Program-made: the position numbers and the translations under genes
Notes under the pieces: generated by a model
Told to the model about the DNA's origin: nothing
The model's input: the letters and a program-made list of their open reading frames with translations, nothing else
Database searches by the model: none
Part shown: positions 1 to 64,000 of the stretch, piece by piece
Numbering within the stretch: the first letter of the stretch is position 1
Layout: each line of letters opens with the position of its first letter
NCBI GenBank assembly: GCA_951406725.2
Contig: OX597817.1
Location: forward strand, 68,076,001-68,140,000
DNA from: Octopus vulgaris
Lineage: Eukaryota
DNA length: 64,000 nt
Reading direction: 5' to 3'

Positions 1-185
1 TCAACAGAAAGATACAGAGAGAGAGAAAAACACAGAAAGAAGGAGAGAAAAAAAATGCGTGCAGTAGCTAACGAATCAACATGGCGATCTGATTTCGGCC
101 AGAGGTCAAAGATCAAACATGAGACGCGAGAGCGAAATAAGGGGAGATAATAGGGTTGATAAAAGGGTTGAGGGACCAGCTAGTA

Positions 186-510
186 GTGCGTAGGAGGGGT
201 CTGGATGTGTGTATGTATAGGGTTGGTGTATGTATTAGTATGTATAAGGGTGTGTGTGTGTGTATGAGAGAGTATTAGTGCGTAGGATTGGTCTGGACGT
301 GCGTATGTATGGGGTTGGTGTATGTATTAGTATGTATTAGTATGTATTAGTACGTATTGGTATGTATAAGTGTGTGTGTGTGTGTATGAGAGAGTATAAG
401 TGCGTATGCGGGGTCTGGACGTGTGTATGTATAGGGTTGGTGTATGTATTAGTATGTACTAGTATGTATTAGTACGTATTAGTATGTATTAGTTGGTGTG
501 TGTATTAGTA
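186..510. repeat. Three imperfect ~90-125 bp tandem units with internal 11-mer (TATGTATTAGT) repeats in the PLE 3' UTR
   Basis: agtgcgta...ggtctggaYgtg...gggttggtgtatgtattagta recurs at ~186, ~277 and ~399. Confidence 0.8.
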
Positions 511-831
511 TGGCACATCATATGTGATGTGGTGTGTAAAGTCATGTGGTGTAGTGAGGAGAAGAGGGGGAGGGGGAGAAGAGGGGGAGAGAAGGGGAGG
601 GGAAGAAGAGGGGGAGGAGAGGGGGAAGAGGAGAGGATGGGGGAGGAGGGGGATGAAGGAGGAAAGAGGAAGAGGGAGAGAGAGAAGGGGAGAGAGGGAG
701 TGAGGGAGCAGAGGGAAGGGGAAGAGGGAGGGAGAAAGAGGGAAGAAGGGAAGGGGAGTAGGGGTGAAAGGATGAAGGACTGAAGAAGTAGGGGTCGGGG
801 GAAAGGATAGGTGAGGAGGGGGGAGAGGGGG

Positions 832-1935
832 TTAGATGAGGAGGGGGGGAGAGTTGAGACCAAATGGCGTATAAGAGCGAAGAGGGAAGATTAATTCCTG
901 TTCACGGCGCAAACGGGAATCCGGATGGCCTCTGTGTAAGGACAAACCGAACACAGATAGGTGTTGCAAGGAGTGACCGGTGGAGCGGAAATGGCGTGAG
1001 ACCGGTGTGTCGTTCGCAAGGTGGATGTCACGAAGGTGTTCCGCGAACCGGTCAGCCAAGCGGCGTCCCGTTTGTCCGATGTACAAGGAATTGCAGAGAG
1101 AGCAAGAGATGCAATAGATAATATTGCTGGAGGTGCAGGTGAAGGAGTGGATGATGGGATAGGGTCGATGGTGGGTGCTAGTGAGGCGGGTGGTGTTGGA
1201 GAGGTAAGGGCAAGTGCGGCAACGTGGGCGGGAGCAGGGGAACGAGCCGGGTTGGGAGGTAGGGTCAGGGAAGGAGCTATGGACCAAAAGGTCTCGAAGG
1301 TTGTGGGCTCGTTTGAAAGAGGGGAGGGGTCGGTTAGGGAAGAGGTGTGAAGTGGACGGGTCGGACTGGAGATGACGGAAAGCTCGAAGAATGGTGCGTT
1401 GGAGACGTAGGGTCGTGGGGTGATAAGTGAGGGGAAAGGGAGGCGGGAGACTACAGGGCGGGTTCGGGGAGAGAGAGCAGATACACGGTCCACGGACCGT
1501 GCTCTGGCAAGGGCGGTGTGGATAGTGGTGAGGGGGTATCCACGTAGGGTGAAGTGGTGAGCCATACGTTGAGACTGAGTCTCAAAGTCATGGTCGTCAC
1601 TACAGAGCCTACGTAGACGGAGGAATTGGGAATAGGGGATGGAAAGCTTGGTGTGTTCTGGGTGGGAGGAAGAGAAGTTGAGGTATGAGTGTGAGTCTGT
1701 GTGTTTGTAGTGAATGGAGGTGGTAAGAGTGGAGTGAAGAATGCTAACCGAAATGTCGAGGAAGGAGACAGAGGTGTTGGAGATAGTGGAAGTGAAGTGG
1801 AGGGCTGGATGGAAAGATTGGACGAAAGAGAGGAAGGAATCTAGATGTTCGCGGGAGAGTGAGGTGGCACCGATAATGTCGTCAATGTAACGACCATATA
1901 GTTCAGGAGTGGGACCAGTGAAATTAGAGAATATT
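832..1935 (-). pseudogene. PLE reverse transcriptase C-terminus/thumb plus GIY-YIG endonuclease, one frameshift
   Basis: Manual translation gives ...[13 protein letters not shown] (YIDD at 1878-1889)...SFLDISV...HYKHTDSHSYL...IPYSQFLRLRRLCS...RGYP. A 1-bp loss in the G run at 1431-1434 shifts the frame into ...CSRPRCRTC...NIIYCISCSLCNSLYIGQTGRRLADRFAEH...RHF...REQELI...GLN. The CxxxxCxxC linker is Neptune-like. Confidence 0.92.
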
Positions 1936-1937
1936 AT

Positions 1938-2187
1938 TATGTATGTATGTATGTATGTATGTATGTATGTATGTATGTATGTATGTATGTATGTATGTAT
2001 GTGTGTATGGTTGGGCGTACATACTCTCTGTCACTTTCTCTCTTTCTCCCTCTCATACATATATCCCTTGATAGGGTACTAATCAATTAGATGTTTCACT
2101 TTTAGATAGAAATTTCCAGAACTCTCATTATTTACACAATGCTTCTTGTCTCATGTAAAGAAGATAATTATATCTATCTATCTATCA

Positions 2188-2257
<70 letters not shown>

Positions 2258-2446
2258 ATATCTATCTATCTCCCTATCTCTCTCTCTCTATGTATATATA
2301 TTTCTCTCTCTATCTATATCTCTCTCCCACTCTCTGTCTGTCGCTGTCTATCTGTCTGTATTTCTCTCTCTCTCTCTCTCTCTATGTATGTATGTATGTA
2401 TGTATGTATGTATGTATGTATGTATGTATGTATGTATGTATGTATG

Positions 2447-2541
<95 letters not shown>

Positions 2542-2545
2542 TTAT
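1938..2545. repeat. Compound microsatellites (ATGT)n, (TATC)n, (TC)n
   Basis: Directly visible tetranucleotide and dinucleotide arrays. Confidence 0.95.
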
Positions 2546-4730
2546 GCAGGTAAACAATTGTAACTCTAAATGCTGTTTTGTTCTCACAGAGATTTGAAAT
2601 CGATATTTTGTTTAAATTTTATTTCATGACATGAAGCAAATAGGACCCTGCTTTATCGTAAATAATTTTTCTTAAATGATCTCGTTTGTATTTTAGACAG
2701 CTCAGTCGATTGCTGGAGCTCAAAATATACAGTTCTAATCAGAAATGCCAATGTGTCTTCTGCAACGGATCTGATTTCATAATCACAAGAGCAAGAAGTT
2801 CGATAACTTATCCATAACTTATCGGTCTTTACTATGTCTAGATTGACAAACTAGTTGAAAATATTAAAACTTCTTGATACAAACACAGCGCCACAAAGAA
2901 GACAGAAATCAAAGCCCCCTTGGCAGGCAGGTCAGGACCCTATCAAATCGATCAGCTATAACTTTGTTATCAGCCATAAAAAAAGTTATAAATAATAACA
3001 CAAAATGTTTTTACATTTATCTTTACTGTTCTGCAATGAAGTAGTTTAGTAGATAATATATAAGGCATTCAAGCTCACTACAGTCGATAATGCGTGTATA
3101 ATTCCAGCTCTTTGAATGTTGCCCACCAGAGGCCAAACTGAATGTTAGTAAAGAATAATATTTTAAATTTTTGCTTCTTATTTATCATTAGAACTTGTTT
3201 ATTTTTGTGTGTGAGTGCCAGACTGAACTTCCTTAAAGTCGATAAAATCTCATCGTTTAAATGTAGACAGAGACAAGCTAGTTCCACGAATTTGGACATT
3301 TTCAAAGAAGAGGTTTTTTCGTGAATGCAAAAATAATATAGAATAGTTTTCACTATTAGACATCAAGGAAATTTTTTTGGCGTAATAATAGTTGCTTTCT
3401 TATTCTACGTTAACGAATGGAAGAATGTCTCTTAGTTATTTATACCCTACGCTAACGGGAAAGGGAAAAGGAAAAAAAAAAGTAGAGAACAAAACAAATG
3501 AATGTCACTGGCAAAAATGAATAAAGATTTGCGATAAATTCTACTGAAGATGGACAATTTGGAAGCAGAAGGAAATAATGAATAATTGTAATTCTGTGTA
3601 TTTAGTCCCGACACAAATGGTGTTTAAAGAAGGAATAATTTCGGAGAAATATGCATAATCAATTCTCTCTCATTTCCTTTTCCTGCTTTTCTCCTCTTCC
3701 CTCTCTTTCTCTCCGTATTTTTCCATAGAATGTTGCGAATTTGGCTTAACTGTTTGAGTTTACCATTTCCAATACTGAAAATGATTGCTTCAAATCTTAT
3801 TCCATCGGTCAATAAATTCTCACGAAATATATAAAATGGGAAAACGAAATGATTAAATACGTGAGGGACTCTTCTTAGAAAAGAAACCCATATTTATTAG
3901 TTCGTTATCCAACAAAATTTATACGGAAATGAAAATAGTCAAGTGGAAATCGACATCATTCAATAGTTTTTGCCTGAAATAAAATATATAAATATAGCAT
4001 TTACCATAGTAAAATAAAATTAGCTCAGGGAAATGACTGCAGCAATCAGTGGTGTACCAAATGACGAATGCATAAAAAAATTCTCAACTTAGAATTGCCC
4101 TTTAGTTAGAGAAGGAAAACAAAGCTTGTGCTAATTTTTAGTGGCTTTCAAAGCTCAGGAAGATAAGAAATTAAGAATTAATCGTTTAAAGTTATTTTAC
4201 ATGCTTATGGCAAAATCTGATCTTTGTTTAGAGGTTAATAGGCAGCTGTGGACTTGTTTCAGTCCGTGATACTTTTTTTTCATCGAGAGACATTTTATCA
4301 AACCAAATTCTAACTAAAACGAGCTTTCATGGGAGAATAATTATATTTATAGAAGATTTCAACTGTACAATAATTTCAAATATCAAATAAGTACTAAGTG
4401 CAGATTGCAGAAATTAAAAAAATAGAATAATTTTTAATATACAATAAAAATAGACTTCCCATCTAAAAATTCTACTCATTATAGGCTGAAAAATGGCAAC
4501 ACGTTCTGCCAGCCTTTAGCATTGTTGGTAGTAACAAACTATTTTGTTTACGTTCACATGGTATATATAAAACTCTATGTTTTTATATATACCTATTTTT
4601 TAAGGAAGTATTTTTATATATACTTATTATTTTAAGGGAATTTATTCTTCCAAAACACTAGGTATTTCCTTGGATGAAACCATCCCTTCATGAGGTTTAC
4701 GCATTCTCTAATTAAATTTATATATGTACA

Positions 4731-4816
<86 letters not shown>

Positions 4817-6193
4817 GCAGAAGCAGTAGTAGATTGAAATATGTATTTGTGAATCATACGTAATGTGAATACATCGCGAAAATGCAAATTTATTGTGGTA
4901 TTCATGTAGCGATAGTATCTTGTGTTTAAAAACATTATATAGCGGAAAGAGATGAAAATCTTTCCAGTAGCGGCTAGTGAGAATGCCAGGTACGAATTTG
5001 TACCTTGTTGGGCATTGTCATGTATATACGCATATATGTATAGGAGATTATGCACAAATATATTTGTAATGATATAAATATATATGTAGGTGTTATCTGG
5101 ATGCGTGAGAAAGGAACATGCGTTGTGGGATAAGACGTCGAATTCTGGGGTAAAAAATTATGAAGAATGAATTCAAATAGGAATATTAAGTAAGAATAAC
5201 AAAATAAAAATTGCTTCTTAAATGTATTGAAACTAAAATTCAGATATGGATAGGAGTTTAGGAAGTTATAACGCTCTTGTAAGAAAGATAATGGTATCAG
5301 AAGGATAACACTGGGATAGCATTGAAATGAATGTAGAATAAAGCTCAAAATGATATTTTGCGAAATGTTATTTCTGTTAATAATCCATGTATGTATATAT
5401 TTGGCAATAAAATAGCGACTGCTTGTTTATAGTTCGAACTGACGTTAACGGTATCGGTCTGTTCTCTTCGTGTCGGCACTTTGAAATTAATTCCGGCTTT
5501 TTATTCAATATTATAAGTTTTATATGTTGTTTTTTGTAGAGAATAAAAATTCACTGTTAGACGTGATATAACTGGATGCGTCGTGAAAATAATAAAACTG
5601 TTGAAAAATAAAATAATGCTAAAAAAAAACATTAAAAAAATGAAAAATATTAACTGAAATTTTTAGTATAAAGTTTTAATATAACACGAAATATAACTGT
5701 AGACGTGTCGATTAAAATAAAAAAAGGAAATTATTGTTGTACTCTATGTAGCAAAAACTAAGAATTATACTTTTTGATAACAAGAATTTGAATAAATAAG
5801 TAAATACTTTTTAATAAATAATAGAAATATAAAAAAAAAATTATGATTATTTTTTCATAATAATATTAATAATATTTTTTAAAATTCAGAATGTTGTGTA
5901 AAAAATATGAATATGTGAATTTTAATTAATATTTGGTATAGGTGCAGGCATGGCTATGTGGTTGAAACGCTCAATTTACAACCTCGTGATTTCATAATCC
6001 CATGATTTAGAACTTCACTGAAAATTTTAAGGGCAAGTTAAATATTAAAGGGGTTAAATATTTTAAATAGCCCCTGAATTAAATCCATTTCTGCTCAATA
6101 GATAAAAAGAAATATAAAAAAAGGAAGATGTTAAAAGTAGCGTTAGTAAGGAAAGAAAAAACAATGGTGATCTTAGACCCAGGGCTGATCATA

Positions 6194-6715
6194 CCTTTTA
6201 CTTGTTTCAGTTGCAGGATTGCGGCCATGCTGGGGTACCAACTTGAAGGTTTTAATCAAACAGATCGACCCCAGTATTAAGTTTTGGGTCGAGAACTTAA
6301 TTTATCGGTCTCTTTTGCCGAACCGCAAAGTCATGGGGATTAAAGAAACTGGTGCCTGTTATCGAGTGGTTGTGGGGCATCACTTTCGAGAGTCTAGTTG
6401 ACTGAATCAACTCTATAGCGTGTTTTATCAATTCCTATATTTTTTAGCCACTTAAAAAGGGACCACAAATAACCACAATATAAACAAACCCGGTGTTTAA
6501 GCTGGTGTAATTACGCAGGTGTAAGCACAAGAACACACACACATACACACACACACACACACACAAACACACACATATATTCTCCGCACACTCACTCGCA
6601 TATACACACACATAGCAGTTCCGTCTACCTAATTCAACTCATCCCCAAGGTGCCATGCAATGGTATTTGACCAGGAACCGCGTTGTTGCAAAACGAATAT
6701 ACATAACATTTTTGC
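6194..6715 (-). mobile_element. Diverged tRNA-derived SINE, family A
   Basis: Shares tail cttttacttgtttcag...gcggccatgctgg, core ctcttttgccgaaccgc, internal (CA)n and cccaaggtgccatgca with the other family A copies. Confidence 0.65.
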
Positions 6716-7314
6716 ATACATTTTCTATCTTATGCATGAATTGTGCTAAAATATATTGATTTTCTTTAAAGTGCACAAGTATAAATAGTCTGAGAGCCAC
6801 TAATATAGGAAGTAGCCTAGACATGCCATTCTATTATCTATCTTACTTATGTTTTCTAATATTTCTTCAATACTGATATTATTCTATGTATGAGAATTCG
6901 TTATTTGTGTGTCTGTTTTTGCTACAATGGACTTAGCAATGGTGTTGCTTGAAACTAAGCATTAAGACTCTTATTTGACGGCATAAAAGATGCACAGGTA
7001 TATTAGTGTACTCCAATTTCAGCAGTACTTATTTAGGAAAAGATGTTCTTCAACTTAACTTAATTTAAACTACAAGAGAGATTTGCCGTCCGTTAATGGT
7101 ACATCACTTCATGAAGGAAACCACGCGTTTTTAGTACATCAAAGCATGTAATATTGACCGTGTTTCGCAGATAAGATCCGGGATGATGTTTTGGGATGTT
7201 CTTTTTTGGGGAAAGGGCAGCTTATATACCGTCAGATACGGTAATAAAGAAATATGAGCGAAAATCATTAAACAAAAACATTAAACTGGAACGTATTTGT
7301 GCCTACAATTGAAC

Positions 7315-7381
<67 letters not shown>

Positions 7382-7582
7382 CTCACATATACACTCCTAC
7401 AATTCCACACTCTTTCAAATTAAATTCAATATTAGCTCCATAGCATGTATTTTTTTTACAGATGTGTCTTCTACATGTTTCTATAATGGCGCCATTTCCA
7501 ATGTTGTGCACTTGTTACTTTACCTAAACAGTTATGTAAATCGGGATACATTTTAATTCGCAGCTTGAGAGTATCTTGAGAG

Positions 7583-7669
<87 letters not shown>

Positions 7670-7699
7670 ACATAATATATATATATATATATAATAATA

Positions 7700-7950
7700 A
7701 AAAATGGGACAAGAACACAATGCATCCGGACAGCTAGATGATACAAAAATGGGACAACAAAGCATCCAGAAAGACGATACAAAGAAATCAAGGACGGGTC
7801 ATTCGAAATTTTCTTTCGTCAGTCAAGCACCAGATTATCCTCGCAATTTCGGCTGATTATACTTGAGTTTGCTCCAATCTGGCCAGCCCCAAGGAAAAAA
7901 CTAAGCTAAGATCATAAGATTCCTTGGAAGAAAGCAGCGAATGTGTATTT
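7700..7950 (-). mobile_element. Fragment of unclassified repeat family D abutting (TA)n
   Basis: Homologous to 39260-39480 (caaggacgggYcattcg...tcRtcagtcaag...cagattatcct...tttcggctg...aagctaaga). Confidence 0.7.
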
Positions 7951-8129
7951 CTTTTAAAACTAACCTTTATCTATGTTTATCATGTTATACGTCTTAAAAG
8001 TGTATAAATTTTGAATTGTGTATATAATTTATTTTTGTTCCTGTTGGACTCCTCTTATTTGTCCATTATAGCTTTTTTTCTGTTTGACAGCAATCATTTT
8101 CTTTACCTCCGTCCCCAAGATGGAGCCAT

Positions 8130-8388
8130 CGTTTAGCTAAGCTTAAAGAACGCATTCAGTTAGCAGTGCAGGAGCTAACTCCTGAAATGCTTCAAAATGT
8201 GTTTCACAACGCTAAGGAGAGATTTGAAGTATGCAGGGATACAGACATGTAGAAAATTTTCAATAAAAGTTTGACCTAAGAGTTATAAATCTATTTGTTT
8301 TTGGTAATAAACGTAAAATTCTGTAAGTATTTTTTAAAAAATTGTTTAATTTCATTGAAACAAATAATTAATTCTGAAACACCATGTA
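8130..8388 (+). mobile_element. 3' remnant of a Tc1/mariner-superfamily transposon
   Basis: Translates LAKLKERIQLAVQELTPEMLQNVFHNAKERFEVCRDT, a transposase C-terminus pattern, and ends in a TIR-like ttctgaaacaccatg-TA. Confidence 0.6.
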
Positions 8389-8522
8389 CAGTGTTGCGTT
8401 GATGGTTGTTGCATTGCGCGAGTAAATATTAAAATCAAAGGTCTCCTCAACGTAAATATCCCATCATTTTGTTAAGCATATTGTATTAAGGAGTATATTA
8501 TCCAAAATGTATCTCGCCTTTA

Positions 8523-8642
8523 TAGGCGTGGCTGTGTGGTTGATAAGCTTGCTTTCCAACCGTGTCGCTTTGAGTTCAGTCCCACTGTGTGGCACCTTGG
8601 GCAATTCTCTTTCATTGCAGCTCCATGCCGACCAAAGCCTTG
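8523..8642 (+). mobile_element. SINE family A 5' fragment
   Basis: tggctgtgtgg (A box), gagttcagtccc (B-like box), ggcaccttgggcaa. Confidence 0.7.
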
Positions 8643-9571
8643 TGTATTATATAATTACCATTACTGTATTGATATTTAGAATAACACACAACTCACTTAT
8701 GATTCTCATATAATAAACAGACAGAGGTTTGTGTATGAAATTGATCTTTTTTCTACTTCAATTATTACATGTTTTTTTTCTTATAAAATACATACAAGAA
8801 GAGTAACTCTCTCTATATAATAACACTTTGAACGTGGCTCTTGAGAAAGAGTAAAAGTAATTACCCGATAAACAACAGGTACTACTGCTAGTTAACTATA
8901 AATTTACCGTATGATTATTTTTCCCCAAACATTTCTATTTTTACTTTATTTTTCTCGTTTTTCTTTATTTTACCTTATCCCTAATTATATTCAAATCAAT
9001 CTTTAATCCCTTCACCGAGCATAAATTATAAACCCTAATATTTAGTCTGCTCAACTGAATTGATAGGTCGGCATGTAACATTTCAAGGTATATATTTTTC
9101 TCAGATGAAATTATGCTCAGGTTACATAAATGCAAATTTAATGCACAAATTAGTAATTGAATTGTTGAGTATTAATTGAAATGGCTGTAAGAAGAAAAGA
9201 TGACCAATTTGTTAACGGTAAATAATTATTAACTTCCTACTCTCCATTTTCTTTTTATCATTTAACTGGATATAAATTATATGCTTAATATATACCTATT
9301 GTTTTAAGGGAATTTCATTCTTCAATAATACTAGGTATTGAACCCGTATTTCCTTGGATGTAACTATCCCTTTACGAGGTTAACGTATCCTCAAATCAAA
9401 TTTATATTTATTAACGATTTTTTCATAGCGTTTTTGTTTGTCTAAATGACTGTTGAGATCCCAGAACAGACTTTAGTGCCGGCATCCGAAAGTCTGAGTT
9501 TATTAAGACAACCATCTAATTGTCACATATATTTATACATAAATTCCTCTATTTGAGATAATATATATATA

Positions 9572-9916
<345 letters not shown>

Positions 9917-9948
9917 TATATATGTATATATATATATGTATATAAATA

Positions 9949-10056
9949 TTCTATAATTATAAACATAATTATAATTAGGGTTCAGCTAATTGCTTCACCA
10001 CATACCGAATTTAGAATTTGATTAATTAATTAATTTTACATTTTTATTATTAATTA

Positions 10057-10114
<58 letters not shown>

Positions 10115-10230
10115 TAATTAATAATAAAACGGTAAAATTAATTAATTACTTAATTAATCAAATTCTAAATTCGGTATGTGATGAAGCAATTAGCTGACCC
10201 CTAATTATAATTACGTTTATAATTATAGAA
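9949..10230. repeat. Foldback element: ~115-bp inverted arms around a (TA)n-rich spacer
   Basis: 9949-10062 is the reverse complement of 10109-10230 with a few substitutions and small indels. Confidence 0.85.
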
Positions 10231-10603
10231 CATACATACATACATACATACATACATACATACATACATACATACATACATACATACATACATACGTGGA
10301 CACACAAGCATATATATTTACAGATATATATATATATTTCCATGCGTATATATATATATTTATATATATATATATATCGAATCGAAGTATTACTCACTCG
10401 TACGGTGAGTTATCTCCTTTTTTAAAAGTAAACTATTCGATAATTTGCGATAATTATAGGTCGATAAATCTAATTAGTGGGACTGATTGGAATGCGATGG
10501 TGCTAGAATAACTGATTCAGTTATTCCAGCACGATTGCATTCCAATCCCAGAATATCACATACGTTGTATAAATGTCATGAATATATTCTAACAAATAGT
10601 AAG

Positions 10604-10990
10604 GGAAGCACTCCGTCGGTTACGACGATGAGGGTTCCGGTTGATCCGAATCAACGGAACATCCTGCTCGTGAAATTAACGTGTAAGTGGCTGAGCACTC
10701 CACAGACACGTGTACTCTTAACGTAGTTCTCGGGGATATTCAGCGTGACACAGAGAGTGACAAGGCCGGCCCCTTGAAATACAGGTACAACAGAAACAGG
10801 AAGTAAGAGTGAGAGAAAGTTGTGGTGAAAGAGTACAGCAGGGATCACCACCATCCCCTGCCGGAGCCTCGTGGAGCTTTTTTAGGTGTTTTCGCTCAAT
10901 AAACACTCACAACGCCCGGTCTGGGAATCGAAACCGCAATCCTATGATCGCGAGTCCGCTGCCCTAACCACTGGGCCATTGCGTCTCCAC
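10604..10990 (-). mobile_element. Full-length tRNA-derived SINE, family B variant, with 13-bp TSD
   Basis: A box TGGCCCAGTGG and B box GTTTCGATTCC on the minus strand. TSD AACAAATAGTAAG at 10591-10603 and 10991-11003. Confidence 0.9.
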
Positions 10991-11618
10991 AACAAATAGT
11001 AAGAAATCCTTAATGAAATAATTGGTCCAGTTCGTTCACACTTCTAAAGCCTTGTTGCTCATTCACTGGATCTGTCTTCAGACTGAGTCTAAATATATGT
11101 TCATTACATGCTTTATATGTGAATGCCATTATATAACTATATATATATATATGATGGCTGGCCCCTCGTTATCAAGTATGGCCATTGCACGAAGCTTAAC
11201 TGTTATTGGTGCTGAGATCGAATGTGACTTTTATTTGCTTTTTAAGGCTACAGCCAGCTATTCAGTTGAAACTCACAGCACTATCAACAATCATGAACAA
11301 TATTGCTATCGTGCAATGCCTGTGCAAGAAGATTTTTTTTTAAGTGAGGAAAGGCTGTGCACTGAATCAATCCCACTCACTAAGCAACAGCAGCCATAAT
11401 CCGAAAAGAAGAACAAGCCATCATCATCGGAAATCACTGAGCCGCAGGTTTTATATCATAGTTATCCCAGTTACATGAGTTACCTTCTCCTAGAACGATG
11501 TCCTAACAAAGGCTAGGAGTCCTTCATTCCCAATGGTTTAACCACGCGATCGGGTATTCAGTCCGATTATTTCTATGTACCCGCGCATGATACAGCCTTA
11601 AGCCTTAAAAAAATACAC

Positions 11619-11649
<31 letters not shown>

Positions 11650-11801
11650 ATCGCTCGATAATGTAAAGTATAGAAGCCATCTTAATATGGCTAACCACAA
11701 AGGGGAGGGGGTGTTACTGTAGCTCTATAGCCCCAGGAGATCATCGTCTCCAGCTGGCTTTAGACACCATTTCAGTGCCCTTGAAGTATTTGCCAAGGGA
11801 G

Positions 11802-11876
<75 letters not shown>

Positions 11877-11896
11877 CACACACACACATATATATG

Positions 11897-12217
11897 GGAG
11901 CACTCCATCGGCTACTACGGCGTGGGTACCAGCTGATACTATCAACGGAACAGCTTACTCATGAAATTAACGTTGTATGCGGCTGAGCACTCCACAGACA
12001 CGTGTACCCTTAACATAGTTCTCATGGAGATTCAGCGTGACACAGAGTGTGACAAGGCTGGCCCTTTGAAATACAGGTACTACTCATTTTTGCCAGCTGA
12101 GTGGACTGGAGCAACGTGAAATAAAGTGTCTTGCTCAAGGACACAACGCGTCGCTGGGAATTGAATTCACGACCTTAAGATCGCGAGCCGAATGCCTTAA
12201 CCACTAAGCCACGCGCC

Positions 12218-12218
<1 letters not shown>
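11897..12218 (-). mobile_element. tRNA-derived SINE, family B
   Basis: Head TGGCTTAGTGG, centre CCTTGAGCAAGACACTTTATTTCACGTTGCTCCAGTCCACTCAGCTG (resembles the Meta/MESC domain), 3' module shared with 10604-10790. Confidence 0.88.
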
Positions 12219-12253
<35 letters not shown>

Positions 12254-12689
12254 TGTATGTATGTATGTATGTATGTATTGTGTATGTATGTATGTGTGCA
12301 TGTATATATGTATATGCGTGCGTGAGTGTATGTGTGTGTGTATGTGTTTGTGTAAGTATGTGTGTATGTGTGTGTACTATGCACCACAACTTCATCAGAA
12401 GGATTGAAATAAATTTAGATAGTAGAAAGCCCAGCTGTGAGATAAATATACGAATGTAAATATTCTCCTACACTTTTGAGGTGCGAAGAGAAGCGGTGCG
12501 TAATCTCTTGAAGGACCGTTTTATGATTTTTTAAATACTCCCCAGGGAATAATTGCCCGGTTTCCTTTTCCAAAAATAGCATAGATTATTCGCCCTTTCT
12601 ATAACGTAGTCATAAATTATTCTGACATTAAATTTATAATATTGATAGCTTGTCGTTAATTATACAATATATATTTTATGCACTGCAGA

Positions 12690-12890
12690 AAGCGGTAAGC
12701 AGGCAGAATCGTTAGGACGTCAGGCTGAATGCTTAGCGGTATTTCTCCGGTCGCTACTTTCAAAGTTCAAATTTCTTCAAGATCCACTTTGCCTTTCATC
12801 CGTTTGGGGTCGATAAATTAAGTACTAGTGAAACACTGGGGTCAATGTAATCTTAAAATTTCAGCCCCTGTGACTATAGTAGAAAGGATA
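12690..12890 (+). mobile_element. Short tRNA-derived SINE, family C
   Basis: ggcagaatcgttag...ctttgcctttcatcc...gtcgataaattaagtac, homologous to 18888-19100 and 42935-43148. Confidence 0.8.
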
Positions 12891-12932
12891 TTTAATGCAC
12901 AGCAGAACTGAAATAAAATTGATTAGAAAGTC

Positions 12933-13171
12933 TCTTTTACTCTTTTCCTTGTTTCAGTCATTTAACTGTGACCATGCGGGAGTACCGCCTTTAGTCGAGC
13001 AAATCGACCCCATGACTTATTCTTTGTAAGCCTAGTACTTATTCTATTGGACACTTTTGCTGAACCGCTAAGTTACGGGGACGTAAACACACCAGCATCG
13101 GCTGTCAAGCGATGTTGGTGGTGGTGGGGGGACAAACACAGACACACAAAATACACAAACACATACACACG

Positions 13172-13222
<51 letters not shown>

Positions 13223-13384
13223 CTATATATATCATGGGCTTCTTTCAGTCAACCAAATCCACTCACAAGGCTTTGGTGAGACCGAAGCTAGAGTAGAAGA
13301 CACTTGCCGAAGGTGCCACGCAGTGGGACTGAACCCGGAACCATGTGGTTGGTAAGCAAGCTACTTATCACATAGCCACTCCTA
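12933..13384 (-). mobile_element. tRNA-derived SINE, family A, with internal (CA)n
   Basis: Head TGGCTATGTGA...GGGTTCAGTCCC, GGCACCTT-GGCAAGTGTCTTCTACT, tail ending gagtaaaag. Confidence 0.9.
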
Positions 13385-13789
13385 GCAGTGAGAGAAATAG
13401 AATGTAAACCTAATCCTTCTACCCATTTGGTGTGGAAGAAAAAGAATGAGAGTCTCCTAATAGACCGTTTCACGCGTTGTCGCCCGCCCCTCAGAGAAGA
13501 CGGACCTAGAAATATATATCACCGTGCTTTTCGGAGATTTTCATGAGACTATTGATCAATATTTGAAAACTCCCTTCCAGGGCGCGGACCTGTGCAAGCT
13601 TTATTATCGTCATCCATTTAATGAAAGACAAGGAGGTGCCTGTGCATATACGCCTTCTTCGTCCGCATCAGTGATATTCTCCGAGGGATAGATGATGACA
13701 AATAATACTTAATACAAAAGACACCACAGGTATTGCTGTCAAAGCACAAATATCAGAAGGTGTCTTGTTCGATGCTATAACAGTTCTGC

Positions 13790-13935
13790 CTGAACTAATA
13801 TTTTACTTACCGAACCCGAAAGGATGGTAGGTAAAAGTGACGTCGGCGAGATTTGAACTTAGGGCGCAAAAAGCCGTAACAAATATTAAAAGACGTTACA
13901 TTAAACGCTCTAACGACTCCGACAATTAACCGCTT
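13790..13935 (-). mobile_element. Diverged SINE family C
   Basis: Reverse complement of the family C head and core (cccgaaaggatg...ggcgagatttgaactt). Confidence 0.6.
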
Positions 13936-14084
13936 AATAAGTATGTATGCATCAATACGTAGCTATATATATGTGTATATGTGTGTGTGTGTATAGAAAG
14001 AAGGACACATTTTATGTGTGTGTATGCATACATATATTTATATGTATATATATATGTATGTATAAACACATATAAAATGTGTAC

Positions 14085-14158
<74 letters not shown>

Positions 14159-14392
14159 GTGCATAGTTTATTAGCTGGGATCAGCGTGTGAAGATATCTA
14201 CTAAACTTTATAATAGCATCATAACATTATAACAGAAAGTCAACTGTGCCAATAACATCAAGTATTTAATGATATATCAACTAACGAATTAATGCCGTAG
14301 TTTAAAAAGAGATATTTTTAAGGAAATATATCGACTTGAACGGATAGAACAACAAAATGACAACCCCCACCTCTTCCCTCATAAAACCACCA

Positions 14393-14458
<66 letters not shown>

Positions 14459-14462
14459 TATA

Positions 14463-14497
<35 letters not shown>

Positions 14498-14737
14498 AAT
14501 AATCATGACGATAATGATGTTGGTGGTGGTGGTGGTTGTGGTGGAGCCGTGTTGTCGGTGGTCTCGGCATTAATGGTGATGAAGAAAATGCTGATGATGA
14601 TAGTGGTGATGATGTGATTGTAATGGAGTTGTGGCTGCGTTGATAAGGGTGATGATGATGATGATGATGATGATTATGGTAATGGTGGTAGAAAGTGGTT
14701 TTGGTGGTGGTGTTGATAATGAGGATGACAATGATAG

Positions 14738-14798
<61 letters not shown>

Positions 14799-14925
14799 AG
14801 TGAGGGGGACGTTGATGATGCTGCTGCTGCTGATGATGATGATCATGATGATGACGATCATGATGATGATGATGATGATGATGATAGTGATGGTGATGAT
14901 GATGATGATGGTGATGATGACGATT
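14393..14925. repeat. Compound trinucleotide microsatellite (AAT)n/(GAT)n/(GGT)n
   Basis: Directly visible; it generates the spurious poly-N/D/H/I ORFs. Confidence 0.95.
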
Positions 14926-15211
14926 TTTATGGTTCGAAGCTGACATAAAATGAACCGTAAAAGAACAATTTGTTTGTTATTTCATTAATTTCCTTGATTT
15001 TGTTTATCTCGTCGTCAATTTTATTTCGAAACGGTACTGTTATTCTTGAAACTCATTTTATATAATTGCGCACGTCTACGCCTATGCGAATGTTTGTCTG
15101 TTTGTGTGTGTCCGTGTGTGTATGTGTGCGTGTGAGCGTGTGTGTGCATGTGTGTGTTGTATGTAATTACGTGTGGTCACGCTTGAATGTCTGTCTACTG
15201 TAAGTATTTAT

Positions 15212-15242
<31 letters not shown>

Positions 15243-15489
15243 CACAAACACACATAAACACATAGATATAAGTATTTATTTAGTTGTTTATATATAAAAT
15301 GATGGTATATATAAACACACACTTATACATACATGCATGCACACACACATGATATTTAATATTTATAAATATGTGTGTGTATATATATATATGTTTGTGT
15401 GTGTGTCTGTGTGTGTGCATGTGTATATGTGTGTATGGATATAACGTACAATATTTAGGTGTTTATATATATGACGATGTGTACACACA

Positions 15490-15535
<46 letters not shown>

Positions 15536-16029
15536 AACATACACATACACGCGGTTAGAGATGTATGTTTTAGGCCTATATGTCTTGAACACAATACAAT
15601 TAGAGTGATGAAATTTGCGACATAATATCACAAAGTGCTCAACAGAGTTAACTATAAGTTAAGACTCATTGAACTGTAACCTTAGCCTTTCTGATATATA
15701 AAGAACAGAGTGAAACCGCTCAGAAAATCTTCCGCCAAACAGACGTGTATGATACGTATTTAGTGGTGGGATAGTCTCCGTTTCGGCAAACCGTACGTTT
15801 GTCTTACTTTGTCAGCAAGTGCAAGAAACGAGTCAGTCGTAATTGTACGATACAAACTCACAAGAATAATTCAGCTATTTGTTGGCATCTATTTGGAACG
15901 ATTGGAGATAGGAATTTGGAGAATTTCATGAGAAATCGCGTTGGACTTGCTGATTTGTTTGTTAAGAAGGTAAAAAATACTTTTAGGGAACTCAGTTGTG
16001 TGGTAAAAAAAGGCAACGAAACAAAAACC

Positions 16030-17870
16030 TAATCATGTCAACGTTGAAAATTTCATATGAGTTGCCTTTTTAAAGTAGTATAAGTAGAAACTCACATATT
16101 GCCGTCGATATCACACAATGTGGCTGCAGATGAAACTTGTTAAAATTCGATCTGGGGTGAAAGTTGACTATTTTGGATAAGATTACGTTGTAAAACATTT
16201 TAACAAATTATAGTATTTGATGTAATAAAGTTGTTCATTCGATACAGATTCATAGAATAAAAAAATAACAAATAACAAAAATACCTAGAATTATTGTATT
16301 ATTGTTTGGGGGTTAATTAATTTAAGTGTTCATATATGAAACTGAAGCATCTGAAAATGTTAGAAATCTTTAATTTTTCAGGATAATATAATTATGTAAA
16401 ATGTCGAGTGTCTGCTGGGAAAATATTTTTTCCAAAAATCTGTTTAATTTGATTATTTTACAATTTCGAGTATTCGCAGTGATAAACGATGCTAAATTTT
16501 GTTTTCAAAATTAGTTGCGTTCTTTAATGGCTAACTTGTAGTCAAAGATTTTCTCGGTAAAGTAGGCTTAAACTTTTTATTGCTGACGAATATATCGTCA
16601 GCAACTTACCTCACCTGGTGGCCCACAAGTGCCGGACAAAAATCTCTAATAATATTTTCATTGATGTGCTCAGAAGACTGCAACTACACCTACGCAACTG
16701 CAGAATTTGACTGAGCGAGCGACATGCCTGGGAAAAATTTGGAATAGTCAGCAGTTTGGCAGAATCTCAACCTAAGGTTTTACCAGCCGGGAATTGTTAA
16801 GTACTTTCTTGAAACCTGAGCGTGAAGGAAACAATACGTGAAAGCAAAATATCATTTGACGTAATGAGATTTTTACTCTAATAAAAGGGATTTTTCAATC
16901 AAGTATTCTCCAAAGAGACAGAATTCATTTCAGAAAACTGAAAAAATTAATGGAAGAGTCTAAGACTAAATTGAAACTTTGGTGGGTATCTCAATCTCGA
17001 TTGTAACTACATAGTGTGTACAAAAAGTTTAGTTACAACAATTCTCGACAAATATTTGGTCCTATTGGATGTTGATTTTCAGTGTCTTACTAACACGTAA
17101 CCTGTTTATCGAAGTCATAGCAAATAACTAAAAGTTAATCAATAGAAGGATTGAGAAGGGCAAAATTACAAAGTAAGTTTTGAAAGATATAAGGAACGAA
17201 GATTCATTTGATTCTCTCTGTGATGATATTGTATAGAAAACAATGTGTTTTACCACAGAAGCGAAAAGCTCATACAAAATTTGGAATGAGTAGTGGGAAA
17301 GCTATATTTACGGATGTAGAACGAAACCATTACACGTAAGTGTATTTTCGATTGTAGATTCAATTGTGTCTTCTATCGACTGAAACTTTGATCAGACGAT
17401 TTATAAGATATATTTAAGGCTGGAGACATAGTTCCTAAAGGCTATGAAATAAAAGAGCACCCCATCAAAAATCAAGATACACTGGTGACATTAGTTCTTT
17501 GATGTCTAGACTTTCGGGTTTTGAAGTTTCTATGAAGAAACCTTTGTTTGTGATTTGACTGACATTGTAGACTTTCTGAAAAAAGAAACAAAGAAAAGAA
17601 ACACGGCCGATAACAAGCAATTAATATCAGAGATTTAGACAATTTGTCAACTTTTATTGTCGGTTCCTGCAATATCTACGGCTGAGCGAACATTTTCTCT
17701 GGCAAAATCTTCGGATATGTCTTCCATCAAGAATGACACGAGCGAGATTAAATTCTCTGCTTATACTTTCGTATCTCAAAGCACGAACACACTAAGTAAG
17801 TCTAATTGCAGTTGCTGAAGAATTTACTTCACGAAATGGTAAAAGAATTTTGGCAGATTCTGACTAGCTG
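16030..17870 (+). pseudogene. Decayed hAT-superfamily transposase
   Basis: AADET-like motif near 16122. C-terminal dimerisation domain ...ICQLLLSVPAISTAERTFS (~17640-17700) and ...SRMTRARLNSLLILS (~17725-17770). Many stops and frameshifts; ends not defined. Confidence 0.7.
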
Positions 17871-18086
17871 GATGATAAATTGAGTTGACTAATAAAGTTC
17901 ATAATAACGTTGACTTTTCTCTCTCAGACTACCGTCTTATAATTGATATTCTGCAATACATATATTACAAATTTAAACCAACTCTTTCCTCCTGATTTCT
18001 AACGTGATAATATAGTTTAGGGCTACAGAGAAATCGTGTATTTTTAGTGCCTGGAAATATTGCTATGCTTTAATATTAATTTGTGA

Positions 18087-18382
18087 AGGCACGTGGATTA
18101 GTGGTTAGGGTATTTGGCTCACGATCGTAAGGTCGTGTGTTCGATTTCCTGTAGTACTTGTATCCTTGAGCAAGGCACTTTACTTCACGTTTCTCCAGTC
18201 CACTCAGCTAGCAAAAGCGAGTGGTACACATACTTCAAAGGGTAATTTATTTTCACATTCTGTGTCACGCTGAACCTCCTTGAGAACTACGTTAAGGGGA
18301 CGCGCGTCTGTGTACTGCTCAGTTACGTGCCTTTGATCAACTCAACCAGAACACCTCTTCGTCGTAACCGACGGAATGCCAG
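18087..18382 (+). mobile_element. SINE family B
   Basis: tggattagtgg, gttcgattt, ccttgagcaaggcactttacttcacg...cagtccactcagct, tail gtcgtaaccgacgga. Confidence 0.85.
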
Positions 18383-18887
18383 TTTTTAAAACATTAATTT
18401 ACATTTAAAGAAGTAACAGACATAAACAGCGTTTTTCAAGCAGCGGGCTGCATGAGTTATGGCTGATAATAGGGCTACTGAAACAAATTGAAATAAATTT
18501 TTATTGAAGGTACCACAGCCATTTTCCCTACAGGGGCCCATTGCATCTGCCTTTGAAATAGGGGAAATATTTCTTTTTATAATTAAAAATTGAAGTCTTG
18601 GTATAATATTGTTACTGACGATAGTGTGATTAACAGGCACAGTGATACATTACGGAATAACATAGAGACAAAGAAAATGAATACTTGAAAAAATTGTGTA
18701 TTAAGTATGAATATCCTTATGATCTGTGTTTTGAAGAAAAATTGAATATTTTCATTATCCATGAATACAAATTTTAAAAAAGCTAATTTTTAAATATTAC
18801 AGATGTATATTTAACAATCTGACCAGTAAATAATTTCATTGGTCATTTTTAAATTAATAAATAATGTTAATATAAAAAGCATACTAA

Positions 18888-19100
18888 TGCGGCGAGCTGG
18901 CAGAGTCGTTAGAAGACCGGGTAAAACGCTTAGCGGCATTTGGTTCCCCTTTAACGTTCTGAATTCAAATACTGCCAAAGTCGACTTTGCCTTTCGTCCT
19001 TTAGAGATCGATAAAATAAGTACCAGTCGAGTACTGGATTCGATGTAATCGACTTACTCCACCCCGGCATTTGGCGGTCTTGTGCCAAAATTTGAAACCA
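18888..19100 (+). mobile_element. SINE family C
   Basis: gcggcgagctggcagagtcgttag...ttcaaat...gactttgcctttcgtcc...ttgtgccaaaatttgaaacc. Confidence 0.85.
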
Positions 19101-19102
19101 AT

Positions 19103-19493
19103 ACTCTTTTACTCTTTTACTTGTTTCCGTCATTTGACTGTGGCCATACTGGAGCACCACCATTAGTCAAGGAAATCGACCCTAGGACTTATTCTTTGTA
19201 AGCCTAGTACTTATTCTATCGGTCTCTTTTGCCGAACCGCTGAGTGACGCGGACGTAAACACACCAGCATCGATTATCAAACGATGTTGGGGGAACAAAC
19301 ACAAAGAAACATACACACACACACACACACACACATACATATATACGACGGGCCTCTTTCAGTTTCCGTCTACCAAATCCACTAACAAGGCTTTGGTCGG
19401 CCCGAGGCTATAGTAGAAGACACTTGCCCAAGGTGCCACGCAGTGGGACTGAACCCGGAACCATGTGGTTGGTAAGCAAGCTATTTACCACAC
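19103..19493 (-). mobile_element. SINE family A
   Basis: Highly similar to 12933-13384, with internal (CA)n. Confidence 0.9.
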
Positions 19494-20853
19494 TTAAAAA
19501 TATACTTTAAAAGTAGTACGAAATGTTTCTGATTTATTCATCTGATTACACAAGAAATATTTTGTGAAGGAAAAAAATATATTTCTTCTCAAGGGAAAAA
19601 AATGATTATGAACGTTTCCTGTTTCTAAAGCAAACGATGTTTATGCAGATGAACTTTTGTGAAAATCGCCATTGGTTCAAAAATGCTGAAAACGTTACCT
19701 TCAACGAAAGAACACAAAATCCAATAAACATCTTGTTCAATCATTGTTATGTACATAGTTTAGTTGAACTCTTAAAGCTATGATACTAGGAGAAAATAAT
19801 AATCCGGCAAAAAAAAAAAAAAGAAGCAACACTCCAACTCAATAAAAAATAAAGAAATGAAATTGAAAAATAAATTAAAGTGAAATGACAAATTGGGTAG
19901 AGCATAACCATAACCATAACTGAAATGCTGTGAAATAAATGAGCAGCATTGCCGAGGAAAATAACACGACTAAGCGACAAATTAAAGCGTTGTCTTACAA
20001 AATATGGATACAACGAAGACCATATGTATTCATTTGTTATTGACGTAAAATGAGATAATTCATTCACGTATTTTAGTGAGACACTTTGCGTTGTACTTTT
20101 TTTTTTTACAACTTTTCCAATATTTACTGATATATACGATGTTGCATCTCGTAAATTCTCATCGAGACGAATATCTGTCAATCTTAATCTAGTTTTTTAC
20201 TATATTATTTTCACTCTTGAAAAACAAAAGGTGGTGCTTGTATTTATACATAGTATCAAACATATTTGCATATCTTCTTGCGAAGCGCAGTATTTTGGGG
20301 ATAGTTTTTAAGTCAGGAAGAGTTTCATAAACTGCAATAAACATTTGTCTTTAAATTTTTTTAAAAAGAATTCATCAAAACACAGTTATTTCCATTTCGT
20401 GCTATATTTTCATTTATTTCCTTTCGTGCTATATTTTCAACATCGACATTAAATGAATTTTTAAAAAGGTTAAAACCAGCTTCTTTAGCTTTTAAGTCCT
20501 TAAATCTGCTTAGTGCTCCTACCTCGTAATTAAATCTGGCGTTCAGTTAGTTTATTATTTTAAACTCATTTAATTCTAAGTCATTGATTATATCCAAACT
20601 TACTGTGATTGGCTAGTGTGGAGAAATGGAAAGCGTCATCAGCCCTGACTTGATTCTACTAAACCTGAAGTTTTGTTTCAAAAACTTTGAAATGAGTATA
20701 CATTTTATGAATCAACTGATTTTGTTTTGCAATTTTAAATTGAGATCATTTAAATAGGTTGTGGTATCTACGAGCAATGCAAAGTCACAAGCTAAAGGAT
20801 AGATTTATCCGTCATGTCTAAGAAAGCGCATATATCTTCTCTGAGGTTATAAA

Positions 20854-20906
20854 ACTACTTCCCTTTACTTAGCCAGCAAACTGATGGCTAGGTAAAGGGA
20901 AGTAGT
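20854..20906. other. Near-perfect 22-bp inverted repeat with a 9-nt loop
   Basis: ACTACTTCCCTTTACTTAGCCA / TGGCTAGGTAAAGGGAAGTAGT, with one G:T pair. Confidence 0.85.
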
Positions 20907-20955
20907 AAACTTATAAATTATAAAATTTATGACTGAAATAACAACACCTATATTA

Positions 20956-21138
20956 CAGTTCTATATTTAAGAGATGAGGAATTATGTACATTATTTACAT
21001 TCGACGGATATTTGTCCTCATCTTGTTTGTTGTTAACACAAATTTTCGGCTGATATACCTTCCAGCCTTCTTCAGGTGTCTTGGAGAAATTTCGAACCTG
21101 GGTTCTCATTCCTAAGGTATTTTTCGATGTTGTTGTTG

Positions 21139-21178
<40 letters not shown>

Positions 21179-21307
21179 AGTCACTGCTTGGAATCGAACT
21201 CGGAATCTTGGGGTTAGTAGCCTGCGCTCTTAACCACTACGCCATATGCCCGTGGACAATTATGGAATGAATTTTAGGGTTTACGTAAATAATGTAAATA
21301 ACGTAAA
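20956..21307 (-). mobile_element. tRNA-headed, hammerhead-bearing short retroelement, locus 1
   Basis: A box at 21234-21244, B box at 21190-21201, (AAT/AAC)n, HHR at 21035-21080, tail ending ...cttaaatatagaactg. An inverted (GTAAATAAY) end piece lies at 21285-21307. Imperfect TSD at 20939-20954 / 21308-21324. Confidence 0.85.
21035..21080 (-). ncRNA. Minimal type I hammerhead ribozyme, core intact
   Basis: GACAC-CTGAAGA-A-GGCTG-(10 nt)-CAGCC-GAAA-AT-TT-GTGTT. Helix I GACAC/GTGTT, helix II GGCTG/CAGCC, palindromic mini-helix III AATT. Confidence 0.8.
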
Positions 21308-21972
21308 TAACAAACACCCATATTTTAAAGTTTTACAGACTTTGCCCCTTAATTTTCTTGGTGATTTACACAACGAGTTGTAAAATCATTGTTTGCTAAC
21401 TTCAAAGAAGTTAATTTGTCCTTCAATTAGGATAGAAAGCCTACCTTAGGCACAATCATTGCTGGGACCTCTTCTGTTGCTACACTAACGGACTCTTCAA
21501 CTTCGTTGTTACTTTCTTCATTTCTTAAAAAATTTTATATCGTGTAATTTTGTTCTAAACTGTCGGTGCAGCAAGTTATTCTCCGGTGGTATTAAAGGAG
21601 TTCAATTAGCACATCCAACCTACCTTGGCCGTGTTGTTTAAAACTCCATAAATTGCACCAAATGCCCTAAGAAATGATCTTGTACAGACACTAGGTGTTA
21701 TAAAAAGCATTGGTTAAATCGGTTGACGAAATTTCGTCAGCACCGAGAGATGGCACTGTTATATCATGTAATTTCATTGCAAATTTCGCCATCATCTGCA
21801 GCAGGCTGTCGAAAATCTGTCAAACCGATATAGTTGGACAGAAGCTAAGCAGCCAGGGATGTTGCAAAAACTAGCAGGCTGTGTACAAACTAATTACTGT
21901 TTAGCCAATCTTAAACTCTATCGGTTCGACTGTTCGACTGATTTTTTGATTTGACTTTCGGTGTTTGGTTAT

Positions 21973-22020
21973 CTGCTGCTGATGACGCCCAATTTACGGC
22001 GAAATTACTTGATACAACAG
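21973..22020 (+). ncRNA. Stand-alone type I hammerhead ribozyme motif
   Basis: CTGCTG-CTGATGA-C-GCC-(8 nt)-GGC-GAAA-TTACTTGA-TA-CAACAG. All core bases are canonical, helix I pairs 5/6, helix III is ATTA/TGAT. Confidence 0.7.
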
Positions 22021-22532
22021 TGCTATGCGTCGGTACTGGGTTATGTTTTGCAGGTAGTACTTAAAGATATTATCAGTTTGATAACAGGCGTTCATAAAAG
22101 AATTAAATTCTGTCTGTAGATTCTATTACATTTTGGAAAGGAAATGCATTATGATATACACATTATGATATACACATTATGATATACACATTCAACGTAT
22201 GCTTACATTTTGGGGCATCCTGTATATTATGAATGGTATGTGTGTGTGTGTGTGTGTGTGTGTATTTAGGTGAACTTGTTTGTTGGATGTGTATTCATAG
22301 TAGAATATATGTGAGTGTGTGTACTTGCATAGGTGAAACTGATATAGGTGTAAATATCGATGTTCTCTATGTGCGGTAATTTCTAAAGACAGAGATAATA
22401 TTTAGAGAGAAAGATAAATAGATAAATAGATAAATAGATAAATAGATAAATAGATAAATAGATAGAGAGTGCTGTGATTTCTGAAGACAATGAGAAAATA
22501 CATAGGTAGATATAGCCAAATAGAAAGATAGA

Positions 22533-23108
22533 TACAAACATATGTACATACATACATACATACATACATACATACATACATACATACATACATACATACA
22601 TACGTACGTACATACATACGTACATACATACATGCATACATACATTCATACATACATACGTACACACATACATACATACATACATACACACATACATACA
22701 TACACACACATACATACATACATACATACACATACATGCATCCATCCATCCATACATACATAAATACCTACCTACCTACCTACCTACCTACCTACCTACC
22801 TACCTACATACATACATACATACATATATACCCACATACATACATACATACATAATACATACATAATACATACATACATACATACATACATACATACATA
22901 CACACATACACAAACATACATACATACATACATACATACATAATACATACATAATACATACATACATACATACATACATACATACATACATACATACATA
23001 CCCACATACATACATACATACATAATACATACATAATACATACATACATACATACATACATACATACATACATACATACATACACACACAAACATACATA
23101 CATACATA
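22533..23108. repeat. Long (TACA)n/(TACC)n microsatellite
   Basis: Directly visible. Confidence 0.95.
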
Positions 23109-23542
23109 GGATGATAAATCGATAGACTAAAAATAAGTTAGGAAGCGTTTCCAACATGAAGACTGAACAGTGAAATATATGTTTGACACATTTATATTCC
23201 ACTAGGTGTATTGAACGACACGATATCAATTTGAGCATTTTTAACAAACATTAGATATAATATTTCTTCTTTTCTCCTGTTATTGGTTTTACATCCACAT
23301 TTTACTGCTGTTGACAACTAATTATATTTACGTTTAAATTGTTGTTTTCTGTGAATAAAAAATCCATATATATGTGAAGATACGCATATGTATGTGTGAG
23401 TAAATATGTGTAATGTGTGTGTGTGTGTGTGGTGAAGATCAACATTTAAACGCTAGATCATACAGATGCGTACGCACGGCCAGGATTACTTATAAGCACA
23501 TACATAATCACAGACAACAGAATATATGTATATATATATATA

Positions 23543-23871
<329 letters not shown>

Positions 23872-24655
23872 GCACAGACGCATACACACACATGCACACA
23901 CTACTATTGGTTGTGTGCAAAAGAAAGTGGGAGACATAAACAAATACATTAATGTAAAAATAATAGAAAAAAACACCAACGATCTTGCAAATTTCCAATG
24001 ACGTAATTTATTATTAATCTTCACAGTAATTACTGAACATAAACTGTTACTTAGACACATTCAGTCACTTAATGGGTCCCCCGTCCGTTTACGTGATAAA
24101 AATCCAAACATTTAAATCAACTGAAATGCACCGTCGTTGTACTGTATTATAGTGTATGTGACTGAGCACTCTGCAAACACAATTGTGTAGCAAAGCTATC
24201 CCTTTCAATAGTAATAACTGTCAGCATAACATTTCCGCATTGTTTCCCGTTACCAAATTTCCTTCTTTCATCCTTGGTTAGATCAAAGCTACAGCAGAAA
24301 ACTCTTTCTCAGCGAAGCAGGATCGAATCCGGAACCAAATGATTGAGAAGTAAAGAATCTTAGCCATGAATCTGTTTGAAATGTGCTGATCTTTAGTTAT
24401 TTATGATTTAGTATTATAAGGAATCTGCTCAGTTTGTAGGTTTTATGTTGGTAGATGTCGTTGTAAATAGATAGTCTTTGGTGGACGATTTTAGGAAGAA
24501 TTTTAATCAGAGCGTTTACTTATTGTTGGAGTGAAGATATATTATTTGAGGCTGTTCTTGTGACATGAAGTATGGCGTGAGCATTGTCGCCTGATGTTAA
24601 TATTTATTCCATTGCAGGTGTTGCAGCTAGCTTCGTGAGATATGCAGGTATGCAA

Positions 24656-26945
24656 ATATGGGCTGTTTAGGATGCTAAGGCAATTTAGCAGTGAAGCAAT
24701 TGCTTCACCTCTTATGTAAAATTTATTGTTTTTGTACAGGGATGTATAGCGTCTCCCTAAAAAAAGTTGTCATGCAGTTAAGCATGTTATTTAATATGAC
24801 GGTTGGTGTGTTCAGTTTTATGTATACATTTAAGTCGAAATGTTTTGTCTTGAATTTCGAGCGTGTTAACGTATCTGTTAACCAACAGGTATCGGTGGTC
24901 TTATTTTATATCTTAAGTGCATGATTTTATATACGTTATTTAGGTGTTTCCATGGTTTGGTCTGCTAAGTTATTAATTTGAAATTGGAAGGCACCTAGGT
25001 TACTTTTATAATTTAATTTCGTGTATAATAGCGACTTGAATATTATCTGTGAAGATAAATCATTTAAGTTTGATAACGATAGTTTTATTTTGCCGTTCGT
25101 GTTATATTGCAATATTTTAAAATATTGTAGTTTACAAAGTTAACTTTTATATATCACTGCAACTCCTGCACAACCGTTAGTGAAAGAGTTACCTTAATGA
25201 ATTACACAAATCGAAAGTTCTTCCATCACCTAGCCTGACGCCTAACTTTTGTTCCGTTAACATAGAGCTCTCTGCCAAGTTTTTAAATGCATCCTTCCAT
25301 CCACTCTCTACCCATGATGGATCTATAAGTAGTATTTTCATGAAGAAAAGATCTATCTTTTTCTTCTTACTTTACATTCAACTCTGCATTGCACATAGTA
25401 GGTAATCCTCCCCCAAACAATTTCTTTCCAGCTCTCTAGGCTCTGCAGTACATATACAGACACGATAATTACAAGAGAAATTCCAGTAGCTTTAAATCAA
25501 CAAGGCCATCAGCTCTGACAGTGTTCCTTTTATTACTCTGCCTCTATACTCAGGTAACTCTTTAATCTTTCTATGTTTCTCTTTATCTTTATCTGTTCGT
25601 CTGTCTGTTTGTCTCTCTCTGAAATTAACCAGGTATTTGGAAATACTCTACAATCTGTCCCATTCCAAAGAGGATAAAAATCCTCTTACCGCGGCAGCTA
25701 TCGATTTATCGAGCTCACAAACAATATTTAGAAAATGAGTAATTGATAGCCATCTACTTGAACATATCGAATCTCTCCTCCACCTCCATGGTTATCAATA
25801 GGGCTTTCTCTGAGCCAGGTTCTATCAATTGCATCTTCCCTCAATACATACATTAACGATCTACTTGCATCATCTGCAACTACGCTCACTCCTAAGCATT
25901 TGAAACTACTCTTCATTCTTCCCTGACATTCCGTACCTGAATGTCACCATTATATAACCGAGAAACCTTACTCTCAGTACTGACTTCTTGAACAAAGTTC
26001 TTGAAAATGTGTTCCAATAAGGTCCAATACAATGACACAAGCACTACGCATCCTCCCCTAAGTACTAACGACTCAACAAGAATCCTCGTAGTCGCTACAT
26101 ATGTTGGAAGTCGTTATCACTGGTGATCTCTCCTGTCGATCCTATATTCTCAACCGAGCAAGCAAAGACCTGTATCACAAAGGCTAACCAGGAAATACTT
26201 CCGTTTTTAACATCTGCCAATAAAACACAAGGCCTAAGAGAAAACCTCAATAGAATACTGCATCTGTATCTTAGACAGTGAGGCAGATACGTCGCATACA
26301 TCATAGGTTTCTGACCGGCATGAAGTCGCGCACCCAACACACTCCAATCTCTGGATAACAAACCTAGCTGTGTCATACTCTACCATTTTTACCACTACGA
26401 CAATGACTTCTGCATCACCAAGTTGACCAAATACGTGACAACTACTTAAGACTACCTAACTAAGTAATCTCTCCTGTGTCTCCGATGCCACAGTACAATC
26501 CTTTCAAACAATGTTTGTCATGCAGCCGTCAGTTTGCAATTTTCCAAGCAGAACAACAACTGTATTACCTTTTATATTCTTGCTATTATGCACAGAATTA
26601 AATTATAAATACCATCTAGGTACTCTCCAATTTCAAATTAATAACTAGGCAGACCAAGCCATGGAAACGTCTACATAACATATATAAAATCGTGCAGCTG
26701 ATACAAAATAGGACAACTGACACATGATCGTTAACGGCACGTCAACACAAAAAACGTCGACTTAAATATATAAATAATGACCTAACCCATCGTCCAATTA
26801 AGTAACATGTCTAGCTACATAACAGGCATTTTAGAGAGACGTCACTACACACTATACATCCCGGTTCAAAAGCAATAAATGTAACGCAAGAGGTGAATTA
26901 ATTGCTTCGATATTAAATTGCCTTAACATCCTAACAGCTCATATT
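24656..26945. repeat. Pair of diverged ~380-bp inverted copies (24656-25044 and 26572-26945)
   Basis: Collinear reverse-complement blocks such as ccaatttcaaattaataact, ccatggaaac, tcgacttaaat, ctatacatccc and aaattgccttaRcatcctaa. Confidence 0.8.
25680..26530 (+). pseudogene. Heavily decayed CR1-group LINE reverse transcriptase and C-terminal region
   Basis: Remnants of motifs: AIDLS (~25695), PGS...YINDL (~25815-25865), VITGDLS (~26112) and a KAxxRxxxEYC-like stretch (~26228-26262). Confidence 0.55.
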
Positions 26946-27898
26946 AGCGTTCCTGTCTTCCTAGTCCCAGAGAGCCTGTGAGGGAGGCCACGGATATAAC
27001 AGCCTCCGCTTCCAGACTGAAACAAAAGCAAGAACAAAAAACGAACAAGTAAAAAATGTACATAAACTGCTGGAAATTTTTGTGCATTCCGCGTGGAGCA
27101 GTAACATGGTGAAAAGTCGTCCATTTTGCATAAAATGGATGTTAGTGTTTTGGTTTGTAAAATAAGGTGTTTTCATGTGAGGTTTTGGTAAATTATTTTG
27201 TATTAGGGTACTTGTGTGGGAAATAAAAACTAAAACTAAAAAAGAAAACAAGATCAGAAGTATATTCAAGAGAATTTAAAGACAGTTTCGTGCAGAATCT
27301 CCATTTTCAGACTTAGCCAACGTATAATGTTTGGCCGTGATTTTCTTTGAAAATTATTGCTTCAAAATTTCATCGTTCAACTTATATTCCAATCATGACA
27401 GTCCTATTTTCTTTCTCGATGTGTTCAAGATTATATTCAGAATATTTATCCTATTTATTCCATTCTTGGAATTGTCCAAATTGAGAAAAGACTATATTAA
27501 AACTGAAACAAGAATTTACTAGACTAAAGCTTACGATATGTTTGTTAATTGCAAAATCTTATAAACCTTAACGCATAACTTATATATTAACTTGAAGTTT
27601 GCTGTAAATGTGATTTTCTTCTCCTGTAAAAAACGCTTTTTGCTACAATATACGCTTGAATTTATTCAGTAAAACTTAATTTTTTCCCGAAAACGTTTTT
27701 CTATGAAGTTTTTAGAAAAATATAAAGCCACTCTATTTTTTTATGAGTAAACTTATCTTGTGAAAACAGGCTATTTTTAAAGTAAAACTGTTGAAAGAAA
27801 ACATTCGCTACATGAAAACATAATTTTGTATACAGGTATATAATAAAATTATTTACCTTCAATGTTAGGAAATAAAATGTTTTATTCTTATATATGTA

Positions 27899-28037
<139 letters not shown>

Positions 28038-28160
28038 TATGCATGTATGAATGAATGTACATATATATGTGTGGGTGTATATGTGTGTATATGTGTATGT
28101 ACGTCTGTATGCATATAATCTCATATACACACATGCATATATGGTATGTATGTATGTAAG

Positions 28161-28210
<50 letters not shown>

Positions 28211-28265
28211 TGTATATACATATGTGTATATACATATGTGTATATATAGATATGCATATATACAT

Positions 28266-28426
28266 AGGCGCAGGAATGGCAGTGTGGTAAGTAGCTTGCT
28301 TACCAGCCACATGGTTCCGGGTTCAGTCCCACTGCATGGCACCTTGGGCAACTGCCTTCTACTGTAGCCTCGGGCTAACCAAAGACTCGTAAGTGGATTT
28401 GGTAGACAGAAACTAAAAGAAACCCG

Positions 28427-28516
<90 letters not shown>

Positions 28517-29144
28517 CTTCACTTCACTTCACTTCATTTTGACCGACCAGTCCGTCAGGCGTCCATTTGACACCGCTGGTCACAGCACGCTGTCCATTCC
28601 TCTCTGGATCGCGCCTTTCTCATCCACGTAATCCCAATCGTCCTCCTGAAATCGTAACTCCACCGTCGTGGAGGTCTTCCGTGTGGTCTTTTCCGCTCAC
28701 GCGGGTACCACTCGACAACTGCGTGCGTCCACCGATTATCGGTGAGCCGGGAGACGTGTCCAGCCCATCTATACTTGCTGCGTGTATACTCTGCGATGAC
28801 GCAGTAGGTCTCAAGATGAACCGCATGAAAACAAAGTTCATGCGGTCAGACAATGTACCAACAGGTCGAAGGTGATCGGCAGTGATGAAATAGAGGAGGT
28901 GAGGGAATATGTCTTCCTGGGACAGGAAGTAAAAATATATATATAAATGTGTATGTATATGTTTGTCTCCCCAACATCGCTTGACAACCGATGCTAGTAC
29001 ATTTATGTCCCCGTAACTTAGAGGTTCGGCAAAAGAGACCGATAGAATAAGTACTAGGTTTACAAAGAATAAGCCTTATTGTCGATTTGCTCGACTAAAG
29101 GCGGTGCTCGAGCATGACAGCAGTCAAATGACTAAAACAAGTAA
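28266..29144 (+). mobile_element. SINE family A split by an RTE insertion into its internal (TA)n
   Basis: 5' half at 28266-28428 and 3' half at ~28945-29144 are collinear with intact copies. Confidence 0.88.
28517..28931 (-). mobile_element. 5'-truncated, 5'-inverted RTE-clade LINE with a (GAAGT)n tail
   Basis: Minus strand 28800-28555 reads VIAEYTRSKYRWAGHVSRLTDNRWTHAVVEWYPRERKRPHGRPPRRW...WMRKARSREEW...*. Plus strand 28801-28931 reads AVGLKMNRMKTKFM...IEEVREYVFLGQEV. Confidence 0.9.
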
Positions 29145-29224
29145 CAATAATAATAATAATGATACTAATAATAATAATGATAATAATAGAAGTAGTAGTA
29201 GTAGTAGTAGTAATAATAATAATG

Positions 29225-29281
<57 letters not shown>

Positions 29282-29636
29282 GCAACAACAATATAGTAAT
29301 CCATCGCTACGCGGGTTTCCACAAGTTACGTGTTCCTTAAGATCATAGTCCGTATTCCTGGGATGACTGCAGTACAGTAATACGCATATTCAAAACGTTT
29401 CCCGTAAGCGAACTTAAAGTATATACATACATACATGTGTGTGTGTGCGTGTGCGCGCGCGCGCACGCGTGTTTGTGTTTGTGTGTGTGTGTGTGGTGTG
29501 TACACTTTATATATATATATAAAGTGTACATATAAATCGATTACAGCTAATCCTATCAATTGTTTTCGCACTGAATATTAAAACCGCATATTGAATTTTG
29601 CTCATATACATATACATACATACATACATACATACA

Positions 29637-29687
<51 letters not shown>

Positions 29688-31394
29688 CTAATACTGCAGG
29701 ATTACTCCTCTCTTGCAACAATTTCTTCAAATTCTGATATAAACTTTCCCTGTAATATTTTTTCCGTCTGTATTGTAGATGGAGATAGATATGAAGGTAA
29801 ATTAATCGACATTTTATTATAAATAACAACTATTTCTTCACCACATTCGCAAAGAATGTGGCACAAGTAAATTCTATGATAAATAAGTCTATTAATTGGT
29901 CTCATTTGTAGCACTAACGTCTTTCCCCAGAGAGCTAGTCTCCCATGACGAGATAGAGACAAATCAATATTTAAATATATATACAGTGATGTTCTATTTA
30001 ACGACACAAAGAAACACCAGAAACTGATTTTGATCTTATAACCCAGAGCTCTTAATTTAATGGCTTGTCATTTCTGTTGTGTTGCCTCTTATAAAATATT
30101 TAGATGTTTATTTATGTAAAGTACAAAGGGGGGCTGAGCTAAATCTCAAATAATATTTAGTTCCATTTCTCTACTTTCAGATTAGAAATTAAATCTTGCA
30201 GAGGTAGGCTTAGTCGAGCATTTTGTCTTACACTATAACGATTTTGGATAGCGTAGGACAAAATATTTATAATTATAGATATTTCATTTATAGACGCTCA
30301 TTTCAATTATAGAGCCTTACTTTCTGAAAGCAAATCCAGCTGGGACCAACTTTACCGTGCACTCTCCCAGAGTCTAAAAAATAAAGTATCATTTAATATT
30401 CTTATGAAGCATCTTCAATGCGAATAGAATTCTAATTGCAAATTAAAATTTTACCTTTCTCTATTCCCGAGGTGATAATATCGATAAAATAAATACCAGC
30501 AATTTTTGGAAGATTCTATTCACAAAGCCCACCATTACTATAGATTTGTAGCCTTGTATCGATTTCAGAGAAATAAGATTGATATTTCATTCATGTAATT
30601 ACTTCAAGCGGCTGGCTTATGTTTCCATTAGCGGATAGTTTATGTTTCCATTGTATGGTTAACGGTAAACGGCCATTAGTTTGCAGACCCTGCTGTTTTG
30701 GTCATCTTTAATACCCCTGAAACATATTTTATCTCTCAGCATGTAGCTTTAAAGGTGAATGAGGACATAAATTGAAGCAATATTAAATTTAGTGAGATTG
30801 CTACGGATTGCGGCCAGTGGTGTTAGTGCAATGGTCACTGTTAAAAGTTAATGTCTTACGTTTCATTCCTTGTTCTAGTAATGCCCCCGATCCTCAGTGA
30901 TTCCTTGATAAGTGCTATGTTCTTGTCATTAGATTCTCGTGGGAAAATACGTAAGTGGTTTTTTTGTTGCTTCCCTTACGATGATTTTAGGCGAAACCAT
31001 GTCAGTTATATATAAACAAATTCGTCACATTTGTATTGGCATTTAGAACGGTAAAGAGCCCCAACAAATACAGTAAGGCAATCTTTTAAGCAGTGACTCA
31101 CAATCCCATCAACCCAGTACCTTGCACTGGTACTTTGTTTTATCGACAGACAGTAGATTAATGGCAGTGTTGGAGGCGCGACAAAATGCCTTGTGGTATC
31201 TGTTCTAGTTCTTTGCGTTCTGATAGCAACATCTGCGATGATACTGGTACCAAACAGTATCGGACAAAATCGGTGGTTTTTCTCTTGGATAAACATCGAT
31301 GGCGTAGTGAAGGAAGCAACATCCAGTCTTCCCGCCCGTCAAATCTATCCCAGATGTGATATGTACATGGGTAGATGCATGGTCGAAATTGACC

Positions 31395-31528
31395 AACGAA
31401 GATCCTATCGGAAGGATGAAAACCGAAGTTGACTTCAACGAGATTTGAACTCAGAACATAAAGAACCGGAACAAATATCATAAAGCAATTTGTATACCGC
31501 ACTAACATTCTTGCGATTCGCCGCCTTC
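31395..31528 (-). mobile_element. SINE family C
   Basis: gaaggatgaaa...gttgacttcaacgagatttgaactcagaac...cgccgcc. Confidence 0.7.
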
Positions 31529-32357
31529 ATTGTGGACTACCTCTTAAAGAAACAGAAGAATTATGCCGAAGGAGAAGAAAGCTTTAGTTAGCCTCTTCAT
31601 TACCCCAACTATATTTAGTACACCAAATGATCTCTATTTTCATCAGAGACTACAATGTATTTGAGTTAGTTATTTGATCAAATTAAATAGCCACAATACA
31701 TGACACAATTTTATCACGACGCTTTTCAACACTCAAATTTTCATTAGTCATATGAAATGAGGCCGTGAATATGTCTAGCTTGCATGCTAATTATCACGAG
31801 AACATCAGACATTCATTATGTGATTTTCAGAAAACCCAGTTTAATTATCTCTTAACAAATGAAATAGATAGAAAATTTGTTCTTACTGTTTCCATTTTCC
31901 AAATTTCGCTTCGTCAGAAAATTTTGTACGCATACATATACATATCTATCTATCTATATATTATATGTAATGGTTTTCATTATTACATACACACACTCAC
32001 GTAGATGAAAGTATAATACAATACATGGTACATCATTATACTTTTATCAAAGTATTCCATTTCCCTTGCTGCAATTAACGAACTTCTTTAAACCACTGTT
32101 TAGAGAATAAATGATTTAAAGACGTACGACGCTCAAATCAATTATTCGTTCAACAATTCTATCGCTTTGCGTCAACCAATGCACAATCTTATACATTTAC
32201 ATACTGATTGTTTCAAAACTGATTTGGCAAAAGTGTGAAAGGTGACGTTTAACTGATGGAATCATAATTCGCTCAAAAACATGCCCGGAATTGTTTCCCC
32301 TTAAATTAAAATAATATTGATTTTTTCTTTACAACATGATTAGTTCTAGTTAACTTT

Positions 32358-32416
<59 letters not shown>

Positions 32417-32765
32417 GCATTGGATGTACTAATATAATCGTAAATGCTCTTTATATGATATTTTGTTACATATGTATCTGGTAATATTTTATTTCATAAA
32501 AGGAACCAAAATATATTTTATAACTAAGATCTCTAAATAATATAGCGTGATATATAAGCTGCATCAGAGTCAATGGTCCTTTCGGAAAACATTTCTATTT
32601 TTATGGCATCAGTGATAAAACACTTTCCACAGATGTCATGAGAGTTGTGGCATTACTGATCAAAGATTTCTTTGGAAAATCATTTACTTCGCTATGGGGT
32701 GGTTTGTATAACATATAACTTAACGCTGTTCGTCTCTCTCTCCCCCTCCCCCTCTCTCTCTCTCT

Positions 32766-32809
<44 letters not shown>

Positions 32810-32836
32810 TTATACATACATACATACATACATACA

Positions 32837-32889
<53 letters not shown>

Positions 32890-32905
32890 GAAGGTTTTTA
32901 AAAAG

Positions 32906-33172
32906 GTTATTAACTGTTGTAAAAAATTTCTTTTATTTAACAGAATACAAATAACTTACGTCTTCTGGGCTGATGCAATGTGAAAACTTGAAAAATGAAT
33001 GCGCTTACGCGCAAAATACCCTCCGGGCCTAACATATTGTATACAAACATCACCCACAAAAGTTAGTGGTAGTCTGTTAAATAAAAGAAATTTTTAAAAA
33101 ATTGTTAATAACTTAAACAAAAAAACAACTTCTTCTAATTATAGTAACTATCAAGTAATGTTTACAAAAGCT
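32906..33172 (+). mobile_element. Small element with ~43-bp inverted arms plus a one-sided tail, embedded in microsatellite
   Basis: 32906-32948 is the imperfect reverse complement of 33069-33112. An unpaired ~60-bp extension runs into (TACA)n. Confidence 0.6.
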
Positions 33173-33230
33173 TATATATACATATACATATACATACATA
33201 CATACATACATACATACATACATACATACA

Positions 33231-33264
<34 letters not shown>

Positions 33265-33281
33265 CATATATACATACATAC

Positions 33282-33339
<58 letters not shown>

Positions 33340-33869
33340 GTGTGTATTTTTCCCTTGTTAAGAATTAAAACGGAAAAATAGATAAATAGTTACCAGGGTA
33401 GCAAAATATCAATCAAGTAAAGAGGTTGTAACTCCTTGTTTTTAAAGGTAGAAACTTCGGATTTACTTGAAATTTTTTGTATAATATATAAATAAATAAA
33501 TGGAGTTTAACGCAGGTGTAATTTAAATACTTTTACTTCCGACACATGTTTCGAAGATATCACTGATATTATTCCAAAGGAATAAAATGGTGTAAAACAA
33601 TGTAATCTTCTCTTCAGAAAATGATGGATATGTATAGTGATTTACTGAACGTTATTAATATTGATTGAAAAAACATTATATGTTATAACGTCAGAAGTAG
33701 CATATAGAAGGAGGAAGGATAAATTAAGGAAAAGTTAACTAAATGAGAAGTATATGACTATATGTATATTAAATAAAACCTTATAAACTAGGAAAATATA
33801 TTTTTTTAGTGAATGTTAAATATAAAAAGAAAATTAATGTTTAAATAATATATAATGATAGAGATTACT

Positions 33870-34953
33870 TATATGAACTAAAGGTGTGTTTTTGCCAATG
33901 TTTACAACGGTATGCACGCTCTATAACTGTGTTTACTAGGGACTTTTAGAAAAAATAATGAAAAATAGTTCAGAATTACAGAGAAGACAGAATTTCTTGC
34001 CTTTGTCATAAGGTATCGAGATTGAAAGAATCAACTATTCTAAATTAAATTGTTCATTGAGGTCTTTTAGATCCCAAATTAAATTACTGAACCCTGCACT
34101 GTTACTTTTATTCCTATCCCTAAATGTTGAGTAATGGACAGAAATTCTTTTAGATAACTGTAACGGCGTGCTTCCAATGTAAAATTGTACTTTATTATGA
34201 GTAATAATTTTACACTGGTATATAGAGTTTTTAATTTTAGAGTTACTTGACATAAACTTAATTCTATTTGAATTGACTTCAGATACAATAACTTTGTTAT
34301 TAATATTTCTAGAGGGATGGCTGATATTAGCTAAATTAATGTTAGTATTAGTAAATGTATTAATATTTAACTGGTTGTTATTATGTGAAGAGATAATTTG
34401 AAAGAGATTTTTTTGTGTTGGAAAAACCAATCCTAACCGTATGTGAGTTGATAATAGAGTAATACCCAGAATTCTTTGGAAAATTCCTAATAATAGCTTC
34501 ACGAAGCTGCAATGGGAGATTAGATTTAATTTGCTTCCCGTATGGATGTTTTATTACTATTTATCTTATTTTTAGTGTAATTATTTTTGAAAGCCTTAAA
34601 TTTATCTTTAGAATGATAATAGGGGATTAAATAAGGGTTATCTCCCTTCCTCTGTTTTGTATCGGTGCATAAGTTAAATTTGTTATCGTTAATTCTTTTA
34701 CAACTAGATTTCATATCTACATTATTGAAGTTATAATAAGATTGAATAGAATCAATGTAGATAATTTTCTCTGTATAACCTGCTTTAAGAAAGGCAGAGT
34801 TATAAAATTCAGCGTTATCATTGAAAATGTCAACATTAGCAGATAACTTAGATAATCTAAATGAAATATTCTTAACTAAATTCCTAGTAATTGCCCTAGA
34901 ATGATTACTAAATTTGCTAATGTACTTAAGATTGGTCAATGGTTTATGATATA
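33870..34953 (-). pseudogene. PLE RT thumb, linker and GIY-YIG endonuclease with stops and frameshifts
   Basis: YHKPLTNLKYISKFSNH...RLSKLS...FYNSAFLKAGY; QIISSHN; NSIYQCKI...FYIGST...KRISVH; then PYDKGKKFCLLCNSE...CKH (CxLCxxE motif). Confidence 0.85.
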
Positions 34954-35321
34954 CTAGCAGTATCGCCCGGCGTTGCTCAGGTTTGTAAGGGAAATAACTA
35001 TAAAGCATTTTTAGAGAGTTATAGCCAAAAAATAGCAAAAAAATGGAAAAAAAAATAATGGTAAATTTTTTTGAGAGTTAAAAAAGGTGGAGTTGCGTCC
35101 CCTAGACGGTCTGTGGTTTGGGTTTCTGATTCTCGACCCCATGTCGAATTTATCGATTTTTTTCAGAACTGGGGGAACTTTTCAAAATTTTCGCTGCGTT
35201 AGTTTTGAATTATGACATTGGGCTATGTGTGTGTCAAGTTTCATCAGAATCGGTTGAAAGCCGTGGTCAGGGTGAGGGTACGAGAAAACAGACACACAGA
35301 AAACGCACAGACAAACTGCCG

Positions 35322-35330
<9 letters not shown>
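34954..35330 (-). mobile_element. Non-autonomous Helitron inserted in the PLE
   Basis: Reverse-complement copy of 59409-59793 with 3' CTAG at 34954-34957 and a GC-rich subterminal hairpin. The 5' end merges with (TA)n. Confidence 0.85.
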
Positions 35331-35368
<38 letters not shown>

Positions 35369-35467
35369 TATAACGTTTTTTCAAACAATATTAATAGCGT
35401 TCAGTAAATCACTATACATATCCATCATTTTCTGTTAAAATGTCTTATTGATGAGTTTCATTTCTTC

Positions 35468-35556
35468 ACTTCCCTGAAGAGAAGATTACATTGTTTTACA
35501 CCATTTTATTCCTTTGGAATAATATCAGTGATATCTTCGAAACATGTGTCGGAAGT
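35468..35556 (+). ncRNA. Intact type I hammerhead ribozyme in the PLE pLTR
   Basis: ACTTCC-CTGAAGA-GAAGAT-(46 nt)-ATCTTC-GAAA-CA-TG-TG-TC-GGAAGT. Perfect 6-bp helices I and II, GUC triplet, predicted cleavage after 35550. Confidence 0.9.
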
Positions 35557-36076
35557 AAAAGTATTTAAATTACACCTGCGTTAAACTGCGTTCACGTATT
35601 TAGTTGAAGAGAAAGTGAGGAGAAAGAAAAAGCAGAGAGAAAAAAGAGTTAGAGCGAAGACTGACACCAAAAGAGGTAGAAATAAGAAGAGGGAGAGAGA
35701 AGCGCCTATGACGTGAGGTAGGAGAGCATAATATTTATTACGTGGTTAAAAAAAAAGGTTGAGGAAATATAAGTTTAGCTGAAGTGTGATGTTCTGATGG
35801 TGAGGTTAGATAAAGGCACAGAGAGAGGAGAGAGAGGAGGAAGAGAGAGGGAGGAGGGAGAGAGGGGAGAGAAACATGATAATGGTGGTGGGGTGGGGGG
35901 GACTGAGGTGGTGGTGTTGGTGGTCACTGGATAGTGAAAAGTGTATTTTTTAAAAATTGAACTAAGTTTGTTTTTTTACATCACATATAATTTAACGCAT
36001 GTGCATAATTGAAGTTCCGTGAAATATTCACGCGAATTTACGTGACAGGTATATGCAATTGGACTAAAGGTTGATC

Positions 36077-36440
36077 CAGTTCTATACTTAAGAGATGAGA
36101 AATTACATGCATTATTTACGTTATTTACATTCGAGGGGTATTTGTCCTCATCTTGTTTGTTGTTAACACAACGTTTCGGCTGATATTCCCTCCAGCCTTC
36201 TTAAGGTGTCTTGAGGAATTTCGAACCTGCGTTCTCATTCCTAAGGTATTTTTAGATGTTATCATCATCATCATCATCGTTATTATTATTGTTTAGGTCA
36301 CTGCTTGGAATCGAACTCGGAATCTTGGGGTTAGTAGCCCGCGCTCTTAACCATGACGCCCACGGGCATATGGTGTAGTGGTTAAGAGCACTGGCTACTA
36401 ACCCTAAAATTCTGAGTTCTCTTCCAAGCAGTGATCTGAA

Positions 36441-36501
<61 letters not shown>

Positions 36502-36520
36502 GCTTCTGCTGGTGCTGCTG

Positions 36521-36577
<57 letters not shown>

Positions 36578-36744
36578 ATAATAATAATAATAACATCGAA
36601 AAATAACATAGGAATGAGAACGCAGTTTCGAAATTCCCCCAAGACACCTGAAGAAGGCTGGATGGTATATCAGCCGAAACGTGTTAACAACAAACAAGAT
36701 GAGGACAAATATCCGTCGAATGTAAATAATGTAAATAATGTAAA
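36077..36744. mobile_element. tRNA-headed hammerhead retroelement, locus 2: head-to-head inverted dimer with a perfect 12-bp TSD
   Basis: Minus copy 36077-36360 and plus copy 36361-36744. TSD TAAAGGTTGATC at 36065-36076 and 36745-36756. HHR motifs at 36165-36210 (-) and 36643-36685 (+). Confidence 0.9.
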
Positions 36745-37008
36745 TAAAGGTTGATCATATGTCCGGATTATTTGTTTTTGGTTATAGGCACTTATGCAGC
36801 TGAGGATTGCTCTGCATTTAAATTGATGTAATGGTTGCATTGTTCAATTTAATTGGAGTCACTTGAGACGATCGTACTGCACTACCTCTCGATATCCTGT
36901 TGCTTATTTTGATTTTAATCACCTTACTTTGAAACTGTATGGAAAATATCGTACTAAATTCTGGTGCCTCAACTTATGTACTTTATTCATCCGAATCTCT
37001 CTCTCTCT

Positions 37009-37064
<56 letters not shown>

Positions 37065-37281
37065 CCAAAAACAAATAATAACGGCGGTGCATCAGCATGG
37101 CCGCAGCTCTGAGCTGAGACTAGAAAAAAAAATATATATATACACACATATAATCTATCTATCTATCTGTCTATGAATAAATAAATAAATATATATATAT
37201 ACATTATTAATAGTTATCGAATATAAAGATTCCAACCCAACAGAGAAAAAATTTCAATTTAGCACACTAAATCAAAAATTC

Positions 37282-37348
<67 letters not shown>

Positions 37349-37429
37349 TATAGATAATATCTTTTCACCATTGATTGAATAACTAAATAGCGGTTTGTCT
37401 TTAAATTATATATATATATATATTTATAT

Positions 37430-37788
37430 ACTCTTTACTCCTTTACTTGTTTCAGTCATTTGACTGCGGCCATGCTGTAGCACCGCCTTTAGTCGAACAA
37501 GACCCCAGGACTTATTCTTTGTAAGCCTAATACTTATTCTACCGATCTCTGTTGCAGAACCGCTAAGTTACGGGGACGTAAACACACCAGCATCGGTTGT
37601 CAAGTGATGTTGGGGGGACAAACACAGACACACAAACATATACATATATACGACGGGCTTCTTTCAGTTTCCATCTACGAAAAAGACTATAGTAGAAGAC
37701 ACTTGCCGAAGGTGCCACGCAGTGGGACTGAACCCGGAACTATGTAATTGGTAAGCAAGCAACTTACCACACAGCCACAACCGCGCCT
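37430..37788 (-). mobile_element. SINE family A with an internal deletion
   Basis: Collinear with 19103-19493. Confidence 0.88.
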
Positions 37789-37807
37789 ATATATATACAT
37801 ATATATG

Positions 37808-37918
<111 letters not shown>

Positions 37919-38140
37919 TAAGTAATTGATACGGAAGACAGTGTATACTGGAAACTTTATTTCTTTATTTATCACAACGATCGCTTTTATCAAAATGTGA
38001 GTTTTAGATAGGTTTTATAATTGAAGATTCAGGTATATGCCTCAATTATAAAATACTTTTTTTTATTTACTGCTATGAATCACGAAATATATTTATATTC
38101 TCAATGTGGCATACACCTTGATTTTTGTTTGCTGCTTTGT

Positions 38141-38184
<44 letters not shown>

Positions 38185-38552
38185 ATCATTAAAATTTAGC
38201 ATACATTGTTAGATAATATATTGAAATATTTTTCAAAATCTTCCTCCTTTCTGTCTGCCTCTTTCTCTATACCACACACTCACATTGTTCATAACACTTG
38301 CCAAGTCATTCATTTCGAAACTTGAGAAATTTCATTTCTTGTTTCGTACGGCTATACACAAATGTGTATAACACAATTTACATAATACGCTGTTTGTTTC
38401 CATATTAGAAATTTTCAATTCAACATATACTTTTTTTTGCCTTCCTCAACACACTGTCACATTCATTTTCTTTCCTAGCAACTCACTCTCTTTTTCTCTC
38501 CCTCCTGCCTGTATTAGACTGTGTGTTTGTATAGGTTTTTGTTCCAATATAT

Positions 38553-38599
<47 letters not shown>

Positions 38600-38954
38600 T
38601 ATACATACACACGCCAGTAAGTCTTTCAATATGATTTTTACCAGTACATACTAAGTGTGCATTCCACTGTCATGGAATGTTACGGAATCTTCTAACATGT
38701 CTATATATGATGAAACATTTAAAAGGCTGAGTCAACATAGCACATGGTTTCTTCATAAATTTTAACACTGTTTTGAGTGATTGTTATCATTTTAAATTTA
38801 TTTATTGAACGAGTGAGTGCGTCTAGACGAATAAAGAATACAAAGGGAAATTAGACGTAACAGATAAAAAAAATTACACTAATTGGAAATCAAAGTATTA
38901 ACCAGTGACTAACAGAAAACTTTCCTTCTAGAATTTGTTAACTTTTATCTTTTT

Positions 38955-39250
38955 TGTTTTACTTGTTTCATTCATTAAACTGCGGCCATGCTGGGGTACC
39001 ATCTCGAAGAATTTTTAGTCGAATGAATTAACCCCTGCGCTTATTTTTTAAAAGCCTGGTATTTATTCTATCGGTCTCTTTTGCGAAATTGCTAAGATAC
39101 AGGGACGTAAAGCGGTGGTGGTGGGGCAAACACTTATTCAAAGGCACACACTTACGCGCGCACACACAAGCACACACATACACATATACACACATATACA
39201 CACAAACGCACACATAATATACACAACATAATATCCACTCTCAAGGCTTT
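38955..39250 (-). mobile_element. SINE family A, 3' part
   Basis: Tail and core match; the sequence breaks after tccactctcaaggcttt. Confidence 0.75.
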
Positions 39251-39259
39251 GTACACTCG

Positions 39260-39788
39260 AGGACAGATAGACGATGCGAAGACGGAGAGGAAAAACAACA
39301 AAAAGACGGAAAGGACAAGACAAGGACGGGCCATTCGTGGCTTTCTCTCATCAGTCAAGTTTCCAGATTATCCTTACAGTTTCGGCTGGTTACACTTAAG
39401 ACTGTTCAAATTTGGTTGGCCCCAAAAATCCAAGCTAAGAGCGTTAAATATTTTGGGGAGAAAGCAAGCGACTGTGTATGACAACCAAGGCAAAAAAACC
39501 CCAAATAAAACCTCCGAAAAAACGGAGAAAATGTTACACAATTACAAATACAAATAACAAGAAAATAACAACAGGTGCCTTTCGACTAATCGAGACGAAT
39601 CAAGTTGAGCTGGCGTGTGAGGACTGAAAGCCTTGAGGCAGGAACATAGATGAACATAAGAGATAAATATTAGGAGACTGAGAAGAGAAGCCCACGAATG
39701 GCCCGTCCTTGATTTGTCCTGTCCGTCTTCGTATCGCCTATCTGTGTGGATGTTTTATTGTCGACTGTTGCATTCTTGTTCCAGTTAT
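39260..39788. mobile_element. Repeat family D element with inverted arms and a tail into (TA)n
   Basis: 39262-39356 is approximately the reverse complement of 39676-39750. Homologous to 7700-7950. Confidence 0.7.
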
Positions 39789-39842
39789 TTATATGTATAT
39801 ATACATATAGCAGCAAACGTACACTTTTACACCCTTTTTAAG

Positions 39843-39879
<37 letters not shown>

Positions 39880-40787
39880 ATATATATATGATATATATAT
39901 ATATATGATATATATATATATATATGATATATATATATATATGCATATACATATACAAACGTACATACGTATAACACACACACGCACACACATAAATTTA
40001 TATGAGAGCTATTAGAATTGAACCCAATTTATAAAAGCAGTGCGTCAATCAATCGTCGCAGCGTGCTCGTGTCCGCATTCCTGTATCCAAGTGACCTCGA
40101 TCCTATATCTAATGATAATTAAACTATGCCACGTCATCTGGTTAACGATTAACATGTGTAAGAGTGAATATAAGTCTGCTGCATTTGGTGATGTGTTGCA
40201 TGCGGACCAACGAAGAATTTGAAAGAGTGACGAGTTTGTACGAATTTCTGTTTCAAGTTAATGGTGAAGTGGTATTGTGTAGTCGATTAAATTGAGTGGG
40301 GCGAAAAACTTTACAGAATTTAACACATTATCAGATCAAAAGAAATCAATATGAGCTTGTGCATACACACACACACTCACACACACACACACACGAAAAA
40401 GCAGAAAACATAAAATTTTCATCGATAGATCATAATTAAATTACAATCAACAGCTGTTTCATGAGGAATAAATATATAAATATCGTCAATTTTATAATTG
40501 CCTAATTAAGATACATAATGAATTCATATAAATTAATTTATATTGAATCTTTTATAGCAGTGTTTATCCCAAATTATCAGTAATAAATACAATGAGCGCT
40601 ACGCTAGCCATAGGCTCGTTACTGGTTTAAATACGAGACAGAATAAATCAAATATATATATGTATGTATATATGCTTCTATGTATATATGTATGAATGTA
40701 TACGCACATATCTATGTATATATGCACACATATATACATGCATACACATACACACACACATATATATATACATATCCATATATATAA

Positions 40788-40876
<89 letters not shown>

Positions 40877-41477
40877 CATATGTATAATTGTATATGCATG
40901 CGTAAATGTGTATGCATACAAGTATATATATGTACATATAATAGATATAAGCTTATGTATATATGTGCATATATATGAATACACACACAGACACACACAC
41001 ACATATATATAAATATATATATATACTGTATAATTGTATATATATGTGTAAATGTGTATGCATATAGAAAGTATATATACATTTGCATATATGTGTATAT
41101 ATATAATTGTATATATAAACATACAGACACACATATAGTAATTAACTATATATTTGTGTACGTTGATGCTATAAAAAACCGGTTTCCTTTAAGCTGTGTA
41201 TCTCGTAACTGAGCTGTGAGATCGATAATATGGACTAAAATATGTTAAGGGTACGCCCCAGCATGGCCAGACTTCAATAAAGAATCAAAAGAAAATATAT
41301 AATGTGTCTGAATTTTAAGCATATATAAGAAATCTTTTTCGTTTCATTAAATTTTTGCTGTTGTTGTTGTTAATTTTTGTAACATCTAATTAATGCAAGC
41401 GTAAACAAGAAACTTGCAGAAAACCAAACAGTACACGTGACACTATAGATCACCGTTATTACCATTTCAGAGAATGT

Positions 41478-41509
<32 letters not shown>

Positions 41510-41610
41510 TGTATGTATGTATGTATGTATGTATGTATGTATGTATGTTTGTATGTATGTATGTATGAATGTATGCATGTATGCATGTATGTATACCACA
41601 AATGTGTGCG

Positions 41611-41658
<48 letters not shown>

Positions 41659-42248
41659 CACGCACAAACACATACATATCTGTAAGGCAATTATGGAGGT
41701 GAGAGTTTTCTGATTGGTTCATAGCTGAATCATGGTTTCTTTATGTTTATTATTTTCAAGTAATTTAAAGGCTAATAAGCATTTTGATTATCGTTATTAT
41801 TATAATTATAAGTTTGCTCTTTGGTTGTCTTTTTCTATATGATATTTTGTTTATTTTGTACTTTGCATGTATATATATATGTATATATATATATATATAT
41901 GTAAATATTTATGCAAGTATTTGGGTATGTACGTATATGTGCATTCATGCATGTGTGCGTACGATTATTCACGTATACTGTTTAGTTTTCAGCATTAGAA
42001 AATGTAAATGTATTGTATGCATCTGTGTATGTGTGTGTATGTTTGTTCACACCCACACACACACACGCACACTAACACCCACCCACACATATACACATAC
42101 ACACACGCACGCATACACACACGTATTCAAACATGTATATAGGTATGTATGTATATACATACATACATATAATATATATATATATATATAATTATATATA
42201 CATATATATGCATATATATATGTATACACATATACAAAAACATTTTTG

Positions 42249-42286
<38 letters not shown>

Positions 42287-42934
42287 TAACCACGTTAGTG
42301 TTTGTTTGCATTTATGTAGGTGAATGTGAGTGTGAGTGTGGGTGTGTTTCTGTTTATGACCAATACCATGCTTACATTTCTTATGAGCCATCAAAGCAGC
42401 CACGCGGTTGTTCAACTGATAAGAAATTGCATCCAAATATTCATTCAAACATTCCCTTTGCTTCTTCAAAGTTGATAAATACTTCTGGCAAAGTTATTTT
42501 GAATATATGGAAATAAAGGAGAAAAAACCCATGGCGAGGCTTGGATGTTACGGCTTGAATGGAGTTTCGTCATATAGAATTTTATTTCTTCTACGTGTGG
42601 GAATGCTATCAGAGAACAACGAAAACTACGACTAGGCAGTCTATAAAACTGATATAATTGTGTATGCATTTAAAAACGCCCGAAGGATCACAGTCATACA
42701 AGCAAAGAACACTACGTACAAAAACTCTATAAAAATACACATTACTAAAATAATTTTGGCAAGAGCAATAAAAGTAAACATCTAAACAAATTGTATATAA
42801 AAAAAGTAGTAATACTTTTCGCACAAAAATAACCTTTATACACCCAACACAGATTTATTCTAAACTCTACAACATTGAAAGTATCAAAAACACTTTTATA
42901 GAACTAAAACATTCTATTATTACATACGACTTTA

Positions 42935-43148
42935 AGGCGGAAAGCTAGCAGAATCGTTAGCACGCTGGACAAGATTCTTAGCGGCATTTTGCCCGTCTTT
43001 ACGTTCTGAGTTCAAATGAACCGAGATCGACTTTACCTTGCATCCTTTCCAGATTCATGAAATATGAACCAGCTGTACACTGGGGTTGAAGCAATCGATT
43101 TATCCCAACCCCTAAAATTGCTGGACCAGTACCATAATGTGAAACCAA
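42935..43148 (+). mobile_element. SINE family C
   Basis: aggcggaaagctagcagaatcgttagcacgc...gagttcaaat...tgaaacc. Confidence 0.82.
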
Positions 43149-43307
43149 TATCACATACGACTTTCACGTAACCTGAAGTACATCGATTTTTCAGAAATGT
43201 TGTTCCCAAAGTCTTTCCGAATTACTGATTATTTCCGAACCAGGGAACAAAATCTAAATTATGTCTTAAATTTACTTTAATAAATAGACAGAATACATCT
43301 ACATCTA

Positions 43308-44490
43308 CACAGACATGACAGAAGTAAATAGAGACTTATATAATCGTTAAAATTTATTTAAATCTGAAATTATTCATTCCAAATTATTTATTAACTATTA
43401 TAATATGAATGTCTAATTTTTAGTAGACATGTCCTTTGCCTTTTTCAAAACAAGGACCCTATAAGGCATGCTACTGATACGATGACGTATATTTTCTTGA
43501 GGAATTTCTTGCCAAGTATTATGTAATAATCTCAAAAGTTCTGGCTTTTAGGTTACTTTCTTGTTCTTTTTACGTAGTTCCCTGTCCATTATTCCTCAGA
43601 GGTGTTCAATAGGGGTTCATATCCGGTCACTGGCTTGGATTGGAAGCTTTTTAATGCCATTCTCTTCGAGCCAATCTTGGATCTTTTTAGCTCTGTGACA
43701 AGGAGCCCTATCTTTCATTAATAAAGAGTCTTCTTTAATAATTTCACCACTGGAGAAGATTGGAAGGAGTTCTTTCTACAATATGGACACATCTGAGTTT
43801 ATGTTACCCTCATACATCAACCATTGCTCCAAATTGCTCCGCAGTCCATTACAGAATAGCCGCCGCGTTTCCTTGTTGGCTGCGATCTTTTCACATCAAA
43901 TTCCTGATCACAGAGTCTCCAGGCAGCACTCGGGACTCATCAGAGAACATGACTGTGATCCAAAGTGCTAGTGGCCTCTCCACCATCGTACTAGCTCAAT
44001 CTTTCCTCCGCTTGATATTGGCTGGTCGAAGAAGTGGCTTCCTTCTTGCTGCTCTGCCGTAGTAGTCAAGTTTGCGGGGATACCTGACTACTGTTCTGGG
44101 ACTGATATTAACATGTTCTGCTATACCAGAGACCTTGCAACGAGGATTATCTTCCACATTTCTCTTAACAAAGTGAAGAGTCCTGTCAGAGGGCCTTCGT
44201 TAACTGGGTGAGGTGATGTGGACTCCTTCCCCTCTCTGGTGAATTGCGCAATCACTCTATTAACTGTAGAAAGCGGGATCCCAAGGTCTTCTGCAATTTT
44301 ACAGTGACTAAGTTCACATACAGATTGATCCACAATATGGCCTCTTTGAAATTCGGACAGGTCCAAGTCTTCTTTTGTACGTGACATGATTAAAAAGTCA
44401 CATATAGAACCTGAAGCATAAACATGTCAAGTTAAAATAACGATAAAACGTTGTTTTATTGGGTGTCTATTTACTTCTGCCAGGTCTGTG
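43308..44490 (-). mobile_element. Complete, inactive Tc1-family DNA transposon
   Basis: ~28-bp TIRs CACAGACMTGRCAGAAGTAAATAGASAC flanked by TA at 43306-43307 and 44491-44492. Confidence 0.93.
43418..44387 (-). pseudogene. Tc1 DDE transposase with stops and frameshifts
   Basis: Paired-like HTH (LSEFQRGHIV...IAEDLGIPLSTVNRVI), ARRKPLL, FSDES (43933-43947), KDRAPCH (~43695-43715), PDMNP/IEHL (~43600-43626). Confidence 0.9.
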
Positions 44491-46504
44491 TACATTAGTA
44501 TAAACGATGTAAGTTTATAAATACTGTATTTTTCAAGGTACAAATCTGTGTAAGCTACCTGTAAACTAGTCTGGTGTCCACGGGAATTTGAAGTTTTTGC
44601 TCGTAAATTAGTGCGGAGTATAAGCGATTTCGGACCATCAGTGTCCGGATAATTGGTTTTATACCGTTATGATTCAGAAAACACCGGATATTCTTCATCA
44701 TACTCAGATTAGACTAGATAGACTTTATCACAGCAGAGGAGTTCTCATCTACGTAAAATCAAGCATTTTTTTTTTTATCTAGATACATAAATAAAGTTCC
44801 CTTTTGTTAGTGTAAGTGCCATGGTTTATCAGAAGACTTACTTACACGTAAAAGCTTTCTTTTTTACCGCCTATGAAGAAACAAAGGCCATAACGTTTTA
44901 AAATGCTCTCCTAAATATTCGAATAAAAAAGTCAATGTGTTTTTAAACAGTAAACAGATAAAAAGGAAAAGAAAGTAATTTCCTCTACAGAATACATTTA
45001 TTTCATCTGAAGAAACATAATAAAATTTTGATATTTTTGACAGAAAATAAAATAATTTTAATCTTTTTAAACGGCACGACTAACGATAGCAGCAACATCA
45101 CACATAAGCATCCACTCCTCGTCAAGTGAAAGAATGGATGAAGTGTTTAAACTGGGAAACAAAGCGTTTCGAGCCTTTTTTTTTATAGCTGGAGCTACCT
45201 TAGACAGACTGGCTTTAAATTTGAATTGAAAGAGAAAATGTTTGCCGAGCAAAACTCAGTAACAAAGAAAGCTATATCCATATCTTAGTCATTTATTGAA
45301 TAAGGAGAGAAAATGAAAAGGAGTTATTACTGAATAAGCCACATGGACTATTCTTATGGTCCTAAAATGGCAATTATAGGAAGATGTTAAAAATACTATG
45401 AAACAATATTTCATATTCAGAACTCGTTGAGCTGTACGTTATACACCTGCCCAGAAGATCTTATTGCAATACCTGTGATGGTGCAACACATGATTAAAGT
45501 AAAGCATTTTGATGATAACATTGAGTCTTGATTTTTCGTCACTTTAGTGACGCAGTACGGTCAGGTGGTCACTGCCGAGGTAACCAGATGCTGTTATGTA
45601 GGTTCTGTGTGGATGTACATATGTTAATGATCTCCTGAAGACAATAGAACAATTTTGAGCCGTGCCGCGTGGTGGGCTCAGGAAGAAATTCTATGGGACA
45701 ACAGGTGCAGAACAGACAACCTAGTTGCTGTGGTTTTCATACCTGTAGTAGGAAAAGCCACCTGAGGGATTTCTGCCATGAGTAAATAGAGAAGTACGTG
45801 ATGAGACAGCAGCAGAAGCAGGTCTTGGAAGCTACTGTTCTAACAGTACTTATAGTTGCAACTCTGGAAATGGTGGAAAGGGAGAATGCTGTGCCCTTCA
45901 TTCCAAGAACGGACAAGCAAGCTGAGTAACCTTCTCTTGAGCATAATCAGCGTTGACACTTCGTGCAGCAAAGAGGAGGGATAGCGCAAAAACGATAGAG
46001 ATACCAAATTGCTGGAAATCGCAGGAAGAGCAAGAAACAGAAATCTCTCAAAAACATTTTCAGCCTAAGAGAGAGAGTGACATATTGCATAATGAAGAAT
46101 CCATCAGCTCAAGACTGAATAAAATTCATGGTTCTTCGCACAAGAAACAAAGAACTGATGGAACATCTGAATGAAATGAGAAGAGGAACGTCGTAATAAA
46201 GTATCGACTGAGGAGTAGATTACCACACCTGGATGATAAGACTGTCAGTTAAAAGTACACTATTAGTTTATGATAATCTCATGTGCAACTGCTTAGAAGA
46301 CCTGGAAATTTCTTGCCCAGTTCGCCACTAAGATAATTACAGGTACCTTTGTGTGAACCAATTTTAAAGAGTCATGGGTAGCCAATATCGTAGGATGTGC
46401 TGCCTTAATATAACTGTTAGGTATTCAGTCGTATGCGGTTGGGTTAACCCAATATATGTTTCATGGTTTAAAGTTTTATCTTGATTTAATTATTCTGTGG
46501 AAGA

Positions 46505-46700
46505 CTCGCTGGAGCATCGGCGAAAATGACTTGCGGTAATAAATCTGGCTTCTTATCACTTGAGGTCAAATGCATCGTGGCCAACTGACCTCCATCCTTT
46601 CGTCTTCAATAAAACAAATCACCAATATAATATAAGGCTCTACCTAATCGATTAACCCTTCCCCTCAAAGTTGCTGGTTTTCTATCTAAATTAGAAACAA
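46505..46700 (+). mobile_element. Diverged SINE family C
   Basis: cctccatcctttcg...aatcgattaacccttcccctcaaagttgctgg...aaattagaaac. Confidence 0.55.
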
Positions 46701-47200
46701 TTACCATGTACTTCTAATTTCTAATCAAATATGTTTTCTCTAATGTACATCCATATCTGTCCATTGCTAGGCGTCTTTACTTCTTCCCTCGTCTTTGTAT
46801 AATTATATTTTGTCTATTCCAATGCGTTTGTAACTCCATGTTCGAGGATTTTCTTTTGTATGTATGAGTAAACACATGGAAGCAATTTAATGAATCAATG
46901 ATTTTGGGACGGTGAATTGGCAAAATGGGGTCTATAGTTTTGTAGGTGTGAATGCTATTTAGAATGGTGCCTTACACAAAAATATATTATTCCACTTTAG
47001 AAAACAGCACAAAATGCTGGCTAGTACTTGCCAAGTTGCCAAACCTATGTACTGTACAAGAAGAAGAAAAAGAAAAGAGCACCCAAATATTTCCAGAACA
47101 TGTAAGTTTCTGAATGAAATACCTTTAGCTTGTGTTAACACGACCTTCCCTCACCATCACAAATCACACACTGCCTCATACACTGATAACATTGTACATA

Positions 47201-47417
47201 CGACGGGGTGCTGAAAAGTTCCGGGTATTGGGTAAAAGAAAATACAGGAGGATCGGTTATTCAAGATTTTATTCAGCATATTACCCTCTCAGATTCAGAC
47301 ACTTATTGCAGCAGTTCTTCAGTTTCTCTAAGCCCTGTAAAAGAGCCCGGAAGGTTGGGCCTTCAACCAGGCCTTTCACGACACCCTGAAAGCCAGGATC
47401 GTTTCAGCTCACCGTCG
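47201..47417. mobile_element. mariner-type MITE
   Basis: TIR CGAxGGGGTGCTGAAAAGTTCC..., TA flanks; homologues at 61987-62167 and 63772-63940. Confidence 0.8.
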
Positions 47418-47809
47418 TATATCTGTTAATATACCTGTCTTCGGTGTGAGGTATATTTCTTATTGAGTAGAATAGTTCGTGGTAAATGATGTTCTCCGGC
47501 GTTAATGATAAGGCGATAAGATGGGAATTAGCGAATTTTGTAGAAACTCCTTTAGACCAGTTGTTGCAGAACCAAGTTTCTATGTGACTAATGGGGGTTG
47601 GAGTAATTGTTCAGCAGTGTCTTGAGAATTACTGGTGGATGTAGGAGGGGGTACACACACAAACATACATATGTGTGTGTCTGAAAGTATCGACACATAT
47701 CCGTACCTACGAAACTGACAATGTGAAGGTGTGTCGTAGTTTTTCTTTTTTCTCTTCCACTCCACCTATGTTTGTCTTTGTGCATATATAGAAGCATATA
47801 TTTATATAA

Positions 47810-47849
<40 letters not shown>

Positions 47850-48769
47850 TTATATAAATATATGCATGTATATGTGTATGCATATAGGCGTGTGTGTACA
47901 CGGGCATACGTGTGTGATATTTCACTTTATGCGAATGAGCCACCTTCCTTCTGCATATACAAGTAAAACAAACAATTAAATATATACACGTATGTACACC
48001 CTCCCCCCCACACACACACATACACAAACACACATGTTAACACACAAATGCATGGACACATGTAAATATCTATACGGTAGTAGATACGTTTCAGTTACAT
48101 AGACAGTTTTAGATGTAGATATTTATTTCAAACCTTTACCTAAAATGTCCCCCATCTCTAAGTGTCTGTCTGCATGCGCGCATGCGTGTGTGTGTGTATT
48201 TGCGTTTGTGAGTGCAAACGGAATATCTATGTCTCGCAACCGTGGTTTCAAGCCACTGCAGTCTCCAGGCGACATCCTAAGATTAAAATGGTGTGAAACT
48301 CGAGTCACGAAACCAAGAAATTCATTTGAAATAAACGAATACAACCTGTATTGACTACTAACCTCCTCCTACATTGTCAAAATAAATCACTCGAACGAAT
48401 ATATATGTGTGTCTATAGGTATATTTGTAAGCGCGTGAGCGTGTTTGTGTATGTGTGCATATGTGTGTAGTTAAAGTTTGTGTTAACTTTATATAATGCG
48501 GGGACCATGAAAAAGCTAACTATACCTAATTATGCGGCAATGAAAAAACAATATTTGTCATTGAATACATGAAACGAAAATTCCATCTCTATAGTTTCAT
48601 GGCATACCAATTCTATAGCAAGCCGATACTGATTATAATCAGGCAATTACAAGAAGTCTCTGACCAAACGCTCTAATCTGTGTGGATGGATGTGTTGGGT
48701 ATACATCTGGGCGTGTGTTTCCCTGTCTTTGTGTTGCGTGTGGAGTGGGTGGGTGTTTGTATGTATGTA

Positions 48770-48815
<46 letters not shown>

Positions 48816-48940
48816 TATACATATATACACACACATATGTACATATCTATATATATATATTCATATATAATGTATACATAGAAATATATGTATATGCATG
48901 TATGTATGTATGTATGTATGTATGTTTGTATATCTACATC

Positions 48941-49021
<81 letters not shown>

Positions 49022-49034
49022 ATGCATACGTAGG

Positions 49035-49081
<47 letters not shown>

Positions 49082-49168
49082 GTGTGTGTCCGTGAGTGTC
49101 TGGGTGCGTGTATGTATGACCCATTGTAAGTTAGTGTGTGTTTACTCTACGTGTAAGTGTAAGTGTAA

Positions 49169-49215
<47 letters not shown>

Positions 49216-49542
49216 TGTGTGAGTGCTTTCTTAGCAATGACTCGAAATGAAATATTGCTTCTTGCAACTCGCTAAGATAATTAGAAATGAATAATTTTAC
49301 CATAAAGTTTTCTTAATGAGCTATAAAATGATTAAGTAATATCGATACACGCACATTGACAAAGAAAGAGATAGAGAGGGAAAAGAGCAAGAGGGAGAAA
49401 AAAAGGAGATAGAGAAAGACAGAAAAATAAGAGAGGGGGAAAAGAGCTAGAGAGGGAAGGAGCTAGAGATTGAGATGAAGGATAGCTACACATATATATG
49501 CACATTGTAGATACATACAAACACACCCACATACATATATAC

Positions 49543-49677
<135 letters not shown>

Positions 49678-50093
49678 CAAAGAGAAAGAGAGGGAAAGAG
49701 AGAGAGAGAGAGGTTCATATGCATACACACACAAACGCATATATATGTATGTGTACATGTATATGTATGTATATACATATACGTTGTAAGTGTGTGTATA
49801 CGCATACACTGTGTGAGCGTGTATATGTATGCATATACATACACGCCATCGCAAACGCACAAGGTAATATAAATATACAAGATAAGCGAATGAAATTAAA
49901 GAGGCAATGAGATTTAGTAGACGATAGACTATATATTACAATATAGATATATGTTATATGAGAGAGTTGTGATTTGATAACTAAAGTGCTAGAGATAGAT
50001 ATAGAGATTGTTTGATAAATAGGTGTACATGTGTAAATATGTAGTCATCACACACGCATAAACGTATAGGTATACACGCATATTCATATACGA

Positions 50094-50155
<62 letters not shown>

Positions 50156-50340
50156 ACACACACACACACACTGATTTATATACACATATTTGTATATATC
50201 TATACACGTGCCTAAAATCTTTGTATGTGAATATGTGTATATCTGTATATATATTCACATTCACATACGTTTATAAGCACACACAAACGCATAGACATAC
50301 ATACATATACATATCTATATATATTCACACACTCTCAAAC

Positions 50341-50440
<100 letters not shown>

Positions 50441-51379
50441 CACACACATATATATATATAGAGAGAGAGGAAGAAAGGGAGCGGGAGAAGAGAGTGGAGA
50501 AGTAGGGAGGATTGACAGTGAGAGAATCAGAATACAGACTTTATTAACAAGATGGGGTGACGCTGTCCATAGTAAGTGCTTAAACTGTGAGACCGTCTCC
50601 TCCCCCTTTTAACATTATACGCAGCTTAATATTGGTTAATGGCCGATTGTTAAATTTGATGTTTTTGTTTGATTCTCGTCTTTACAGACTGTTTGAGGAG
50701 TAGAATTAGGTGTTGGTATAAGGATGTGACGATGAACTTTTAATGGCAAGATAAATAAATAAATAAATCAGTAAACAAATAATAGGCGAAAATGATGCCA
50801 TTTTCCCCAGAATTTGGTGAGAGACCCGTTATAATAAAGGTGAGACATAAAAATGAGAGGTGAGGGTGAAATCAAGCGTAAAATAATAAATATATAAAGA
50901 TAACAAAATAAAAGAACATTAAAACAATGCCGGCTAATTCATTGGCTTGAAAATGGAATTATATAGACAATAGTCATTTTCAGAGATACTGTCAGATTGA
51001 GAAACAATAGATACGTTATTGCTAACATACTTCCATCCACCTATCTTCTCCGCCTACTATTCCTGGGAGAGTCAGGAACCTCCTTCTTTGGCTCCTGTCA
51101 GATGTAATCGTCATTAAACTTTCCGGCTAGAATCCCAAGCGTGACAAACTGAGATTATGGATATTATGGATATTGTCCAACCATTTTGTTCCTGGCTAAC
51201 CCTTGGGTCTCCTGCCGGTTGGCTTGATTTAAAGAATCTGTCTCATGATACTTTCCTGTGACATACTAATCACATGTTCTTAATACTAGAGCTATAATCT
51301 TTCAATGCGTCAGCATTTGATCCTTAGAAAAGGAAAATTTGGTAAAAAAAAGATGAAAGAAAAGAAAAAAAGCCAAACA

Positions 51380-51560
51380 CGCCACCTTCAATATGGTTTT
51401 CGTACCTATATTCGCCTATGGAGACGGTTAGCACGGAAAGAATAATGACTAAAAGAATACGATCGTGAACACAAGCGGCTAAATGTAGTTCTTCCAAAGA
51501 ACCTCTGTTATAACATTACTCGATAGGGAGCGCTATTCGAAGATCTCTCCAGGTTGAGCT
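51380..51560 (+). pseudogene. Short decayed RTE-clade LINE fragment
   Basis: VFVPIFAYG...MTKRIRS*TQAA...TLLDRE, matching the RTE post-RT motif pattern. Confidence 0.6.
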
Positions 51561-52236
51561 AACAATTAAAGTATTAAAATGTGTAACTAGGAGGCTTGGA
51601 AAGAAATATATAATTGAAATCTATAATAATCACTGATTAATGTAATTTAAACTTTTTTCCCGCTAAGCACGTGAGACATCACTGGACATGTTTAATTTTA
51701 TTCTGACCCCATCGGCGAAAAAAACTCCCTTCGTAGTGATGAAGTAACCAGAAAGTATAGTGCAATATTTAGTATTAGTTACTTTTTTAAAATATAGAAA
51801 TATTTACCGAATAAAGCAGAGATAGCATCTTCATGGAAGAGTATACTAAAGATAATGCTCCATTTGTCGTGATGATATATTTGGCATTGTACGAATAAGC
51901 CGACAGCAATCTTCCTCTTTCTTTCTCATATACAAATAAAACATGTAATTAAATATGTACACGCACACACACACACAACACACACTCATCCACTTTCTCT
52001 GCCACTCACTTTCACTCCCATCCTCTCTCTCTCACATACTCACAAACACACATTCTCATTCACAAGTATATGAACACATACAAACAGCTATACAGCAGTA
52101 GATACGTTCCCATTACACAAATATTACACAGATATTCATAATACAGTTTTAAACAAAAACTTCAATTACAAACCTCTACACAAAATATCCAGCGTTTTAT
52201 AAGTATATGCGTGTATGTATATGTTGTGCGTGTGTC

Positions 52237-55200
52237 TGTTGTAATCCTTAATGCCGGATTGTTATAACGTCCACTCACGTATATCAGTATAGTTAGTAAG
52301 ACAAGTAAGACCACGACAAGCTATGACCGTCTACTTCATACTCTCACTTTATATTGACCGACGTCACCTTATTTATAGAGACTAGCACATACCACTCGTC
52401 ACGTGGGAGGGTGTATTATTATTACTGTTATTCCCACAACATATCCCCTTTTATGTTTTCTTTTTAGGGAGTGACATTTTATTTCTTCTAATAGTAATAC
52501 TTTTTATATTACCCACCTCTCTTTTTTGAGTTGTTTTTTCTTCTTGGTTACACATTTAATATTTTTTCAGTTTGGCATCCACTTTCAGGAACTCTGTACA
52601 TTTTCTTTTTCTTATGCTTGTGCGTCTGGGTCCAATCACCTGTAGAGGCGTTTTTACTTGAAAAGTATCATATTACCATTCTATTGGTCCTTCTATTCTC
52701 TTGGGTTCGCTCTCAACGAATCTTTTTTTCAGTTGGTTCATGTGTCTCTTGTATACGTTTTTTCTACTTTATATCAAGTATAGCATTTTTCCTATGCGTT
52801 TGGTAATCACGCCATCTTCGCAACTCTGTTTTCCGTTCTTATGTGCCCTCACAAATACCTTTTCACCAATTTTGAAAAATCTTGCTGTATTTTCCCTTGC
52901 AATTTTTCTTCTTTTCCCCGGTAAAAATTTGTTAAAGACTGATTTTATTTTCCTCGCAAACATCAGCTCCGCCGGTAACACAACTGCAGGTGTATTTGGA
53001 TTTGGTGACACACAGTATACAGCTACCTCATCTGTGACTTCTTTATTCGATTTTCTTAGGGCTCCCTTGAACGTATCGACAAAGCGTTTTGCTTGTCCGT
53101 TGTTTTTTTTACACTTACAAATTTCTGGCCATTTAGAGAAACTATTAAGTACCATTTAGTATGAACCGTTTAAAGGACCAGTGAAATCGATGTGTAGTCT
53201 CGACCACGGAACATTTACTTTTGGCCAGGCTTCACTTTTTATCGTCGGTATTTTGCCGCTAGAGCACATCCTCTACAGCCTTTCACTAAAGTTTCGATTT
53301 CTCTGTCCACTTTTGGCCAGTACACGTAGCTACGCACTAAAGCTTTTATCCTCGAAATACCAATATATCAAACATGAAATTTCCTCAACATTTTCTTTTG
53401 TAGTGCTTCAGGTATCACTACTCTCTGTGCTTACATCAGTACGCCATTACAAATTGAGTATAGGTTCACGTCTTGGTTTGGTTTCGTACCAATCATGTTC
53501 CTATTTATTTTTTCCTACCACAGTGTTCTTTTCAGTTCTGTTACGAATTTGTCCTTTACTGCATTTCGCTTTATGTCTTCTAGGGTTAGCGGTAATTCGC
53601 GTACCACATTCCACGTTACATTTTTATTTCTCTCTCTGCTTTTACAGCTACGATTACTGTATCTTCGAATGGCTCGCAATGTTTCGCTATCAGTCTGGAC
53701 AAACCATCCGCATGCCCCAATTATTTTGACGGTAAATATTCCATTTTGTTGTCATACTTCAATAATATAGTGTCACATCACTGTAGTCCATTCGCTGTGT
53801 GTTGGTATTACATTTTTAGAACCATATATTGATAGTAGTGGACGATGATCCATTTGTAGACAGAAATTTCTTCCATGTATCAATCTATGGAATGTTTCGA
53901 CATCGAATAGGATTGCTAACGCTTCCTTTTCTATCTGACTTAGTTCATTTCAGCTGGTAATAACGATCGTGACTCATAGGCAATAGCTTTTTACTCCCAT
54001 CGTCATATTTGTGCAGAAGCACGGCTCCTACACCATAATCATTCGTATCTGTAGCCAATGTATTTATCCAACTTTGCATCAAAATGCGTTAACAATAAGT
54101 CCGATGATAAAATGCTTTTTAACTATTCAAATGCCTTCTGGCACTTATCAGTCCAACACTGTTTTGTATTTTTCTTTAACAGATCATTGAACGGGGCCCT
54201 TACATTAGGTATCTTGGGAATGTAAATTTGATAATAATATTCTAAATCCAGGAATGCTTGTAGCATAGTCACATTATTCGGTGTGGGTATATTTTTTATC
54301 GCAGTTGCTCTCGATGGATGCGGATTTCGTCCGCTTTTATCTATTATCTGGTCCAAATATTTAATTTTTCTTCCATTAACTTGAAACCGTATTCTCTAAT
54401 CTTTTCGAATACCCTTTCAACGTGTTTTACATGTTGTTCATGTGAGTCCCTTTTTAGCAGAATATCGTCTAAATAGGTGACAGCGAAATCACAGTCACCC
54501 AGCATTGTATCAACTACTTGCTGAAATATGGAAGGAGTCACTTTTATACCGAAGGCAAGTCACTTAAATTTAAATAAGCAACAGTGTGTATAAATTGTTA
54601 ATAAGTGTGAGTATTCTTCTTCTATTTGGATTTCTAGATATGCCTCCGACAGGTCTAATTTTGAGAAGAATTTCTCTCCATTCAATTTTGTAAACACTTC
54701 ATCAGGACTCGGCAATGGGTAGTTATGTGAGATTAAGTAATCCAATCTTTCAACTCTGCACAATCTCTTAACATAGTATTTTTCTTCCGTCTTCTCGATT
54801 ATTTCTAGGCTCAAGTCTTTCAAATTTCTTGTTTACCTGGTCTATTGCCGCAAACGGCACATTCCATTTTGGCTTAGATACAGGTGTTGCTCTTCGTTTT
54901 ACTGCAATTTCTGCCTTTGTTTTCGTGCAACAGTGACTAGCATATTTGATGTATTCCTTCTAGTTGCTCTTCTCTAGATTCAAACATTTCCAACGTGTAT
55001 TGAGCAACGAGCTTTTCTCACTAAAAATTTTACACAATGTGTCTACTGTATCATTAAAGTTTATGTGAGAAGGCTTTTTTTTCGAGAGTATATAGTTACT
55101 GTAACGCTCATATGTTCTCCTGCTGCCAATTTTCTTAAGATTAAATGCGTTTTCATATTGTCGTCTCAGTTCTTGCACTCTTTATTGAAGATTTGTTTGT

Positions 55201-55799
55201 ATCTTCTATAGTAAGCCTCGAAGGTAACTCCTTCGTTTGGTTCGTACTTAAACTCTTTTATCGAGTTTGCAACATAATCTGGCTAGAACATTTTTTCCAG
55301 CATTTCCTGACATCTTACTATTCATTAAAACAGCATTTGTTGCTGTAATAGTAATTGTTGTTGTTGCTCCTGCTGTTGTTGTTTCTGCAGATGTTCTTGC
55401 AGTTATAGCTGCTGCAGTTGTTGTTCTTTCAGTTGCTGATGTTGCTGTTTCTGCAACTCGAGCAAAGCAGCCAACAAATTTTCCATAATCTAACGATTTT
55501 TTTTGCCGTATAATTAACACAAACGAAACTTTTGTGAATTTGTTAACTCCTCGCGAGAAATGTTAATTCGAGTTTTGTTAATTAGCTGCCACTGTTTTAA
55601 TCCTTAATGTCGGATTGTTATAACGCTCACTCTGGTAAATCAAGTATAGTTAGTAAGACAAGTAAGACCACGACTATCCATGACCATCTACTTCGTACTC
55701 TCTCTTTATATTGACCAACGTCACCTTATTTATAGGAGCTAGCACATACCACTCGTCACGTGGGAGGGGTGTACCATTATTACTATTATCCCGACAACA
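52237..55799 (-). mobile_element. Ty3/Gypsy LTR retrotransposon, internally deleted
   Basis: ~205-bp LTRs TGT...ACA at 52237-52441 and 55593-55799. PBS-like TGGCAGC follows the 5' LTR, PPT AAAAGGGGATA precedes the 3' LTR. TSD GTGTC/GTATC. Confidence 0.95.
52770..55490 (-). pseudogene. Degenerate gag-pol (Gag, RT, RNase H, integrase)
   Basis: Gag ...YSNYIL...FNDTVDTLCKIFSEKSSLLNTRWKCLNL; RT YPLP..FSKLDLSEAY and YLDD (54464-54475); RNase H ATDTNDYGVGAVL; integrase NGQAKRFVDTFK...PAELMFARKI. Confidence 0.92.
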
Positions 55800-56012
55800 G
55801 TATCTCTATATCTATATTTAGCTATATCTACATATATACACTTATATAGCAAGAAATGATGTTCTATAATACTTTTGTTAATTCAACCTTGCTAATATGG
55901 CTGCGAAACCTAGACTCTATATCTTCGCGACATCCAAATGGAAGCGTTCAGCAAAGAAGAAATTGAACTGTCGGATACGAGATGAAACTGCAGCCGCCGT
56001 AACCACCGCCAG

Positions 56013-56073
<61 letters not shown>

Positions 56074-56119
56074 CATAAATGTATAAACAGGAAACTGGAA
56101 ATTTTTCATCATTTATTCA

Positions 56120-56212
56120 CCATTACACGTGTTACATTTGCTAACAGAAATCACAATTTTTACAAGTTAGATAGACATGTAAGGTATTTCCTATTAGAAA
56201 CTCTTCAGACGG
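56120..56212 (-). ncRNA. Degenerate type I hammerhead (one core substitution)
   Basis: CCGT-CTGAAGA-[long helix II GTTTCTAATAGGAAAT/ATTTCTGTTAGCAAAT]-GTAA-CACGTG-TA-ATGG, followed by AATAAA and a tail into (TA)n. Confidence 0.65.
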
Positions 56213-56276
56213 AGAAATATATATATATATATAGTAAATGGAAGACGGAAGATGCAATATACGAGAATTTTTATTA

Positions 56277-56382
56277 ATCACAACAATTGTTTAGACACAT
56301 CTAGTATCGACCCCTCACGGGTGGGATACTTAATAACTGGCTCAGGAGCATCTGACGGCGTAGATGTGTCTTATCGGGTGAT
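56277..56382 (-). ncRNA. Degenerate type I hammerhead (three core substitutions)
   Basis: ATCAC-CCGATAA-GACACATCTA-(57 nt)-TAGATGTGTC-TAAA-CAATTG-TT-GTGAT, followed by AATAAA and a tail into (TA)n. All three helices pair perfectly. Confidence 0.65.
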
Positions 56383-57466
56383 GAATAGACACAACTCGTT
56401 AAAATAACAATTCCGCAATGTATCTTCTCATTTCGTAGAATGAAAAGTAGCAAAACGAAAGAAATATCTTCATTTGTAGAGAAGATCAAAAATAATAATT
56501 CTGCAAATAATATTTTTGTAATTTTCAACTTTGGCTAACACACAACTGCAACTGAGACTACATACTGGATTGTGATAACGGAATAATCCGATGTGCTTCA
56601 AGAGGAAACAGTTGGGATTTACCCTAACCACCAAATAATCCACACATATATATAGATATATAAATAGTGACACACACACACACATATGCGCACACAAAAT
56701 GTACAGTAAATGTCAGTGGCCTAGTGATTAGGCATTTGGGCTCCGATCATAAAGTCATCAGTTCAATTCTCAAACTGGGCAGCGTGCTTACGCTTTGAGC
56801 AAGGTTCTTTATTTTACATTGCTCTAGTTTGCTCGGACAAAGATGTGGACCAACCCAGTGCAGGTGATTTTCTCTCTCTTCCTCCAGGTCTCACCTCCTG
56901 GATGTCTTGCTGGGTCAATGATGGAGGGTATGGCAGGATGCCCATATATCTTCACGACGTAAAATAATTATCGTAAGTACGGTACATGTTATACGGTCAT
57001 ACTTGTTTACGATTGACGGATATGCTTCTCATAGATACAAACAAACATACATACATACATACAAGATTGCAAATACACGCATACATACATTAACACACAC
57101 ATACATACATGCATACATATGTATATATACGTATTATACAATAAAGTACTATGTTATATAATATATATTTTATGCAGGTTATGTATATGTAAGTGTGTGT
57201 GTGCGTTTATATAAAGATGGCGGTAAGTTCAACGTGACAGGTTATATATGAAAACAAAATTAGATTCATTTATAGCTGTTTTCTTACTTTTATGTAAAAA
57301 TGTAAACATTTCTATTATTATGAATACATACATACAAATACACGCATACATATACATATATACCTGCGTATATACATGTTTGTGTATATATTCATATATA
57401 AATACACACACACATATACATATATATATTATGTACATGTATATGGATACATATATATATACATGA

Positions 57467-57513
<47 letters not shown>

Positions 57514-57638
57514 CATGTATATATACATATACATACATATACATACATATACATATATACATATATATATATATAATATTTATAAACAAACCAGAATGCT
57601 TTGTAAGAGTATATATATTATCATAATATATCATTATA

Positions 57639-57940
<302 letters not shown>

Positions 57941-58498
57941 TTTGTATATATATATGTATATATATATGTATACATATATATAAAATACACAGATATATAC
58001 ATTCATACATACATGCAAACACACACACGCATACACACACATATATAAACATACACATATGTGTGTGTATGCGTGTTTTTATGTCTGTCTGTATGTATGG
58101 ACGTAGACACAGTCAAACAACAATAAAATATAACTTAAATGTCTATTCTGAGAAGATTCCTTTCAAATGCTTTTAAAATACAGAATCGTACGCGCACGCA
58201 CACTAATAGTCACACACACAAGCTCACAATGTCACACGCTAGAAGAGGATAGGAAAAATATATTTTTATACTAAATACATTTTCCACACACAATGATGAC
58301 TAAACAAAAATTTAATAATTTCAGCGATGTTATTTTTCACAAATATTTGTAACAGTTATTTGTAAGAGTTATTCTTATTTTATATGTATTTTATATATGT
58401 ATGTGTATCTGCTTGTATAGATGTATATGTATGCATATATGTAAGTATGTACCTCTCTCTCCCTCTCTGTATATATATATATATATGTACATACATAT

Positions 58499-58569
<71 letters not shown>

Positions 58570-58860
58570 TATATATGATTATATTATATTATATATTTAC
58601 AATCATATTCAATGTTGCCGATGTCCACTCCACACACGCTCACACACATACACACACATCGGCAACATTCGTCAATTTCTTGAAAATGGGGTCATTACCC
58701 CGAAATATTGAATACAAGGTAAGTCTACATTAATTCACATATTTGTTTTCTTGCTTTTACTTCGCATTGTTTTGGCCTTACCTACGATCTTTATACAATA
58801 CATTCTACACAAAGCTTCATAGTAATTATTCCATAACAATATATATATATATGCATCTAT

Positions 58861-58963
<103 letters not shown>

Positions 58964-59276
58964 GTTAGCTAGCTATTTATCTGTTTGTATCTTTGTCCGT
59001 CGGTCTGTATGTATGTGTGCGCATGTATGTAATTATATTGCTTAAATAACAGGTTGACTCGACTTTACATAAAGTTTCGTGAGTGCGCAGGACATGTCCA
59101 TGTCACCACGTCTTAGGAGGCAGAGTGGAAGATTTGTGCTGACTGATAAAAGCCTAAATACTTAGAAGCCGTCTTGAATTTTTGTCAAGCCTTTCAGTTT
59201 CTCCCTAAACATCTGATGAGAAGAGAGCCCCCTACACACCCAGGAAACTTCAAGTAATACAGAGTGAAACAGTTAT

Positions 59277-59339
<63 letters not shown>

Positions 59340-59408
59340 CTCTTACCAAATATGGCAAATATGGCACACACACACACACAGATAGACAGACAGACAGGCA
59401 TAAATACA

Positions 59409-59793
59409 TCTCTCTCTATATAAACGGCAGTTTGTCTGTGTGTGTGTCTGTGTGTCTGTTTGGTTGTACCCTCACTCTGACCACGGCTTCCAACCGATTC
59501 TGATGAAACTTGACACACACATAGCCCAATGTCATTATTCAAAACTAACGCAGCGAAAATTTTGAAAAGTTCCCCCAGTTCTGAAAAAGATCGATAAATT
59601 CGACATGGGGTCGACAATCAGAAACACAAACCACAGATGGTCTAGGGGACGCAACTCGACCTTTTTAACTATCAAAAAAAATTTACCATCATTTTGTTTC
59701 CCATTTTTTGGCTATTTTTTGGCTATGACTCTCTAAAAATGCTTTATAGTTATTTCCCTTACAAACCCGAGCAACGCCGGGCGATACTGCTAG
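59409..59793 (+). mobile_element. Non-autonomous Helitron, complete
   Basis: Starts A|TC and ends CTAG|T. Subterminal hairpin CCCGAGC-AAC-GCCGGG at 59766-59781. No TSD. Second copy at 34954-35330. Confidence 0.88.
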
Positions 59794-61986
59794 TATATGT
59801 ATAAATACGCACATTCATACCTAGATAGACACATACACACATATAGAGTTGTACTTTGCTATTGATGATTTTGCCGATAAACAGAGTTATTGATTGTCGT
59901 TTAGCTCATTTTTATTGTTAACTTATCAATTATTCAATTATTGATTAGTCTGATATAAAACTTTCGTCACACTACTGTGGGATTTTCAATGAATTCCCAA
60001 TCTATCACTTGTGTTTCGTTATATTTGTTAGAATCAGAGCGTCAGTAAGTTGACATGGGAGACAGAAAGGCCTACCAGAGCTGAGACAGCACATAATAAA
60101 TAGAGCGGAAATTATATGCTCCCTTACGGTCATCTATCTGTCGATAGTTTATTGAAAAATGTCTCGATAATTTTCCCTCATACTAATGACATGAAAGAAA
60201 CAACACCATGTAGACTGATAAAGCAGAAAGGTTCCTGAATGTCCCAATGGAAATGTGATTTAACGTCCTCCAGTTGAGAAGACGGATTGCAAACAACTTC
60301 CAGGCAATTAAGCGTTACATGTATTCAATGTATGGATTTAGGAAACATCACAAACTTGACTCTGATCATCTTAGTTCATGAACTATAGACCTACATTTTT
60401 TTTTTCAAAATTCAAGTTGAGCCATAGTTTGATCTCGGCAGGTTGGTATAATAAAAAGAGGTATAAAACTGCAAAGTGTGTTTTGGGTACAAGATTTACA
60501 TCGATCTCCTTAGATATCATCTTTTCTTTTGTATTTTTCTATCAAACAACCTCAAGTAAGCAGCTTGCCGAACTATATATTTTGTATTCTCAAATAACAA
60601 TAGCAATAGCAATACAAAGTGGTTGTGCTTAAGGTTTTGTTGGTGTATTTATCCTACGACGAGGCTCCACTAGCATTTTTTTAAATATAGTGATATCAAT
60701 GTGTTTATCGTTATTTATTTTTCCTTTTTGTTTGTTTCTTTCTCTAATCTTGATTGCCCTGGTCACTGTATATTATAGAAAGGAGGGATCTAGAGAACAG
60801 ACAGCCAATGCATGGCTGTGTGGTAACTTACAAGGAAAGATGCTAAAACTGTAGCCATAACTCATTTTTAGCTAACCTTTCTCTGACAAATGCGTCTCTG
60901 AAAGGGCTGCAATATTGATAAAGTTTAGTTGCAACAAGAGAAGCTCTATCGGTTTTTAAATAATTCAGCAGAGTTCACATACTCTACCTGCACACTCAGA
61001 GGGCTAATCTTGCTCCTTCTAATTAATCTATGAATTTGTTAATTCTGCTTTTAATGACAACGTTACCCTTGAGTTTTCATATCTCTCACTCTCGCCTTAC
61101 CCCCCCCCCCCACACACACCTGTGTACATTTAAACATTTTATAGATTACATTTCCGTTTTTACATTTGTTGCTCCCGCTGAAATGAATATTCGTTAGTGG
61201 CGGTAAACTGCCCAAATTGTGAAACAGACATTGTTTGCGATAAAATTTCTAATCTCTTCCCTGTAACTGGATGAGCTGTATCCTCCGTAAATAAAACTGC
61301 TCTGTCACAAGGCATTACACCCAATTCTTCTAACTGCTAAGGTCGAAAAGATTCCTCGTTAAGATAAATCCCCTACAGAGATTTAAAATTCAGTTTTATG
61401 ACTATGCTTCCAACTCGTCAAGCCTGCATCCATCGTCACGCACCCATCACCAAAGGCCTTTGAGAAACCAGAATGAACAAAACTGGCTGTTTTGTTCTAT
61501 TCCTCGTAAAATACTTCAATGTCGGATTGTACTAGTTATAAGAGGCATAATGGTGCTGGAAAGTATCATTTGTACCTCATAGAGATTTTAATATTTCTCA
61601 TAAAATATTTCGATATCGAATAGTAATATTTACGAGAGTCATAATGTACTATAGTATTTGAAAGTATCTGTACCTTAAAGAGAATACGATGGCAGACGTT
61701 TGCACAAATATCATTTTCGAAATATCAGCTACTGTGATTCGGTGTCAAGAGAAATCAAAATGATTGATGGCTACACCGAGCGGAGGTTTTCATTTCCTAG
61801 ACTTCATCAATCAAGGCAGCTCGCAAAATAGTGGGAGATTAAAATTTCGGAACTTTTTGTCACCTATATGCATGCACTGACTAGAACTAGGGATCCACCA
61901 ATGGCAACACACAAAATACATACAGATCTTTGTACGTAGTAATCCACACACACACACACACACACACGAACACATATGCATATATA

Positions 61987-62167
61987 AGAGAGGGTGCTGA
62001 AAAGGTCTTGGCTTTAAGGGTATCGTGAAGTTTGTTTAGAAAAACTGAAGGACTGCCGCAAATAATTGTGTGAATCTGAGAGGGGAATATGTTGAATAAA
62101 ATCATAATTAACTGATTCTCTTGAATTTTCTTTTATCCAAAGCCAGGAACTTTTCGCCACCCCCTCG
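61987..62167. mobile_element. mariner-type MITE, opposite orientation to 47201
   Basis: TIRs and TA flanks; internal deletion. Confidence 0.78.
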
Positions 62168-62570
62168 TACATAGACACCTCTCCCACATATATAACTTTG
62201 TATGTTATTATCATATATATATATATGTATGTATACTACATACCAGAGAACCAGAGATATCTGATTAATACTGATCATTCACTGACACATAAAATGCGAT
62301 GTAGTTGGATAAACTTCACAATAAATGTACATTGCCAGACTACTTTGTTAGACATTTATATAAAGAAGAGGAAAGAGAATAAAGAAAGCAAAACTAAGTC
62401 AGTTGAAGACAACACGTCTTTCTCCTCGTGAATAACAGCTAATATATATATATATATGTGTATGTATATATATATATATATACATTATATATATATATAT
62501 ATACAATACATGCATATATATATATATATGCATACATATACATATACATACACACAGACACACAGACACA

Positions 62571-62649
<79 letters not shown>

Positions 62650-63599
62650 GGATACATATATATGGGTGTATATATATACATGTAAGTATATATGAAAGTA
62701 TACATGGATATATATGTATATATATATATATGTATAGAAACACACACGCCACACGCATATGTATATATAAGTATATATATATATATATATATATATAAAT
62801 GTATATATATTATATGTAGTATCGTACGTATGTATGTGTGTGTTTGTGTGTATGTATACATGTATGTACGTATGTATGTACGTATGAATGAGGGCACGCT
62901 CTACAAACTAAATGACGTTGTTAGCTAATGACAGAAACTTAGTTCATAGTCTGATTTGACCTTATCGGTCACCAGCAATAAATTGTATTTAATGACATTA
63001 AAAATCAATGTAGATCTTTCACATTGAACACCATTTTGTATTATTTTAGCGTGTGAACGGATTTGAACTTTTGAACTGCGTATGACCAGAGTATATAGAT
63101 GTAGGCGTAACTCTGTAATTAAGAAATTCTCTTTACAAGTACGAGGGTTCTAGAAGGGTCTTACTCTGCGACACCTGGGTAACTGGCTTCTGCTAAAGAC
63201 ATAGATCAACTCAATGTATGTGAAATTTGGTAGCCGGTAAAGTGCTTTCTCTTTCTCTTTCTTTCTTTCTCTCCTCTTCTCTCTCTTTTCCATAAAAAAA
63301 CCCATCGTCTCTGTTTTCGAGTAATGGTAGGCTCAGTCGGTAGTCCATTTCAACGAATGCCACCATCTGATTCACTCTTGGGTACTTTGAGCGGGAAGCC
63401 ATTTTTCATGAAGTATTTGTTGGGTTGGATCTCAGGTCTGGGGATATGAAGAGATCATCTCCCTTTCCTCAACTAGACTTGGAGAGCCTAAAAATAGGCT
63501 AACCTTGCGCCCTCTAACTAAGCTATGAATTTGTTAATTCCGCTCGTAAACACAACGTTACCCTTGAGTTTTCCTATCTCACACACACACACACAGACA

Positions 63600-63760
63600 C
63601 ACGACGGTGTTTTTTCGGCTTCGGTCTACTAAATCCTTTAAGAAAACTTAGGTTGGCCGAAGGCTTTTGTAGAGGGTACTTGCTCAATGTACCACGCAGT
63701 GGGACTGAACTTGGAACCATGAGATTGGAAAGCGAATTTCTTACCCACACAACTATACCC
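63600..63760 (-). mobile_element. SINE family A 5' half
   Basis: ccacgcagtgggactgaac...ccacacaactata. Confidence 0.7.
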
Positions 63761-63771
63761 ATATATTTGTG

Positions 63772-63940
63772 AAAAAGAAAATACTGGAAGATCAGTTAAT
63801 TATGATTTTATTCAACATATTCCCCTTATTGCAGCCGTCTTTCAGTTTTTCTAAGCCTTTTAAAAGAACTCGGAAGGTTGGGCCTCCAACCAAGCCTTTC
63901 ACGATACCCTTAAAGCCAAGAACTTTTCAGTAGCCCCTCG
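63772..63940. mobile_element. mariner-type MITE with one end missing
   Basis: Matches 47235-47417. Confidence 0.75.
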
Positions 63941-64000
63941 AATATACAGACACACGCGCGCGCGCGCGCACACAGGCATATATCTATATGTATGTAAAGG

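What the first reader, a model, noticed from the sequence alone, without database searches (positions are those of the whole stretch)
20939..21324. Independent second insertion of the HHR-SINE shows the same inverted-end-plus-tail architecture
A full minus-strand unit ends in the same tail (cagttctatatttaagagatgag at 20956). On its other side lies only the inverted terminal piece (GTAAATAAY) x~3 at 21285-21307, matching the end of the right arm at 36722-36744. Both are bracketed by an imperfect ~16-bp TSD (TAACAACACCTATATT / TAACAAACACCCATATT). The same two end points at two loci argue for a mechanism rather than a chance rearrangement. This copy has an intact core, and its mini-helix III is AATT rather than ACGT, which is still palindromic as needed for dimeric HHR folding. 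About 30 nt upstream of the tRNA head (21256-21284) also lie inside the TSD, which is unexpected for a pure Pol III transcript.
Basis: partly seen in the sequence, partly recalled or inferred. Interest (0 to 1): 0.78.

Follow-up and report, generated by a model that had tools for sequence, protein, structure and literature searches.

The report
Penelope retrotransposon with built-in tRNA promoter
This short repeat is the cut-off end piece of a protein-coding Penelope-type jumping gene that carries a tRNA-like head, and the whole element was likely copied from RNA made by RNA polymerase III, which would be unusual for a protein-coding transposon.

Summary
It is the pseudo-LTR plus 'tail' of a Penelope-like element (RT + GIY-YIG) whose pLTR begins with a tRNA-derived head. 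The tail runs into the ORF start (29 of 30 loci), and the ORF end runs into leader and head (28 and 27 of 30). The 32-nt 'leader' is the ORF stop codon plus spacer. One tailed plus one tail-less inverted end with a ~12-bp TSD is general (17 of 19 pairs) and is the published PLE signature. AATT in helix III is a private mutation (1 of 152 arms), not covariation. What I found no report of: 5' ends pile up at the tRNA head (41 of 89 arms within 9 nt), and the 2.6-kb sense strand has no TTTT (0 of 25 T-runs against 55 of 198 in control retroelement ORFs). This points to Pol III transcription of the whole element (about 50%; no RNA data). About 48,000 loci, 5-8% diverged; no intact ORF was seen.

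The parts
20943..20954 (.). Left target-site duplication, 12 bp (up to 7 more bases, 20936-20942, are microhomology with the 9-mer repeat)
   Evidence: Sequence; family mode 12 bp, 15 of 40
20956..20980 (-). PLE 'tail': optional ~25-30-nt extension, coding the start of the parent ORF (..SSSLKYRT)
   Evidence: Continues into the PLE ORF in 29 of 30 loci; frame
20971..21024 (-). Predicted stem-loop enclosing the GTAAATAAT 9-mers in which tail-less arms end; likely the RT start region
   Evidence: Fold z -1.5, weak; end mapping; analogy to PMC11167929
21035..21080 (-). Type I minimal hammerhead: helix I GACAC/GTGTT, core CTGAAGA, extra A, helix II, GAAA, 2-bp palindromic helix III (AATT here, ACGT in the family); predicted cut between 21040 and 21039
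   Evidence: matches the PLE min-HHR description in PMC4209133; no Rfam hit; cleavage untested
20956..21109 (-). Open frame from the pLTR ATG through hammerhead, 9-mer repeats and tail; likely the first ~51 codons of the PLE protein
   Evidence: start codon inferred
21132..21176 (-). (AAT)n/(AAC)n microsatellite between head and hammerhead body
21178..21251 (-). tRNA-derived head, 74 nt, A box 21244-21234, B box 21199-21190; part of the coding element's pLTR
   Evidence: Colinear with genome tRNAs, ~55% identity, z up to 8.2; follows the ORF end in 27 of 30 and 13 of 13
21252..21283 (-). 'Leader': stop codon of the parent ORF plus 29-nt spacer
   Evidence: 28-30 of 32 bases identical to four ORF-end copies; 28 of 30 ORF-end loci
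21285..21311 (+). Minimal inverted, tail-less pLTR end (three 9-mers)
   Evidence: same end class as 25 of 48 arms
21313..21324 (.). Right target-site duplication, 12 bp, one mismatch
36065..36756 (.). Second insertion of the same family: tailed minus arm (36077-36366) and tail-less plus arm (to ~36747), head to head, perfect 12-bp TSD

Best explanation
The insertion is a 5'-truncated copy of a Penelope-like retrotransposon (reverse transcriptase plus GIY-YIG-like endonuclease) whose terminal repeat begins with a tRNA-derived head, and the element's template RNA was likely made by RNA polymerase III from that head. Shown: the order ORF - stop/spacer - tRNA head - (AAT)n - hammerhead - 9-mers - tail - ORF start; two discrete 3' ends; inverted partner arms; ~12-bp TSDs. 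Inferred from PLE biochemistry: the element's protein nicks AT-rich DNA and starts reverse transcription at two internal RNA sites (end of the tail, and within the 9-mer loop), giving one tailed and one tail-less arm. Inferred here: most cDNAs stop at the RNA 5' end, 0-8 nt before the head, often folding back on a GCCC/GGGC hairpin. This makes tens of thousands of SINE-like short copies as a by-product. This copy was primed on a downstream pLTR of a longer RNA, so it kept 32 nt of upstream element before switching to a 27-nt inverted end. The structural part is about 95% certain, the Pol III part about 50%.
For: Tail into ORF start in 29 of 30. ORF end into leader/head/body in 28/27/23 of 30 by the script's count (L081 was missed through a second hit) and head in 13 of 13 long copies that reach the ORF end. 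L091 is a near-complete element with inverted tail-less arm and 12-bp TSD; RVT_1 E 6e-8; GIY-YIG-bearing clusters at 0.97, family on 12-27% of members. Bimodal ends and TSDs. Uninterrupted paralogues carry the duplicated bases once in 4 of 5 testable insertions. For Pol III: A and B boxes at tRNA positions. 41 of 89 head-bearing arms start at -8..0 and only 10 pass -15. 0 TTTT among 25 T-runs in 2,633 nt, against 30 of 106 in other PLE ORFs and 25 of 92 in other RT ORFs of the same genome; Fisher P 5e-4; protein-conditioned nulls P 0.025 and 0.005. In 20 further long copies, 16 T4 among 215 T-runs, none shared by more than 2 of 20. Short and ORF-linked copies share the same polymorphisms.
Against: No RNA evidence of any kind. 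T4 depletion is only borderline when the element's own codons are shuffled (expected 2.1, P 0.065); the protein is Phe-poor like its relatives. The control PLEs are of another clade, and no DNA of head-less close relatives was available (empty). The hairpin at -7..+4 could trap cDNA on a longer RNA and give the same pile-up: 13 of 35 such arms show the fold-back signature, and palindromes at PLE junctions are known (PMC3846280). The head is not called by Rfam or default ARAGORN and does not fold as a cloverleaf. D. virilis Penelope uses a Pol II-type internal promoter in its pLTR (PMC2377424). How an uncapped RNA would be translated is unexplained. Pfam gave no GIY-YIG hit on this ORF.
Confidence: 0.62

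Rival explanations
1. Ordinary Pol II-driven PLE that captured an old tRNA-(AAT)n SINE as a passenger. The 5' pile-up comes from cDNA snap-back on the hairpin at the head, and the lack of TTTT is compositional.
For: Known Pol II-type pLTR promoter in Penelope (PMC2377424); junction palindromes in other PLEs (PMC3846280); fold-back signature in 13 of 35 arms; own-codon null P 0.065.
Against: 22 of 35 arms at -8..-2 lack the mirror bases, and several join flank or TSD directly at -4..0. All 11 control ORFs carry T4. The control PLE's repeat shows CCAAT/CRE-like motifs (read by eye) and no A/B box.
Confidence: 0.27
2. A true self-propagating SINE: solo head-hammerhead-tail copies are transcribed by Pol III and moved in trans by the PLE protein, independently of ORF-bearing masters.
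For: 15 of 17 random loci have no ORF sequence; SINE-like size and A/B boxes; precedent in Sm-alpha (PMC6765202, PMC2770079) and PLE-derived retrozymes (bioRxiv 10.64898/2026.07.22.740005).
Against: Head and body are the coding element's own pLTR. No variant at 12% or more marks short copies alone (ORF-linked groups are small, 15 and 10). In the anole PLE, the RNA needs ORF sequence beyond the tail (PMC11167929), which solo copies lack. This copy carries parent ORF-end sequence.
Confidence: 0.1
3. Chance rearrangement or assembly artefact.
For: The TSD here is imperfect; no empty allele of this site was seen (one search found no paralogue).
Against: Same ends at dozens of loci, TSD excess over control, paralogous empty sites.
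Confidence: 0.01

Closest known systems
EN+ Penelope-like elements, Penelope/Poseidon type (D. virilis Penelope, Anolis Poseidon PAc, Adineta Pen2a)
   Same: Single RT + C-terminal GIY-YIG ORF starting in the pLTR; minimal hammerhead with palindromic helix III; inverted 5'-truncated arm; optional 30-40-nt tail; short TSD; junction palindromes (PMC3846280, PMC8557442, PMC4209133, PMC11167929).
   Different: The pLTR starts with a tRNA-derived A/B-box head and (AAT)n; 5' ends pile at that head; the sense strand lacks TTTT. Penelope's described promoter is Pol II-type (PMC2377424). The clade was assigned by eye from a recalled motif (no Cys knuckle before the nuclease), not by a tree.
Schistosoma Sm-alpha / Sj-alpha
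   Same: tRNA-derived SINE-like repeat with a hammerhead, reported as apparently Pol III-transcribed (PMC6765202, PMC2770079).
   Different: Described as non-coding, often tandem; no PLE partner, tail or inverted ends in the passages read. Here the unit is part of a coding PLE.
Animal non-LTR retrozymes
   Same: Short type I hammerhead units related to PLE pLTRs (bioRxiv 10.64898/2026.07.22.740005; PMC7761336).
   Different: Tandem arrays without promoter motifs; the preprint has no 'tRNA' or 'promoter' occurrence. Here copies are dispersed solo or head-to-head with TSDs.
TRIMp3 (Helenus, Ajax, Cassandra)
   Same: Small-RNA-derived Pol III promoter inside a terminal repeat, proposed to arise by SINE insertion (PMC10886601).
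   Different: Non-autonomous LTR elements up to ~1.3 kb; the author argues that autonomous partners must use Pol II. Here the head sits in a 2.6-kb coding PLE.
Octopus tRNA SINEs of Ohshima and Okada 1994 (names OK/OR1/OR2 recalled)
   Same: Possibly the same short repeat under a SINE name; that the host is an octopus is my impression from recall, not a tool result.
   Different: Not comparable: paper not held, seen only as a reference entry.

Membership tests
Penelope-like element (EN+) | RT ORF | tested here: met
   RVT_1 E 5.8e-8 on L091; relatives carry RVT_1
Penelope-like element (EN+) | C-terminal GIY-YIG endonuclease | tested here: met
   Atlas 0.97 to GIY-YIG-bearing clusters, family on 12-27% of members; motif by eye. 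Pfam no hit, fold model unusable: moderate support
Penelope-like element (EN+) | Pseudo-LTRs flanking the ORF, direct and inverted | tested here: met
Penelope-like element (EN+) | Optional tail equal to ORF-start sequence, at one end only | tested here: met
   17 of 19 pairs in the end-unbiased set, 54 of 69 overall
Penelope-like element (EN+) | Minimal type I hammerhead in the pLTR | tested here: met
   Motif layout and fold; no Rfam hit
Penelope-like element (EN+) | Hammerhead self-cleavage | not testable with these tools
   Only a mild excess of 5' ends at body 91-110 (28 of 156), partly helix II deletions
Penelope-like element (EN+) | RT phylogeny (Penelope/Poseidon vs Neptune/Nematis) | not tested
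   No reference sequences held; no tree built
SINE2 (tRNA SINE) | tRNA-derived head with A and B boxes | tested here: met
   degenerate, missed by Rfam and default ARAGORN
SINE2 (tRNA SINE) | Non-coding unit distinct from its autonomous partner except at the 3' end | tested here: not met
   The whole unit, head included, is the coding element's pLTR
SINE2 (tRNA SINE) | Pol III transcription from the head | tested here: inconclusive
   Indirect only: 5'-end pile-up, T4 depletion; no RNA data
Non-LTR retrozyme | Tandem head-to-tail hammerhead units | tested here: not met
   No such array among 17 random loci or in the window

The most novel reading that the evidence does not exclude
A protein-coding retrotransposon whose full-length (2.6-3 kb) template RNA is made by RNA polymerase III from a captured tRNA/SINE promoter. 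Its ORF has been purged of Pol III terminators, and it sheds tens of thousands of SINE-like copies of its own terminal repeat.
Probability: 0.5. Interest if true: 0.85.

Novelty: new variant of a known kind. Interest (0 to 1): 0.62.

Why it matters
The usual split is that coding retroelements use Pol II and only short non-coding SINEs or TRIMs use Pol III (stated in PMC10886601). A PLE with a tRNA head and a terminator-free ORF would break that split. It would also make open PLE questions testable: where the template RNA starts, how inverted arms form, what the hammerhead does, and how an uncapped RNA is translated. It shows a route to SINE-like repeats without a separate SINE lineage, and suggests that Sm-alpha-like tRNA-hammerhead repeats should be checked for PLE parents. 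In practice, about 48,000 loci here would be mislabelled as a tRNA SINE. The inverted-end-plus-tail layout alone is ordinary PLE biology.

Tried and rejected
Rfam and ARAGORN found no tRNA or hammerhead; relaxed ARAGORN called 7 of 19 heads, inconsistently. PDB sequence searches were uninformative. The AlphaFold model had mean pLDDT 48, so no fold search was run. The metagenome scan for relatives found nothing. The left flank has no usable paralogue, so this site's empty state is untested. No sequencing-run data were obtained, so expression, RNA ends and the empty allele remain open. Helix III covariation was rejected. My first idea that the ORF stops inside the tRNA head was wrong: the in-frame stop opens the leader. 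Hammerhead-cut 5' ends and a fixed end point of internally deleted copies were looked for; both signals are weak or scattered. No intact ORF among the best 150 of 8,247 candidates; longest open frame 569 aa. Earlier-finding look-ups were empty. Ten literature searches showed no report of a tRNA head in a pLTR or of a Pol III-driven PLE. Repbase, Dfam, SINEBase, subscription papers and the repeat library behind PMC13282606 (supplements not opened) may already hold this family.

Full report
1. Observation. Searches confirm the layout on the minus strand: inverted 9-mers (21285-21311), 32-nt leader (21252-21283), tRNA-like head (21251-21178; A box 21244-21234, B box 21199-21190), (AAT/AAC)n, hammerhead (21080-21035), stem-loop with 9-mers, tail ending at 20956. 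The best TSD call is 12 bp with one mismatch (20943-20954 / 21313-21324). The window holds two loci with three long arms; the second has a perfect 12-bp TSD. The window lies in a 2.8-Gb genome. The organism is not given; I searched the literature as if it were an octopus, from recall only.

2. The architecture is family-wide. To avoid selecting on ends I searched with the 81-nt ribozyme core. In those 29 loci (self excluded) all 48 arm ends fall in two classes, body 140-152 (25, inside the 9-mers) and 169-176 (23, tailed). 19 loci have inverted pairs and 17 of these have one of each class; over all four locus sets it is 54 of 69. Exact repeats of 8 bp or more flank 35 of 69 pairs, against 20 of 410 mismatched controls. 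Allowing one mismatch, 40 insertions have TSDs, mode 12 bp (15). Five sit in other repeats with paralogues among my loci; in four the uninterrupted paralogues carry the duplicated bases once, and the fifth is off by 3. In 100 evenly spaced 10-kb stretches there were 17 loci at E<1e-6, about 48,000 genome-wide (Poisson range about 28,000-76,000, my arithmetic). Two of the 17 carry ORF-end sequence. Random and window arms differ from the majority base by 7.8% on average (17 arms).

3. The unit is a pLTR. L014 showed the tail continuing into a coding frame. Searching with that stretch, the tail precedes the ORF start in 29 of 30 loci. L019 showed an ORF end upstream of the leader. Of 30 loci picked by that ORF end, 28 continue into the leader, 27 into the head and 23 into the body by the script's count (L081 missed through a second hit). 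Of 20 further long copies, the 13 that reach the ORF end are all followed by the head. L091 is near complete: inverted tail-less arm, short 5' pLTR with tail, 2.3-kb broken ORF, leader, head, hammerhead body, tail, 12-bp TSD. It has RVT_1 (E 5.8e-8). Its C-terminal piece is nearest to GIY-YIG-bearing clusters (0.97; family on 12-27% of members), though Pfam gave no GIY-YIG hit. The leader starts with the in-frame stop (..KILDL*) and matches four ORF-end copies at 28-30 of 32 bases. A frame from an ATG in the pLTR reads through hammerhead, 9-mers and tail into the ORF. No intact ORF was among the best 150 of 8,247 candidates, so 'autonomous' describes the ancestor.

4. Mechanism. Published PLEs show the same layout: inverted pLTR, optional tail, short TSD, junction palindromes (PMC3846280, PMC8557442, passages). 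In the anole PLE, reverse transcription starts at two internal RNA sites that bound the tail, and needs ORF sequence beyond them (PMC11167929, parts 1-2 of 4). I infer the same here. The hammerhead fits the PLE minimal type (PMC4209133, parts 1-2 of 4). Among 152 arms helix III is ACGT in 78, AATT in 1 (this copy), and non-palindromic in many (ACAT 15, ACTT 9, AAGT 7, ATGT 6). AATT is expected about 1.2 times by chance.

5. The unusual part. The 74-nt head is colinear with 27 distinct tRNA sequences from this genome (about 55% identity at best, z 3.5-8.2 against shuffles, nearest Arg and Thr). It is too degenerate for Rfam or default ARAGORN. Leaving out the 35 arms of the ORF-selected set, 41 of 89 head-bearing arms start at -8..0, 10 pass -15 and 30 start inside the head. 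Of 35 arms at -8..-2, none has the parent's upstream bases and 13 have the mirror of the head (fold-back). The sense strand of L091 has 25 runs of three or more T but none of four in 2,633 nt (expected 5.9 by base shuffle, 0 of 300; 3.7 by dinucleotide shuffle, P 0.017). Across copies T4 runs are private: 11 in 37,959 nt and 16 of 215 runs in 30,789 nt, at most 2 of 20 per site. Controls from the same genome all carry T4: seven other PLE ORFs (five families; T about 0.21, A about 0.40) 30 of 106 runs, and four other RT families 25 of 92; Fisher P 5e-4. One twelfth ORF (L288) was left out of the pool because its longest frame was microsatellite. With the element's protein and control codon usage, P is 0.025 and 0.005; with its own codons shuffled it is only 0.065. 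That Pol III stops at T4 or longer is established knowledge, recalled. Together these favour Pol III transcription of the whole element from the 5' head, at about even odds. The present copy, holding 32 nt upstream of its head, must come from an RNA that read through that head.

6. Against, and limits. There are no RNA data. The hairpin at the head can explain the pile-up without a start site. Controls are from other clades, and DNA of close relatives was not found. Penelope's known promoter is Pol II-type (PMC2377424, passages). Short copies share polymorphisms with ORF-linked ones, which argues against a separate SINE lineage, but the groups are small. The empty state of this exact site is untested.

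7. Known systems. Closest is the Penelope/Poseidon type (clade by eye, no tree). Partial precedents: Sm-alpha/Sj-alpha (PMC6765202, PMC2770079, passages), retrozymes as PLE derivatives (bioRxiv 10.64898/2026.07.22.740005, part 1 of 5 and passages; PMC7761336, passages) and TRIMp3 (PMC10886601, passages). Passages of PMC13282606, PMC8967140 and PMC5753468 do not mention such an element. Ohshima and Okada 1994 was seen only as a reference entry. Ten searches found no tRNA-headed pLTR; repeat databases and supplements were not seen. Earlier-finding look-ups were empty.

8. Verdict. The feature is real. The inverted-end-plus-tail layout is known PLE biology. The tRNA-headed pLTR and the terminator-free ORF make it a new variant of a known kind. 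Interest 0.62; 0.85 if Pol III transcription is shown.

Noticed in passing
L318-L322 (e.g. G000:C16:20835000-20841000): A different, young PLE family with intact 781-aa open frames in many copies, a Cys knuckle before the GIY-YIG, and 3' repeats rich in CCAAT- and CRE-like motifs; probably recently active.
   Followed up: partly
L031-L060: Many internally deleted elements: pLTR-tail, then 150-460 nt of ORF start, then a second pLTR. L040 and L051 share one junction to the head; L036 and L046 join at the predicted hammerhead cut through microhomology.
   Followed up: partly
window 20854-20906: A 53-bp near-perfect inverted repeat in the left flank, 87% self-match; no other copy found in the genome search.
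   Followed up: partly
pLTR body, family-wide: The 9-bp repeat varies between 2 and 4 copies and keeps the reading frame of the ORF start. The main subfamily variant in the hammerhead core is at the free position N7 (T 97, A 54 of 152).
   Followed up: partly
pLTR body 91-110: Mild excess of 5' ends just past the predicted hammerhead cut (28 of 156 arms); partly deletions of helix II.
   Followed up: partly
P0001-P0018: Relatives at 55-69% identity in unnamed assemblies; whether they carry a tRNA head is unknown.
   Followed up: no
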